Assembly (NCBI GenBank): GCA_019309945.1
Contig: JAFDFH010000051.1
Coordinates: 1-38,497 of the forward strand
From: Deltaproteobacteria bacterium
Lineage (GTDB): Bacteria > Desulfobacterota > Desulfobacteria > Desulfobacterales > JAFDFH01
Direction: 5' to 3'
DNA: 38,497 bases
Shown one piece after another: positions 1 through 38,497 of this stretch. A model generated the notes under the pieces. That model saw nothing but the letters and a program-made list of their open reading frames with translations. It had not been told where the DNA came from and searched no databases. Numbering within the stretch: the stretch's first letter is position 1; every line of letters starts with the position of its first letter. The position numbers were made by a program, and so were the translations under genes.

Positions 1-2082
1 ACCGCTTTTTTTGATTTGTCCGTCAAACCCAACCCCGTCGTCTTCTGCCAAAAAGATGATCTTGGGATAGCTTTTGATAATGGAGAGTCGGAAGGTTTCA
101 GCTCCCGAATGTTTCAGGGTATTGGTGAGGGTCTCCTGGCTGAATCGATAAAAAACGGTCTCGATGTCCGGATCCAGTCGACGATCAAATCCAACCATGT
201 GAAATTCAATATCAAGCCCTGAGTGTTTTACGATATCCTTTAAATACAGGTCCAGGGCAGGTTCCAGACCGAGATCGCTCAACAAAGTGGGATGAAGTCG
301 ATAGGAAAGTCGTCTGATCTCAGAGGAAGTCCGAAGAATCATTTTCCGGATTTCACCGATCTGCACTTTGAAATGATTGTCTTGGCCTGGCACGCTTTCT
401 TCCAGCCGCTCCAAGCCCAGATTTACGGCGGTCAAGGCCTGCCCCGCTTCGTCGTGCAGTTCCCGGGCAATCCGGCGTCGTTCCGCTTCCTGTCCCTGAA
501 AAAGCTTTTTAGTGAGTCGCCTTAAGTCCTGTCGATGGCGGCTGATCGATTTCATTAATTGGGTATTCTCGATGGCACCCCCCAAAAAATTGCCCAGCGA
601 ACCCAGCAAATGCAATTCATGTTCGCTCAACTTACGCGTCATGGGAATGTCGAGAGCGAAAAAACCGACGCCCTTGCCCTTGAAGGTGATCAGAAAACAA
701 AATAGCCAGGGAATGACCCGGTCCCCCTTGGCTAAATATTTCACCTGAAAAGCAGGAAAGGTGGGTTCGGGAATGACGGCGGCATCATCTTCAATAAGGT
801 GCCGCCTCAGCTGGGTATCTTTGAAAATGGCCAGTCCCTGGTGTTTAAGGTCTTCGGCCGGCAGGCCGTATCTAACCTGAAGCACGGCTTTATGCCGAGC
901 CGAGTCAATCACAAAAAGGGCACCCCGTTTCAGCTGGAGGGCCATAAGAATATCTTTTAAAGTCACCATCAGAATGTGATTCAGATCCAGCGACAGATTC
1001 AGGGCCACAGCAATACTGTTTAGAAGGGAAAGCTCCTGGTTTCTCTTTTTTAGAATTTCTTCCGTTCGCTTACGGTCCGTAATATCTTTGATGATTCCAT
1101 TGAATTCAACATCCCCGGTTTCCGGGTTTTCATAGCGCCGGCTGGACATCAATACATGCACCGGTGATCCATCGGCGGCCTTAAAATCAACCTCATAGTC
1201 TTTTACGTAATCATCCCGGTTTATTTTCTCCAAAAACGTCTCCCGGTCCACAGGGTTATAATACAGCCGCTTGGCCGAGCCAATCCCCAGCAACTCCGTC
1301 TTGTTCCGGTACCTCAGCATCTTTATACCAGCCTGATTCACATCCAAAAGCCGGCCCTGTTGGTTGGAGGTATAAATCATGTCTCGCCGGATCTCTTCCT
1401 GGAGGTGTTTGAGCTCCGTTACATCTTTAAATATCTCGATACCCCCGGTAACACGTCCCGCATGATCGACAAAAACGGATGTCGAGCAAAGCACCGGGAT
1501 CTTCCGGCCCTCGAGGTCGACAATTTCAAACTCACGATTGCGGATATTGTAACCCCCGGCCGTCGCAAGTTTAAAAGCACAATCGGTCCCACAGACGGGG
1601 CTCTTGAAAACATCCTTACAGTACATTCCGATCGCTTCATCAGCGGGAAACCCCGTGATTTCCTCTGCGGCGGGATTGAAATACGTAATCCGCCGGTCCC
1701 CATCCATGGTAAACAGGCCGTCCGGAATACGATTTAAAATCTCGATATGGCTTTCTTCCTTTTGATACAACTGTTCGAGCGTTTTAACATTGTATTTTTG
1801 GATCTCGTCCGCCAGAAAATAATTCCACCCCTTAGGATGTCGATCACCATTCGCTTTGAAGTACACACATCCAAGACAGATGGCCAGTCTTTCAAAAAAA
1901 TCCATTTCCGGATTAGGACTGCAGTGGGTCCGCGGAACCAGCCAGCAATCGCCATTTTTCTTCCCATGGGCCGGGCAGAGCACCCTGGAACAGGACATAT
2001 ACTCCCAGCAGGCCTGCCCGGGTGCAGTATCCCACTTTTTAAGCGCTATAGGGTTGAGATGATTTTCGTGCAACAAACTCAC
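1..2082 (-). CDS. Sensor histidine kinase, partial (C-terminus beyond the window edge): Cys-rich two-CW-like module, 2 PAS, GAF, HisKA_3, HATPase_c
   Basis: The minus-strand frame is open from 2184 to position 1. It is missing from the ORF track because it has no stop in the window. My translation shows CWEYMSCSRVLCPAHGKKNGDCW at the N-terminus, then PAS-like ILNRIPDGLFTMDGDRRITYFNPAAEEITG and MIYTSNQQGRLLDVNQAGIKML, then a GAF-like stretch. The H-box is ARELHDEAGQ (NarX/HisKA_3 type) and the ATPase boxes are ETLTNTLKHSGA and AEDDGVGFD. The start is uncertain: GTG at 2082 follows AAAGGAG by 9 nt, and alternative in-frame starts are ATG 2160, ATG 2142 and ATG 1998. Confidence 0.8.
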   Translation of the reverse strand, partial: MSLLHENHLNPIALKKWDTAPGQACWEYMSCSRVLCPAHGKKNGDCWLVPRTHCSPNPEMDFFERLAICLGCVYFKANGDRHPKGWNYFLADEIQKYNVKTLEQLYQKEESHIEILNRIPDGLFTMDGDRRITYFNPAAEEITGFPADEAIGMYCKDVFKSPVCGTDCAFKLATAGGYNIRNREFEIVDLEGRKIPVLCSTSVFVDHAGRVTGGIEIFKDVTELKHLQEEIRRDMIYTSNQQGRLLDVNQAGIKMLRYRNKTELLGIGSAKRLYYNPVDRETFLEKINRDDYVKDYEVDFKAADGSPVHVLMSSRRYENPETGDVEFNGIIKDITDRKRTEEILKKRNQELSLLNSIAVALNLSLDLNHILMVTLKDILMALQLKRGALFVIDSARHKAVLQVRYGLPAEDLKHQGLAIFKDTQLRRHLIEDDAAVIPEPTFPAFQVKYLAKGDRVIPWLFCFLITFKGKGVGFFALDIPMTRKLSEHELHLLGSLGNFLGGAIENTQLMKSISRHRQDLRRLTKKLFQGQEAERRRIARELHDEAGQALTAVNLGLERLEESVPGQDNHFKVQIGEIRKMILRTSSEIRRLSYRLHPTLLSDLGLEPALDLYLKDIVKHSGLDIEFHMVGFDRRLDPDIETVFYRFSQETLTNTLKHSGAETFRLSIIKSYPKIIFLAEDDGVGFDGQIKKSG

Positions 2083-2653
2083 AGTACGAATCTCCTTTGG
2101 CCCGGCAAAGCATTTCCGCGGCTGAAAACGAGAAACACCCATCCGGGTAATCTTCCCCATACACCAGCCCCATAAAGGCCGCCGTCACCCCTCGAAGCAT
2201 ATAACATTTTCCGGAATCCGCACGCGCGTAACGTTTGAGATAACCATCGGCTTCATATGAATCACGCACCCGTATGACCAATTGCTCGCCGGGAATCAGT
2301 GCTTTGATCTCCATATCCCCCCAGCCGAAAGCCATCGCCAGGGCGCAAAAGCCATGAACCTGATCTTCTTTGCTTTCAATCATGGGCGCGACAAGTTGCT
2401 CCCATTCCCAGGAGCTACGGATCCCCTGAAAGGTTGCATAACCACACTCCTGGGCGGCTTTAATGAGAAGCGCCTCGGCCTGGCCGGCGCGTTCCTGGCC
2501 CATCTTCTTTTCAAAATCAAAAGAGATTTTGTTGTAATATTCCACCGAAAACAGAGAAAGATAGACGCCAAAAAGCGGGATAATCCCCTTTGAATCCCGA
2601 ATCCGGCTGCCTTCCATAACGGCATGCAGAATCTTACGGGTATCAATGGCCAT
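2039..2653 (-). CDS. V4R (4-vinyl-reductase-type ligand-binding) domain protein
   Basis: 204-aa ORF. The C-terminus GKCYMLRGV...EMLCRAKGDSYCEFV fits the V4R C..G...C.F pattern. Its start is joined to the upstream stop as TAAATG. Confidence 0.6.
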   Translation of the reverse strand: MAIDTRKILHAVMEGSRIRDSKGIIPLFGVYLSLFSVEYYNKISFDFEKKMGQERAGQAEALLIKAAQECGYATFQGIRSSWEWEQLVAPMIESKEDQVHGFCALAMAFGWGDMEIKALIPGEQLVIRVRDSYEADGYLKRYARADSGKCYMLRGVTAAFMGLVYGEDYPDGCFSFSAAEMLCRAKGDSYCEFVARKSSQPYSA

Positions 2654-3178
2654 TTAACGCTCCGTTACCCTGAACACGCACGCCTCCTTGCGCATCATTT
2701 TACATTCCCGCTCTTCAACCGCATAGTAACCAAGATTACGATTGTAGATAACTTCCAGAATTCCTGCAATCCATCCCCGCGAAAAATGGCACCCGGGCGT
2801 CTCGCGTCTTCCGTGTTTGGCCAGCCAACCGGTGACATGATGGCTGGATGTGCTGATCACCCGGCCTCCCGGGGGCCCGATTTTCTTAAAATGAATAATT
2901 CCCAATCCACAATTTTGATAAATGGTAGCGGCCAGTTCCAGCCTTGATTTTATGGTCTTGATCCGGCCATACTGATCCAGGAAGAATTTGAACCCCATAA
3001 AGCTCGCCTCTTCGGCCGCTTCAAACAGCATTCGGACGCCATCGCCGTCCAGGGTGTCTTCCAGTGTCTTATGAAGATTGATGTTATAATGATGGCAATG
3101 CATGGCAATCGGCAACCCCGACAGAACCACCCGATGGCCGTCACGAGACAGTTCTTTGCGCCAGTTAATGAGCTGCAT
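2654..3178 (-). CDS. V4R domain protein (second paralogue)
   Basis: 174-aa ORF. The C-terminus CHFSRGWIAGILEV...EERECKMMRKEACVFRV shows the same V4R-type pattern. It is the first gene of the apparent V4R-V4R-kinase operon. Confidence 0.6.
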   Translation of the reverse strand: MQLINWRKELSRDGHRVVLSGLPIAMHCHHYNINLHKTLEDTLDGDGVRMLFEAAEEASFMGFKFFLDQYGRIKTIKSRLELAATIYQNCGLGIIHFKKIGPPGGRVISTSSHHVTGWLAKHGRRETPGCHFSRGWIAGILEVIYNRNLGYYAVEERECKMMRKEACVFRVTER

Positions 3179-3244
3179 GGATCATCCCCGTTAGTTCCTT
3201 AGTTGTAAATTTTGTGCTTTTTGTGGAAAACCTTTTTCCATTCT

Positions 3245-3350
3245 GCCACTAAGGCACCAAGGCACGAAGAAAGAATAATAAATATATCTTTTGTGTCTTA
3301 GTGTCTTTGTGGCAAATATTTTTGGTGCCGGTTTGTCCGGGTTAGGTAAA
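3245..3350. repeat. Family E repeat: hairpin of 8-nt sub-repeats plus conserved tail
   Basis: GCCAC-TAAGGCAC-CAAGGCAC (3245-3265) is the inverted complement of GTGTCTTA-GTGTCTTT-GTGGC (3293-3313). The tail AAATATTTTTGGTGCCGGTTTGTCCGGGTTAGGTA recurs at 14347-14382. ORF 3191..3379 is a by-product of this repeat. Confidence 0.75.
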
Positions 3351-3482
3351 AAAAGATAAATAATCTCATAGACCTTCATCGAATTATGCCAGTTTGTTTA
3401 TTATGTCAAGATTTAAACGGGACAGCCTTTTTCAGACCCTTCGGCCAAATGCATAGCGCTGCTGAAATTGCTGCTATTAAAT

Positions 3483-3511
3483 TTGACAAAAGGTCCTTTG
3501 ATCGTTATAAT
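3483..3511 (+). promoter_or_regulatory. Sigma70-type promoter candidate for the COG0523 gene
   Basis: TTGACA (3483-3488), a 17-nt spacer, then TATAAT (3506-3511), 41 nt upstream of the ATG at 3553. Confidence 0.55.
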
Positions 3512-3552
3512 TCATGGTCAAATTGTGTTTTAATACAAGAAGGAGAAAGCGC

Positions 3553-4512
3553 ATGAACCCTTCAACGACATCCTGGGATAATGAAAAGGCCAAGGTCACG
3601 CTTCTGTCCGGTTTTCTGGGGGCCGGCAAAACCACACTGCTAAAACGGATTCTCGCATGGGAAACAGACCTCTCCGGGACCGCTGTCATTGTCAATGAGT
3701 TCGGAGCGGTGGGAATTGACGGTTCCATGCTCAAAGACAGTGCCGCGAATATGGTGGAATTTAAAAGCGGATGTGTCTGCTGCGTTCTCAAGGCGGAATT
3801 TAACATCGGACTGAAAAAAATCTGGAATGAACTCAAACCCAAACGCATTCTTATTGAAGCCTCGGGGGTTGCCGACCCGGATTCAATTAAGAAAGTGTTT
3901 GATGAGGTGGGAATCCGGGAGCATATGGAAGTCACAAATATTATTACTGTTCTGGATGCGGATTTTTGGGAAGCGCGAGAGCACCTGGGGCCGCTCTTTT
4001 TTCATCAACTTGAGGATGCGAACTTGATTCTTTTAAATAAGATCGACCTCATCGGCGAAGAGAAAGTTCCACAGATGCTAAAAGAACTCCATGAGACCAT
4101 CCCTAATACGCAGGTAATCCCCACCCGCCACTGTGCCGTGGATCCCGAAACCCTTTGGTCAGTCGATCACCAGAAAGACTTCGGGATGGAACCGGGGGAA
4201 TTTTTTGAAGAAGACCACCACGATCATGATCCCAAGGAACATGAAAGGTACGTGCCATTTCATTTCATCGATACGGCACCGTTAAATGAAGACTGCTTCC
4301 AAAATTTCACACAAAATCTGCCCTGGGAAGTATTCCGGATGAAAGGAACGGTCTACTTTAAAAACGGCACCCGAATGATCAATTTCGTAGGCGGCAAGAG
4401 TGAGTGGATCGACTGGGAGGACACCAAAGAAACCCGCCTGGCCTTTGTCGGTATGTGGGTCAATCCGGAGGAAATTCTCCAGGACCTGAAAAACTGTATT
4501 GACAAACCGTAA
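3553..4512 (+). CDS. COG0523/CobW-family G3E P-loop GTPase (putative metallochaperone)
   Basis: Walker A GFLGAGKTTLL, the GCVCC metal motif, NKIDL, and a His-rich linker EEDHHDHDPKEHE. I chose the start at ATG 3553 (AAGGAG 7 nt upstream) rather than the track's GTG at 3514. Confidence 0.85.
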   Translation: MNPSTTSWDNEKAKVTLLSGFLGAGKTTLLKRILAWETDLSGTAVIVNEFGAVGIDGSMLKDSAANMVEFKSGCVCCVLKAEFNIGLKKIWNELKPKRILIEASGVADPDSIKKVFDEVGIREHMEVTNIITVLDADFWEAREHLGPLFFHQLEDANLILLNKIDLIGEEKVPQMLKELHETIPNTQVIPTRHCAVDPETLWSVDHQKDFGMEPGEFFEEDHHDHDPKEHERYVPFHFIDTAPLNEDCFQNFTQNLPWEVFRMKGTVYFKNGTRMINFVGGKSEWIDWEDTKETRLAFVGMWVNPEEILQDLKNCIDKP

Positions 4513-4622
4513 CCCGGACAAACCGGTTGAAGCGAAGCGGAAATCCCGATTTAGCGGAGAACCAAACAAGTTTTCGTTTTTTGTGCAATCAACCTTGATG
4601 AACTCGTAAAAAGTCCGATTTA

Positions 4623-4747
4623 GACGGTTTTGTAAAAAGTTCAAATTTAAGGCGTGCAAATTTTGTAATCATGAGGCGTACTTATCGTACGCTGAATGAT
4701 TGCGAAATGCAGCCCAACGCAGAAGTTGGACTTTTTACGAAACCGTC
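4623..4747 (-). mobile_element. Family F foldback element, copy F1 (125 bp)
   Basis: Termini are GACGGTTTTGTAAAAAGT ... ACTTTTTACGAAACCGTC. It is the near-identical reverse complement of 5199-5323 and has an internal hairpin GTAATCATGAGGCGTAC/GTACGCTGAATGATTGC. Confidence 0.75.
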
Positions 4748-4752
4748 AACTT

Positions 4753-5160
4753 TTACAACTTGACCACTACTTCATCATTGATCACCTCCACGTCATAGAT
4801 CTCAAGATCGCCCTTGGCCGGGCCACTGAGGCGTTTGCCTTGAAGGTCATAGGTGGAATGGTTCACGCTGCAACACCGCAGTATCGCTTCACCGGCCACA
4901 GGGTCCAGTTTCCGATGACCCATATGGGTGCAACGATTTGTAAAAGCCAGGTACCCGTTATCCTTTGTATGAACAACCAGAACAGGATATTTCAGGCCCT
5001 TGCCTTTTAAATAAATGGCCCCATCAGCCGCGGCCAATTCCGGCGCCTGTTCAATCTGGATACGCGCGCTGTTCCCTTCAAGACGCCACATGTCTGGGCG
5101 GAGTTCTTGTGTTTCACAGATACCGAGAACCGCTTTAAAAAAATCTGTAATCTTACCCAT
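4753..5160 (-). CDS. Small Rieske-like [2Fe-2S] domain protein
   Basis: CTHMGH ... CCSVNHS resembles the Rieske CxH...CxxH pair, although the second half has non-standard spacing. I set the start at ATG 5160 with GAAAGGAG upstream. The track's longer N-terminus (to 5250) is translated from repeat F2. Confidence 0.6.
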   Translation of the reverse strand: MGKITDFFKAVLGICETQELRPDMWRLEGNSARIQIEQAPELAAADGAIYLKGKGLKYPVLVVHTKDNGYLAFTNRCTHMGHRKLDPVAGEAILRCCSVNHSTYDLQGKRLSGPAKGDLEIYDVEVINDEVVVKL

Positions 5161-5198
5161 GGGAAATCTCCTTTCTTTTTCTTTTAAAAAATAATATT

Positions 5199-5323
5199 GA
5201 CGGTTTCGAAAAAAGTCCAACTTCTGCGTTGTGCTGCATTTTGTAATCATTCAACGTACGATAAGTACGCCTCATGATTACAAAATTTGCACGCCTTGAA
5301 TTTAAACTTTTTTCGAAACCGTC
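5199..5323 (+). mobile_element. Family F foldback element, copy F2 (125 bp)
   Basis: Perfect 18-bp terminal inverted repeat GACGGTTTCGAAAAAAGT / ACTTTTTTCGAAACCGTC. It is in inverted orientation relative to F1. Confidence 0.75.
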
Positions 5324-5379
5324 TTACGGGTCATCAATATTGACACCTTCGCAAAAAGGTTGAAAAAAGTATTTTTTAC

Positions 5380-5540
5380 GAGCGAGCCAGTTTCAAAACG
5401 TTTCAGTTTGTTCAAGGTCAAGGAAGGCGATCCGCCTGAGGCGGATTAACCACAGGAATACATTGAGTATTTCGAGGATTAAAATTTGAGCCTGACGCAG
5501 AGATTGGGCAAAATGGGACGTTTTGAAATTGGCTCGAGCG
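5380..5540 (-). mobile_element. Family Av foldback element (A-type core, different termini), full copy
   Basis: Termini are CGAGCGAGCCAGTTTCAAAACG ... CGTTTTGAAATTGGCTCGAGCG. The core (TTGTTCAAGGTCAAGG, ACCACAGGAATA, TTCGAGGATTAAAATTTGAGC, ACGCAGAGATTGGGCAAAA) is homologous to family A. The first ~93 bp recur at 27144-27236. Confidence 0.7.
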
Positions 5541-5549
5541 TGTTTTGTA

Positions 5550-6212
5550 TTAAAGCCGTTTAAGCCCGGTAACAACCCCATGGCACCGACAGGCCGTACA
5601 GACGGCAAGATGGCCTTTGGCCTGTTCCACCTCTGACAGCAGATCAAAAAGCTGTTCCGGACGGTACCCGCCAATGCCCGGTCCCAGCTGGTAACTGCGA
5701 ATAACCAGCGGCTGAAACGGCGGTACTTTGATATCTCCCAATATTTCGAACATATTACGTTCTCTGGTCGTTTGGGTCACCGTGCAGACATCTTCGGGTT
5801 CCGCACAATCATCCGGGCATGTAAAATCGGCATGACTCACATAAAGGTTCCCATCAGGTCCTCGCAGCGGATTGGGGACCTGCATCTCCATTTCAGGTGG
5901 TAACGGAATTCGATCCAGCCGTTCAGGACCCAGGCGAAGGAGGCACCACTCCGCGGCCAGGTGAATGGGCAACGCCGGTATGATCCAGTCCGGTTTATTC
6001 TCAGGGCTGAGATGACGATCTACAAAACCCACCCCATCTACCTGTTCGAGTCTGCAATTTTCACCCTTGGCCCGCAATAGATTCTGTTCATTGGGGTCCA
6101 CCAGAACAAAATGCCGATCCTTACCGCTCTTTGACAGTCTCTGAAAAGATATAAACCCGAACTGCCCAACGCCGATAATCCATATTTTTTCCATTGTATC
6201 ATTCCAGTTCAA
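5550..6212 (-). CDS. Rossmann-type NAD(P)-binding protein with two C-terminal Cys clusters, function unknown
   Basis: KIWIIGVGQFG glycine-rich loop at the N-terminus, then CPDDC-x7-C and CTACRC clusters. The start could be ATG 6212 or ATG 6194. I recognise no family. Confidence 0.55.
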   Translation of the reverse strand: MNWNDTMEKIWIIGVGQFGFISFQRLSKSGKDRHFVLVDPNEQNLLRAKGENCRLEQVDGVGFVDRHLSPENKPDWIIPALPIHLAAEWCLLRLGPERLDRIPLPPEMEMQVPNPLRGPDGNLYVSHADFTCPDDCAEPEDVCTVTQTTRERNMFEILGDIKVPPFQPLVIRSYQLGPGIGGYRPEQLFDLLSEVEQAKGHLAVCTACRCHGVVTGLKRL

Positions 6213-6225
6213 AAGTGTTTAGTGT

Positions 6226-6299
6226 TTCGAATTTTGAGGATTAAAATCTGAGCCTGACGCCGAAATTGGGAAAAATAGCAGTTTGCGTTCAGGCACTAC
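6226..6299 (-). repeat. Family Av half-copy
   Basis: TTCGAATTTTGAGGATTAAAATCTGAGCCTGACGCCGAAATTGGGAAAAA matches the right half of 5380-5540 but has a different outer end. Confidence 0.6.
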
Positions 6300-6303
6300 T
6301 TAA

Positions 6304-6450
6304 CTAGTGTCCATCCAGAAATGAGGATTTTTGTTTAAGATCAAGGCCTGCGAAAAAAATAACCACAGGCATATGTTTGATATTCCGAGGATTATTTTTT
6401 GAGCATAACGCAGATCTTGGGCAAAAAGACCATTTATGGATGGGCACTAA
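6304..6450 (-). mobile_element. Family A foldback element, copy A1 (147 bp)
   Basis: Layout is CTAG-TGTCCATCCAGAAATGAGG ... CCATTTATGGATGGGCA-CTAA. Terminal inverted repeats flank a core that contains the hairpin GCCTGCG/CACAGGC. Confidence 0.8.
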
Positions 6451-6600
6451 CTATTCAACGAGGTCTGAAACTATCCATTACAGAATAGCAGCCATTACCA
6501 TTACAAAATATAAAAGACAAGTCTGAACGTCCAAAAGTAATACCTTGAAAATCAAATTCATGTATGATTAAAAAGAATGTTTTTAAACCGTCGGTTTTAA

Positions 6601-6747
6601 CTAGTGTCCGTCCAGAAACGAGGATTTTTGTTCGAGATCAAGGCATGCGAAAAATTTTACCGCAGGCATATAGTTGATATTCCGAGGATAAGATTTTGAG
6701 CATAACGCAGAAATCGGGCAAAAAGACCGTTTCTGGATGGGCACTAA
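6601..6747 (-). mobile_element. Family A foldback element, copy A2 (147 bp)
   Basis: Layout is CTAG-TGTCCGTCCAGAAACGAGG ... GACCGTTTCTGGATGGGCA-CTAA. It ends 21 nt before the cbiB ATG. Confidence 0.8.
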
Positions 6748-6768
6748 CTATGCAACACAGGCTGTTAA

Positions 6769-7731
6769 ATGGATTTTATAATTTCATGGCATATTCTTCC
6801 TGCCGCATTTATCCTGGATTTAATTTTAGGTGATCCCTTATTTCTTCCACATCCCGTGAGGTGGATGGGACGGGCCATCGAGACGATGGAGCCCCGTTTC
6901 AGAAACCTGCCGCTTCGAGAAACAACTGCGGGTTTTATTTTCTCGTTAGCCCTTATCGTCGGCACATGGTGTCTGGTATTCGCGTTGGTTATTCTCGCCC
7001 GTACCATACATCCCCTGTTTGGGGTCGGAATCGAAATCCTGATTATTTATTACTCTATTTCAGTTCGATGTCTGGTAAAGTCCGCGATGGATGTACACCG
7101 GTCACTTGCACATAAAAACCTGAACGAAGCCCAAAAAAAGGTCTCGCAAATTGTCGGAAGGGATGTTGAACGACTATCAACGCAAGGGGTTGCCCAGGCA
7201 ACGGTCGAAACGGTCGCGGAAAATCTTGTGGACGGCGTTATGGCCCCACTCTTTTTTGCCGCAATCGGAGGCGCTCCCCTGGCCGCGGCATATAAAATGG
7301 TCAATACGCTCGACTCCATGGTCGGATATAAAAATGAGAAATACCGACAGTTTGGAAAAGCTTCTGCCCGCATTGACGATATTGCGAACTTTATCCCCGC
7401 GCGCCTTTCGGTTCCGGTTGTTGCACTTGCATCCCGGATCCTCGCCGGTAAAGGATCGCTTGCATTTCGTACGGCCATGGAAGAGGGCGCCAATCATTCT
7501 AGTCCAAATGCCGGATTTCCTGAGGCTGCGTTTGCCGGGTCTCTGGGTGTTAAACTCGGCGGTGCCCATTATTACCACGGGCACCTTGTTCCCAAACCGC
7601 AAATCGGGATACGATTTGGAACGGTAAACATAAACCATATCAAAAAGGCATGTGATCTGATGATCCTTTCCGCCGTGATATGGCTTTTTATTTTATGGGG
7701 AGCAACCGTTCTCTGGAGATTCTCCTGGTAA
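6769..7731 (+). CDS. cbiB: Adenosylcobinamide-phosphate synthase (CobD/CbiB family)
   Basis: The N-terminus ILDLILGDPLFLPHPVRWMG, an integral-membrane profile, and NHSSPNAGFPEAAFAG are typical of CbiB. Confidence 0.85.
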   Translation: MDFIISWHILPAAFILDLILGDPLFLPHPVRWMGRAIETMEPRFRNLPLRETTAGFIFSLALIVGTWCLVFALVILARTIHPLFGVGIEILIIYYSISVRCLVKSAMDVHRSLAHKNLNEAQKKVSQIVGRDVERLSTQGVAQATVETVAENLVDGVMAPLFFAAIGGAPLAAAYKMVNTLDSMVGYKNEKYRQFGKASARIDDIANFIPARLSVPVVALASRILAGKGSLAFRTAMEEGANHSSPNAGFPEAAFAGSLGVKLGGAHYYHGHLVPKPQIGIRFGTVNINHIKKACDLMILSAVIWLFILWGATVLWRFSW

Positions 7732-7756
7732 ACAACACAGGGGCACAATAGAAAAT

Positions 7757-8599
7757 TTGAAGAAAATACAAATGTACCCAAACCTAAAAAAGTCCTATAA
7801 GGGGTTTTATCCATTCAGGATCAGTACCACATCATATATATATCCGGACCACATGCATTCCAACGTCAAGATGCTGGCGCCCTATTTGGAGGAAATCGAG
7901 CTTTTGTTGTTTGAGAGTTCGCCTGACGACAGCCTTCCCTCGGCGCATGAGATCAGAGCGCTTTCAGACCTGGCAAAAACCTCCGGCCTTACCTATAATA
8001 TTCATCTTCCTATCGATATATCCATAAGTGATCGCGATCCATCCGTACGTCGACACGGGGTGGAAATAATAAAACGGATCATCGAACTGACCGCACCCCT
8101 GACGCCCACTACATATACGCTTCACATCCCGTGGGAAGAACCTGGAAGGGAAAAAGAAAAGTTGACGAAATGGCGGGAACGTTCTTACAGGAGTATCGAG
8201 CAGATCCTCGCCGGGGGGGTACCGGGCAGAACCCTTTCCGTTGAAACCCTGATGTACCCATTTGAATGGCTGGACGATATTTTAATCGATCTTAATCTTT
8301 CCGTTTGCCTGGACCTCGGGCACCTTATCCTGCAAGGATTTGATATTGAAGCACATTTCAACAAATATTACGAAAGAACGTCGATCATACACCTTCATGG
8401 GGTTAAGGATAATCGTGATCATCTGTCAATCGACATGCTGCCCGAAAGGGATTTGACCGCTGTCATGAAAATTTTAAAACAGTTTACCGGAACGGTGTCC
8501 CTTGAGGTGTTTGCATTCAAACACCTCAAGGCCTCCTTAACTTTTCTGGAAAAGAACTGGCGTGACGATCGCGTTATTCCGTTTTCATCTCCCCCTTGA
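7757..8599 (+). CDS. Xylose-isomerase-like TIM-barrel protein; candidate cobamide-remodelling phosphodiesterase (CbiR-like)
   Basis: Motifs YNIHLP, YTLHIPW, LDLGHL and IHLHGVKDNRDH fit the sugar-phosphate isomerase/AP-endonuclease-2 TIM-barrel metal-ligand pattern. The position immediately after cbiB matches the known CbiR context. The start is TTG 7757 or ATG 7772. Confidence 0.5.
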   Translation: MKKIQMYPNLKKSYKGFYPFRISTTSYIYPDHMHSNVKMLAPYLEEIELLLFESSPDDSLPSAHEIRALSDLAKTSGLTYNIHLPIDISISDRDPSVRRHGVEIIKRIIELTAPLTPTTYTLHIPWEEPGREKEKLTKWRERSYRSIEQILAGGVPGRTLSVETLMYPFEWLDDILIDLNLSVCLDLGHLILQGFDIEAHFNKYYERTSIIHLHGVKDNRDHLSIDMLPERDLTAVMKILKQFTGTVSLEVFAFKHLKASLTFLEKNWRDDRVIPFSSPP

Positions 8600-8828
8600 T
8601 AACATCCAGGGCTTTTTCGAACTTCCGGCTGACCAGCAGGGTCATATCGGCAGCCTCTTCCAGCAAAGCGACCGTTGCAGGCATACGTTTGCCTTTTGCT
8701 TTTTCCGCCCAATCTCTGTATGTTGCGGCATGTTCATGGTTATGTTTTACCCAATGCTCAAGCAGTTTGATCAATTTTTCTTCAAATGGCAGGCTCTCGG
8801 GGGTTTCATGCTGATGATTATGGGGCAT
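8574..8828 (-). CDS. Small histidine-rich helical protein (putative metal-binding)
   Basis: 84 aa with MPHNHQHE and HWVKHNHEHA. GGAG-like AGGAGAATAACG lies upstream of the ATG. Its 3' end overlaps the convergent gene by 26 nt. Confidence 0.5.
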   Translation of the reverse strand: MPHNHQHETPESLPFEEKLIKLLEHWVKHNHEHAATYRDWAEKAKGKRMPATVALLEEAADMTLLVSRKFEKALDVIKGEMKTE

Positions 8829-8852
8829 CGTTATTCTCCTGTTGTATTAGTG

Positions 8853-9123
8853 TATATTCCGTAGCCGTTCACGGGTTCAGGGTTCAAAGGTTCAGGGTTG
8901 CTTTTTTGTTTAAGCCTGATGGGATAAATGAGTTTCAGTGGGTCTCTCAATCGAATTATTCCGCCATTTTGCGTATGAATCAACCTGCTGTGCCATGAAT
9001 TTGCGTTTTCAACCCAAAGTCGCAACCAAAATTCAGGTTTGACGTATCAACAGTTGAGATTTGCATTGAACTTCGAACCTCTGAACCCTGAACCTTTGAA
9101 CCCGTGAACGGTTACTATATTCC
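8853..9123. mobile_element. Family C foldback element (255 bp, 8861-9115) with perfect 8-bp target duplication
   Basis: Termini are GTAGCCGTTCACGGGTTCAGGGTTCAAAGGTTCAGGGTT ... AACCTCTGAACCCTGAACCTTTGAACCCGTGAACGGTTAC. TATATTCC is present at 8853-8860 and again at 9116-9123. Confidence 0.8.
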
Positions 9124-9279
9124 TTTATAACGTTTTTTTGTAACTTTTCAATAACTACTGAAGCTCATTGGTGATAAAATATAAAAGGTCTGACTGTCTG
9201 AGCGTGTTAGTGAGCCTTAAGAAAAAACAGTATATCAGACAACTAATGTTTCAAACATATGATTTTGCTTTTAAATTGA

Positions 9280-11241
9280 ATGGATAAAACCGGCTTAAAT
9301 AAAAAGAAAATTGCCATTGCGTTCATCTTAGTCAGCGGCGTCCTGTTCGGAGCAGTGGCCGGGGCCTTTTTCGCCCTTAGCCATGATCTTCCCCAGATTC
9401 GTTCCCTGGAAACGTTTACCCCCTCGGCCGTGACACGGATCTATTCCTCAGACAGGGTGCTGCTTGCAGAGCTCTTTGTGGAAAAAAGGGTCCCGGTGCC
9501 CCTGACGTCCATACCCGCTTACCTGCAAGCGGCACTGGTTGCCACCGAAGATCGGAAATTTTACAGCCATAGTGGCGTTGATCTGAAAGGAATCTTAAGA
9601 GCCATCATTAAGGATATCCGGGCGGGAGGATTTGTAGAAGGCGCGAGTACGATTACCCAGCAGCTTTCGAAGACCCTTTTTCTGACTCCCCAAAAGACCC
9701 TAATACGGAAAATCAAGGAAGCGATGCTGGCTTTCCAACTGGAGCGACGCTACACCAAGGATGAAATACTGGAGCTCTATCTTAACCAGGTGTATTTCGG
9801 AAGCGGCGCCTATGGCGTAGAATCAGCTGCAAGACTTTTTTTTGGAAAATCCGCAAAGGATCTCGATCTCGCCGAATGCGCCATGATCGCCGGCATGCCC
9901 AAAGCGCCCTCCCGGTATTCCCCGCTGATAAACAGTGAGCTCGCAATAAAGCGCAGGGATACGGTTTTAAAGCAAATGCGTGACACCGGCATCATCACTG
10001 CATCCGCTTTTCAACAAACGTTAAAAAAAGAATTGAATCTAAAATCACAGAATAAAAATTCAACCAAAGCACCTTATTTTGTGGACTATGTGAAAAAGTT
10101 TCTGGAAAAAGAATTGGGTTCGTCAATTCTATATCGAGGAGGGCTATCGGTTTTTACAACCCTTTCTTTTGACCTGCAGCAGGCCGCCGAGGTGGCGGTC
10201 GCCAATGGTCTTGCTGCACTTGAAACAAGAATGAAACCAAAAGGAAATGAAAACCCGCTCCCTCAATGTGCACTTGTTTCTATCGACGTTCAATCCGGCG
10301 GCATTTTAGCCATGGTCGGCGGCCGAAATTTCTACGACAGCCCTTTTAACCGGGCCACCATCGCCCGAAGACAACCTGGATCTGCTTTTAAACCAATTGT
10401 TTACGCTCATGCAATCGAAAGGGGCTTTGCTCAAAACATGATGATCTTGGATGCACCGATCGTCTTTAAGGGGGCATTAAATGGGAAAGATTGGCGACCG
10501 GAAAATTTTTCCAGAACGTATTTGGGTGCAATAACGTTAAGAAAAGCCCTGACTACCTCTAAAAACATCCCGGCGGTGCGCTTAATCGAAATGATAGGAC
10601 CTTCTTCGGTGTCCCAATTCGCATCTTCCCTAGGCATCGAATCCCCTCTTGCCCCGAACCTTTCCCTTGCTTTAGGAACATCGGACGTGACATTGATCGA
10701 TCTGACTTCAGCCTATGCTGTTTTCCCTAACCGGGGAAAACGAATAAAACCTTATGGCGTAATGGAAGTTCTTGATCGTAAAGGCAAGATGATCTGGCGA
10801 ATAAGACCCCATAAAAGCACCCCGATGTCCCGTGAAGGCGCCGCGATAATGACAAACATGCTTCAAGGGGTTGTGAAAGAGGGAACGGGTCGCAAGGCCC
10901 GGATTATCAAACATCCCATTGCCGGAAAAACCGGTACGACAGATGCGTTTAAAGACGCCCTTTTTGTTGGATTTTCACCATCAATTGCGACAGGCGTGTG
11001 GGTGGGTCAGGACATATCGATGACCCTGGGAAAAGGGGAAACCGGTGCGAAGGCCGCACTTCCCATATGGATCGCGTATATGACCGAAGCACTCGCAAAA
11101 AGGCCATATGCCTATTATGATATTCCGGATGATGTGGTTCGATTATACATGGATCCTTCAACCGGTAAGCTCGATCATAATAGTTCACCCCACGCCGTGG
11201 CCGCCCTTTTTAAAAAAGGTACCAAAGCGGGACAATATTAG
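9280..11241 (+). CDS. mrcA: Class A penicillin-binding protein 1A (glycosyltransferase + transpeptidase)
   Basis: GT51 motifs EDRKFYSHSGVD and GASTITQQ, transpeptidase motifs SAFKP and KTGTT, and an N-terminal membrane anchor. Confidence 0.9.
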   Translation: MDKTGLNKKKIAIAFILVSGVLFGAVAGAFFALSHDLPQIRSLETFTPSAVTRIYSSDRVLLAELFVEKRVPVPLTSIPAYLQAALVATEDRKFYSHSGVDLKGILRAIIKDIRAGGFVEGASTITQQLSKTLFLTPQKTLIRKIKEAMLAFQLERRYTKDEILELYLNQVYFGSGAYGVESAARLFFGKSAKDLDLAECAMIAGMPKAPSRYSPLINSELAIKRRDTVLKQMRDTGIITASAFQQTLKKELNLKSQNKNSTKAPYFVDYVKKFLEKELGSSILYRGGLSVFTTLSFDLQQAAEVAVANGLAALETRMKPKGNENPLPQCALVSIDVQSGGILAMVGGRNFYDSPFNRATIARRQPGSAFKPIVYAHAIERGFAQNMMILDAPIVFKGALNGKDWRPENFSRTYLGAITLRKALTTSKNIPAVRLIEMIGPSSVSQFASSLGIESPLAPNLSLALGTSDVTLIDLTSAYAVFPNRGKRIKPYGVMEVLDRKGKMIWRIRPHKSTPMSREGAAIMTNMLQGVVKEGTGRKARIIKHPIAGKTGTTDAFKDALFVGFSPSIATGVWVGQDISMTLGKGETGAKAALPIWIAYMTEALAKRPYAYYDIPDDVVRLYMDPSTGKLDHNSSPHAVAALFKKGTKAGQY

Positions 11242-11388
11242 CTAGTGCCCATCCAGAAACGGTCTTTTTGCCCGATCTCTGCGTTATGCTCAAAATTTTA
11301 TCCTCGGAATATCAACTATATGCCTGCGGTAAAATTTTTCGCAGCCCTTGATCTCGAACAAAAATCCTCGTTTCTGGACGGACACTAG
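11242..11388 (+). mobile_element. Family A foldback element, copy A3 (147 bp)
   Basis: CTAG-TGCCCATCCAGAAACGG ... CGTTTCTGGACGGACA-CTAG, so CTAG is present on both sides. It starts at the base immediately after the mrcA TAG stop. Confidence 0.85.
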
Positions 11389-11443
11389 CGAAGCCCGGCT
11401 TTAATCGGCCTATATAAAATAAGCCCTTTGAAAATAGATAGAA

Positions 11444-11725
11444 ATGCAAACATTTCGCCAGCAAATGATTTCCCTCTTAAAAGATCAGGAGATGAGTGCG
11501 AGGGATCTATCCCAGGTTATCGGTATTCAGGAAAAGGAGGTTTATGGGCATCTTGGGCATGTTGCGCGGACCGTTGAGATCCAGGGAAAAAAGCTTGTGA
11601 TTCAACCGTTTCGTTGCCTCAGTTGTGGATACGTGTTTAAGAACCGAAAACGATTTACGCGCCCCGGTCACTGTCCGGCCTGCAGGAAGACACACCTTGA
11701 AGTGCCAACATACCGGATCTGTTAG
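11444..11725 (+). CDS. Small transcriptional regulator: winged-helix HTH fused to a Zn ribbon
   Basis: 93 aa. MSARDLSQVIGIQEKEVYGHLGH is HTH-like, and CLSCG...CPACRK forms a CxxC...CxxC ribbon. Confidence 0.6.
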   Translation: MQTFRQQMISLLKDQEMSARDLSQVIGIQEKEVYGHLGHVARTVEIQGKKLVIQPFRCLSCGYVFKNRKRFTRPGHCPACRKTHLEVPTYRIC

Positions 11726-11736
11726 TACCGTTTCCT

Positions 11737-12007
11737 GTAACTTCTCAAAAACTTATGGTTAAACATACCAGCGGAGTCATCCGGTAATTTTTTTCAAAGC
11801 GGGCAACTGTTTGAAGCCGTTTAGGGCGGCTTACAGTGATCCGAACATCATAAATTGTTGATTGTAGTCTGTTTGTGCTAAGCGACACACTCATTTTACA
11901 TCACGTACGCGGGTCACTGTTAGGCGCCCTTAACGGCAAGTTTTGGCCGTATTGAAAAAAATTACCGGATGGCGTAGCGGGTCTACCGGAACATATTGAG
12001 AAGTTAC
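11737..12007 (+). mobile_element. Family B foldback element, copy B1 (271 bp)
   Basis: GTAACTTCTCAA ... TTGAGAAGTTAC. The whole element is one long imperfect palindrome around a ~65-nt centre. The flanking 8-mers are CGTTTCCT and CTTTTCCT (7/8 match). Confidence 0.85.
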
Positions 12008-12081
12008 CTTTTCCTTTAGTAACTCACTGGTTTTGATCAAATTCTAACTTTTCCGGCTCGTCCGGGTGAGGAGGCCCAACA

Positions 12082-12852
12082 ATGAAAAGAAATTTATGCG
12101 GTTGGCTGCTGTTGCTTCTTTGTTTTACCTTCCCCATTGAACTGATGGCCGAGGACGATGTGTCAGTTGCAGACGTTTTATATCATCAGGGGGGGATGGA
12201 AAATTTCAAGCGGGCCATCGAGATTTATCTCCAAGCACTGGCAGTAACGCCTGACGACTATGAAACCAGCTGGAAGTTATCGCGGGCCTATCGCGAATAT
12301 GGCGAGGCCGCCAAGCGAACAAACATGGCGGACTGGAAGAATATCTGCGCCACCTATGGGAAAGAAGGAATGAAATTTGCTCAAAAGGCTATAGCGCTGG
12401 AGCCTGAGAAACCTGAAGGGCATTACTTCTACGGTCTGAATGCAGGTATTTACTCGGATGGGGTGAGCATACTAACGGCACTGCGAGAAGGACTCAAAAA
12501 TAAAACCCAGAGCGGTTTCGAAAAGGCGTATGCCCTGGATAAGATGTACGATAAAGCCGGACCGATACTTTCCATCGGAAGATTTTGGGCCGTGCTCCCA
12601 TGGCCATTCAGGAAAACCAAAAAAGCCCTCGGGTTTTACAGGGAATACCAGGAAACCGAGTATTTTGATGATAACGCTGAAGCACAAATTTACCTTGCCG
12701 AGTTACTCCTACGCTTAAAAGGTGAAAAAAACAGGCAAGAAGCAACCGCTTTGCTGAAAAAAGCATCTCAATCCGATATTCAGTACTTTAGCGACTGGGC
12801 CAAGCGGCTTCTGAAAAATATGCAAAAACGGGCAACGAAAAAGTTGCCGTAA
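12082..12852 (+). CDS. Secreted/lipoprotein-like TPR-type repeat protein
   Basis: Signal peptide MKRNLCGWLLLLLCFTFPIELMA, a helical-repeat composition, and a strong GGAGG RBS. Confidence 0.6.
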   Translation: MKRNLCGWLLLLLCFTFPIELMAEDDVSVADVLYHQGGMENFKRAIEIYLQALAVTPDDYETSWKLSRAYREYGEAAKRTNMADWKNICATYGKEGMKFAQKAIALEPEKPEGHYFYGLNAGIYSDGVSILTALREGLKNKTQSGFEKAYALDKMYDKAGPILSIGRFWAVLPWPFRKTKKALGFYREYQETEYFDDNAEAQIYLAELLLRLKGEKNRQEATALLKKASQSDIQYFSDWAKRLLKNMQKRATKKLP

Positions 12853-12880
12853 ACAGTTAAAATAATTTTGGAGATACTTC

Positions 12881-14143
12881 ATGAGATTTATTCATCATTT
12901 GATGCCCAATTCAAACTCATGGTCATCCGGCGGACGGACGCTCATTTTCGCCCTGCTCGCCTTTCTATTTTTAAACGGTATGATTACAGATAGTCCGGCA
13001 AAGGAAAAAATCGACTTCAAACCACTTTTTCCGGTCCAGATCGATCATAGGTTTATAAGGCCCCATGAAACTTTTGAGGAGGTCAAGGATTTAATCCTGA
13101 GACATTACTACAGTGCCGAGATTACCGAAGAAGCACTTTACTGGGCTGCAATCCAGGGGATGCTGCGGCAAATATCCCCACCGGAAAATCCTGATCTCGC
13201 TAAAATCTGGCTACCTGCAGAATACGATATAGTTCACGATTCCCTTAAAGGTGTCCAGGTTTCCATAGGAATTAAAAGCTCATTTAATCCTGCCGATGGC
13301 AGCCTCACGGTAACGGAGGTTTTGCCAGGTTCACCGTCCGATGCGTTTCTAAAACCTCAAGACCGAATCCTGCGTATCGATTCACAGTCGCTAAAGGGAA
13401 AATCTTTAAAAGAGGTCAATGCCTTTCTTAAAGCAAAAGTGGGTGCGCCGATAACATTCACGGTAAACCGGGATATTAAAATTTTTGAGGTGAACCTCCA
13501 ATTTAAAGAATTTGAAACTCAAAACTTAATCGTTACCCGACTCAGTGAAACGATTGCATTGATAGAAATAAAATATTTTACAGCCAATATGTCTAAAAGA
13601 CTTGAAGAGGAGCTGGAAGAACTGGCCGGGGAAGGATTCAAGGGACTCATTATCGACCTGCGCAATAATAGCGGCGGCGTATTTGTCGAATCCCTGCGCG
13701 TTGTGGAATTATTTCTGCCTGAAAATCGGATTCTCCTGAGAACCCTTCAGCGCGAAACACAAATGCAAAACTACACCTCGGTCAACCCCAAGCCATTTAA
13801 ATTTGACATAGCAATCCTGGTGAACCGCAAAACCGCCTCATCCGCAGAGATTTTGACAAGCTCGCTTCAGGATCACCAGCAAGCCCTCATCGTTGGTACG
13901 CGGACCTTTGGAAAAGCGGTTTTCGAAAAAACCTATACACTTAAAAACCAGTACCGGCTCAAGTTTATTACAGGGGCGATGTACTCGCCCAAAGGACGAA
14001 GCTGGCAAAGCATTGGGGTTACGCCGGATTTTCTGGTTGAGCAGGATGACAATACCCTAGACATATTACTAAAAATGGCGCCCAAGGAGCGGCTTCGCAA
14101 AGACGTCGCGATGATTACAGCCTATAAGCTCCTTGTGCGCTAA
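12881..14143 (+). CDS. S41 family C-terminal processing peptidase with PDZ domain
   Basis: LIIDLRNNSGG, TASSAEI (Ser nucleophile region), GTRTFGKA (Lys region), and a PDZ-like VTEVLPGSPSD. Confidence 0.8.
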   Translation: MRFIHHLMPNSNSWSSGGRTLIFALLAFLFLNGMITDSPAKEKIDFKPLFPVQIDHRFIRPHETFEEVKDLILRHYYSAEITEEALYWAAIQGMLRQISPPENPDLAKIWLPAEYDIVHDSLKGVQVSIGIKSSFNPADGSLTVTEVLPGSPSDAFLKPQDRILRIDSQSLKGKSLKEVNAFLKAKVGAPITFTVNRDIKIFEVNLQFKEFETQNLIVTRLSETIALIEIKYFTANMSKRLEEELEELAGEGFKGLIIDLRNNSGGVFVESLRVVELFLPENRILLRTLQRETQMQNYTSVNPKPFKFDIAILVNRKTASSAEILTSSLQDHQQALIVGTRTFGKAVFEKTYTLKNQYRLKFITGAMYSPKGRSWQSIGVTPDFLVEQDDNTLDILLKMAPKERLRKDVAMITAYKLLVR

Positions 14144-14156
14144 ACCCTTGAGACCT

Positions 14157-14300
14157 TTGAAAAACGCCCCTTTTTGCCCGATCTCTGCGTTATGCTCAAA
14201 ATTTTATCCTCGGAATATCAACTATATGCCTGCGGTAAAATTTTTCGCAGGCCTTGATCTCGAACAAAAATCCTCGTTTCTGGTTTTCACCGGACACTAA
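14157..14300 (+). mobile_element. Family A element, copy A4 (outer left terminus missing, 7-nt insertion near the right end)
   Basis: CTTTTTGCCCGATCTCTGCGTTATGCTCAAAATTTTATCCTCGG ... CGTTTCTGG-TTTTCAC-CGGACA-CTAA. Confidence 0.75.
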
Positions 14301-14326
14301 GAACGAATAACAAATATAATCCTTCG

Positions 14327-14382
14327 TGTCTTTGTGCCTTGGTGGCAAATATTTTTGGTTCCGGATTGTCCGGGTTAGGTAT
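14327..14382. repeat. Family E right arm plus tail (half copy)
   Basis: GTGTCTTTGTGCCTTGGTGGCAAATATTTTTGGTTCCGGATTGTCCGGGTTAGGTA matches 3293-3350. It contains the ogt stop codon. Confidence 0.7.
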
Positions 14383-14896
14383 GTTTTGCTTCCAGTTCGA
14401 TCAATTTTCTCTTCAACGCCACGCCACCACCGAACTGACCAATGGAATTATCGCTCCGTATAACTCGATGACAGGGAATCAGGATGGGAAAAGGATTTTT
14501 GGCAAGGGCCGAACCGACCGAACGATATGCACGAGGCCGACCGATGGTCACGGCAATCGCTTGGTAGGAACGCAAGTCCCCATAGGGGATTTTAGTGGTG
14601 GCAACCAGAACTGATTGCTGAAGGTTTGTAAGCCCGATCATGGAGATGTGATCCCAGTGCGGCTGAATCGGTTTCCCGGTGAAATAATCCATGATTGATT
14701 CTGATATCCTTAGCGCCTCGGGATGCCGTCCACGCTTCCCCCATCCTTTGTTTTTGATGGACTCGAAAAGATCTTGCCTGCTTGTTCGGGGTAAAAAAAT
14801 CTTTATGATCAAAAACGGCTGTTCACGATATATAATTGCCGCAAACCCGAAACAGGTAGGGAAAATGAGATGTCGAATTTTAGGATCACCTGGCAT
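14375..14896 (-). CDS. ogt: Methylated-DNA--protein-cysteine methyltransferase
   Basis: Active-site motif IPCHRVI, and YGDLRSYQAIA in the DNA-binding part. Confidence 0.85.
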   Translation of the reverse strand: MPGDPKIRHLIFPTCFGFAAIIYREQPFLIIKIFLPRTSRQDLFESIKNKGWGKRGRHPEALRISESIMDYFTGKPIQPHWDHISMIGLTNLQQSVLVATTKIPYGDLRSYQAIAVTIGRPRAYRSVGSALAKNPFPILIPCHRVIRSDNSIGQFGGGVALKRKLIELEAKHT

Positions 14897-14935
14897 GGCT
14901 CACTCTTCTGGGACGATTCAGTTGAATTAAAAATG

Positions 14936-15205
14936 GCAACCTCTAAAAACTTATGGTTAAACCTACCAGCGGAGCCATCCGGTCATTTTTTTCAAAGCGG
15001 GCAACTGTTTGAAGCAGTTTAGGGCGGCTTACTGTGACCCGGACAGCATGAATTGTTAATTGTAGTCTGTTTGTGCTAAGCAACACGCTCATTTTACATT
15101 ACGTGCGCGGGTCACTGTTAGGCGCCCTTAACGGCAAGTTTTGGCCGTATTGAAAAAAATTACCGGATGGCGCAGCGGGCCTACCGAAACATATCGAGAA
15201 GTTAC
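14936..15205 (+). mobile_element. Family B foldback element, copy B2 (270 bp)
   Basis: GCAACCTCTAAAAAC ... ATCGAGAAGTTAC. The flanking 8-mers are TAAAAATG and CAAAAATG (7/8 match). Confidence 0.85.
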
Positions 15206-15230
15206 CAAAAATGCTGTAAATAATATTCCT

Positions 15231-16514
15231 TTACGATTCAGCTGAAAGTTCCATCAGATTCCCGTGATCATCAAACTGCATGGGTCGCCACGGCGCGATT
15301 TGTTTTAAATTCGGGTTTGATAAAATCTCCCGCTTAAATACCTCTGAAACCTGAAGAAGTTCAAGACGCCCTGTATCCTTAATTCTCACCATGCGTGCCT
15401 TTGCCATAGAATCTAGCCCGATGGTTGCGGCACATACCTCCAAGGCTTTACGGTCCGTATCGAAATGCATGGGGATGGCGGCCTTCTCGGGTGAAATCGC
15501 CGTAACGGCATTTACATAGGTCTTTTCCATATTAAGGGCATCCACCAGACGTTTGGTGGTGAAATCCGCCAGACCGATGCCGTTGCCGTTGCCGTCGGAG
15601 TCGGGGGATAAATCCCTTACAAAAATGCGTTTTACATGGGGCGCCACATAAAAATCGCCTACAATATCCCTGTGCCGGCCGGTAACGTTGGAGTCCATAC
15701 CGATCCCGCTGACATCTTTACCGATAATATCAATAATTAAAATATCAATAAAATCCAATGGTATGCGCCCCATATTCCCGGCGGCCTCTCTGAGGAGTGT
15801 TTTGTCTCGGTCAATAAATGACGCGGGTAAAACGGCTTCAATATGCGCCAGATCCCCATACCCATCCTCCAACAGGGCAATCCCGAAGAGGATCCTGCCC
15901 TGCTTTAAAATAGCCCGTGCTGCATCTTCAATAATTTTAAATGGTTGTTGAACGGCATAGCGGTGGAACGCAACCGCCCCCGCTGATTTACCGAGTCCGA
16001 TCGTCAGCATTTTACAAAGCCCGCTCTCAATATCGGCCCGGAACTTGGTGTGGGGTTTAACCCGATTGATGATTACGATATGATCGGCTTCCAGGGCCTT
16101 TTTTGAAAAAAAAAGTTTTAGGCCGCTTGGAAGTTCGTCCAGACATTCAACGCCCATATTCGCTGAAATTGGAACCCCCATCTTGGATTCAGTTATTCCG
16201 AGCTTTGCGAGAACCACGCATTGCCCCTCAGCCGTTGCGCCCCCATGACTTCCCATAGCCGGAACAATAAACGGTATTAACCCTTTCCCCTTCAGGAAAC
16301 TCAAACAATGAAAAAGCACCTGATCTATTCCGGATATTCCTCTGCTCCCCACTGCTACGGCCACGGTTTCGCCAGGTTTTATTTTATTCAAAAACGGCTG
16401 GACCGCAAGAGAAGACAATAAAGCACCGGGTATATCCCTTATCCTGGATGAAAAAAGGGTTTGCTTGACCAGTGCCATATCCGGAAATTTCACCGGTTTT
16501 TTTGTGTGCGTCAT
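15231..16514 (-). CDS. LarA-like (lactate-racemase N-terminal domain family) protein, function unknown
   Basis: 427 aa. VAVAVGSRGI ... IVPAMGSHGGAT matches what I recall of DUF2088/LarA-type proteins. This is from recollection only. Confidence 0.45.
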   Translation of the reverse strand: MTHTKKPVKFPDMALVKQTLFSSRIRDIPGALLSSLAVQPFLNKIKPGETVAVAVGSRGISGIDQVLFHCLSFLKGKGLIPFIVPAMGSHGGATAEGQCVVLAKLGITESKMGVPISANMGVECLDELPSGLKLFFSKKALEADHIVIINRVKPHTKFRADIESGLCKMLTIGLGKSAGAVAFHRYAVQQPFKIIEDAARAILKQGRILFGIALLEDGYGDLAHIEAVLPASFIDRDKTLLREAAGNMGRIPLDFIDILIIDIIGKDVSGIGMDSNVTGRHRDIVGDFYVAPHVKRIFVRDLSPDSDGNGNGIGLADFTTKRLVDALNMEKTYVNAVTAISPEKAAIPMHFDTDRKALEVCAATIGLDSMAKARMVRIKDTGRLELLQVSEVFKREILSNPNLKQIAPWRPMQFDDHGNLMELSAES

Positions 16515-16695
16515 AGGAAGCCGGTAAGTTAAGAAGGCGATTGATTATCGGCAGAAGGGAAAAACATGTAACACCAGACACTTAAGGATGAGACCTCTGA
16601 AAAATGCTCAATTTCGTTCGAGCTCAAGGGCTAAAATTTGAGTCCGATGAAAAAATTGGATGAACGGGGACGCTATGTCAAGGTCTCACGATGTG

Positions 16696-16739
16696 TTTTC
16701 CCCTGATCCTTATCCCATTGCCAAAGAACCAGGGGAAAA
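16696..16739 (-). terminator. Hairpin downstream of the ferredoxin gene (possible terminator)
   Basis: TTTTCCCCTG (16696-16705) pairs with CAGGGGAAAA (16730-16739). The loop is 24 nt and no clear U-tract follows. Confidence 0.3.
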
Positions 16740-16755
16740 TAGTTTTGCGCGCTGA

Positions 16756-16944
16756 TTATATTTCCTCAATTGTAATTGCATCTGCCTCACAAACCTCGAC
16801 GCAGCTTTCGCAACCAAGGCATTCATCAGCATTTACAGGAACTGATTTGTCATCCTGCATCTCAAATACTTCAACAGGACAAACCTCCACACATTCTTCA
16901 CAGCCTTCACATTTAGCCGCGTCAACCGTAGGAATAAAAGCCAT
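16756..16944 (-). CDS. 2x[4Fe-4S] ferredoxin
   Basis: CEGCEECVEVCP and CLGCESCVEVC cluster motifs, with a GGAGG RBS. Confidence 0.9.
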   Translation of the reverse strand: MAFIPTVDAAKCEGCEECVEVCPVEVFEMQDDKSVPVNADECLGCESCVEVCEADAITIEEI

Positions 16945-17121
16945 ATGAAAAGCCTCCTTTCTTTAAAAATTTAAGTCATGGTACTATAGTCATCAATTAT
17001 CCGCATTATCGGGCAAACTCAATATACCAATTAATAGAGGGAGTCAAGCCCTCATATCATTTTTTATTTTTGAAGTTTACAACGGACAATGATTGCAATT
17101 AATTATTGTATAACCAAATAG

Positions 17122-17246
17122 TTAGTGTCCATCCAGAAACGGTCTTTTTGCCCGATCTCTGCGTTATGCTCAAAATTTTATCCTCGGAATATCAACTATA
17201 TGCCTGCGGTAAAATTTTTCGCATGCCTTGATCGGACAGGCACTAG
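17122..17246 (+). mobile_element. Family A element, copy A5 (internal deletion in the right arm)
   Basis: TTAG-TGTCCATCCAGAAACGGTCTTTTTGCCCGATC ... GCCTTGATCGGACAGGCA-CTAG. Confidence 0.75.
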
Positions 17247-17261
17247 TTAGATTTAAACAGC

Positions 17262-17516
17262 GTAATTTCTCAAAAACTTATGGTTCAACATACCAGCGGA
17301 GTCATCCGGTATTTTTTTTCAAAACGGGCAACTGTTTGAAGCCGTTTAGGGCGGCTTACAGAGACCCGAACAGCATAAATTGTTGATTGTAGTCTGTTTG
17401 TGCTAAGCGACAAACTCATTTTAGATCCCGTGCGCGGGGCACTGTTAGGCGCCCTTAACGGCAAGTTTTGGCCGTATTGAAAAAAATTAGCGGATGGCGC
17501 AGCGGGCCGGCCGGAT
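17262..17516 (+). mobile_element. Family B element, copy B3 (right terminus lost)
   Basis: GTAATTTCTCAAAAACTTATGG ... GGATGGCGCAGCGGGCC, after which homology decays just before the stop of the 334-aa gene at 17535. Confidence 0.8.
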
Positions 17517-17534
17517 GAATCGCAAGGGCAAGCG

Positions 17535-18539
17535 TTAGGCGATGAGTCCCAAAAGCGTATTTTTAAATTTTCTCTCAACCTTGTCCTTTTCCTGCTGAGA
17601 AAAGCCTGAATTCACGCATCGAGCAAAAAGTTCCCGGGGGGTCTCCCCTGGAATAATATAAATATTCAATGCGACCGTCCTTTCACCCGCCCAGCTATCG
17701 GGAAAGCTTTGAAAAGCTTCATCTACAACGGTCTCCTTATTTTTGACAAGCCTGACAAAGGCCTCCATTAGACCATCCTGCCACTTTTGGACACGTCCCG
17801 TTTTATTTTTCTGCACCGGCACGGCGTCCAGAGATAAAACCGTTTCGGCTCCTGTCGAGACATCGATTAAATATTCCAATACGGATCTACTGTTCGTTAT
17901 AAACACTCCCGACGCTTCTGCACCGAACTGACTCTGGTCATTTAAAAACAGACGGGCCCAGGCCTGTATCCGCTCTTTGGTCATATAATCCTTTGAATCA
18001 GAAATTTCCAGGGCCATTTCTCCTGCGGATTTGACCTGGGAATCCCCGCCCTCCCCTCTCAATCCATTGAGGAGATCTCGCTCCATTTTTTCAAGGGATA
18101 CAAGATCTTGATTGATTCCCCAATTTTCTACATCCAATTCCTGGGCGGTCTGAAGAAATATTCTGGCCAAAAAAAGAAAATCCGGTTTTCCCTGGGATTC
18201 TGATGCCCGCCTATTCTTTTTAACATCTTTCTTAATCTGTGATGCATAGGATTCATCAAAAAAAGGAACCTTATTCCCCTGGGCTTTTAAATAGGCGATC
18301 TCGCTCCCCTGGTGCTGGTCCAGCCAGATCCGGTAATCCCGGCAAATTGCGTCGATTTGATCTTCATCCCCGGTGGCCGGTACGCGGATGTCAAGCAACC
18401 CCTCTTTTTCCCATATTTGCATGCTTTCCGGCACGCTTTTACGGGAAGGCTGATACACCACGACCCGCCGGAAAAAAGCTCTCAGGGCCTCACCCGCCGG
18501 TTGGGATATAAAGGTAAAGGGGAAATATATGGGCTTCAT
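17535..18539 (-). CDS. Hypothetical protein, 334 aa, no recognisable motif
   Basis: A long ORF with coding-like composition. AAGGAT RBS, and only a 15-nt gap after the upstream fusion gene. Confidence 0.6.
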   Translation of the reverse strand: MKPIYFPFTFISQPAGEALRAFFRRVVVYQPSRKSVPESMQIWEKEGLLDIRVPATGDEDQIDAICRDYRIWLDQHQGSEIAYLKAQGNKVPFFDESYASQIKKDVKKNRRASESQGKPDFLFLARIFLQTAQELDVENWGINQDLVSLEKMERDLLNGLRGEGGDSQVKSAGEMALEISDSKDYMTKERIQAWARLFLNDQSQFGAEASGVFITNSRSVLEYLIDVSTGAETVLSLDAVPVQKNKTGRVQKWQDGLMEAFVRLVKNKETVVDEAFQSFPDSWAGERTVALNIYIIPGETPRELFARCVNSGFSQQEKDKVERKFKNTLLGLIA

Positions 18540-18554
18540 GTTTTATCCTTAACC

Positions 18555-20831
18555 CTAAATTTTCGGGTCCTTCAGGAGAACCCCATGGAACCTCAACTGT
18601 TCACGGATCTTATCCGCAAAATTCCAATTTTTCTCTTTTCGGGCCTGCTCGCGTTCTTCAATCAGGGCCTTAATCTCAGGATCCGACAATACGTCGCCAA
18701 AATCGAAAATTTTAAGCACAGAATCTAGATCACGATATGCATCTACTATCTTCATCGCTCCTTGCGCATCTATCCGTCTTTCCTGGATCAGGATGTTCAC
18801 CTGTTTGATCGTCTTAAATATCGAAGCCATCGCTGCGGATATGTTTAGATCGTCATCCATGGCGCTGATAAAACCCTGCTTGATATTATAAAGAAGCTGA
18901 TCCAGATCAGGGTAAAAATCGCCATCCTTTATTTTCAGCAAAGAATGGATGCATGCATCCAGCCTTTTCAAGGAACGTTTCAAACCCGCAAGCCGGTTAC
19001 TTGAAAATGTGACCGGTTTGCGGTAGTGGCTGGAGAGCAGCCAATGTCTAATTTCCCTGCCGGAATAATTCATGTCGATCAAATCCTGAAGGGTAAGACC
19101 CTCTCCTTTTTCATCCGTCTTTTTAGCATCTACGAGAACCTGGTCGCAATGGATCCAGTATCTGGCAAGCGCCTTTCCGGTCAGCGCTTTGGCGATTGCA
19201 TTCTCATTTTCATGATGGGGAAATACAAGCTCACGGCTGCTGGCATGAATATCAAACGTTTCTCCAAGAAACTTCATGGCCATGGCCACACATTGTATGT
19301 GCCATGAAGGACGTATATTGCCCCATTCCGTTTTAATATATATTCCCCGTTTTAATTCCGAAAGCCTTGATCGTTTTAACAATGTGAAATCCCGAGGATT
19401 GTCCTTTTCATAGGCATCCAGATCGACGGTGGCCCCGAGTCTTATCTTATCCATATCCATACCGGATAATCTGCCATAATCTGAACATCGCGAAATGTTA
19501 AAATAAAGCGAACGAAGCTTTTCGTAGGCGAATCCTTTTTTCACGAGTCCTTTCACCACCTGAATCATATCTTCAACATGTTCGCTCGCACGGGGATACC
19601 GGGTTGCCGGCTGGATACCCAGGAAGAAAAGATCCTGTTTGAATGACTCAATATGTTTTTGTGTGAAATCAGTGAGTTCAATCCCTTCTTGCTCCGAGCC
19701 GAGTATGGTCTTGTCGTCAAGGTCCGTGATATTCATGATGTGGGTTACAACATAGCCCCTGTATTCCAGATATCGATAAAGCAAATCGGTAAAAACAAAA
19801 CGGCGGCATTCCCCAAGGTGGATCCTCGCATGGGCGGTGGGACCGCATGAATACATGGACACCTTGCCCGGAAGGATTGGCTCAAATGGTTCCTTGGCCC
19901 GGCTCAAGCTATTGAATAATTTAAAATCAACCTTTTCGCGGACCGCAAACAGCTGTGTACTCAGGTAGCGTTCACCCCCGTCCGGAAATATGACAACAAT
20001 CGTCCCCTCAGTCATGGCGTCCGCTTCCTTGCAGGCAATCGCCATGGCGGCCCCGCTGCTCATCCCCACAAAAAGGCCTTCCTCCTTGGCAAGGCGCCTG
20101 GTCATCTCAAAGGCCTCTTCGTCATCAATGTTTACTTTTTTGTCAAGGCGTTTCTTTTCAAAAATTTCCGGACAATAGGCCTCCTTCATATTCTTTAATC
20201 CCTGGATTTTATGCCCCAGGTAAGGCTCAACCCCAACAATCACGATATCGGGATTATATTCTTTCAGTCTTTTCGAGCACCCCATGAGCGTACCGGTCGT
20301 GCCCATGGTAGCCAGCAGCATCGCAAGGTCTCCCCGGGTCTGTTCCCAGATCTCTTGTGCGGTTCCATAATAATGGGCCAGACAATTGGCTTCATTATTA
20401 TACTGATCGGCCATAAAATAGGATTCGGGATTCTCACGCGCCAGGCGATAGACTTCTTCAATAGCGCCATCGGTGCCCAAATGGCCCGGTGTGAGAAGAA
20501 TCTCGGCACCCCGGGCCTTCAGGATTTTCTGTCGTTCAACGCTCGCAGCCTCGGACATGGTTAACAGAAGTCGATAACCTTTGACGGCACAGACAAGGGC
20601 AAGTCCGATCCCGGTATTTCCACTGGTAGCCTCAATAACCGTTTTATTGGGGGTGAGTTCACCCGATTTTTCGCCGGCCTGGATCATGAAAAGGGCGGAC
20701 CTGTCCTTGATCGAGCCCCCGGGATTGAAATACTCCAGTTTTGCCAGCATTCTAACGCGCGGGTTCGGATTAAGCTTCTTGATTTCAACGAGTGGCGTAT
20801 GACCGATAGTTTCCAGAATAGACTTGCTCAT
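18555..20831 (-). CDS. Fusion protein: PLP-dependent cysteine synthase (CysK/CysM type) + cysteinyl-tRNA-synthetase-like body with degenerate HIGH/KMSKS
   Basis: N-terminal half: GGSIKDR, TSGNTG, GTTGT, SSGAA. C-terminal half: MYSCGPT..HLGE (HIGH position), NITDLDDK, WHIQC, DIHASS, FPHHENE, KKTDEK (KMSKS position), DDDLN, EEREQARKEKNW. I chose the start at ATG 20831, which overlaps the tmk stop as ATGA. The track's start at 20885 lies inside tmk. Confidence 0.8.
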   Translation of the reverse strand: MSKSILETIGHTPLVEIKKLNPNPRVRMLAKLEYFNPGGSIKDRSALFMIQAGEKSGELTPNKTVIEATSGNTGIGLALVCAVKGYRLLLTMSEAASVERQKILKARGAEILLTPGHLGTDGAIEEVYRLARENPESYFMADQYNNEANCLAHYYGTAQEIWEQTRGDLAMLLATMGTTGTLMGCSKRLKEYNPDIVIVGVEPYLGHKIQGLKNMKEAYCPEIFEKKRLDKKVNIDDEEAFEMTRRLAKEEGLFVGMSSGAAMAIACKEADAMTEGTIVVIFPDGGERYLSTQLFAVREKVDFKLFNSLSRAKEPFEPILPGKVSMYSCGPTAHARIHLGECRRFVFTDLLYRYLEYRGYVVTHIMNITDLDDKTILGSEQEGIELTDFTQKHIESFKQDLFFLGIQPATRYPRASEHVEDMIQVVKGLVKKGFAYEKLRSLYFNISRCSDYGRLSGMDMDKIRLGATVDLDAYEKDNPRDFTLLKRSRLSELKRGIYIKTEWGNIRPSWHIQCVAMAMKFLGETFDIHASSRELVFPHHENENAIAKALTGKALARYWIHCDQVLVDAKKTDEKGEGLTLQDLIDMNYSGREIRHWLLSSHYRKPVTFSSNRLAGLKRSLKRLDACIHSLLKIKDGDFYPDLDQLLYNIKQGFISAMDDDLNISAAMASIFKTIKQVNILIQERRIDAQGAMKIVDAYRDLDSVLKIFDFGDVLSDPEIKALIEEREQARKEKNWNFADKIREQLRFHGVLLKDPKI

Positions 20832-21475
20832 TCTTTCAATCCCAAGCCGTTGTTCAAACATAAAAGGTTGATGATCTCCTCGCAAACCTGTGTTTCATCC
20901 TTCGATGCATCGACAATGCGAAACCGTGCAGGTTCAAGACGGGCAAGCTCAAGGTAGCCTTCCCTTACCCTTTGGTGAAATGCGAACGCCTCCTTTTCAA
21001 AACGGGTTTCAAATCCCGCCCTTTTGCCGCTTTCGATCTGTTTCCAGGCCCTTGCAAGCCCTACTTCAGGGGCAAGGTCAAGAAGAATGGTCATATCAGG
21101 CTTTAGGTCATCAAGAATCAATTTGTGCAACGTGTTGATGAGTTTGACATCGATGCCTCTTGCAAATCCCTGGTACACGACCGTAGCGTCAAAATACCGG
21201 TCGCATAAAACAATCTTTCCGGATGATAAAGACGGGATCACCAATTTTTTAACATGCTGGACCCGGTCAGCCTTGTAGAGCAGCAGTTCGGTCATCGGAT
21301 CCATGTCTTTACTCTGAGGATCAAGCAAAATCGCCCGAACTTTCTCCCCGATTCTCGTACCCCCGGGCTCCCGGGTGATCAAGCAGTCTCTCCCCCGACT
21401 TCGCAGAAATTCAGCGATGTTTTGAATCTGAGTTGTCTTACCGGAGCCCTCTATGCCTTCAAATGTAATGAACAT
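20828..21475 (-). CDS. tmk: Thymidylate kinase
   Basis: MFITFEGIEGSGKTTQ P-loop, a DRY motif (CDRYFDAT), and the typical length. Confidence 0.9.
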   Translation of the reverse strand: MFITFEGIEGSGKTTQIQNIAEFLRSRGRDCLITREPGGTRIGEKVRAILLDPQSKDMDPMTELLLYKADRVQHVKKLVIPSLSSGKIVLCDRYFDATVVYQGFARGIDVKLINTLHKLILDDLKPDMTILLDLAPEVGLARAWKQIESGKRAGFETRFEKEAFAFHQRVREGYLELARLEPARFRIVDASKDETQVCEEIINLLCLNNGLGLKE

Positions 21476-21494
21476 TTATCGATCCATTGAAAAC

Positions 21495-22442
21495 CTATTG
21501 TTTCCCCTTATAAAAATGACGTTCCCATATTCTGTGATATGCCGTCCATGCCTCGCTGCTGTCTTCAGCGGCCATAAAATTACGAATTCCATTCACCTTG
21601 GCATCGATTTCATCAATATAATTCAGCAAAACAGCCTCGATGGTTTTAGGCGGTTCAGGAGAACCGAATTCCCTTGCGCCGTGATGGCTCACAACCATAT
21701 GTTTGAGTAAAACCGCCTGATCTTCAGGAAAATCCTTTATGTATTTGAGTTTGTTATCGATCATCTCAATTCCGATAATAATATGGTTGAGCAGTCGGCC
21801 TTCGTCTGAATAGTCTATCCGGAATTTATACTCAAATTCCTTTGTTTTGCCGATATCATGGAGGATTGCTCCCGCGATGAGCAGCTCCCTGTCAATGCCG
21901 TTATAATGTCTGGCAATTTTGTCTGCCAGCGTAACCATGGACAAGGTATGCTCCAGGAGACCGCCGATGTATGCATGGTGCATTTTTTTTGCAGCTGGAG
22001 CGGTTTTAAACTGGTGAACAAAGGTCTCATCGTGCCAGAATGCTTCAAAAAGCGCCTTCAAATACCCGGTTTCAAATGCGTCTGTTATCTTCAATAAACG
22101 TTCGAACATTCCATCAACGTCACGGCTGGTTGCCGGAAGAAATTCACCGGGATCAATTGAATCTGCCGGACACGCGCCCATCTTCTTGACCACCAGTTGA
22201 AGCGCGCCTTTGTAGTCATTTACATTCCCCTCTATCTGAACAATGTCACCGGAAGTAAAATTGGCCGTAATATAATCCACATTGTCCCATACGACACCCT
22301 TTAAGCGACCGGATTTGTCAGACAGGGTAATATTTAAAAAATTGTTTCCATCCTTTTTCTGAGCCAGGGCTTTTTCTGACAGCACAAAAACATCATTAAC
22401 AACGTCACCGACTCGGATTGTGTCTATAAACTGCTTTTTCAT
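21495..22442 (-). CDS. yhaM: OB-fold + HD-domain 3'-5' exoribonuclease, YhaM family
   Basis: Colinear with my recollection of B. subtilis YhaM: an N-terminal OB fold, ILHDIGK, VSHHG..EFGSPEPP, YIDEIDAK. Confidence 0.75.
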   Translation of the reverse strand: MKKQFIDTIRVGDVVNDVFVLSEKALAQKKDGNNFLNITLSDKSGRLKGVVWDNVDYITANFTSGDIVQIEGNVNDYKGALQLVVKKMGACPADSIDPGEFLPATSRDVDGMFERLLKITDAFETGYLKALFEAFWHDETFVHQFKTAPAAKKMHHAYIGGLLEHTLSMVTLADKIARHYNGIDRELLIAGAILHDIGKTKEFEYKFRIDYSDEGRLLNHIIIGIEMIDNKLKYIKDFPEDQAVLLKHMVVSHHGAREFGSPEPPKTIEAVLLNYIDEIDAKVNGIRNFMAAEDSSEAWTAYHRIWERHFYKGKQ

Positions 22443-22461
22443 ATATCACACCCTTGAATGG

Positions 22462-23229
22462 TTACCCCAATTCTTTGTCGATCTTCCAACCCTTGAGATC
22501 CTCTATGATGCTGTAATCGGTCATGTCGCATTTAATTGGGGTAATGGAGATAAAGTTCTGATAAAGCGCAGTTTCATCAAAATTAAGGTCCTTATTATCA
22601 GGTAGACAATCGCATCCATGCCAGTAGTAGGTGCGATTTCGAGGGTCGATTCTTTTTTCAACATACTCGGAAAAAAAGGTGTTGCTCTGCCGACTGATCT
22701 GAACCCCGGCCACTTTTCCTAAAGGTATGTCGGGTAAATTTACATTTAGAAATGTCCCCGCGGGCAGCCCTTTTCCAAATACATTCTCCGCCAATATTTC
22801 TATAAAACGCGCGGCATCCGCGTAATGATCAACCTGATGCCCTACAACGGAAACGGCGATTGCCGGTATACCGTATAAAGCGGCCTCCTTTGCAGCCGAT
22901 ACCGTTCCGGAATAGTTGATATTAACACCCACGTTGGCCCCCGGGTTTATCCCTGAAATAACCATTTGCGGCCGGGAGTCAAGTATTTCCAGCAAACCCA
23001 GCTTGATACAATCCACCGGCGTACCAGTGACGGCATATCCCGGGTATCCGCCGTTCACCCACACTTGGGTTGCCCGAAGCGGTGCATGCAAGGTTATTCC
23101 ATGACCAACGGCACTGCGCTCCCCTTCAGGGGCAACCACGGTTACCTCATGTTTATCCGCAAACCTTCTAAAAAGCGCCCACAGCCCTTCTGCGTAAATA
23201 CCGTCATCGTTTGTTAATAGAATTTTCAT
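22462..23229 (-). CDS. surE: 5'/3'-nucleotidase SurE
   Basis: MKILLTNDDGI N-terminus, GINPGANVG, YSGTVSAA. Confidence 0.9.
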   Translation of the reverse strand: MKILLTNDDGIYAEGLWALFRRFADKHEVTVVAPEGERSAVGHGITLHAPLRATQVWVNGGYPGYAVTGTPVDCIKLGLLEILDSRPQMVISGINPGANVGVNINYSGTVSAAKEAALYGIPAIAVSVVGHQVDHYADAARFIEILAENVFGKGLPAGTFLNVNLPDIPLGKVAGVQISRQSNTFFSEYVEKRIDPRNRTYYWHGCDCLPDNKDLNFDETALYQNFISITPIKCDMTDYSIIEDLKGWKIDKELG

Positions 23230-23366
23230 TTTAATTCACTTTAAAAATGAGTTTAATACATCAACTGACCCGTTTTTAAAAGAAAGTATTTCCATAACAA
23301 AATATTGATTTTTTATTCAAATTAATCTTATAGTAAGAATTTCAATCGTATTCAAGATGTTATCTT

Positions 23367-23399
23367 TCAATGTGTGAAAAAACCATATTATCATTTTAT
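23367..23399 (+). repeat. 33-bp direct repeat, left copy, abutting B4
   Basis: TCAATGTGTGAAAAAACCATATTATCATTTTAT. It matches 23671-23703 at 31 of 33 positions. Confidence 0.85.
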
Positions 23400-23670
23400 G
23401 TAACTTCTCAAAAACTTATGGTTATACCTACCCGCGGAGTCATCCGGTAATTTTTTTCAAAGCGGGCAACTGTTTGAAGCCGTTTAGGGCGGCTTATATA
23501 GACCCGAACAGCAAAAATTGTTAATTGTACCCTGTTTGTGCTAAGCGATACACTTATTTTAGATCCCGTGCGCGGGTCTATGTTAGGCGCCCTTAACGGC
23601 AAGTTTTGGCCGTATTGAAAAAAATTAGCGGATGGCGCAGCGGGCCTACCGGAACATATTTAGAAGTTAC
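23400..23670 (+). mobile_element. Family B foldback element, copy B4 (271 bp)
   Basis: GTAACTTCTCAAAAAC ... ATTTAGAAGTTAC. It carries paired arm substitutions (TATAGACCC / GGGTCTATG) relative to the other copies. Confidence 0.85.
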
Positions 23671-23703
23671 TCAATGTGTGAAAAAACCGTATTACCATTT
23701 TAT
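23671..23703 (+). repeat. 33-bp direct repeat, right copy
   Basis: TCAATGTGTGAAAAAACCGTATTACCATTTTAT, immediately after the B4 right terminus. Confidence 0.85.
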
Positions 23704-23722
23704 CGTTTGTGGCTATCCGACA

Positions 23723-26065
23723 ATGGTTCCAGAAAAGCCCCAGAATAAAATTAATACATACACGGATAGACCATTGGGGGCTAATGTTTTATTTTTTCAT
23801 TTCTTTTGGAAAAATACGATCTGCCTCGCGGTCCTTTTATTTATTTTAAGTGCAACGGTTGTTTTTCCCTCAGATGAAGCCTATGACCATTTTTTTAAAG
23901 GTGATGACCCTGATGCGCCCTGGCATATTAACGCCGATGAAATCGATTACGATCAAAAAGAAGAACAGTATATTGCCAGGGGGCATGTAACCATAACCAA
24001 AAACAGCAAGACGATAGAGGCTGATTTCATCCGTTTTAATCACAAAACAATGGATATTTTTGCAACCGGCCATGTGCTCATAGCAACTGGAACAGATCTT
24101 CTGACGGCTACCAGCCTGGAAATGAATCTGAAGGATGAAATCGGAACCTTATATAATGGAACCTTATTTTATCGAGCAAACCATTTCTACTTAAAAGGTA
24201 ACACGATCAAGAAAATTGGCAAAGATACGTTCACCATCGACAAGGGTAGTATCACCACATGCGATGGCGACCATCCCGCATGGAAAATAACCGGGAGAAA
24301 CCTTAAAGTAACCATTGAAGGCTATGGGACCGTGAACCACGCCGCTTTGCGGGTAAAAAACATCCCTGTACTGTATGCGCCGTATCTTGCCTTTCCGGTA
24401 AAGTTAAAACGTCAATCAGGCTTTTTGACACCGCAAATAGGGTATTCCGACCGCAAAGGGGCACAATATGTACAGCCCTTTTTCTGGGCCATTAACGACC
24501 AGTCAGATGCAACCTTCTATGGACACCTGATGCAATCCCGTGGTATACAGTGGGGTCTTGAATATCGCTACGTCCTTGACGATATGTCTAAAGGAACACT
24601 TATGTTTGATATCCTCGACGATAGAAAGATCGATGACGGCACTGGCGATTCGAGCAAAAAATGGGGATACGAAAATGATGATCTGCTACGCCCCAATTCG
24701 GATCGCTACTGGTTCAGAATGAAAAACAACCAGGCCCTGCCTTTGGGTTTCACAGCAAAGATCGATTTAGACGTCGTAAGCGATCAGGACTACCTTCAAG
24801 AATTCAAATACGGATACACGGGATTTGATGCAACAAAAAGTTATTACGATGAATTTTTCGGTAGAGCCATTGATGGATATGATGACCCGATCAGGGTTAA
24901 CAGTCTCAACATAAACAAAATCTGGCCCCAATACAGCCTGAATGCCGAGGCACGCTGGTATGACGATGCCCGCCAGGGCCCCCGGAACGATACGGAGACA
25001 AGCCTTCAAAATCTGCCGTTCATTACGTTTAACGGGTCCAAACAGCCGATCCTAAAGACACCTTTATATTTTGACCTGAAATCTAGTTACGCCTACTTTT
25101 TCCGGGAGACCGGCGACAAAGCACAACGTGCGGATGTGTATCCGAGGCTTTATCTACCCTATTCCGTGCAAAGCTATTTCTTTTTTGAACCCTCTATCGG
25201 TGTGCGGGGAACCGTGTGGCATTTGGATCAGGATGAAGCCGCGTCTTCAAATAAAGATTGGGAATCGTACCGTGGGATGTATGATCTAAAGCTGGATCTT
25301 TCAACCGAATTTTTTCAGGTATATCCGTTCAAAGGTGTAAAGATCGACCGATTCAAGCATAAGGTCAGGCCTCGGATAGTCTACGATTACACACCCAATC
25401 AGTTCCAGGATAATTTTCCGTTTTTTGATTCAATCGACCGTATCGATAGACAAAACGTGCTCACTTATTCGCTTACGAACACCTTTATCTCACGATCACG
25501 AAGATATCAGACCCAGCCAAACGGGCCTCCTAAAACCATACCGGAGGACGCTAAAAAACAAGAACTTCCTGATTATAGCTATGCCCAGCCCTGCCGTATT
25601 GAGCTGGAACAACAGTATGATTTCAACAAAGCCAATGAGAATGATCCGGAACCTTTATCGCCGATATACGGTAAACTTCAACTCGAACCGGCCCGCTATT
25701 TATCCCTCCAGGCTGATGCGAACTGGTCCGTGTATGACACCGCATTTATGTCCCACAATCTTGCAGTTATCCTGCGGGATAATCGGGGCGACCGTGCATT
25801 TATTGAGCATCGCTACAAACGGGACACCAGCGAATCGATTTATACGGATCTTACTGTTGAAATATCAAGGCGTCTTTCCACGAATATCACCTATGAACGC
25901 AACATCCAGGATGGAAAAAACATCAAAACAGGCCTGGGTTTTTTGTATCGTGCGCAGTGCTGGTCGCTCATTCTTCAATATATTAACGAGGCTGAGGACC
26001 GAAAATACGCATTTATGATTAATCTTCACGGATTAGGCGGATACGGCCAAAGCATTGGTTTTTAG
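23723..26065 (+). CDS. lptD: LPS-assembly outer-membrane protein LptD (OstA family)
   Basis: N-terminal OstA-like repeat (INADEIDYDQKEEQYIARGHVTITKNSKTIEADFIRFN), a long beta-barrel-like Tyr/Gly-rich body, and a signal-like ICLAVLLFILSATVVFP. The start is uncertain: ATG 23723 or the in-frame TTG further downstream (reading LGANV). The track's start at 23606 lies inside repeat B4. Confidence 0.8.
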   Translation: MVPEKPQNKINTYTDRPLGANVLFFHFFWKNTICLAVLLFILSATVVFPSDEAYDHFFKGDDPDAPWHINADEIDYDQKEEQYIARGHVTITKNSKTIEADFIRFNHKTMDIFATGHVLIATGTDLLTATSLEMNLKDEIGTLYNGTLFYRANHFYLKGNTIKKIGKDTFTIDKGSITTCDGDHPAWKITGRNLKVTIEGYGTVNHAALRVKNIPVLYAPYLAFPVKLKRQSGFLTPQIGYSDRKGAQYVQPFFWAINDQSDATFYGHLMQSRGIQWGLEYRYVLDDMSKGTLMFDILDDRKIDDGTGDSSKKWGYENDDLLRPNSDRYWFRMKNNQALPLGFTAKIDLDVVSDQDYLQEFKYGYTGFDATKSYYDEFFGRAIDGYDDPIRVNSLNINKIWPQYSLNAEARWYDDARQGPRNDTETSLQNLPFITFNGSKQPILKTPLYFDLKSSYAYFFRETGDKAQRADVYPRLYLPYSVQSYFFFEPSIGVRGTVWHLDQDEAASSNKDWESYRGMYDLKLDLSTEFFQVYPFKGVKIDRFKHKVRPRIVYDYTPNQFQDNFPFFDSIDRIDRQNVLTYSLTNTFISRSRRYQTQPNGPPKTIPEDAKKQELPDYSYAQPCRIELEQQYDFNKANENDPEPLSPIYGKLQLEPARYLSLQADANWSVYDTAFMSHNLAVILRDNRGDRAFIEHRYKRDTSESIYTDLTVEISRRLSTNITYERNIQDGKNIKTGLGFLYRAQCWSLILQYINEAEDRKYAFMINLHGLGGYGQSIGF

Positions 26066-26116
26066 AAGTTGGATTTTTTACAAACCTGTCAAAACTAATT
26101 TTATTACGAACAGCTT

Positions 26117-27112
26117 ATGATTATTGTAAAAACACCCCTTCGCATCAGCTTTGTCGGCGGCGGTTCGGACATGCAAAATTTCTATTCTAAAAAGGATGGG
26201 AATGTCGTTTGTACGGCTATTGACAAATTTGTTTATGCCATCGTCAAAGAGCGTTTTGATGATATGATTTATATTAATTATTCCCAAAAGGAATGTATAA
26301 ATCATGTGTCTGAAATTCGTCATGACCTGGTTCGCGAAGCCATGAAAATGACCGGGGTCGAAAATGGAATCGAAATCACCACGCTGGCGGATATCCCATC
26401 ATCCGGGTCGGGTCTCGGTAGCTCAAGCTCGATTACCGTCGCCCTTTTGCATGCCCTTTATACCTATCAGAATATTCTTGTTACGGCTGAGCAGTTAGCA
26501 ATGGATGCCTGTCGGATAGAAATCGATATTCTGGGAAAACCGATCGGACGACAGGATCAGTATGCCGCGGCCTTTGGTGATATTAATAAATTTACTTTCA
26601 GTGCCGGTGATGTTACCAAACGAAACCCTGTAAAAATGAATAGCGTCGCAAAAAGGAAATTTGCGTCCTCACTGCTCCTCTATTACACCGGTATGACCCG
26701 GAGTGCCGACACCATCCTGTCAGAGCAAAAATCAAATCTTTTGACCCGCGAAAAATCCACAACAATGGAGAAGATGGTGTCGCTGGTGGACCCGTTTATC
26801 GCCGCGATGGAAAAAGGGGACGTTGCCGAATGCGGCGATCTTATGGACCGGAACTGGCTGCTGAAACAGAAGATGGCCTCCGGCATCTCAAATGCGGAGA
26901 TCGCGAAGATGTATGCAAAGGCCAGGAATGCAGGAGCACTAGCGGGTAAGATTGCCGGTGCCGGCGGAGGCGGTTTCCTTTTATTGATCGTCCCCAGGGA
27001 AAGACAAAATGCAGTATTTGAAGCCTTGCGAGGCTATCGGGAACTGCCATTTATGCTCGAGGGAACCGGCAGCAAGGTTATTTTCGATTACCGATCGTAC
27101 TCAAGCAAGTAG
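26117..27112 (+). CDS. hddA: GHMP-family sugar kinase, D-glycero-D-manno-heptose 7-phosphate kinase type
   Basis: PLRISFVGGGSD N-terminus, GHMP motif PSSGSGLGSSSS, GAGGGGF, and a gmhA gene nearby. Confidence 0.7.
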   Translation: MIIVKTPLRISFVGGGSDMQNFYSKKDGNVVCTAIDKFVYAIVKERFDDMIYINYSQKECINHVSEIRHDLVREAMKMTGVENGIEITTLADIPSSGSGLGSSSSITVALLHALYTYQNILVTAEQLAMDACRIEIDILGKPIGRQDQYAAAFGDINKFTFSAGDVTKRNPVKMNSVAKRKFASSLLLYYTGMTRSADTILSEQKSNLLTREKSTTMEKMVSLVDPFIAAMEKGDVAECGDLMDRNWLLKQKMASGISNAEIAKMYAKARNAGALAGKIAGAGGGGFLLLIVPRERQNAVFEALRGYRELPFMLEGTGSKVIFDYRSYSSK

Positions 27113-27143
27113 CCACAAAGGACTAAGGACTAAAGACTAAAGA
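27112..27143. repeat. Family E-like half site: GCCAC followed by 7-nt sub-repeats
   Basis: GCCAC-AAAGGAC-TAAGGAC-TAAAGAC-TAAAGAG. The first G is also the last base of the hddA TAG stop. Confidence 0.65.
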
Positions 27144-27236
27144 GCCAGTTTCAAAACGTTTCAGTTTGTTCAAGGTCAAGGAAGGCGATCCGCCTGAGGC
27201 GGATTAACCACAGGAATACATTGAGTATTTCGAGGA
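27144..27236 (-). mobile_element. Family Av element, truncated copy
   Basis: Nearly identical to 5386-5478 (GCCAGTTTCAAAACGTTTCAGTTTGTTCAAGG...TATTTCGAGGA), then diverges. Confidence 0.75.
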
Positions 27237-27245
27237 ATGAACTCT

Positions 27246-27266
27246 CCCCGGAGCAGAGCTCCGAGG
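27246..27266 (+). repeat. 21-nt hairpin unit, copy 1
   Basis: CCCCGGAGCAGAGCTCCGAGG, with stem CGGAGC / GCTCCG and loop AGA. Confidence 0.7.
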
Positions 27267-27325
27267 TATCACGTCGGCTCCATTTCATTTCGCCGATAGT
27301 ATGGATTTTGCTTCTTGTTATATGA

Positions 27326-27346
27326 CCCCGCAGCAGAGCTGCGAAG
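27326..27346 (+). repeat. 21-nt hairpin unit, copy 2 (compensated stem)
   Basis: CCCCGCAGCAGAGCTGCGAAG, with stem CGCAGC / GCTGCG. The G-to-C change on one arm is matched on the other. Confidence 0.7.
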
Positions 27347-28522
27347 AATATACTTGTAACAGGGGGCGCCGGATTTATCGGTTCCCATACGACAGATGCA
27401 CTCCTGGAGCGGGGGCATCGCGTGCGTATATTGGACAACCTCCAAAAAACAACACATCCCAGGGGAATGCCTGGATATATCAACCCCAAAGCCGAGTTTG
27501 TCATGGGGGACGTCCGGGATCGTAGCACCTGGCAAAAGGCCCTCAAGGACATTGATGCCATCTATCATTTTGCCGCATACCAGGATTATCTCACGGATTT
27601 TTCTACATTTTTTCATGTTAACACCGTTTCCACCGCACTTCTTTATGAAATACTGATTAACAATCGGATGGGATCTAAAATAAGGAAGGTCATTGTTGCC
27701 GCCAGCCAGGCCGTGATGGGCGAAGGAAGGTATCTGTGCCCGGTATGTTTCGAAAAGGATAAAAATTTTTTATACCCTCAAATTAGACTGGATGATCAGC
27801 TCTCAAGAGGTGACTGGAACCATCGGTGCCCGAAGTGTAATACCGTGCTAAAGTGGATGCCTTCGGACGAATCCGTAATAAGCCCTTGCAACCCCTACGC
27901 GATCTCTAAATACTCCCAGGAGCAAATCGCCCTGCAATTGGGAAACAGATACCGTATCCCGTCGACGGTCATGCGCTATTCAATTGTCCAGGGCGCCAGG
28001 CAGTCCTTTTACAATGCATATTCCGGTGCCTTGCGAATTTTTTCCCTTTCCCTCTTGTTAGGCCGGCAACCCACCATATTTGAGGACGGCAAACAGATCA
28101 GGGATTTTGTAAACATCAAAGACGTCGTAAAAGCAAATTTGATGGTTTTAGAAAACAGTGATGCCGATTATCAAGTTTTCAATGTGGGCGGTGGCAAGGC
28201 CTGGACGGTGATGGACTTTTATAGTACCTTGCAACAGATCGTCGGCAGGCAAGCAGAACCCATCATGTCCGGTTATTACCGTTATGGTGATACAAGGCAT
28301 ATTTTTTCAGACATCAAAAAATTAAATGCCCTCGGATGGGAACCTATCCATGGCATAGATGAAAGTATAAAAGATTATTGGGAATATATAAATGGCCGGC
28401 AGGATATGGATGAAATACTGGAATATGCTGAAAAGCACATGAAAAAATTGCAGGTAATCAGAAAGATTAGATCCTACGATTCTTCCGAGACTGTGCTCGG
28501 AAGAAGTGGCCCTGTGGGGTAA
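27326..28522 (+). CDS. Extended-SDR NAD-dependent sugar epimerase/dehydratase with a Zn-ribbon insertion; 5' end lacks a canonical start codon
   Basis: The frame opens after TGA 27323-27325. NILVTGGAGFIGSH (27347 onward) is encoded upstream of the first ATG/GTG/TTG in frame (GTG 27422). The catalytic YAISK motif is present, and CPVC...CPKC lies at 27737-27838. Confidence 0.7.
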   Translation, partial: PRSRAAKNILVTGGAGFIGSHTTDALLERGHRVRILDNLQKTTHPRGMPGYINPKAEFVMGDVRDRSTWQKALKDIDAIYHFAAYQDYLTDFSTFFHVNTVSTALLYEILINNRMGSKIRKVIVAASQAVMGEGRYLCPVCFEKDKNFLYPQIRLDDQLSRGDWNHRCPKCNTVLKWMPSDESVISPCNPYAISKYSQEQIALQLGNRYRIPSTVMRYSIVQGARQSFYNAYSGALRIFSLSLLLGRQPTIFEDGKQIRDFVNIKDVVKANLMVLENSDADYQVFNVGGGKAWTVMDFYSTLQQIVGRQAEPIMSGYYRYGDTRHIFSDIKKLNALGWEPIHGIDESIKDYWEYINGRQDMDEILEYAEKHMKKLQVIRKIRSYDSSETVLGRSGPVG

Positions 28523-28547
28523 TTGTAACGGTAAAAACCCGAGCTAC

Positions 28548-28588
28548 AAATGCCTAAAATGCCTAAAATGCGCTAAAGTGCCTAAAAT
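28548..28588 (+). repeat. Tandem 9-10-nt repeat (AAATGCCTA type), about 4.5 units
   Basis: AAATGCCTA AAATGCCTA AAATGCGCT AAAGTGCCTA AAATT. Confidence 0.8.
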
Positions 28589-28591
28589 TAA

Positions 28592-28632
28592 GGATGGCGC
28601 AGCGGGCCTTACGGAACATATTGAGAAGTTAT
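28592..28632 (+). repeat. Solo right terminus of family B (B5)
   Basis: GGATGGCGCAGCGGGCCTTACGGAACATATTGAGAAGTTAT matches the last ~41 nt of B1, B2 and B4. Confidence 0.75.
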
Positions 28633-28746
28633 ATGAAAAGGATGAGTGAAAAAAAGCACTCAAACTGATCGAAGGTACGGTCAAATTATTCATACGGCAC
28701 GATCGTGGGGATCAAAAAGTCGAATGAACACCGGAAAGGACAGGAA

Positions 28747-29334
28747 ATGAATATCCCTAATTTTACCAATCAGTACTTAAAAGGCCTGATTGAGGTTTTA
28801 AAAACCTTTAATGTTGTTCAATTTGAAAAAATTGTGGAGCTTATCCTCGAAGCTTATGATAAGGGGAAAAATATTTTTGTGATGGGAAATGGTGGCAGCG
28901 GATCCACGGCTTCACATTTTGCGTGTGACCTAAACAAAGGATGTTGTATTGACCTGGATAAAAAATTCAGGATGATATGCCTGAACGATAACATTCCTAT
29001 GCTGCTTGCACTGGCTAATGACCTCTCCTACGATGCTGTTTTCGAGGAACAAATAAAAAATTTCTTCAATCCAGGCGATCTCGTAATCGGCATATCAGGA
29101 AGCGGGAACTCTGAAAATGTTCTAAAGGCGATAAGATACGCGAATAAAAACGGAGGCCGCACCATCGGTCTTTCAGGATTTTCAGGGGGACAACTTTCTC
29201 AACTTGTCGACGTTGCCTTTGTGGCCGAAGTCGATGACATGCAGAAAGTCGAAGATGTGCACATGATCGTTGTCCACATAATTATGCAGGCCGTGTATGG
29301 TACCCTTCACCGTACAACGGATATAGGATGCTAA
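28747..29334 (+). CDS. gmhA: D-sedoheptulose-7-phosphate isomerase (SIS domain)
   Basis: GNGGSGSTASHFACDL, ISGSGNSENV. I chose the start at ATG 28747 (AAAGGACAGGAA upstream) rather than the track's 28705. Confidence 0.8.
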   Translation: MNIPNFTNQYLKGLIEVLKTFNVVQFEKIVELILEAYDKGKNIFVMGNGGSGSTASHFACDLNKGCCIDLDKKFRMICLNDNIPMLLALANDLSYDAVFEEQIKNFFNPGDLVIGISGSGNSENVLKAIRYANKNGGRTIGLSGFSGGQLSQLVDVAFVAEVDDMQKVEDVHMIVVHIIMQAVYGTLHRTTDIGC

Positions 29335-29868
29335 ATGACACTGAATTCGATTAAGCTTAGCCGTTCATGGTATGTTCTGCATACCAAAAGCAGGTTTGAA
29401 AATGTAGTCTATGAAGGCCTGCTAAAAAAATCCATGGAGGTTTTTCTTCCTAAAATTAAGGTCAAAAGCAAACGCCGGGATCGGAAGCTTCTAATTCAGG
29501 TCCCCCTTTTTCCGGGATATCTGTTCGTCAAAACCGATCTTCACCCCTATGAACATGTTGAGATCGTTAAAACCACCGGTGCGGTCCGTTTGGTCGGCAA
29601 TAAAAGCGGACCTGTTTCTGTACCGCAGGATGCGGTTGAATCACTAAAAGTCATGGTGGTCAGTGACCAACCGGTTACGACCGGAACGCGTTTTAAAAAA
29701 GGTGACCGCGTAATGGTTGTCCATGGATCCTTTGCCGGTATTACAGGAACTTTTGTTCAATACAGGGGCAAGGGTCGCGTAATCGTTAACATCGAGGCCC
29801 TCGGACAGTACGCCGCAGTGGAGGTGAGTGAAGATGATGTTGAAATCGTTCCGAAAATATTATCATAA
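29335..29868 (+). CDS. NusG-family specialised paralogue (RfaH/UpxY-like antiterminator)
   Basis: NGN-like WYVLHTKSRFE...LFPGYLFV and KOW-like GDRVMVVHGSFAGITGTF. The ATG directly follows the gmhA TAA. Confidence 0.7.
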   Translation: MTLNSIKLSRSWYVLHTKSRFENVVYEGLLKKSMEVFLPKIKVKSKRRDRKLLIQVPLFPGYLFVKTDLHPYEHVEIVKTTGAVRLVGNKSGPVSVPQDAVESLKVMVVSDQPVTTGTRFKKGDRVMVVHGSFAGITGTFVQYRGKGRVIVNIEALGQYAAVEVSEDDVEIVPKILS

Positions 29869-29871
29869 CTG

Positions 29872-29900
29872 CTTGACTTCCTATAAAGTTTTCGTTAATA
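29872..29900 (+). promoter_or_regulatory. Sigma70-type promoter candidate upstream of ihfB
   Basis: TTGACT (29872-29877), a 17-nt spacer, then TAATAA (29895-29900). Confidence 0.35.
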
Positions 29901-29949
29901 AAGCCCTAAATGATCCAGTTTCCACAAGCTTATACGGAAGGGGGAGGGT

Positions 29950-30225
29950 ATGAATAAATTGGAGCTTATCTCAGCTTTGAAAACCGAAGGGGACATTTCC
30001 AAGTCGGAAGCGGCAAAAGTGGTCCAAATATTTTTCGATAACATGGCAGATGCGATGGCCCGGGGAAAACGTGTCGAAATTCGTGGCCTATGCAGCTTTT
30101 TTGTAAAAAATTATAAAAGCTATACAGGCAGAAATCCAAAGACCGGCGAGAACGTTGTCATTACGCCCAAAAAACTCCCATTTTTCAAATCTGGAAAAGA
30201 ACTGAAAAAACGGGTTGATTATTAG
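29950..30225 (+). CDS. ihfB: Integration host factor beta-like subunit (HU/IHF family)
   Basis: RVEIRGLCSF..YTGRNPKTGE..PFFKSGKELKKRV closely follows the IHF-beta pattern. Confidence 0.75.
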   Translation: MNKLELISALKTEGDISKSEAAKVVQIFFDNMADAMARGKRVEIRGLCSFFVKNYKSYTGRNPKTGENVVITPKKLPFFKSGKELKKRVDY

Positions 30226-31231
30226 ATTTGTGTCTGGGTTTGAATCCATTATAGATCAACAAAAGCCTATCCGGCTTTTAACGGCATTCCTTCAAAAGGG
30301 AACCACACCTCACGCCATTCTTTTTACCGGCATTGAAGGGGTAGGTAAGCGAATGACAGCCTTGACCTTTGCAATGGCATGCAACTGCATGAATGCAAAG
30401 CAAGGCACCCAACATCAAGACACCGCATCAAACCCCTGTTTGCGTTGTCGATCATGCCGAAAAATCAAATCCGGTAACCACCCCGATATCATTTTTATCA
30501 AACCATCGGGTCCGTTTATCCGGATTAATCAAATTCGTTCTCTTTGCCAAACCCTTGGCATGAAACCGTACGAGGCAAGGCAACGTGTGGTGATTATATC
30601 TGAAGCCCAGGCCATGAATCCTGAAGCCGGCAATGCGCTTCTCAAGGTACTGGAAGAACCACCGCAACGGACCCTCCTGATACTTACGGCCCTCCAGACA
30701 TCCGACCTCCTCCCGACAGTTGTTTCACGCTGTCAACTGATTCGGTTTAACCCGATTTCCCGAAAAAACATAGCGGGTTTTCTGGTGGAAAAAAAGGGGC
30801 TAAAGCCGGGTGATGCAATGATATTGGCAACCCTGGCCAACGGGAGTCTCTCCAAAGCAATCTTGATGAATCGGGCCGATTGGATAAAACGCAGAAACTG
30901 GCTTATCGATGAAATCGAAGCCTTACCTTCACGGCCGATCGGGCTCCGCCTGGCTTTTGCAGAAAGGCTGGCAAAAAACAAAGATGTTCTTGCCGACTCC
31001 CTCGAGGTAATAAAATTGTGGTTGAGGGACCTTGTTATATATCATTATGACCCTGAAAAAATTATCAACCGGGATTTAGTGGCAAGAATTCAATCGGCTT
31101 CTCAACAGATGAGGGTAAAATCCATTCTTTCAAAATTTGATGCGATCCTGTCCGCACAGAAAAATATGGGTGCTAATTCCAATCTAAGGCTAACTTTGGA
31201 AGTTCTAACATTTCGACTTGCAGGCGGCTAA
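30215..31231 (+). CDS. holB: DNA polymerase III delta-prime subunit
   Basis: HAILFTGIEGVGK, Zn module CLRCRSCRK, VVIISEAQAMNPEAGNALLKVLEEPP, SRC. The start is TTG 30215 or GTG 30230. Confidence 0.85.
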   Translation: MIIRFVSGFESIIDQQKPIRLLTAFLQKGTTPHAILFTGIEGVGKRMTALTFAMACNCMNAKQGTQHQDTASNPCLRCRSCRKIKSGNHPDIIFIKPSGPFIRINQIRSLCQTLGMKPYEARQRVVIISEAQAMNPEAGNALLKVLEEPPQRTLLILTALQTSDLLPTVVSRCQLIRFNPISRKNIAGFLVEKKGLKPGDAMILATLANGSLSKAILMNRADWIKRRNWLIDEIEALPSRPIGLRLAFAERLAKNKDVLADSLEVIKLWLRDLVIYHYDPEKIINRDLVARIQSASQQMRVKSILSKFDAILSAQKNMGANSNLRLTLEVLTFRLAGG

Positions 31232-31234
31232 AAT

Positions 31235-32053
31235 ATGAAAAAAGTGGTGGGTGTAAGATTCAAGCCGGCAGGCAAGATTTACGACTTTGACTGCGGGGCA
31301 TTTGTGCTTCATCGGGGAGACTATGTGATTGTCGAAACCGAAAAGGGTCTGGGTTTCGGAACCGTTGTGATGCCACCGGTTCCCCGTGAGGATAGACCGT
31401 CTAATAAGCCTTTAAAAAAGATGTTCCGTCTGGCAAGTGAAGCAGACTTTCATCAAAGAGAGAAAAATCTCGAACTCGAGAAAACAGCCCATACTTATTG
31501 CCTCAAGTGTATCAAAGAGATTGGGCTTAAGATGAACCTTTTTTCGGTTGAAAGCACGTTTGATGCAAGCAGGCTGACTTTTTTCTTCACTTCTGAGGGA
31601 CGCGTGGACTTCCGGAAGCTTGTAAAAATGCTGGTTAAAGAGTTCCACATCAGAATTGAGATGCGACAGGTGGGGGTACGTAACCAGGCCAAGATGTGCG
31701 GGGGTATCGGCAGATGTGGGCTCGAAATTTGCTGCGCGGCCTTCATAGAAAAATTTGAACCGATTTCGATACGAATGGCCAAGGAACAAAACCTGTCGTT
31801 AAATCCTACCAAGATTTCGGGTCAGTGCGGCCGGCTGATGTGCTGTCTCACGTATGAAAATAAAACGTATCAGTCTCTTAAGGAAAAATTTCCAAAAATC
31901 GGGAAAACCATCACCACCCCCAGCGGAAAAGGAAAAGTCATTGGCCATAATGTCATTTGCAATCGGATAACCGTTCGGCTGGAAAACAACACGGAAATAG
32001 AAGCCGAATTAAACCATATTCAAGCGGAGGCGGAAAAAAACAAAAATGCCTGA
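31235..32053 (+). CDS. ricT: PSP1 C-terminal domain protein (YaaT/RicT family)
   Basis: VVGVRFKPAGKIYDFD, the Cys-rich GRCGLEICCAAF and GQCGRLMCCL motifs, and the conserved holB-yaaT-metG order. Confidence 0.75.
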   Translation: MKKVVGVRFKPAGKIYDFDCGAFVLHRGDYVIVETEKGLGFGTVVMPPVPREDRPSNKPLKKMFRLASEADFHQREKNLELEKTAHTYCLKCIKEIGLKMNLFSVESTFDASRLTFFFTSEGRVDFRKLVKMLVKEFHIRIEMRQVGVRNQAKMCGGIGRCGLEICCAAFIEKFEPISIRMAKEQNLSLNPTKISGQCGRLMCCLTYENKTYQSLKEKFPKIGKTITTPSGKGKVIGHNVICNRITVRLENNTEIEAELNHIQAEAEKNKNA

Positions 32054-33968
32054 TCCTTTCTATGTAACAACGCCCATCTATTATGTAAACGCAAGACCTC
32101 ACCTGGGCCACGCATACACGACGATAATCGCTGATGTAGCACGCAGGTTTCGCTCCATGGAACAGGCCGAGACCTACTTTCTTACCGGTACCGACGAGCA
32201 CGGGGACAAGGTCGTACGTGCTGCTAAAAAAGAAAATTTGACTCCCAAAGCTTATGCCGACAAAATCAGCGGGCTTTTTAAAGATCTTTGGCCTGAGCTC
32301 AATATCCGGTACGACCAATTTATCCGGACGACCGATCCGGCTCATATGGCGGTGGTAAAACAGATTTTACAGAAAATTTATGATAAAGGCGATATTTATT
32401 TCAGCGAATACGAAGGCCTTTATTGTTTTGGGTGCGAACGCTTTTACACCCATCGCGAGCTGGTTGACGGTAAGTGCCCGGATCATGAAACCGAACCTGA
32501 AATCATCAAAGAATCCAATTACTTTTTTAAAATGAGCCGGCATCAGGGCTGGCTGATTGATCACATAAAAGCGAATCCTGATTTTATACGTCCTGAGCGT
32601 TACAAAAACGAAGTCCTGGCTTTTTTAAAGGAACCCCTGGAGGATCTGTGTATCTCCCGGCCCAAAACCCGCCTGAAGTGGGGAATCACGCTACCGTTTG
32701 ATAATAACTACGTTACCTATGTCTGGTTTGATGCACTTTTAAACTATATCTCAGCCCTGGGGTACCCGGATGGGGAGTTGTTTAAAAAGTTCTGGCCTTT
32801 TGCCCAGCACATCGTTGCCAAGGATATCCTAAAACCCCATGGCATCTACTGGCCGATCATGCTCAAGGCAGCCGAAATTCCTTTGTTTCAGCATCTAAAT
32901 GTTCATGGATACTGGAATGTTGAGCAAAGTAAAATGTCTAAGAGCCTTGGTAATGTCATCGACCCGCTTCAACTCAAAAATATTTATGGACTCGACGCCT
33001 ACCGGTTTTTTCTGTTACGCGATATGGTTTTTGGCCTTGATTCGAGCTTCAGCGAAACCTCGCTTGTCCAGCGCATCAATTCAGATTTGGCAAATGATCT
33101 GGGGAATCTGTTTTCCAGGATTCTTGCAATGGTCCATAAATATTTCAAAGGCATCGTCCCTGAATCTAATCCTGAAATTGAAGAAGAATTGCAACTCGGC
33201 CTGAAAACAAATGTGTCCAAGGCTATTGCTGAATTCGAGAGGGAGATGGAAACGTTTGCTTTTCACAAAGCCCTCATGGCTGTCTGGGAATTGATCAATC
33301 ATATGAATAAATATATTGATGTGATGGCCCCGTGGGAACTTGCCAAGAAAAAATCAAACAAAAAGCAGCTGGAAGCTGTGATCTACGATCTTCTGGAAGG
33401 ACTCAGAATCATATCCGGCCTTATCTACCCGGTAATGCCGGATACGGCCGCAACAATGCAAAAACACCTCGGGATGGATCCAGACGAGCCCTTTTATCAT
33501 TTTGACCGACTTAAAACCTGGAAAACCACGATGCCCGGCATGGTACTTCCAAAATCGACCACACTTTTCCCGAGAATCGACATGGACAAATTAAAAAAGC
33601 CCTCACCGGAAACAGATCATCCGCAAGCAGTCAATTCCGACATCAAACCATTCATCACCCTGGAAACATTGCGCAAGGTTGATCTCAGAGTGGGAACCGT
33701 GATTCGGGCGGAGGCGATTCCGAGAGCAAAAAAGCTTCTTAAACTTGAGGTCGATATTGGGGAAACACGAATAATCGTTGCCGGCATTGCTGAAAATTAT
33801 ACCCCGGAGGACCTGGTAGATAAACAGGTGATCGTTGTGGCAAATCTAAAACCTGTCAAATTAATGGGAATATTATCCAACGGCATGCTGCTTGCCGCGG
33901 TGGATGAAAATGGAAATACCATCGCCACCCTGGAGAAAAAAGTAACACCGGGAACTCCTCTCGAATAG
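32046..33968 (+). CDS. metG: Methionine--tRNA ligase with C-terminal tRNA-binding (EMAP-like) domain
   Basis: HLGH (PHLGHAYT), KMSKSLGN, Zn knuckles CFGCERF and CPDHE, and a C-terminal VDLRVGTV...VANLKP. Confidence 0.92.
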   Translation: MPDPFYVTTPIYYVNARPHLGHAYTTIIADVARRFRSMEQAETYFLTGTDEHGDKVVRAAKKENLTPKAYADKISGLFKDLWPELNIRYDQFIRTTDPAHMAVVKQILQKIYDKGDIYFSEYEGLYCFGCERFYTHRELVDGKCPDHETEPEIIKESNYFFKMSRHQGWLIDHIKANPDFIRPERYKNEVLAFLKEPLEDLCISRPKTRLKWGITLPFDNNYVTYVWFDALLNYISALGYPDGELFKKFWPFAQHIVAKDILKPHGIYWPIMLKAAEIPLFQHLNVHGYWNVEQSKMSKSLGNVIDPLQLKNIYGLDAYRFFLLRDMVFGLDSSFSETSLVQRINSDLANDLGNLFSRILAMVHKYFKGIVPESNPEIEEELQLGLKTNVSKAIAEFEREMETFAFHKALMAVWELINHMNKYIDVMAPWELAKKKSNKKQLEAVIYDLLEGLRIISGLIYPVMPDTAATMQKHLGMDPDEPFYHFDRLKTWKTTMPGMVLPKSTTLFPRIDMDKLKKPSPETDHPQAVNSDIKPFITLETLRKVDLRVGTVIRAEAIPRAKKLLKLEVDIGETRIIVAGIAENYTPEDLVDKQVIVVANLKPVKLMGILSNGMLLAAVDENGNTIATLEKKVTPGTPLE

Positions 33969-34107
33969 TTAGTGTCCGTCCAGAAACGAGGATTTTTGGT
34001 CGAGATCAAGGCCTGCGAAAAATTTTACCGCAGGCATATAGTTGATATTCCGAGGATAAAATTTTGAGCATAACGCAGAGATCGGGTAAAAAGACCGTTT
34101 CTGGATG
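33969..34107 (-). mobile_element. Family A element, copy A6 (right terminus eroded)
   Basis: TTAG-TGTCCGTCCAGAAACGAGGATTTTTGGTCGAGATCAAGG ... GACCGTTTCTGGATG. It starts at the base after the metG TAG stop. Confidence 0.8.
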
Positions 34108-34151
34108 ACCCCATCAACCATAAAAGACCGAGCTGGACTGACTATCAGGCC

Positions 34152-35513
34152 GTGCTGAAAAGGAATGCGGCCCAAAAAAGGATATTCAAAAACGCCCTGA
34201 AATACATCATCCTGCCTGTCATTTTACTTTTTGCGGTTTACGAATTAATCCAAGGGATAGGTGGGCTTGCTGCCGACCAGATGGAGGCAGCTAAAACCGT
34301 TTTATCAGAAGATAAAGCCGACACGTCCGATCATTCTGAACCGTTAATCTCAAAACGGGAGGTTCAATCTTTACTCGATAACAACGTTTTTATTAATCTT
34401 CAGGCTAACCATTTCGATTTTATTCACGATGGCCAAAACTTTCAGGTCGACACCTCCATTGATATTCCCCTGCAACAGTTTATATTAAAAAAGATGGATC
34501 GTGCCAATTCCCGACGTATTGGCGTTGTGGTATTGGAACCGCTGACAGGTAAGGTTTTGGCAATGGCGGGTTTTGATAAGACAAATCCATCCAATAACCC
34601 GTGTTTAGACAATCGCTTTCCCGCCGCAAGCATATTTAAAATTATAACCGCAGCGGCCGCTATCGAGAAGTGCGGTTTTGACCCCAATACAACGCTTAAG
34701 TTTAACGGGGGGAAATATACCCTATATAAATCTCAGCTTAGAGAAAGAACAAATAAATATACCGCCAGGATTACGCTTCAGGACTCATTCGCCCAGTCTG
34801 TTAACCCTGTGTTTGGAAAAATCGGTTCGCTCTATCTTAAAAAATCCGCTCTCCAGACATATGCTTCGGCTTTCGGTTTTAACCAGGATATTGATTTTGA
34901 GCTCCCCCTATCCCCCAGTTTTATCAAATTAACGGACGAGCCGTATCATTGGGCGGAAATTGCCAGTGGTTTCAACCGGGAAACCTTGTTGTCGCCCATG
35001 CACGGCGCACTCATCAGTTCCGCTATATTGAATTCAGGCAAACTGGTCGAACCGACCGTCGTTGATCAGGTTACGGATGCAAACGGTCAGGCGATTTACC
35101 AAAGCCGTTTGACCCCCATTCAGCAGGCCTGCAAAAAAAACACATCGATTGCCGTAAAAAAATTAATGAATGCATCGATTCGTTCCGGAACCTGCCGCAA
35201 AGCCTTCAGGGGTTACCGCAAAGATCCGGTTCTCTCCAGGTTGAATATTGGCGGTAAATCCGGTTCGATTTATAATAGATCGCATGATACGCGCTTTGAC
35301 TGGTTTGTCGGATTTGCCGAGGAAAAAGAAGGTTACGAAAAGATTGCCGTCTCCGTTGTCATTGCCCATGGGAAATATATCGGTAAACGCGCTACCCGAT
35401 ATGGGCGCATCCTGATAAAACAATACTTTGGCAATTATTTTGCGAATAAAAAGAGAACCATAAAAAAAGATTTTTTGATCGCTGGACACAAATTACCAAT
35501 AGTAAATCAGTAG
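34152..35513 (+). CDS. Membrane-anchored penicillin-binding transpeptidase (monofunctional, class B-like)
   Basis: N-terminal TM helix, SIFK (SxxK), SVN (SxN), KSG (KTG variant). The start is GTG. Confidence 0.7.
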   Translation: MLKRNAAQKRIFKNALKYIILPVILLFAVYELIQGIGGLAADQMEAAKTVLSEDKADTSDHSEPLISKREVQSLLDNNVFINLQANHFDFIHDGQNFQVDTSIDIPLQQFILKKMDRANSRRIGVVVLEPLTGKVLAMAGFDKTNPSNNPCLDNRFPAASIFKIITAAAAIEKCGFDPNTTLKFNGGKYTLYKSQLRERTNKYTARITLQDSFAQSVNPVFGKIGSLYLKKSALQTYASAFGFNQDIDFELPLSPSFIKLTDEPYHWAEIASGFNRETLLSPMHGALISSAILNSGKLVEPTVVDQVTDANGQAIYQSRLTPIQQACKKNTSIAVKKLMNASIRSGTCRKAFRGYRKDPVLSRLNIGGKSGSIYNRSHDTRFDWFVGFAEEKEGYEKIAVSVVIAHGKYIGKRATRYGRILIKQYFGNYFANKKRTIKKDFLIAGHKLPIVNQ

Positions 35514-35692
35514 TAACTACTCAGGTGGATAGGCTGAAGGCTGAAGACTGTTAGGAAAAAGCGCAATTTAAAGCCATGTTTGATGCAAGAATCAGATATT
35601 TCCGCCAAAGTACGGTAATCGTGCTTTTCTGACTCCTTCAGCCTTCAGTCTAAACAGCTTCAGCCTGACTACGTGAGTAGTTACAATCAGTA
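35505..35692. mobile_element. Family D foldback element (172 bp, 35513-35684) with perfect 8-bp target duplication
   Basis: GTAACTACTCAGGTGGATAGGCTGAAGGCTGAAG ... CTTCAGCCTTCAG..CTTCAGCCTGACTACGTGAGTAGTTAC. AATCAGTA is present at 35505-35512 and again at 35685-35692. Confidence 0.85.
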
Positions 35693-35713
35693 ATTATAAC
35701 AGGGAGATAGACG

Positions 35714-37985
<2,272 letters not shown>

Positions 37986-38497
37986 TTTCCATCTATCGGC
38001 CGTCATTTGCCCTTCACCACCGCGTTATTCCACCAATATATTCATTTTCCCAATATTCTCCCTCCCATCCGAATGCACTTGAAATTGGGCACAGCCGCCC
38101 AGTCTTATGTGCAATCTCATACTTTTTCGCCCCTTCATATCTCCCCTTTCTCGAATCGATTTATCAATACGAACTATTTTTTGATTACATTCTGATTTAT
38201 AGGGGGGCAGATGGTTTGAGAAAAATGATAATAAGAAGTTCTTTTTTTTCTTTATTTGTCGGTGAACGAAGATGATTTGACAATAGTAAAAAACCGAGAT
38301 CTATTTGACTTGACACACACCAATCATATATCTGTACTTCATGAATTTTTACAGCATCGTTGATAATGGCAAGAAACAGGTAATTTCTGAAGTGACAGGC
38401 AGGCCACAAGATATAGTATCCGCCTTATTTATTTCGATTGAGGAATATCGGTTGAATCTCACACTGTTTTATTGATATGAACCACTGAGCACTATGG

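Follow-up and report, generated by a model that had tools for sequence, protein, structure and literature searches.

We suggest that the foldback repeats designated here as family B are, taken as a whole, very probably best explained as an IS66-type MITE that carries a genome-wide strand bias. The identity of family B as a non-autonomous IS66-family MITE of the single-ORF, ISBst12-like group is secure, and a bias of approximately 75-85% in its full-length copies is well supported. What sets this bias is a matter for more tentative proposals, which we discuss after the evidence on copies, termini, structure and orientation.

Copies of family B in the window

The window, by which we mean the whole 38,497-nt stretch of DNA analyzed here, is contig C509 of a 3.6-Mb, 557-contig MAG of an uncultured bacterium of sulfate-reducer type, which is 95% complete and 8.7% contaminated. 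An earlier note on this DNA had claimed five family B copies, all in the + orientation, and this is indeed what the window contains: four copies that are full or nearly so, and a solo right end. Copy B1 (11737..12007, +) is full length at 271 bp, with termini GTAACTTCTCAA and TTGAGAAGTTAC, and lies between the halves of an 8-bp target-site duplication that match at seven of eight positions (left CGTTTCCT, 11729..11736; right CTTTTCCT, 12008-12015). Copy B2 (14936..15205, +), likewise full length, has a degenerate left terminus (GCAACCTCTAAAAAC) and a target duplication with the same 7/8 match (AAAAAATG / CAAAAATG), while copy B3 (17262..~17516, +) has lost about 20 nt of its right terminus. 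Copy B4 (23400..23670, +) is full length and bears a mirrored TATAG / CTATG variant; it lacks an 8-bp duplication and is exactly flanked by a 33-bp direct repeat (left 23367..23399; right 23671-23703; 31/33 match). Bracketing repeats longer than 8 bp occur in just two of 104 copies, B4 and a copy around position 5191 of contig C539 (21 bp), and both brackets may stem from aberrant staggered cuts or a template-switch event. The solo right end (~28584..28632, +) retains 40-49 nt, equivalent to element positions ~222-271. Directly before it, at 28553-28591, is a short run of imperfect repeats of about 9 nt, variants of AAATGCCTA.

The copies were also said to lack coding capacity, and we detect no ORF of at least 100 aa in the census copies once the repeat is removed. 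The ORF at 17285-17578 lies almost entirely within B3, and lptD is listed with a TTG start at 23606, which falls inside B4 and is probably not the true one; ORF calls that begin within family B copies, this one among them, are not trustworthy. The proposed link of right ends to envelope genes fared less well: it is true in the window but at chance level genome-wide, where the 5' end of a gene is faced in 91 of 194 cases (47%).

Between B3 and B4, on the - strand, the window encodes a 776-aa protein (18555-20885) in which a complete cysteinyl-tRNA synthetase is joined to a PLP-dependent domain (PALP, CysK-like). This CysK-CysS fusion is present in at least 80 genomes at 48-78% identity, mostly from the Desulfobacterales, with a few matches in the Syntrophobacterales and Bradymonadales at about 50%. 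It assigns the MAG to the Desulfobacterales, its best amino-acid identity to any genome searched being 77-78%.

Genome-wide census and insertion signature

Searches of the MAG with blastn recovered 293 unmerged family B loci, 121 of them spanning at least 250 nt, with a median identity to B1 of 93%. After merging, the family comprises 276 loci and 49.8 kb, or 1.4% of the assembly, with approximately 108-121 copies counted as full length according to the criterion applied. A few copies are embedded in larger repeats and do not count as independent insertion events. When the 243 loci of at least 60 aligned nt were compared with ORF-based gene calls, none of these loci lay inside a gene.

The signature of transposition is clear. 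An 8-bp duplication with at most one mismatch flanks 65 of the 104 full copies with usable flanks, as against 0/104 at a control offset, and the target consensus is AT-rich and palindromic. The termini (GTAAC...GTTAC) are conserved over the 104 copies, and the terminal inverted repeats are perfect for 12 bp. Internal-deletion derivatives of 161 nt (five copies), 77 nt (eight) and 62 nt (three) occupy separate sites with their own duplications, and a longer variant of 279 nt (seven copies) carries 8 nt more than the standard element. The initial reading of family B as a non-coding foldback mobile element is supported.

Copies differ from the consensus by approximately 4.7-5%, and the two halves of the target duplications have decayed about as far, which indicates that most of the divergence arose after insertion. 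Family B looks like an old burst. It also looks inactive in this MAG, given the lack of an assembled partner transposase, the divergence of about 5% and the decayed duplications. The repeats are often found at contig ends and therefore probably contribute to the fragmentation of the MAG. One further copy, 96.7% identical to the consensus, lies at 6375-6645 of a metagenome contig (Ga0255368_10374, locus L159), with no transposase found near it; since the non-repeat DNA of that contig has no match in this MAG, the copy would represent either family B in another organism or an unassembled region.

Assignment to the IS66 family

In ISfinder, the signature of IS66 is the combination of GTAA termini with an 8-bp target duplication. 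The inverted repeats of IS66 start with GTAA (PMC12888890, PMC12898284), and ISDge4 of Deinococcus geothermalis, a member of the ISBst12 group, combines one ORF with the inverted repeats GTAACTGCTCAGCA and an 8-bp repeat (PMC12898284). Family B shares with ISDge4 both the GTAACT.CTCA start and the length of the duplication.

The earlier note had proposed a search for a full-length IS with GTAAC termini, and such elements, of the IS66 family, exist in related genomes. Among the Desulfobacterales genomes we looked for end pairs 1.8-1.9 kb apart and examined four loci. L149 (1906 bp) has perfect 23-nt inverted repeats and one 533-aa ORF, which matches PF03050 (E = 1.7e-18) and NF033517 (E = 1e-34), the latter at 120 bits against a curated NCBIfam cut-off of 180. 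L150 (1841 bp) and L152 (1916 bp) are flanked by perfect 8-bp duplications (ATTTTTTT and TCAAAAGA, respectively), and in L151 (1781 bp) the transposase gene is broken. All four, in other genomes of the order, share the inverted repeats of family B. The GTAAC termini, the 8-bp duplication and the matching DDE-type ISs together identify family B as an IS66/ISBst12-type MITE.

The terminus motif GTAACTTCTCAAWAWNTTNNGG, allowing one mismatch, was found in 59 of 201 sampled Desulfobacterales genomes, the reversed-pattern control giving approximately zero. Four other fragmented Desulfobacterales MAGs (G022, G080, G103 and G150) each contain 93-158 occurrences of the motif GTAACTTCTCAA(W)A(W). The IS/MITE group with these termini is thus widespread in the Desulfobacterales and sometimes massively amplified.

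Family B and the ISs have only their 12-23 terminal nucleotides in common; when the left and right ends of the MITE were matched to IS ends, the similarity stopped there. The ISs of related genomes are 1.8-1.9 kb long with a single ORF encoding a PF03050 DDE domain, whereas family B has no gene and has arms of about 105 nt that constitute an internal inverted duplication absent from the ISs. Like other bacterial MITEs (Correia/NEMIS, ERIC and the unrelated family A of this genome), family B is short, non-coding and intergenic, with terminal inverted repeats, target duplications, a high copy number and deletion derivatives. It differs from bacterial MITEs generally in its 8-bp, IS66-type duplication and in a strong strand bias that is missing from family A.

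This MAG yielded no match to PF03050, and neither tblastn nor a genome search with the L149 protein produced one. Multi-copy ISs often drop out of assemblies, and the MAG is 95% complete; the missing transposase hence does not show absence. Several candidates for a partner were set aside. Orphan ends in this MAG were considered as traces of full ISs, and the search at two mismatches was too noisy to provide a candidate; end pairs 1137 and 4738 bp apart in this MAG lack matching duplications; and a 2628-bp IS66-family element (locus L035; G022:C182, 2-2629), which encodes a 517-aa PF03050 transposase, has different inverted repeats (GTAAATATTCGGTTT). A search for the exact family B terminus among genome contigs returned no match.

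Other short elements carry related ends. A separate MITE family of 71-81 nt has family B termini (GTAACATCTCAATAAGTTCTG...), an unrelated interior and its own 8-bp duplications, with copies at C275:657-727 and C222:5686-5766 in this MAG and at locus L034 in G022; from these shared termini, one transposase type seems to have moved several families. Two families in the window are IS66-type MITEs of other subgroups: family D (35513-35684), whose termini (GTAACTACTCAG) resemble those of ISDge4, and family C (8861-9115), whose termini (GTAGCCGTTCACGG) resemble the classical IS66 ends (GTAACCGTCCGG).

The mobilization of family B by an IS66-type enzyme is something that we infer from the termini. 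Under the history that we propose, a DDE transposase acting in trans would have recognized the terminal ~12-23 bp and inserted the element into AT-rich intergenic sites, generating the 8-bp target duplication. The termini alone would derive from the IS, the arms having arisen as an internal inverted duplication, and family B, together with its 161-, 77- and 62-nt derivatives, would have spread in this way to its roughly 276 loci.

Hairpin structure and mirrored substitutions

Folded as RNA, the + strand of B1 reaches -119.6 kcal/mol (z = -11.7) and the - strand -106.5 kcal/mol (z = -10.6), with none of 200 shuffles as good in either case; as single-stranded DNA, the corresponding values are -73.3 and -61.5 kcal/mol. 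The copies had been described as near-perfect palindromes. The long hairpin stands, but the description as near-perfect does not, since the arms, of about 105 nt each, agree in 79 of the ~105 positions that align and are interrupted by two indel loops. Pairing is perfect in the 12-nt termini and in a 22-nt core of B1, and the asymmetric centre between the arms measures ~65-69 nt.

The mirrored change reported in B4 is real: CAGTG has become TATAG on the left arm and CACTG has become CTATG on the right arm, which amounts to two compensated pairs, plus a G:T produced by a C-to-T change. The 75 outer-helix pairs, compared over 104 copies, contain 46 compensated cells, as against 13.7 +/- 3.0 in column permutations, none of 300 of which reaches 46. 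Both members of a pair are changed together 48 times when the true partner is used, and 3-25 times when the partner is slid by one to four columns. The suggestion that pairing is preserved therefore holds insofar as the mirrored changes, whose excess is modest, surpass both the permutation and the slid-partner controls; the RNA hairpin offered as its cause is not favored. About five sites (50/227, 82/199, 100-101/180-181 and 103/178) account for the signal; each also shows mismatched intermediates at appreciable frequency, and the sites are largely subfamily markers. Private compensated pairs number three, where 0.8 doubles of any kind are expected. The mirrored substitutions may reflect either a handful of changes that arose in master copies as these propagated, or occasional arm-to-arm correction; they are not strong evidence for an RNA role.

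We regard it as distinctly improbable that family B is a structured RNA, that is, a co-transcribed hairpin under selection that controls mRNA processing, stability or termination in the manner of Correia or ERIC elements. The predicted fold is very stable, and better on the + than on the - strand; mirrored substitutions are in excess; G:T slightly outnumbers A:C on the + strand (197 vs 159, p = 0.05), a marginal difference; and many copies abut stop codons, with 47 of 103 right ends lying within 30 nt of one. All of these would suit a transcribed hairpin. Against them, the target duplications and IS termini point to spread by transposition, changes on the arms are mostly uncompensated (695 unpaired cells vs 51 compensated), and the orientation of the copies tracks strand composition and not gene direction. 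Between co-directional genes, moreover, copies are antisense in 61 cases and sense in 34, so that neighboring transcripts would mostly carry the weaker strand. No part of the window matched Rfam 15 at gathering thresholds, and a scan of copy B1 for sigma-70-like promoter and intrinsic-terminator patterns detected neither.

Genome-wide orientation of family B

Of 77 pairs of adjacent copies on one contig, 56 agree in orientation (p = 8e-5), and contig C284 carries eight copies out of eight in one orientation; when orientation is called more strictly and neighbors must be over 300 bp apart, concordant pairs outnumber discordant ones by 48 to 17. We related this orientation to replication through GC3 skew on the short contigs of a fragmented MAG, so that polarity is inferred rather than mapped. 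Of 104 full-length copies, 76 have their + strand on the strand that is C-rich by GC3, presumed to be the lagging one, and 28 on the other (p = 3e-6). A gene-level polarity model, in which a coding-strand effect (mu = -0.025) is separated from a strand effect (delta = 0.056) and polarity is assigned per contig, places all copies 158 vs 73 in favor of the C-rich strand, and 46 vs 8 on contigs of confident polarity. The bias persists when polarity is taken from co-oriented genes only (119 vs 47) or from anti-oriented genes only (117 vs 63), it is seen in every flanking-gene configuration, and it is present among copies with no stop codon abutting them (63 vs 22).

The skew has a genuine strand component, since the strand-referenced GC3 excess of neighboring genes of opposite orientation is positively correlated (r = 0.10, p = 0.014). 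The leading strand is usually the G-rich one, and the G-rich coding strand of the ribosomal-protein and rpoBC contigs fits this assignment. In the window itself the + strand is C-rich (GC3 skew -0.08), and the four + copies comply despite changes in the direction of the flanking genes; their common orientation is a local sample of the genome-wide strand bias.

Family A, an unrelated 147-nt foldback MITE with 234 oriented loci (window copy at 11242-11388), served as a control in the same pipeline and presented no bias, either between neighbors (32 vs 30) or by strand (110 vs 124 and 31 vs 35). Family D is equally unbiased (24 vs 20); it was considered for a further test of the family B transposase and set aside, its termini being those of another subgroup. 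G022 contains just two copies related to family B.

Orientation tested genome-wide against strand composition is thus non-random and compensatory changes are in excess, whereas random orientation with no such excess was what the earlier note held would leave an ordinary decaying MITE. We consider it unlikely that family B is only that, with its orientation and mirrored changes produced by subfamily structure, local hopping, gene-strand clustering or noise in the inferred polarity. Such an element would be expected to look much as family B does in several respects: divergence is fairly even (termini 3.9%, arms 4.2%, centre 6.4%), the few compensated sites behave largely as subfamily markers with mismatched intermediates, polarity is drawn from the GC3 skew of short contigs, and a test allowing one vote per contig, on contigs of at least 15 kb, gives 12 vs 10. 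Yet family A, in the same pipeline, displays neither neighbor concordance nor an association with skew, and the family B effect rises with confidence in polarity and is present with polarity from either gene orientation class. The flanking-gene association (61%) would, in addition, predict a neighbor concordance of about 51%, whereas 73% is observed.

What may set the strand bias

The bias depends on the form of the copy. Full-length copies are placed 83 on the C-rich and 25 on the G-rich strand, and solo left remnants 30 and 9; the corresponding counts are 32 and 27 for solo right remnants and 9 and 8 for both-end deletion derivatives. An independent end-pair call gives 71 vs 22 for complete full-length copies and 8 vs 13 for short derivatives (Fisher p = 0.0012).

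Most full-length copies are oriented so that their weaker-folding strand coincides with the G-rich strand, presumed to be the lagging-strand template and hence single-stranded during replication. Two routes to the bias would fit this direction. The transposition complex might insert the element in a set orientation at replication forks. Alternatively, the orientation that exposes the stronger hairpin on the lagging-strand template might be lost preferentially, either through slippage between the 8-bp repeats or excision, or because it is harmful to the cell. The short derivatives share these termini and show no bias, which argues against a purely terminus-driven oriented insertion. Orientation-dependent loss, for its part, gains no positive support from the minority-orientation copies, which were compared with the majority in divergence, hairpin energy and duplication decay and showed no difference, being no older, no weaker in folding and no more decayed. 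Solo remnants split, left ends being biased and right ends not. Neither oriented insertion nor orientation-dependent loss accounts for all the observations.

The hairpins of family A are also unequal on the two strands (-26 vs -33 kcal/mol); they are far weaker than those of family B, and family A is unbiased. A polar oligomer was examined as a cause of the strand bias and discarded, since among KOPS-like 7- and 8-mers none is strongly skewed; of the weakly skewed words, the element has a single occurrence of ACAGTTG (72%), on its - strand.

A strand bias associated with hairpins could also suggest a single-strand element of the HUH/Y1 type, similar to IS200/IS605 or REP elements, whose bias would arise through hairpins in the single-stranded DNA of the lagging strand. 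IS200/IS605 and REP-type elements are not known to duplicate their target or to possess terminal inverted repeats, and their hairpins are subterminal. Family B resembles IS200/IS605 and REP/BIME elements in its strong strand bias and its hairpin-forming sequence, it forms a long hairpin, and its bias is found only in full-length foldback copies and is as strong as that reported for IS200 (PMC3971601). It has, however, the target duplications and terminal inverted repeats that those elements lack; 8-bp duplications are the rule in family B, and its termini are the inverted repeats of DDE ISs of the IS66 type, which themselves generate 8-bp duplications. We hence consider a single-strand origin very improbable.

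The orientation of ISs has been correlated with local GC skew (Gomez et al., 2014, PMC3971601), and the beta sliding clamp is bound by peptides of IS66 TnpB and TnpC (PMC3971601). In the same survey, IS66a presents a weak tendency toward the leading strand (p = 0.09) and IS66b none in the Proteobacteria, where only IS91, IS110 and IS200 are strongly biased (PMC3971601). That survey deals with transposase genes and not with MITEs, whereas the 75-85% bias of family B concerns a gene-less element and is missing from its short derivatives.

We tentatively propose, as a possibility to which we give somewhat less than even chances, that the long asymmetric hairpin of family B sets its orientation with respect to replication, either through oriented capture or insertion of the foldback form at the fork by the IS66-type transposition complex, or through preferential removal of the orientation that exposes the stronger hairpin.

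Implications

MITEs are common, and family B can now be assigned to the IS66/ISBst12 group. Less ordinary is a strand bias of 75-85% in a gene-less element with terminal inverted repeats and target duplications, a bias missing both from the short derivatives of family B and from the unrelated family A of the same genome. If the hairpin does set orientation, the direction of the fork would be recorded within a gene-less, DDE-type MITE itself, whose orientation bias would be set in cis by its structure, and not by a transposase gene or by transcription. Should a closed chromosome agree, the orientation bias would be separated from selection on transposase expression and tied to the internal hairpin of family B, and the family would provide a natural system in which to study DDE transposition, or the stability of long hairpins, in relation to the replication fork.

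Follow-up and report, generated by a model that had tools for sequence, protein, structure and literature searches.

The window analysed here is a stretch of 38,497 nucleotides (contig JAFDFH010000051.1, forward strand) from a member of the Desulfobacterales. Its reverse strand carries a single open reading frame whose product joins a cysteine synthase to a body derived from cysteinyl-tRNA synthetase (CysRS). The ATG of this frame (20831-20829) overlaps the TGA of tmk (20830-20828) as ATGA. A first-pass annotation had described the gene in these terms; the coordinates bear it out, and every motif string quoted there was found in the translated frame. The fusion follows a conserved cluster of surE, a gene for an HD/OB-fold protein and tmk, and is itself followed by a gene for a protein of an ORFan family (Table 1). 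We found no tRNA genes in the window and no Rfam matches. The MetRS encoded in the window has both HLGH and KMSKS, and thus the class I enzymes of this organism are normal.

The joining of two genes by an assembly or frameshift error, which had been named as a possible refutation, is ruled out. The same unbroken fusion recurs in more than 120 clusters at 90% identity and in 80 species genomes, among them the closed 8.03-Mb chromosome of Desulfonema magnum (CP061800.1) and the metagenome-assembled genome CP070768.1. Thus, the protein is a genuine covalent fusion, with a complete cysteine synthase attached to a CysRS-derived body. The family spans at least 80 species, mostly Desulfobacterales, an order of environmentally dominant sulfate reducers.

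Table 1. Features of the fusion gene and its surroundings (positions in the window; residue numbers are those of the fusion protein)
Feature	Position	Strand	Basis or remark
Fusion ORF, 758 codons (758 aa)	18555..20831	-	stop codon 18555-18557
Upstream genes in conserved cluster: surE 22462-23229, HD/OB-fold protein 21495-22442, tmk 20828-21475	20828..23229	-	
Downstream conserved partner gene, 334 aa, ORFan family	17535..18539	-	
CysM-type PLP fold-type-II cysteine synthase domain, aa 1-296	19944..20831	-	Pfam PALP, TIGR01136
GGSIKDR, aa 38-44, PLP Schiff-base lysine motif (K42)	20700..20720	-	Lys in 74/74 alignable species
TSGNTG, aa 69-74, substrate-carboxylate (asparagine) loop	20610..20627	-	identical in 121/121 close homologues
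GTTGT, aa 177-181, glycine-rich PLP-phosphate loop	20289..20303	-	GT[STA]GT in 121/121 close homologues
Short CysM-type loop GHKIQGLKNMKEAY	20175..20216	-	CysK enzymes have a longer GIGAGF loop at the same place
SSGAA, aa 258-262	20046..20060	-	MSSGAA in 121/121 close homologues
Junction AVREKVD, aa 297-303, from the end of the synthase fold to the first CysRS strand	19923..19943	-	
CysRS-derived pseudo-synthetase module, aa 304-758	18558..19922	-	Pfam, TIGR00435, PDB 8qhp
MYSCGPT, aa 326-332; Cys329 = Zn ligand C28 of E. coli CysRS	19836..19856	-	Cys in 72/77 species
HLGE at the HIGH position, aa 338-341	19809..19820	-	aligns under HLGH/HIGH
CP1 insertion-domain signature GATVDLD.YEKDNPRDFTLLKRSRLSELKRG...WGN with 4-residue insertion	19317..19436	-	clade hallmark
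RPSWHIQC (WHIQC aa 510-514); Trp510 = E. coli W205, Cys514 = Zn ligand C209	19290..19313	-	Trp 76/77, Cys 72/77 species
DIHASSREL replacing DIHxGGxDL (DIHASS aa 527-532)	19227..19253	-	ASS aligns under GGG/GGN
FPHHENE, aa 537-543, Zn ligands His and Glu (His540, Glu543)	19203..19223	-	
KKTDEK at the KMSKS loop, aa 570-575	19107..19124	-	KKTD-EK aligns under KMSKS
DALR_2 helical domain, aa 654-709	18705..18872	-	Pfam 36.7 bits; moderately conserved
Partial anticodon-binding domain, ends ...VLLKDPKI	18558..18683	-	CysS_C (aa 717-755) covers model positions 5-43 of 51

The N-terminal domain has the features of a cysteine synthase of the CysM type. Pfam PALP matches residues 6-284 (E = 1e-68), the profile search places the domain above the cutoff of the cysKM family TIGR01136 (355.8 against 344.15), and its top whole-domain matches in the Protein Data Bank are O-acetylserine sulfhydrylases. 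The signature set attributed to it earlier (GGSIKDR, TSGNTG, GTTGT and SSGAA) is complete, and its members are invariant or nearly so in the family. All of the PLP and substrate loops are shared with cysteine synthase B (CysM, or O-acetylserine sulfhydrylase B; PDB 2bhs, 2jc3), and E. coli/Salmonella CysM 170-292 aligns to the domain without gaps, through the short loop that is specific to CysM. However, the domain does not reach the cutoffs of the CysM equivalogs (338.6 against 394.2 for TIGR01138; 324.6 against 413 for NF008735). It constitutes a subfamily of its own, always fused or adjacent to a CysRS-like partner.

The remaining 450 or so residues are, as had been proposed, colinear with CysRS. 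Pfam tRNA-synt_1e covers residues 316-615 (E = 1e-80), TIGR00435 matches residues 303-756 with a score of 365.9 (cutoff 340), the order of the domains is that of CysRS, and the module scores 306 bits against PDB 8qhp. We placed the motifs by residue-by-residue HMMER alignment to the solved CysRS structures 8qhp and 1li5 (E. coli). These alignments confirm HLGE at the HIGH position and KKTDEK at the KMSKS position, and they leave no genuine HIGH or KMSKS elsewhere in the reading frame. A third substitution, of DIHGGG by DIHASS, is present as a string but has to be redefined: the residue after DIH varies in canonical CysRS (G, A, T, C or S), with GG following in 92 of 95 sequences, so the real change is from GG to SS. 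The zinc- and cysteine-site strings MYSCGPT, WHIQC and FPHHENE are all in this protein, which has equivalents of E. coli C28, C209, H234 and E238 as well as of W205. Farther on, DDDLN lies at residues 659-663 and EEREQARKEKNWNFADKIR at residues 725-743. The C-terminal part had been described as kept. This holds for the helical DALR part, which Pfam recognizes, but the anticodon-binding part is only partial; the terminal “G..W[KR]” strand, which all eight canonical CysRS whose C-termini were compared possess, is absent.

The states of these motifs were counted in a core set of 77 species (overall identity 62-78%) and set against 95 canonical CysRS from all life, taken as representatives at no more than 50% identity. 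At the HIGH position, the family has 26 different tetrapeptides, none of them canonical (H.G[HN]), whereas the canonical form occurs in 95/95 of the comparison set. The KMSKS loop is represented by 56 strings of differing length, again with no canonical one, against 94/95. The DIHxGG site is mostly TSG or TSS, and REL follows in 65 of the 77 species. The ATP-binding HIGH and KMSKS elements drift freely, without selection. The earlier view that canonical ATP-dependent activation is beyond this body is thus upheld, and for the family as a whole, given that not one of the 77 species has a canonical HIGH or KMSKS. Cys562 was considered as a newly conserved residue but dismissed, since HIGN-type canonical CysRS likewise have the HC dipeptide, DDKTI and HYRK, which therefore reflect ancestry; for this reason, the replacement of KIIK by KTIL does not in itself amount to erosion.

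The class I signatures had been called eroded, but the module is not decaying. Its dN/dS in 25 close pairs is 0.05-0.16 (about 0.1), in the same range as that of the synthase domain, and it is thus a functional pseudo-synthetase. Further, conservation is higher in the fusion than in the neighboring tmk and surE. Within the module, CP1 (residues 455-505), with its clade-specific basic insertion KRSRLSELKRG, is the best-conserved stretch, and residues 561-758 are the least conserved region. The full zinc quartet (C/C/H/E) is found in 59 of the 77 species and the pocket tryptophan in 76. At least one zinc ligand is replaced in the other 18, for example by EGPT together with WHLQG in Desulfatirhabdiaceae and Desulfatirhabdium-type species and by PHNENV in five others. 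In the one pair with a replaced ligand for which it was computed (L040/L071), the dN/dS of the module still indicates purifying selection; the binding of cysteine through zinc therefore cannot be what the module does in every species. The last anticodon-domain strand, moreover, is missing in 77/77 species. With zinc ligands replaced in some species and the anticodon-binding end truncated in all, the claim that this scaffold “recognises cysteine and tRNA-Cys” was too strong.

Relatives of the fusion occur in several forms. In split relatives, the PALP and CysRS-like parts are adjacent genes 2-4 nt apart; the split PALP gene shares 61-67% identity with the N-domain of the fusion, and the split CysRS-like gene has the CP1 signature of the clade. 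The synthase and CysRS-like halves are in this sense obligate partners. One such pair shares the JGI contig Ga0377239_000086 (269,753 bp) with a canonical CysRS (P0224) that has HIGH and KMSKS, and this co-occurrence shows that the CysRS-like protein is a paralog in that clade member. Relatives of the Desulfovibrio ferrophilus type, named “cysteine synthase” by NCBI, have a C-module without zinc ligands. The CP1 signature is kept in these as well as in the forms with replaced ligands. Fusions with canonical (P0124) or near-canonical (P0122) motifs exist, too. The canonical, near-canonical, split, motif-eroded and zinc-less forms together make up a series for the stepwise conversion of an aminoacyl-tRNA synthetase to another use. 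A second CysRS was found neither in the window nor, across 81 loci, at a distance of up to about 8 kb from the fusion. The canonical deltaproteobacterial CysRS P0247, used as a query, retrieved Syntrophales-like sequences only, and the canonical CysRS obtained from NCBI (P0456, P0324 and P0269) are located in other metagenome-assembled genomes or lineages. Canonical CysRS of the HIGH type are common in the Thermodesulfobacteriota.

It had been stated that nothing in the window decides the role of the fusion. This is nearly true, but the conserved partner gene immediately downstream was overlooked. It adjoins the fusion in 67 loci, a position upstream of a differently eroded fusion included, and it is absent, with the fusion kept, from some lineages (L012, L063, L075-L078). 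The partner protein has no match among Pfam, NCBIfam or PDB profiles and no Foldseek match better than E = 0.8. This ORFan with no recognizable fold is an unexplored third component of the system.

From its signatures, the fusion is very probably an active cysteine synthase coupled to a CysRS paralog that does not aminoacylate. Our overall best reading is a tentative one, drawn by analogy: that the dead CysRS paralog may serve the synthase as a cysteine-binding module for regulation or hand-off. That the mechanism is specifically one of cysteine sensing is conceivable, and we put it forward with some reserve. We infer the loss of adenylation, the binding of cysteine and the regulatory or hand-off role alike. 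In the proposed mechanism, a CysM-type PLP synthase with intact catalytic signatures is joined through the seven-residue junction to a paralog in which both the ATP-dependent activation of cysteine and the charging of tRNA would be lost. With the zinc-thiolate pocket (Cys329, Trp510, Cys514, His540 and Glu543), which most species retain, this one included, the module would take up the cysteine made by the synthase, or a different thiol, at what is left of the synthetase site. Occupancy of that site would then regulate the attached synthase, or the product would be handed on. The CP1 insertion and the downstream ORFan protein are probably contact surfaces of the assembly. Counting against our reading are the replacement of zinc ligands in 18/77 species, the rank of CP1 as the best-conserved segment, and a score above the CysRS equivalog cutoff.

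The closest functional precedent is HisZ, the HisRS-like subunit of the ATP phosphoribosyltransferase HisG. It is a synthetase paralog that has lost adenylation, has kept its pocket and is tied to the cognate biosynthetic enzyme; without adenylation activity, it senses histidine and mediates feedback by it on HisG, with which histidine synthesis begins (PMC9437257). The fusion likewise combines lost motifs, a retained amino-acid pocket and a tie to a biosynthetic enzyme, and the likeness would be one of functional analogy, not homology. HisZ is a class II paralog and a separate subunit acting on the first enzyme of its pathway, whereas the present module is of class I, is usually covalently attached and is joined to the enzyme that completes cysteine synthesis. 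If our reading is correct, HisZ would have in the fusion its first class I counterpart known to us, a synthetase-derived pseudo-enzyme recruited to the producer of its own amino acid.

An alternative is that the module is a pseudo-synthetase linked to tRNA, one still able to bind RNA, be it the tRNA-Cys acceptor arm or a different RNA, and that it either senses uncharged tRNA so as to adjust cysteine synthesis or presents a tRNA-bound substrate. A HisRS-like domain senses uncharged tRNA in GCN2. DALR and part of the anticodon-binding domain are still detectable in the fusion, and its most conserved segment, CP1 with the basic insertion, is the part of CysRS that reads the tRNA acceptor stem, recognizing the first acceptor-stem base pair (PMC5389517); an RNA-binding role therefore fits the conservation of CP1 equally well. 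However, the terminal anticodon-domain strand is absent throughout the family, and the poorest conservation falls on residues 561-758. The invariant carboxylate loop TSGNTG would, further, imply a free amino acid as substrate rather than an aminoacyl ester. tRNA genes were found near the fusion in only 2 of 60 related loci, scattered and not for Cys (Ser, Pro, Ala), unlike in the cysS*/selC* system. All told, we consider a tRNA-linked role unlikely. The CysRS* of that system, known from some members of the same order, is also an extra CysRS paralog, one in which CP1 is altered and the anticodon-binding domain reduced. It is situated downstream of selB*/selC*, is believed to charge a special tRNA, and was put forward as active on the strength of an engineered D. 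tiedjei CysRS variant made to resemble it (Mukai et al. 2017, PMC5389517). The fusion differs in that it has a CysM domain, no linked tRNA or selB and no catalytic motifs. We rejected its assignment to the CysRS*/selC* system; its neighbors are tmk and the ORFan gene, and the protein still has DALR and part of an anticodon-binding domain.

Another alternative is that the module has no ligand of its own and is purely structural, stabilizing or oligomerizing the CysM dimer and recruiting the ORFan protein. The zinc site is dispensable in 18 of the 77 species and has disappeared entirely from relatives of the D. ferrophilus type, with the CP1 signature present in all of them, and the adjacency of the partner gene (67 loci) is consistent with docking. 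Yet a dN/dS near 0.1 across 455 residues, a tryptophan kept in 76/77 species and a zinc quartet kept in 59/77 exceed the needs of a scaffold, and the loci that lack the partner have retained the fusion. We thus doubt that docking is the sole role of the module.

A sulfur-relay role, in which the zinc/thiolate pocket feeds sulfide, persulfide or the thiocarboxylate of a carrier protein to the CysM-type site, seems improbable to us. CysM enzymes use thiosulfate, and that of M. tuberculosis takes the CysO thiocarboxylate; the CysM type of the N-domain is thus in keeping with such a relay, and the site is said to tolerate bulky sulfur donors. The product might be cysteine, cysteine persulfide or S-sulfocysteine, a proposal to which we likewise give little credence. 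One split relative (L089) has the gene order PALP - CysRS-like - ThiF. However, we rejected ThiF as a recurring association, as it was confined to this locus and to one weak second match among 92 sources, and sulfur-carrier, rhodanese or JAMM genes did not recur beside the fusion in the loci compared. The persulfide synthase activity reported for CARS enzymes (PMC10655014), which make cysteine persulfide with a CysRS body and PLP-dependent sulfur chemistry, had been offered as a precedent, but it fits poorly. As reviewed in PMC10655014, the activity depends on K73, K76, K266 and K269 of the E. coli enzyme (Akaike et al. 2017). The fusion has KTIL and KKTD at these places; the equivalents of K76 and K269, two of the four lysines, are variable and not lysine, and PLP is bound in a separate fold-type-II domain. 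We thus rejected the identification of the fusion as a CARS-type persulfide synthase. MshC, the cysteine:GlcN-Ins ligase, is likewise a CysRS body repurposed outside translation; it is an ATP-dependent ligase without tRNA-binding domains, whereas the fusion lacks the ATP motifs. The profile comparison suggested earlier eliminates MshC as an identity for the fusion (167.1 against a cutoff of 485.1 for TIGR03447).

We regard it as very improbable that the protein is a genuine bifunctional cysteine synthase/CysRS, possibly the sole CysRS of its host, that works with non-canonical ATP residues and perhaps with the partner: the score above the TIGR00435 cutoff, the very high conservation among the housekeeping genes surE and tmk and the existence of fusions with canonical or near-canonical motifs are outweighed by HIGH and KMSKS sites that vary between close relatives, the latter also in length, with no new conserved solution, by the loss in several species of zinc ligands essential for cysteine selection, by the missing anticodon-binding end, by the clade member with a canonical CysRS on the same contig and by the prevalence of canonical HIGH-type CysRS in the Thermodesulfobacteriota. 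Indeed, relative to canonical bacterial CysRS (TIGR00435; E. coli 1li5/1u0b), with which it shares colinearity over 450 residues, the zinc ligands, the tryptophan and DALR, the module has unconstrained HIGH, GG and KMSKS sites, the CP1 insertion, a missing strand and an N-terminal synthase. It is accordingly a most unlikely proposition that the fusion, perhaps with the ORFan protein, is the only CysRS homolog and supports Cys-tRNA(Cys) formation or tRNA-coupled synthesis without HIGH and KMSKS; if true, this would be a new synthase-coupled way to form or control aminoacyl-tRNA. Reviews place SepRS/SepCysS in Parcubacteria, Chloroflexi and a few others, and do not list the Desulfobacterales.

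The AlphaFold2 model of the fusion, computed from input homologs of at least 73% identity only, has a mean pLDDT of 61, with residues 421-577 below 50, a confidence too low for domain contacts to be read from it. We found no description of the fusion in the literature. Among the close homologs retrieved (more than 120 clusters), all named entries are labeled “cysteine--tRNA ligase” or “cysteinyl-tRNA synthetase”, and this labeling is probably wrong for the fusion. It can mislead metabolic reconstructions and censuses of aminoacyl-tRNA synthetases in Desulfobacterales genomes and metagenome-assembled genomes, and it may blur the counts of “additional” cysS genes in work on cysteine/selenocysteine recoding in that order.

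We found that the ORF joins an intact CysM-type cysteine synthase to a paralog of cysteinyl-tRNA synthetase (CysRS). In the paralog, the ATP-binding elements are unconstrained, the anticodon-binding end is truncated and the cysteine pocket is usually kept, all under strong purifying selection. The ORF's start codon shares bases with the stop of the preceding thymidylate kinase gene (tmk), ATG and TGA together reading ATGA, and Pfam domains of both enzymes are recognized in the product. The fusion exceeds the curated NCBIfam cutoffs for both cysteine synthase CysK/M (TIGR01136, 355.8 versus 344) and CysRS (TIGR00435, 365.9 versus 340). It falls far short of the MshC model (167 versus 485), which speaks against the MshC ligase, one of two precedents offered by the first-pass annotation. 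Upstream of the ATG the frame continues without a stop as far as a TTG at 20885; a JGI homologue of 96% identity (P0001, 768 aa) is called from an upstream start, and the ATG overlapping the tmk stop is the start in most homologues.

Features of the fusion, its surroundings and related loci (window coordinates unless a locus or contig is named)
Feature	Position	Strand	Description
Fusion ORF	18555..20831	-	758 aa
Upstream extension	20831-20885	-	TTG start; 776 aa if used
PALP	aa 6-284 of fusion		Pfam, E 1e-68
tRNA-synt_1e	aa 316-615 of fusion		Pfam, E 1e-80
DALR_2	aa 654-709 of fusion		Pfam
CysS_C	aa 717-755 of fusion		Pfam
ORFan partner	17535-18539	-	334 aa, directly downstream of fusion
HD-domain (HD/OB) protein	21495-22442	-	N-terminal OB-fold (tRNA_anti-codon Pfam), YhaM-like 3'-5' exoribonuclease type
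427-aa protein	15231-16514	-	No Pfam match
MetRS	32046-33968		HLGH and KMSKS
holB-PSP1-metG	30215-33968	opposite to fusion	~9 kb off
Split pair	L087:5108-7455		PALP gene, then CysRS-like gene
Split pair	L089:4079-7163		PALP gene, then CysRS-like gene
Split pair	Ga0377239_000086, ~201-203 kb		
Canonical CysRS P0224	Ga0377239_000086, ~37-38 kb		HIGH, GGG, KMSKS
Canonical cysS upstream of tmk-holB(-PSP1)	L092:4001-9029		Metagenomic lineage
Canonical cysS upstream of tmk-holB(-PSP1)	L094:118-4695		Metagenomic lineage, unrelated to that of L092

In a search of 5.8 billion proteins, more than 120 clusters of homologues were found (758-771 aa, 73-96% identity), and every cluster had both domains. Clusters with a taxon name are nearly all Desulfobacterales, Desulfobacteraceae or Deltaproteobacteria MAGs, and the closed Desulfonema magnum chromosome (CP061800.1) is among the carriers, as are MAG CP070768.1 and the 5.2-Mb contig CAXXEA010000003.1; named entries are all labelled cysteine--tRNA ligase or cysteinyl-tRNA synthetase. 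In a scan that took one genome for each GTDB species, at least 80 species had the fusion unbroken, a lower bound because the scan relies on exact 8-mers. These species include Desulfosarcina cetonica, Desulfococcus and Desulfatirhabdium. Syntrophobacterales and Bradymonadales MAGs, at 48-51% identity, are counted among them as well. Recurrence of the same unbroken ORF in these clusters and species excludes an assembly or frameshift artefact.

All of the motif strings quoted in the first-pass annotation occur in the fusion in the order stated. HMMER alignments to solved CysRS structures confirm the departures from HIGH, DIHGGG and KMSKS at the positions claimed: HLGE aligns with HLGH/HIGH, ASS with GGG, and KKTD-EK with KMSKS. 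This placement shows that the assignment is correct and that no true HIGH or KMSKS lies elsewhere in the ORF. Further, the window's MetRS has normal motifs, and thus their loss in the fusion is no quirk of the organism. Across 77 aligned core species, the HIGH position holds 26 different tetrapeptides (among them HLGE, HVGE, HPAD, GLDE, RPHE, YPFH and DISE), none of them H.G[HN]. The KMSKS loop, variable in length, takes 56 different forms and is canonical in no species, and the GG of DIHxGG is replaced mostly by SG or SS. In 95 canonical CysRS representatives (mutual identity at most 50%), by comparison, H.G[HN] is present in all, a KMSKS-like loop in 94 and GG in 92. The proposal of an unfit ATP site is thus supported family-wide, none of the 77 species being canonical at HIGH or KMSKS.

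Retention of the cysteine site, also proposed earlier, holds for the fusion itself and less uniformly beyond it: the C/C/H/E zinc quartet is whole in 59 of 77 species and changed in the other 18, for example to EGPT plus WHLQG in Desulfatirhabdiaceae and Desulfatirhabdium-type species and to PHNENV in five species. Retention of the pocket Trp is nearly complete (76 of 77). The anticodon-binding part, by contrast with the earlier claim, is not kept whole. Eight canonical CysRS C-termini that we compared all finish in a 'G..W[K/R]'-type strand; the fusion ends ...VLLKDPKI, and the strand is absent in 77/77. Despite these changes, the module is not decaying: among 25 pairs of close relatives its dN/dS is 0.05-0.16, against 0.02-0.15 in the synthase domain. 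The whole fusion is 62-78% identical across the core species, and its neighbours tmk, surE and the HD/OB protein are less conserved. Within the module, conservation is highest at aa 441-560, a stretch that takes in the insertion domain CP1 (aa 455-505) together with the amino-acid pocket, and lowest at aa 561-758.

The synthase half is all but invariant: the PLP lysine occurs in 74/74 core species, and TSGNTG and MSSGAA in 121/121 close homologues. Its best PDB matches over the whole domain are O-acetylserine sulfhydrylases. Over the domain's C-terminal half, the alignment to E. coli/Salmonella CysM has no gaps, not even at a short loop (GHKIQGLKNM versus GSSIPGIRRW in CysM) that stands in place of the GIGAGF loop of CysK. 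By this alignment the domain is a CysM-type synthase, albeit one that does not reach the CysM equivalog cutoffs.

Representatives at 50% identity place the fusion in a wider clade. The series runs from P0122 (783 aa), with near-canonical HLGN, TSG.DL and KMSRS, through P0280 (782 aa, a Deltaproteobacteria MAG; HIGL/KMSRS), the Desulfobacterales type of the window and P0121, in which one zinc cysteine is lost as well. In P0127 (775 aa, the Desulfovibrio ferrophilus type, named 'cysteine synthase'), P0129 and P0130, motifs and zinc ligands are all gone. The whole series has a CP1 signature in common, G.TVDLD.YEKDNPRDFTL[LF]KR..L.ELKRG...T.WGNVRP, which includes a 4-residue insertion and is lacking in canonical CysRS. 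The module's DDKTI, HC and HYRK are common to HIGN-type canonical CysRS. In Syntrophales and Thermodesulfobacteriota the canonical enzyme is of the E. coli-like HIGH type. The module is accordingly a long-diverged paralog lineage and no recent duplicate of the host cysS. Another synthase-CysRS fusion, P0124 (768 aa, a Nanoarchaeota MAG), has fully canonical HIGN, GG and KMSKS and no such signature, and a rough NJ tree places it within the canonical CysRS; it thus arose independently and is probably a genuinely bifunctional enzyme of a DPANN archaeon.

We infer that the paralog does not aminoacylate and that Cys-tRNA comes from another enzyme. Functionally, the nearest precedent is HisZ, which resembles HisRS, lacks adenylation activity and acts as histidine sensor for HisG (PMC9437257). 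On that precedent we favour, tentatively and at somewhat short of even odds, a module that would bind cysteine and regulate the attached synthase or hand cysteine off. The strongest rival is that the module senses the acceptor arm or tRNA: its most conserved part is CP1, by which CysRS recognizes the acceptor stem (PMC5389517). No tRNA gene lies in the window, only unrelated ones occur in 2 of 60 related loci, and the window has no Rfam match.

Next in confidence is a pure scaffold for the ORFan partner. Most Desulfobacterales loci keep the order surE - HD/OB protein - tmk - fusion - ORFan, which places a nucleic-acid-binding neighbour within the apparent operon. Profile searching puts the ORFan next to the fusion in 67 sources. 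With the P0122-type fusion it is found on the upstream side, and D. magnum has it beside the fusion, where tmk is not a neighbour. It evolves rapidly (22-49% identity), and its 146 detectable homologues are group-restricted, the named ones all 'hypothetical'. It matches nothing in Pfam, NCBIfam or PDB sequences, and Foldseek found no fold match for its AF2 model (pLDDT 74.5; best E-value 0.8). Its N-terminus has a conserved MKPIYFPFT motif and, in the model, a predicted Rossmann-like beta-alpha-beta unit. The 427-aa protein farther downstream matches the 'nickel pincer cofactor-dependent isomerase, group 22' model of NCBIfam (466 bits versus a cutoff of 400), and it reappears at a few related loci, again downstream of the cluster.

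A sulfur-relay role ranks third. The persulfide synthase activity of CARS, the other precedent in the first-pass annotation, fits poorly, because two of the four lysines that it requires are not kept in the fusion. 

The two halves also occur apart. Standalone CysRS-like genes bearing the clade signature (P0141, 484 aa, HIGT/KMARS; the P0139/P0287 type, 468 aa, HIGL/KMSRS) start 2-4 nt after a PALP gene, whose 296-305-aa product shares 61-67% identity with the N-domain of the fusion. The halves are thus a dedicated pair, fused or not. At L089 a ThiF/MoeB-type E1 enzyme gene follows the pair, a single occurrence hinting at sulfur-carrier chemistry.

Least likely is a true non-canonical CysRS; that the fusion is these bacteria's sole CysRS homologue, working by a new route, is very improbable. 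On the 269,753-bp JGI contig Ga0377239_000086 a split pair lies with the canonical P0224, direct evidence that a split clade member coexists as a paralog with a normal cysS. At 81 loci no second CysRS occurs within ~8 kb of the fusion, and our searches found no fusion-bearing genome with a canonical cysS, the canonical-CysRS search matching Syntrophales and other look-ups other lineages. The module is a different protein from CysRS*, a Desulfobacterales paralog proposed to be active, which has no anticodon-binding domain and is encoded downstream of selB*/selC* (PMC5389517).

A literature search found no description of a cysteine synthase-CysRS fusion, and MshC and CysRS* are the only CysRS entries in a 2022 review of aaRS paralogs (PMC9437257). 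The finding belongs with a known kind, the aaRS-derived pseudo-enzymes of amino-acid metabolism. At L092 and L094, canonical cysS directly precedes tmk-holB(-PSP1); in the window it is the fusion that follows tmk, with holB-PSP1-metG on the opposite strand. The tmk-fusion order may be a relic of an old cysS-tmk linkage, or a coincidence.
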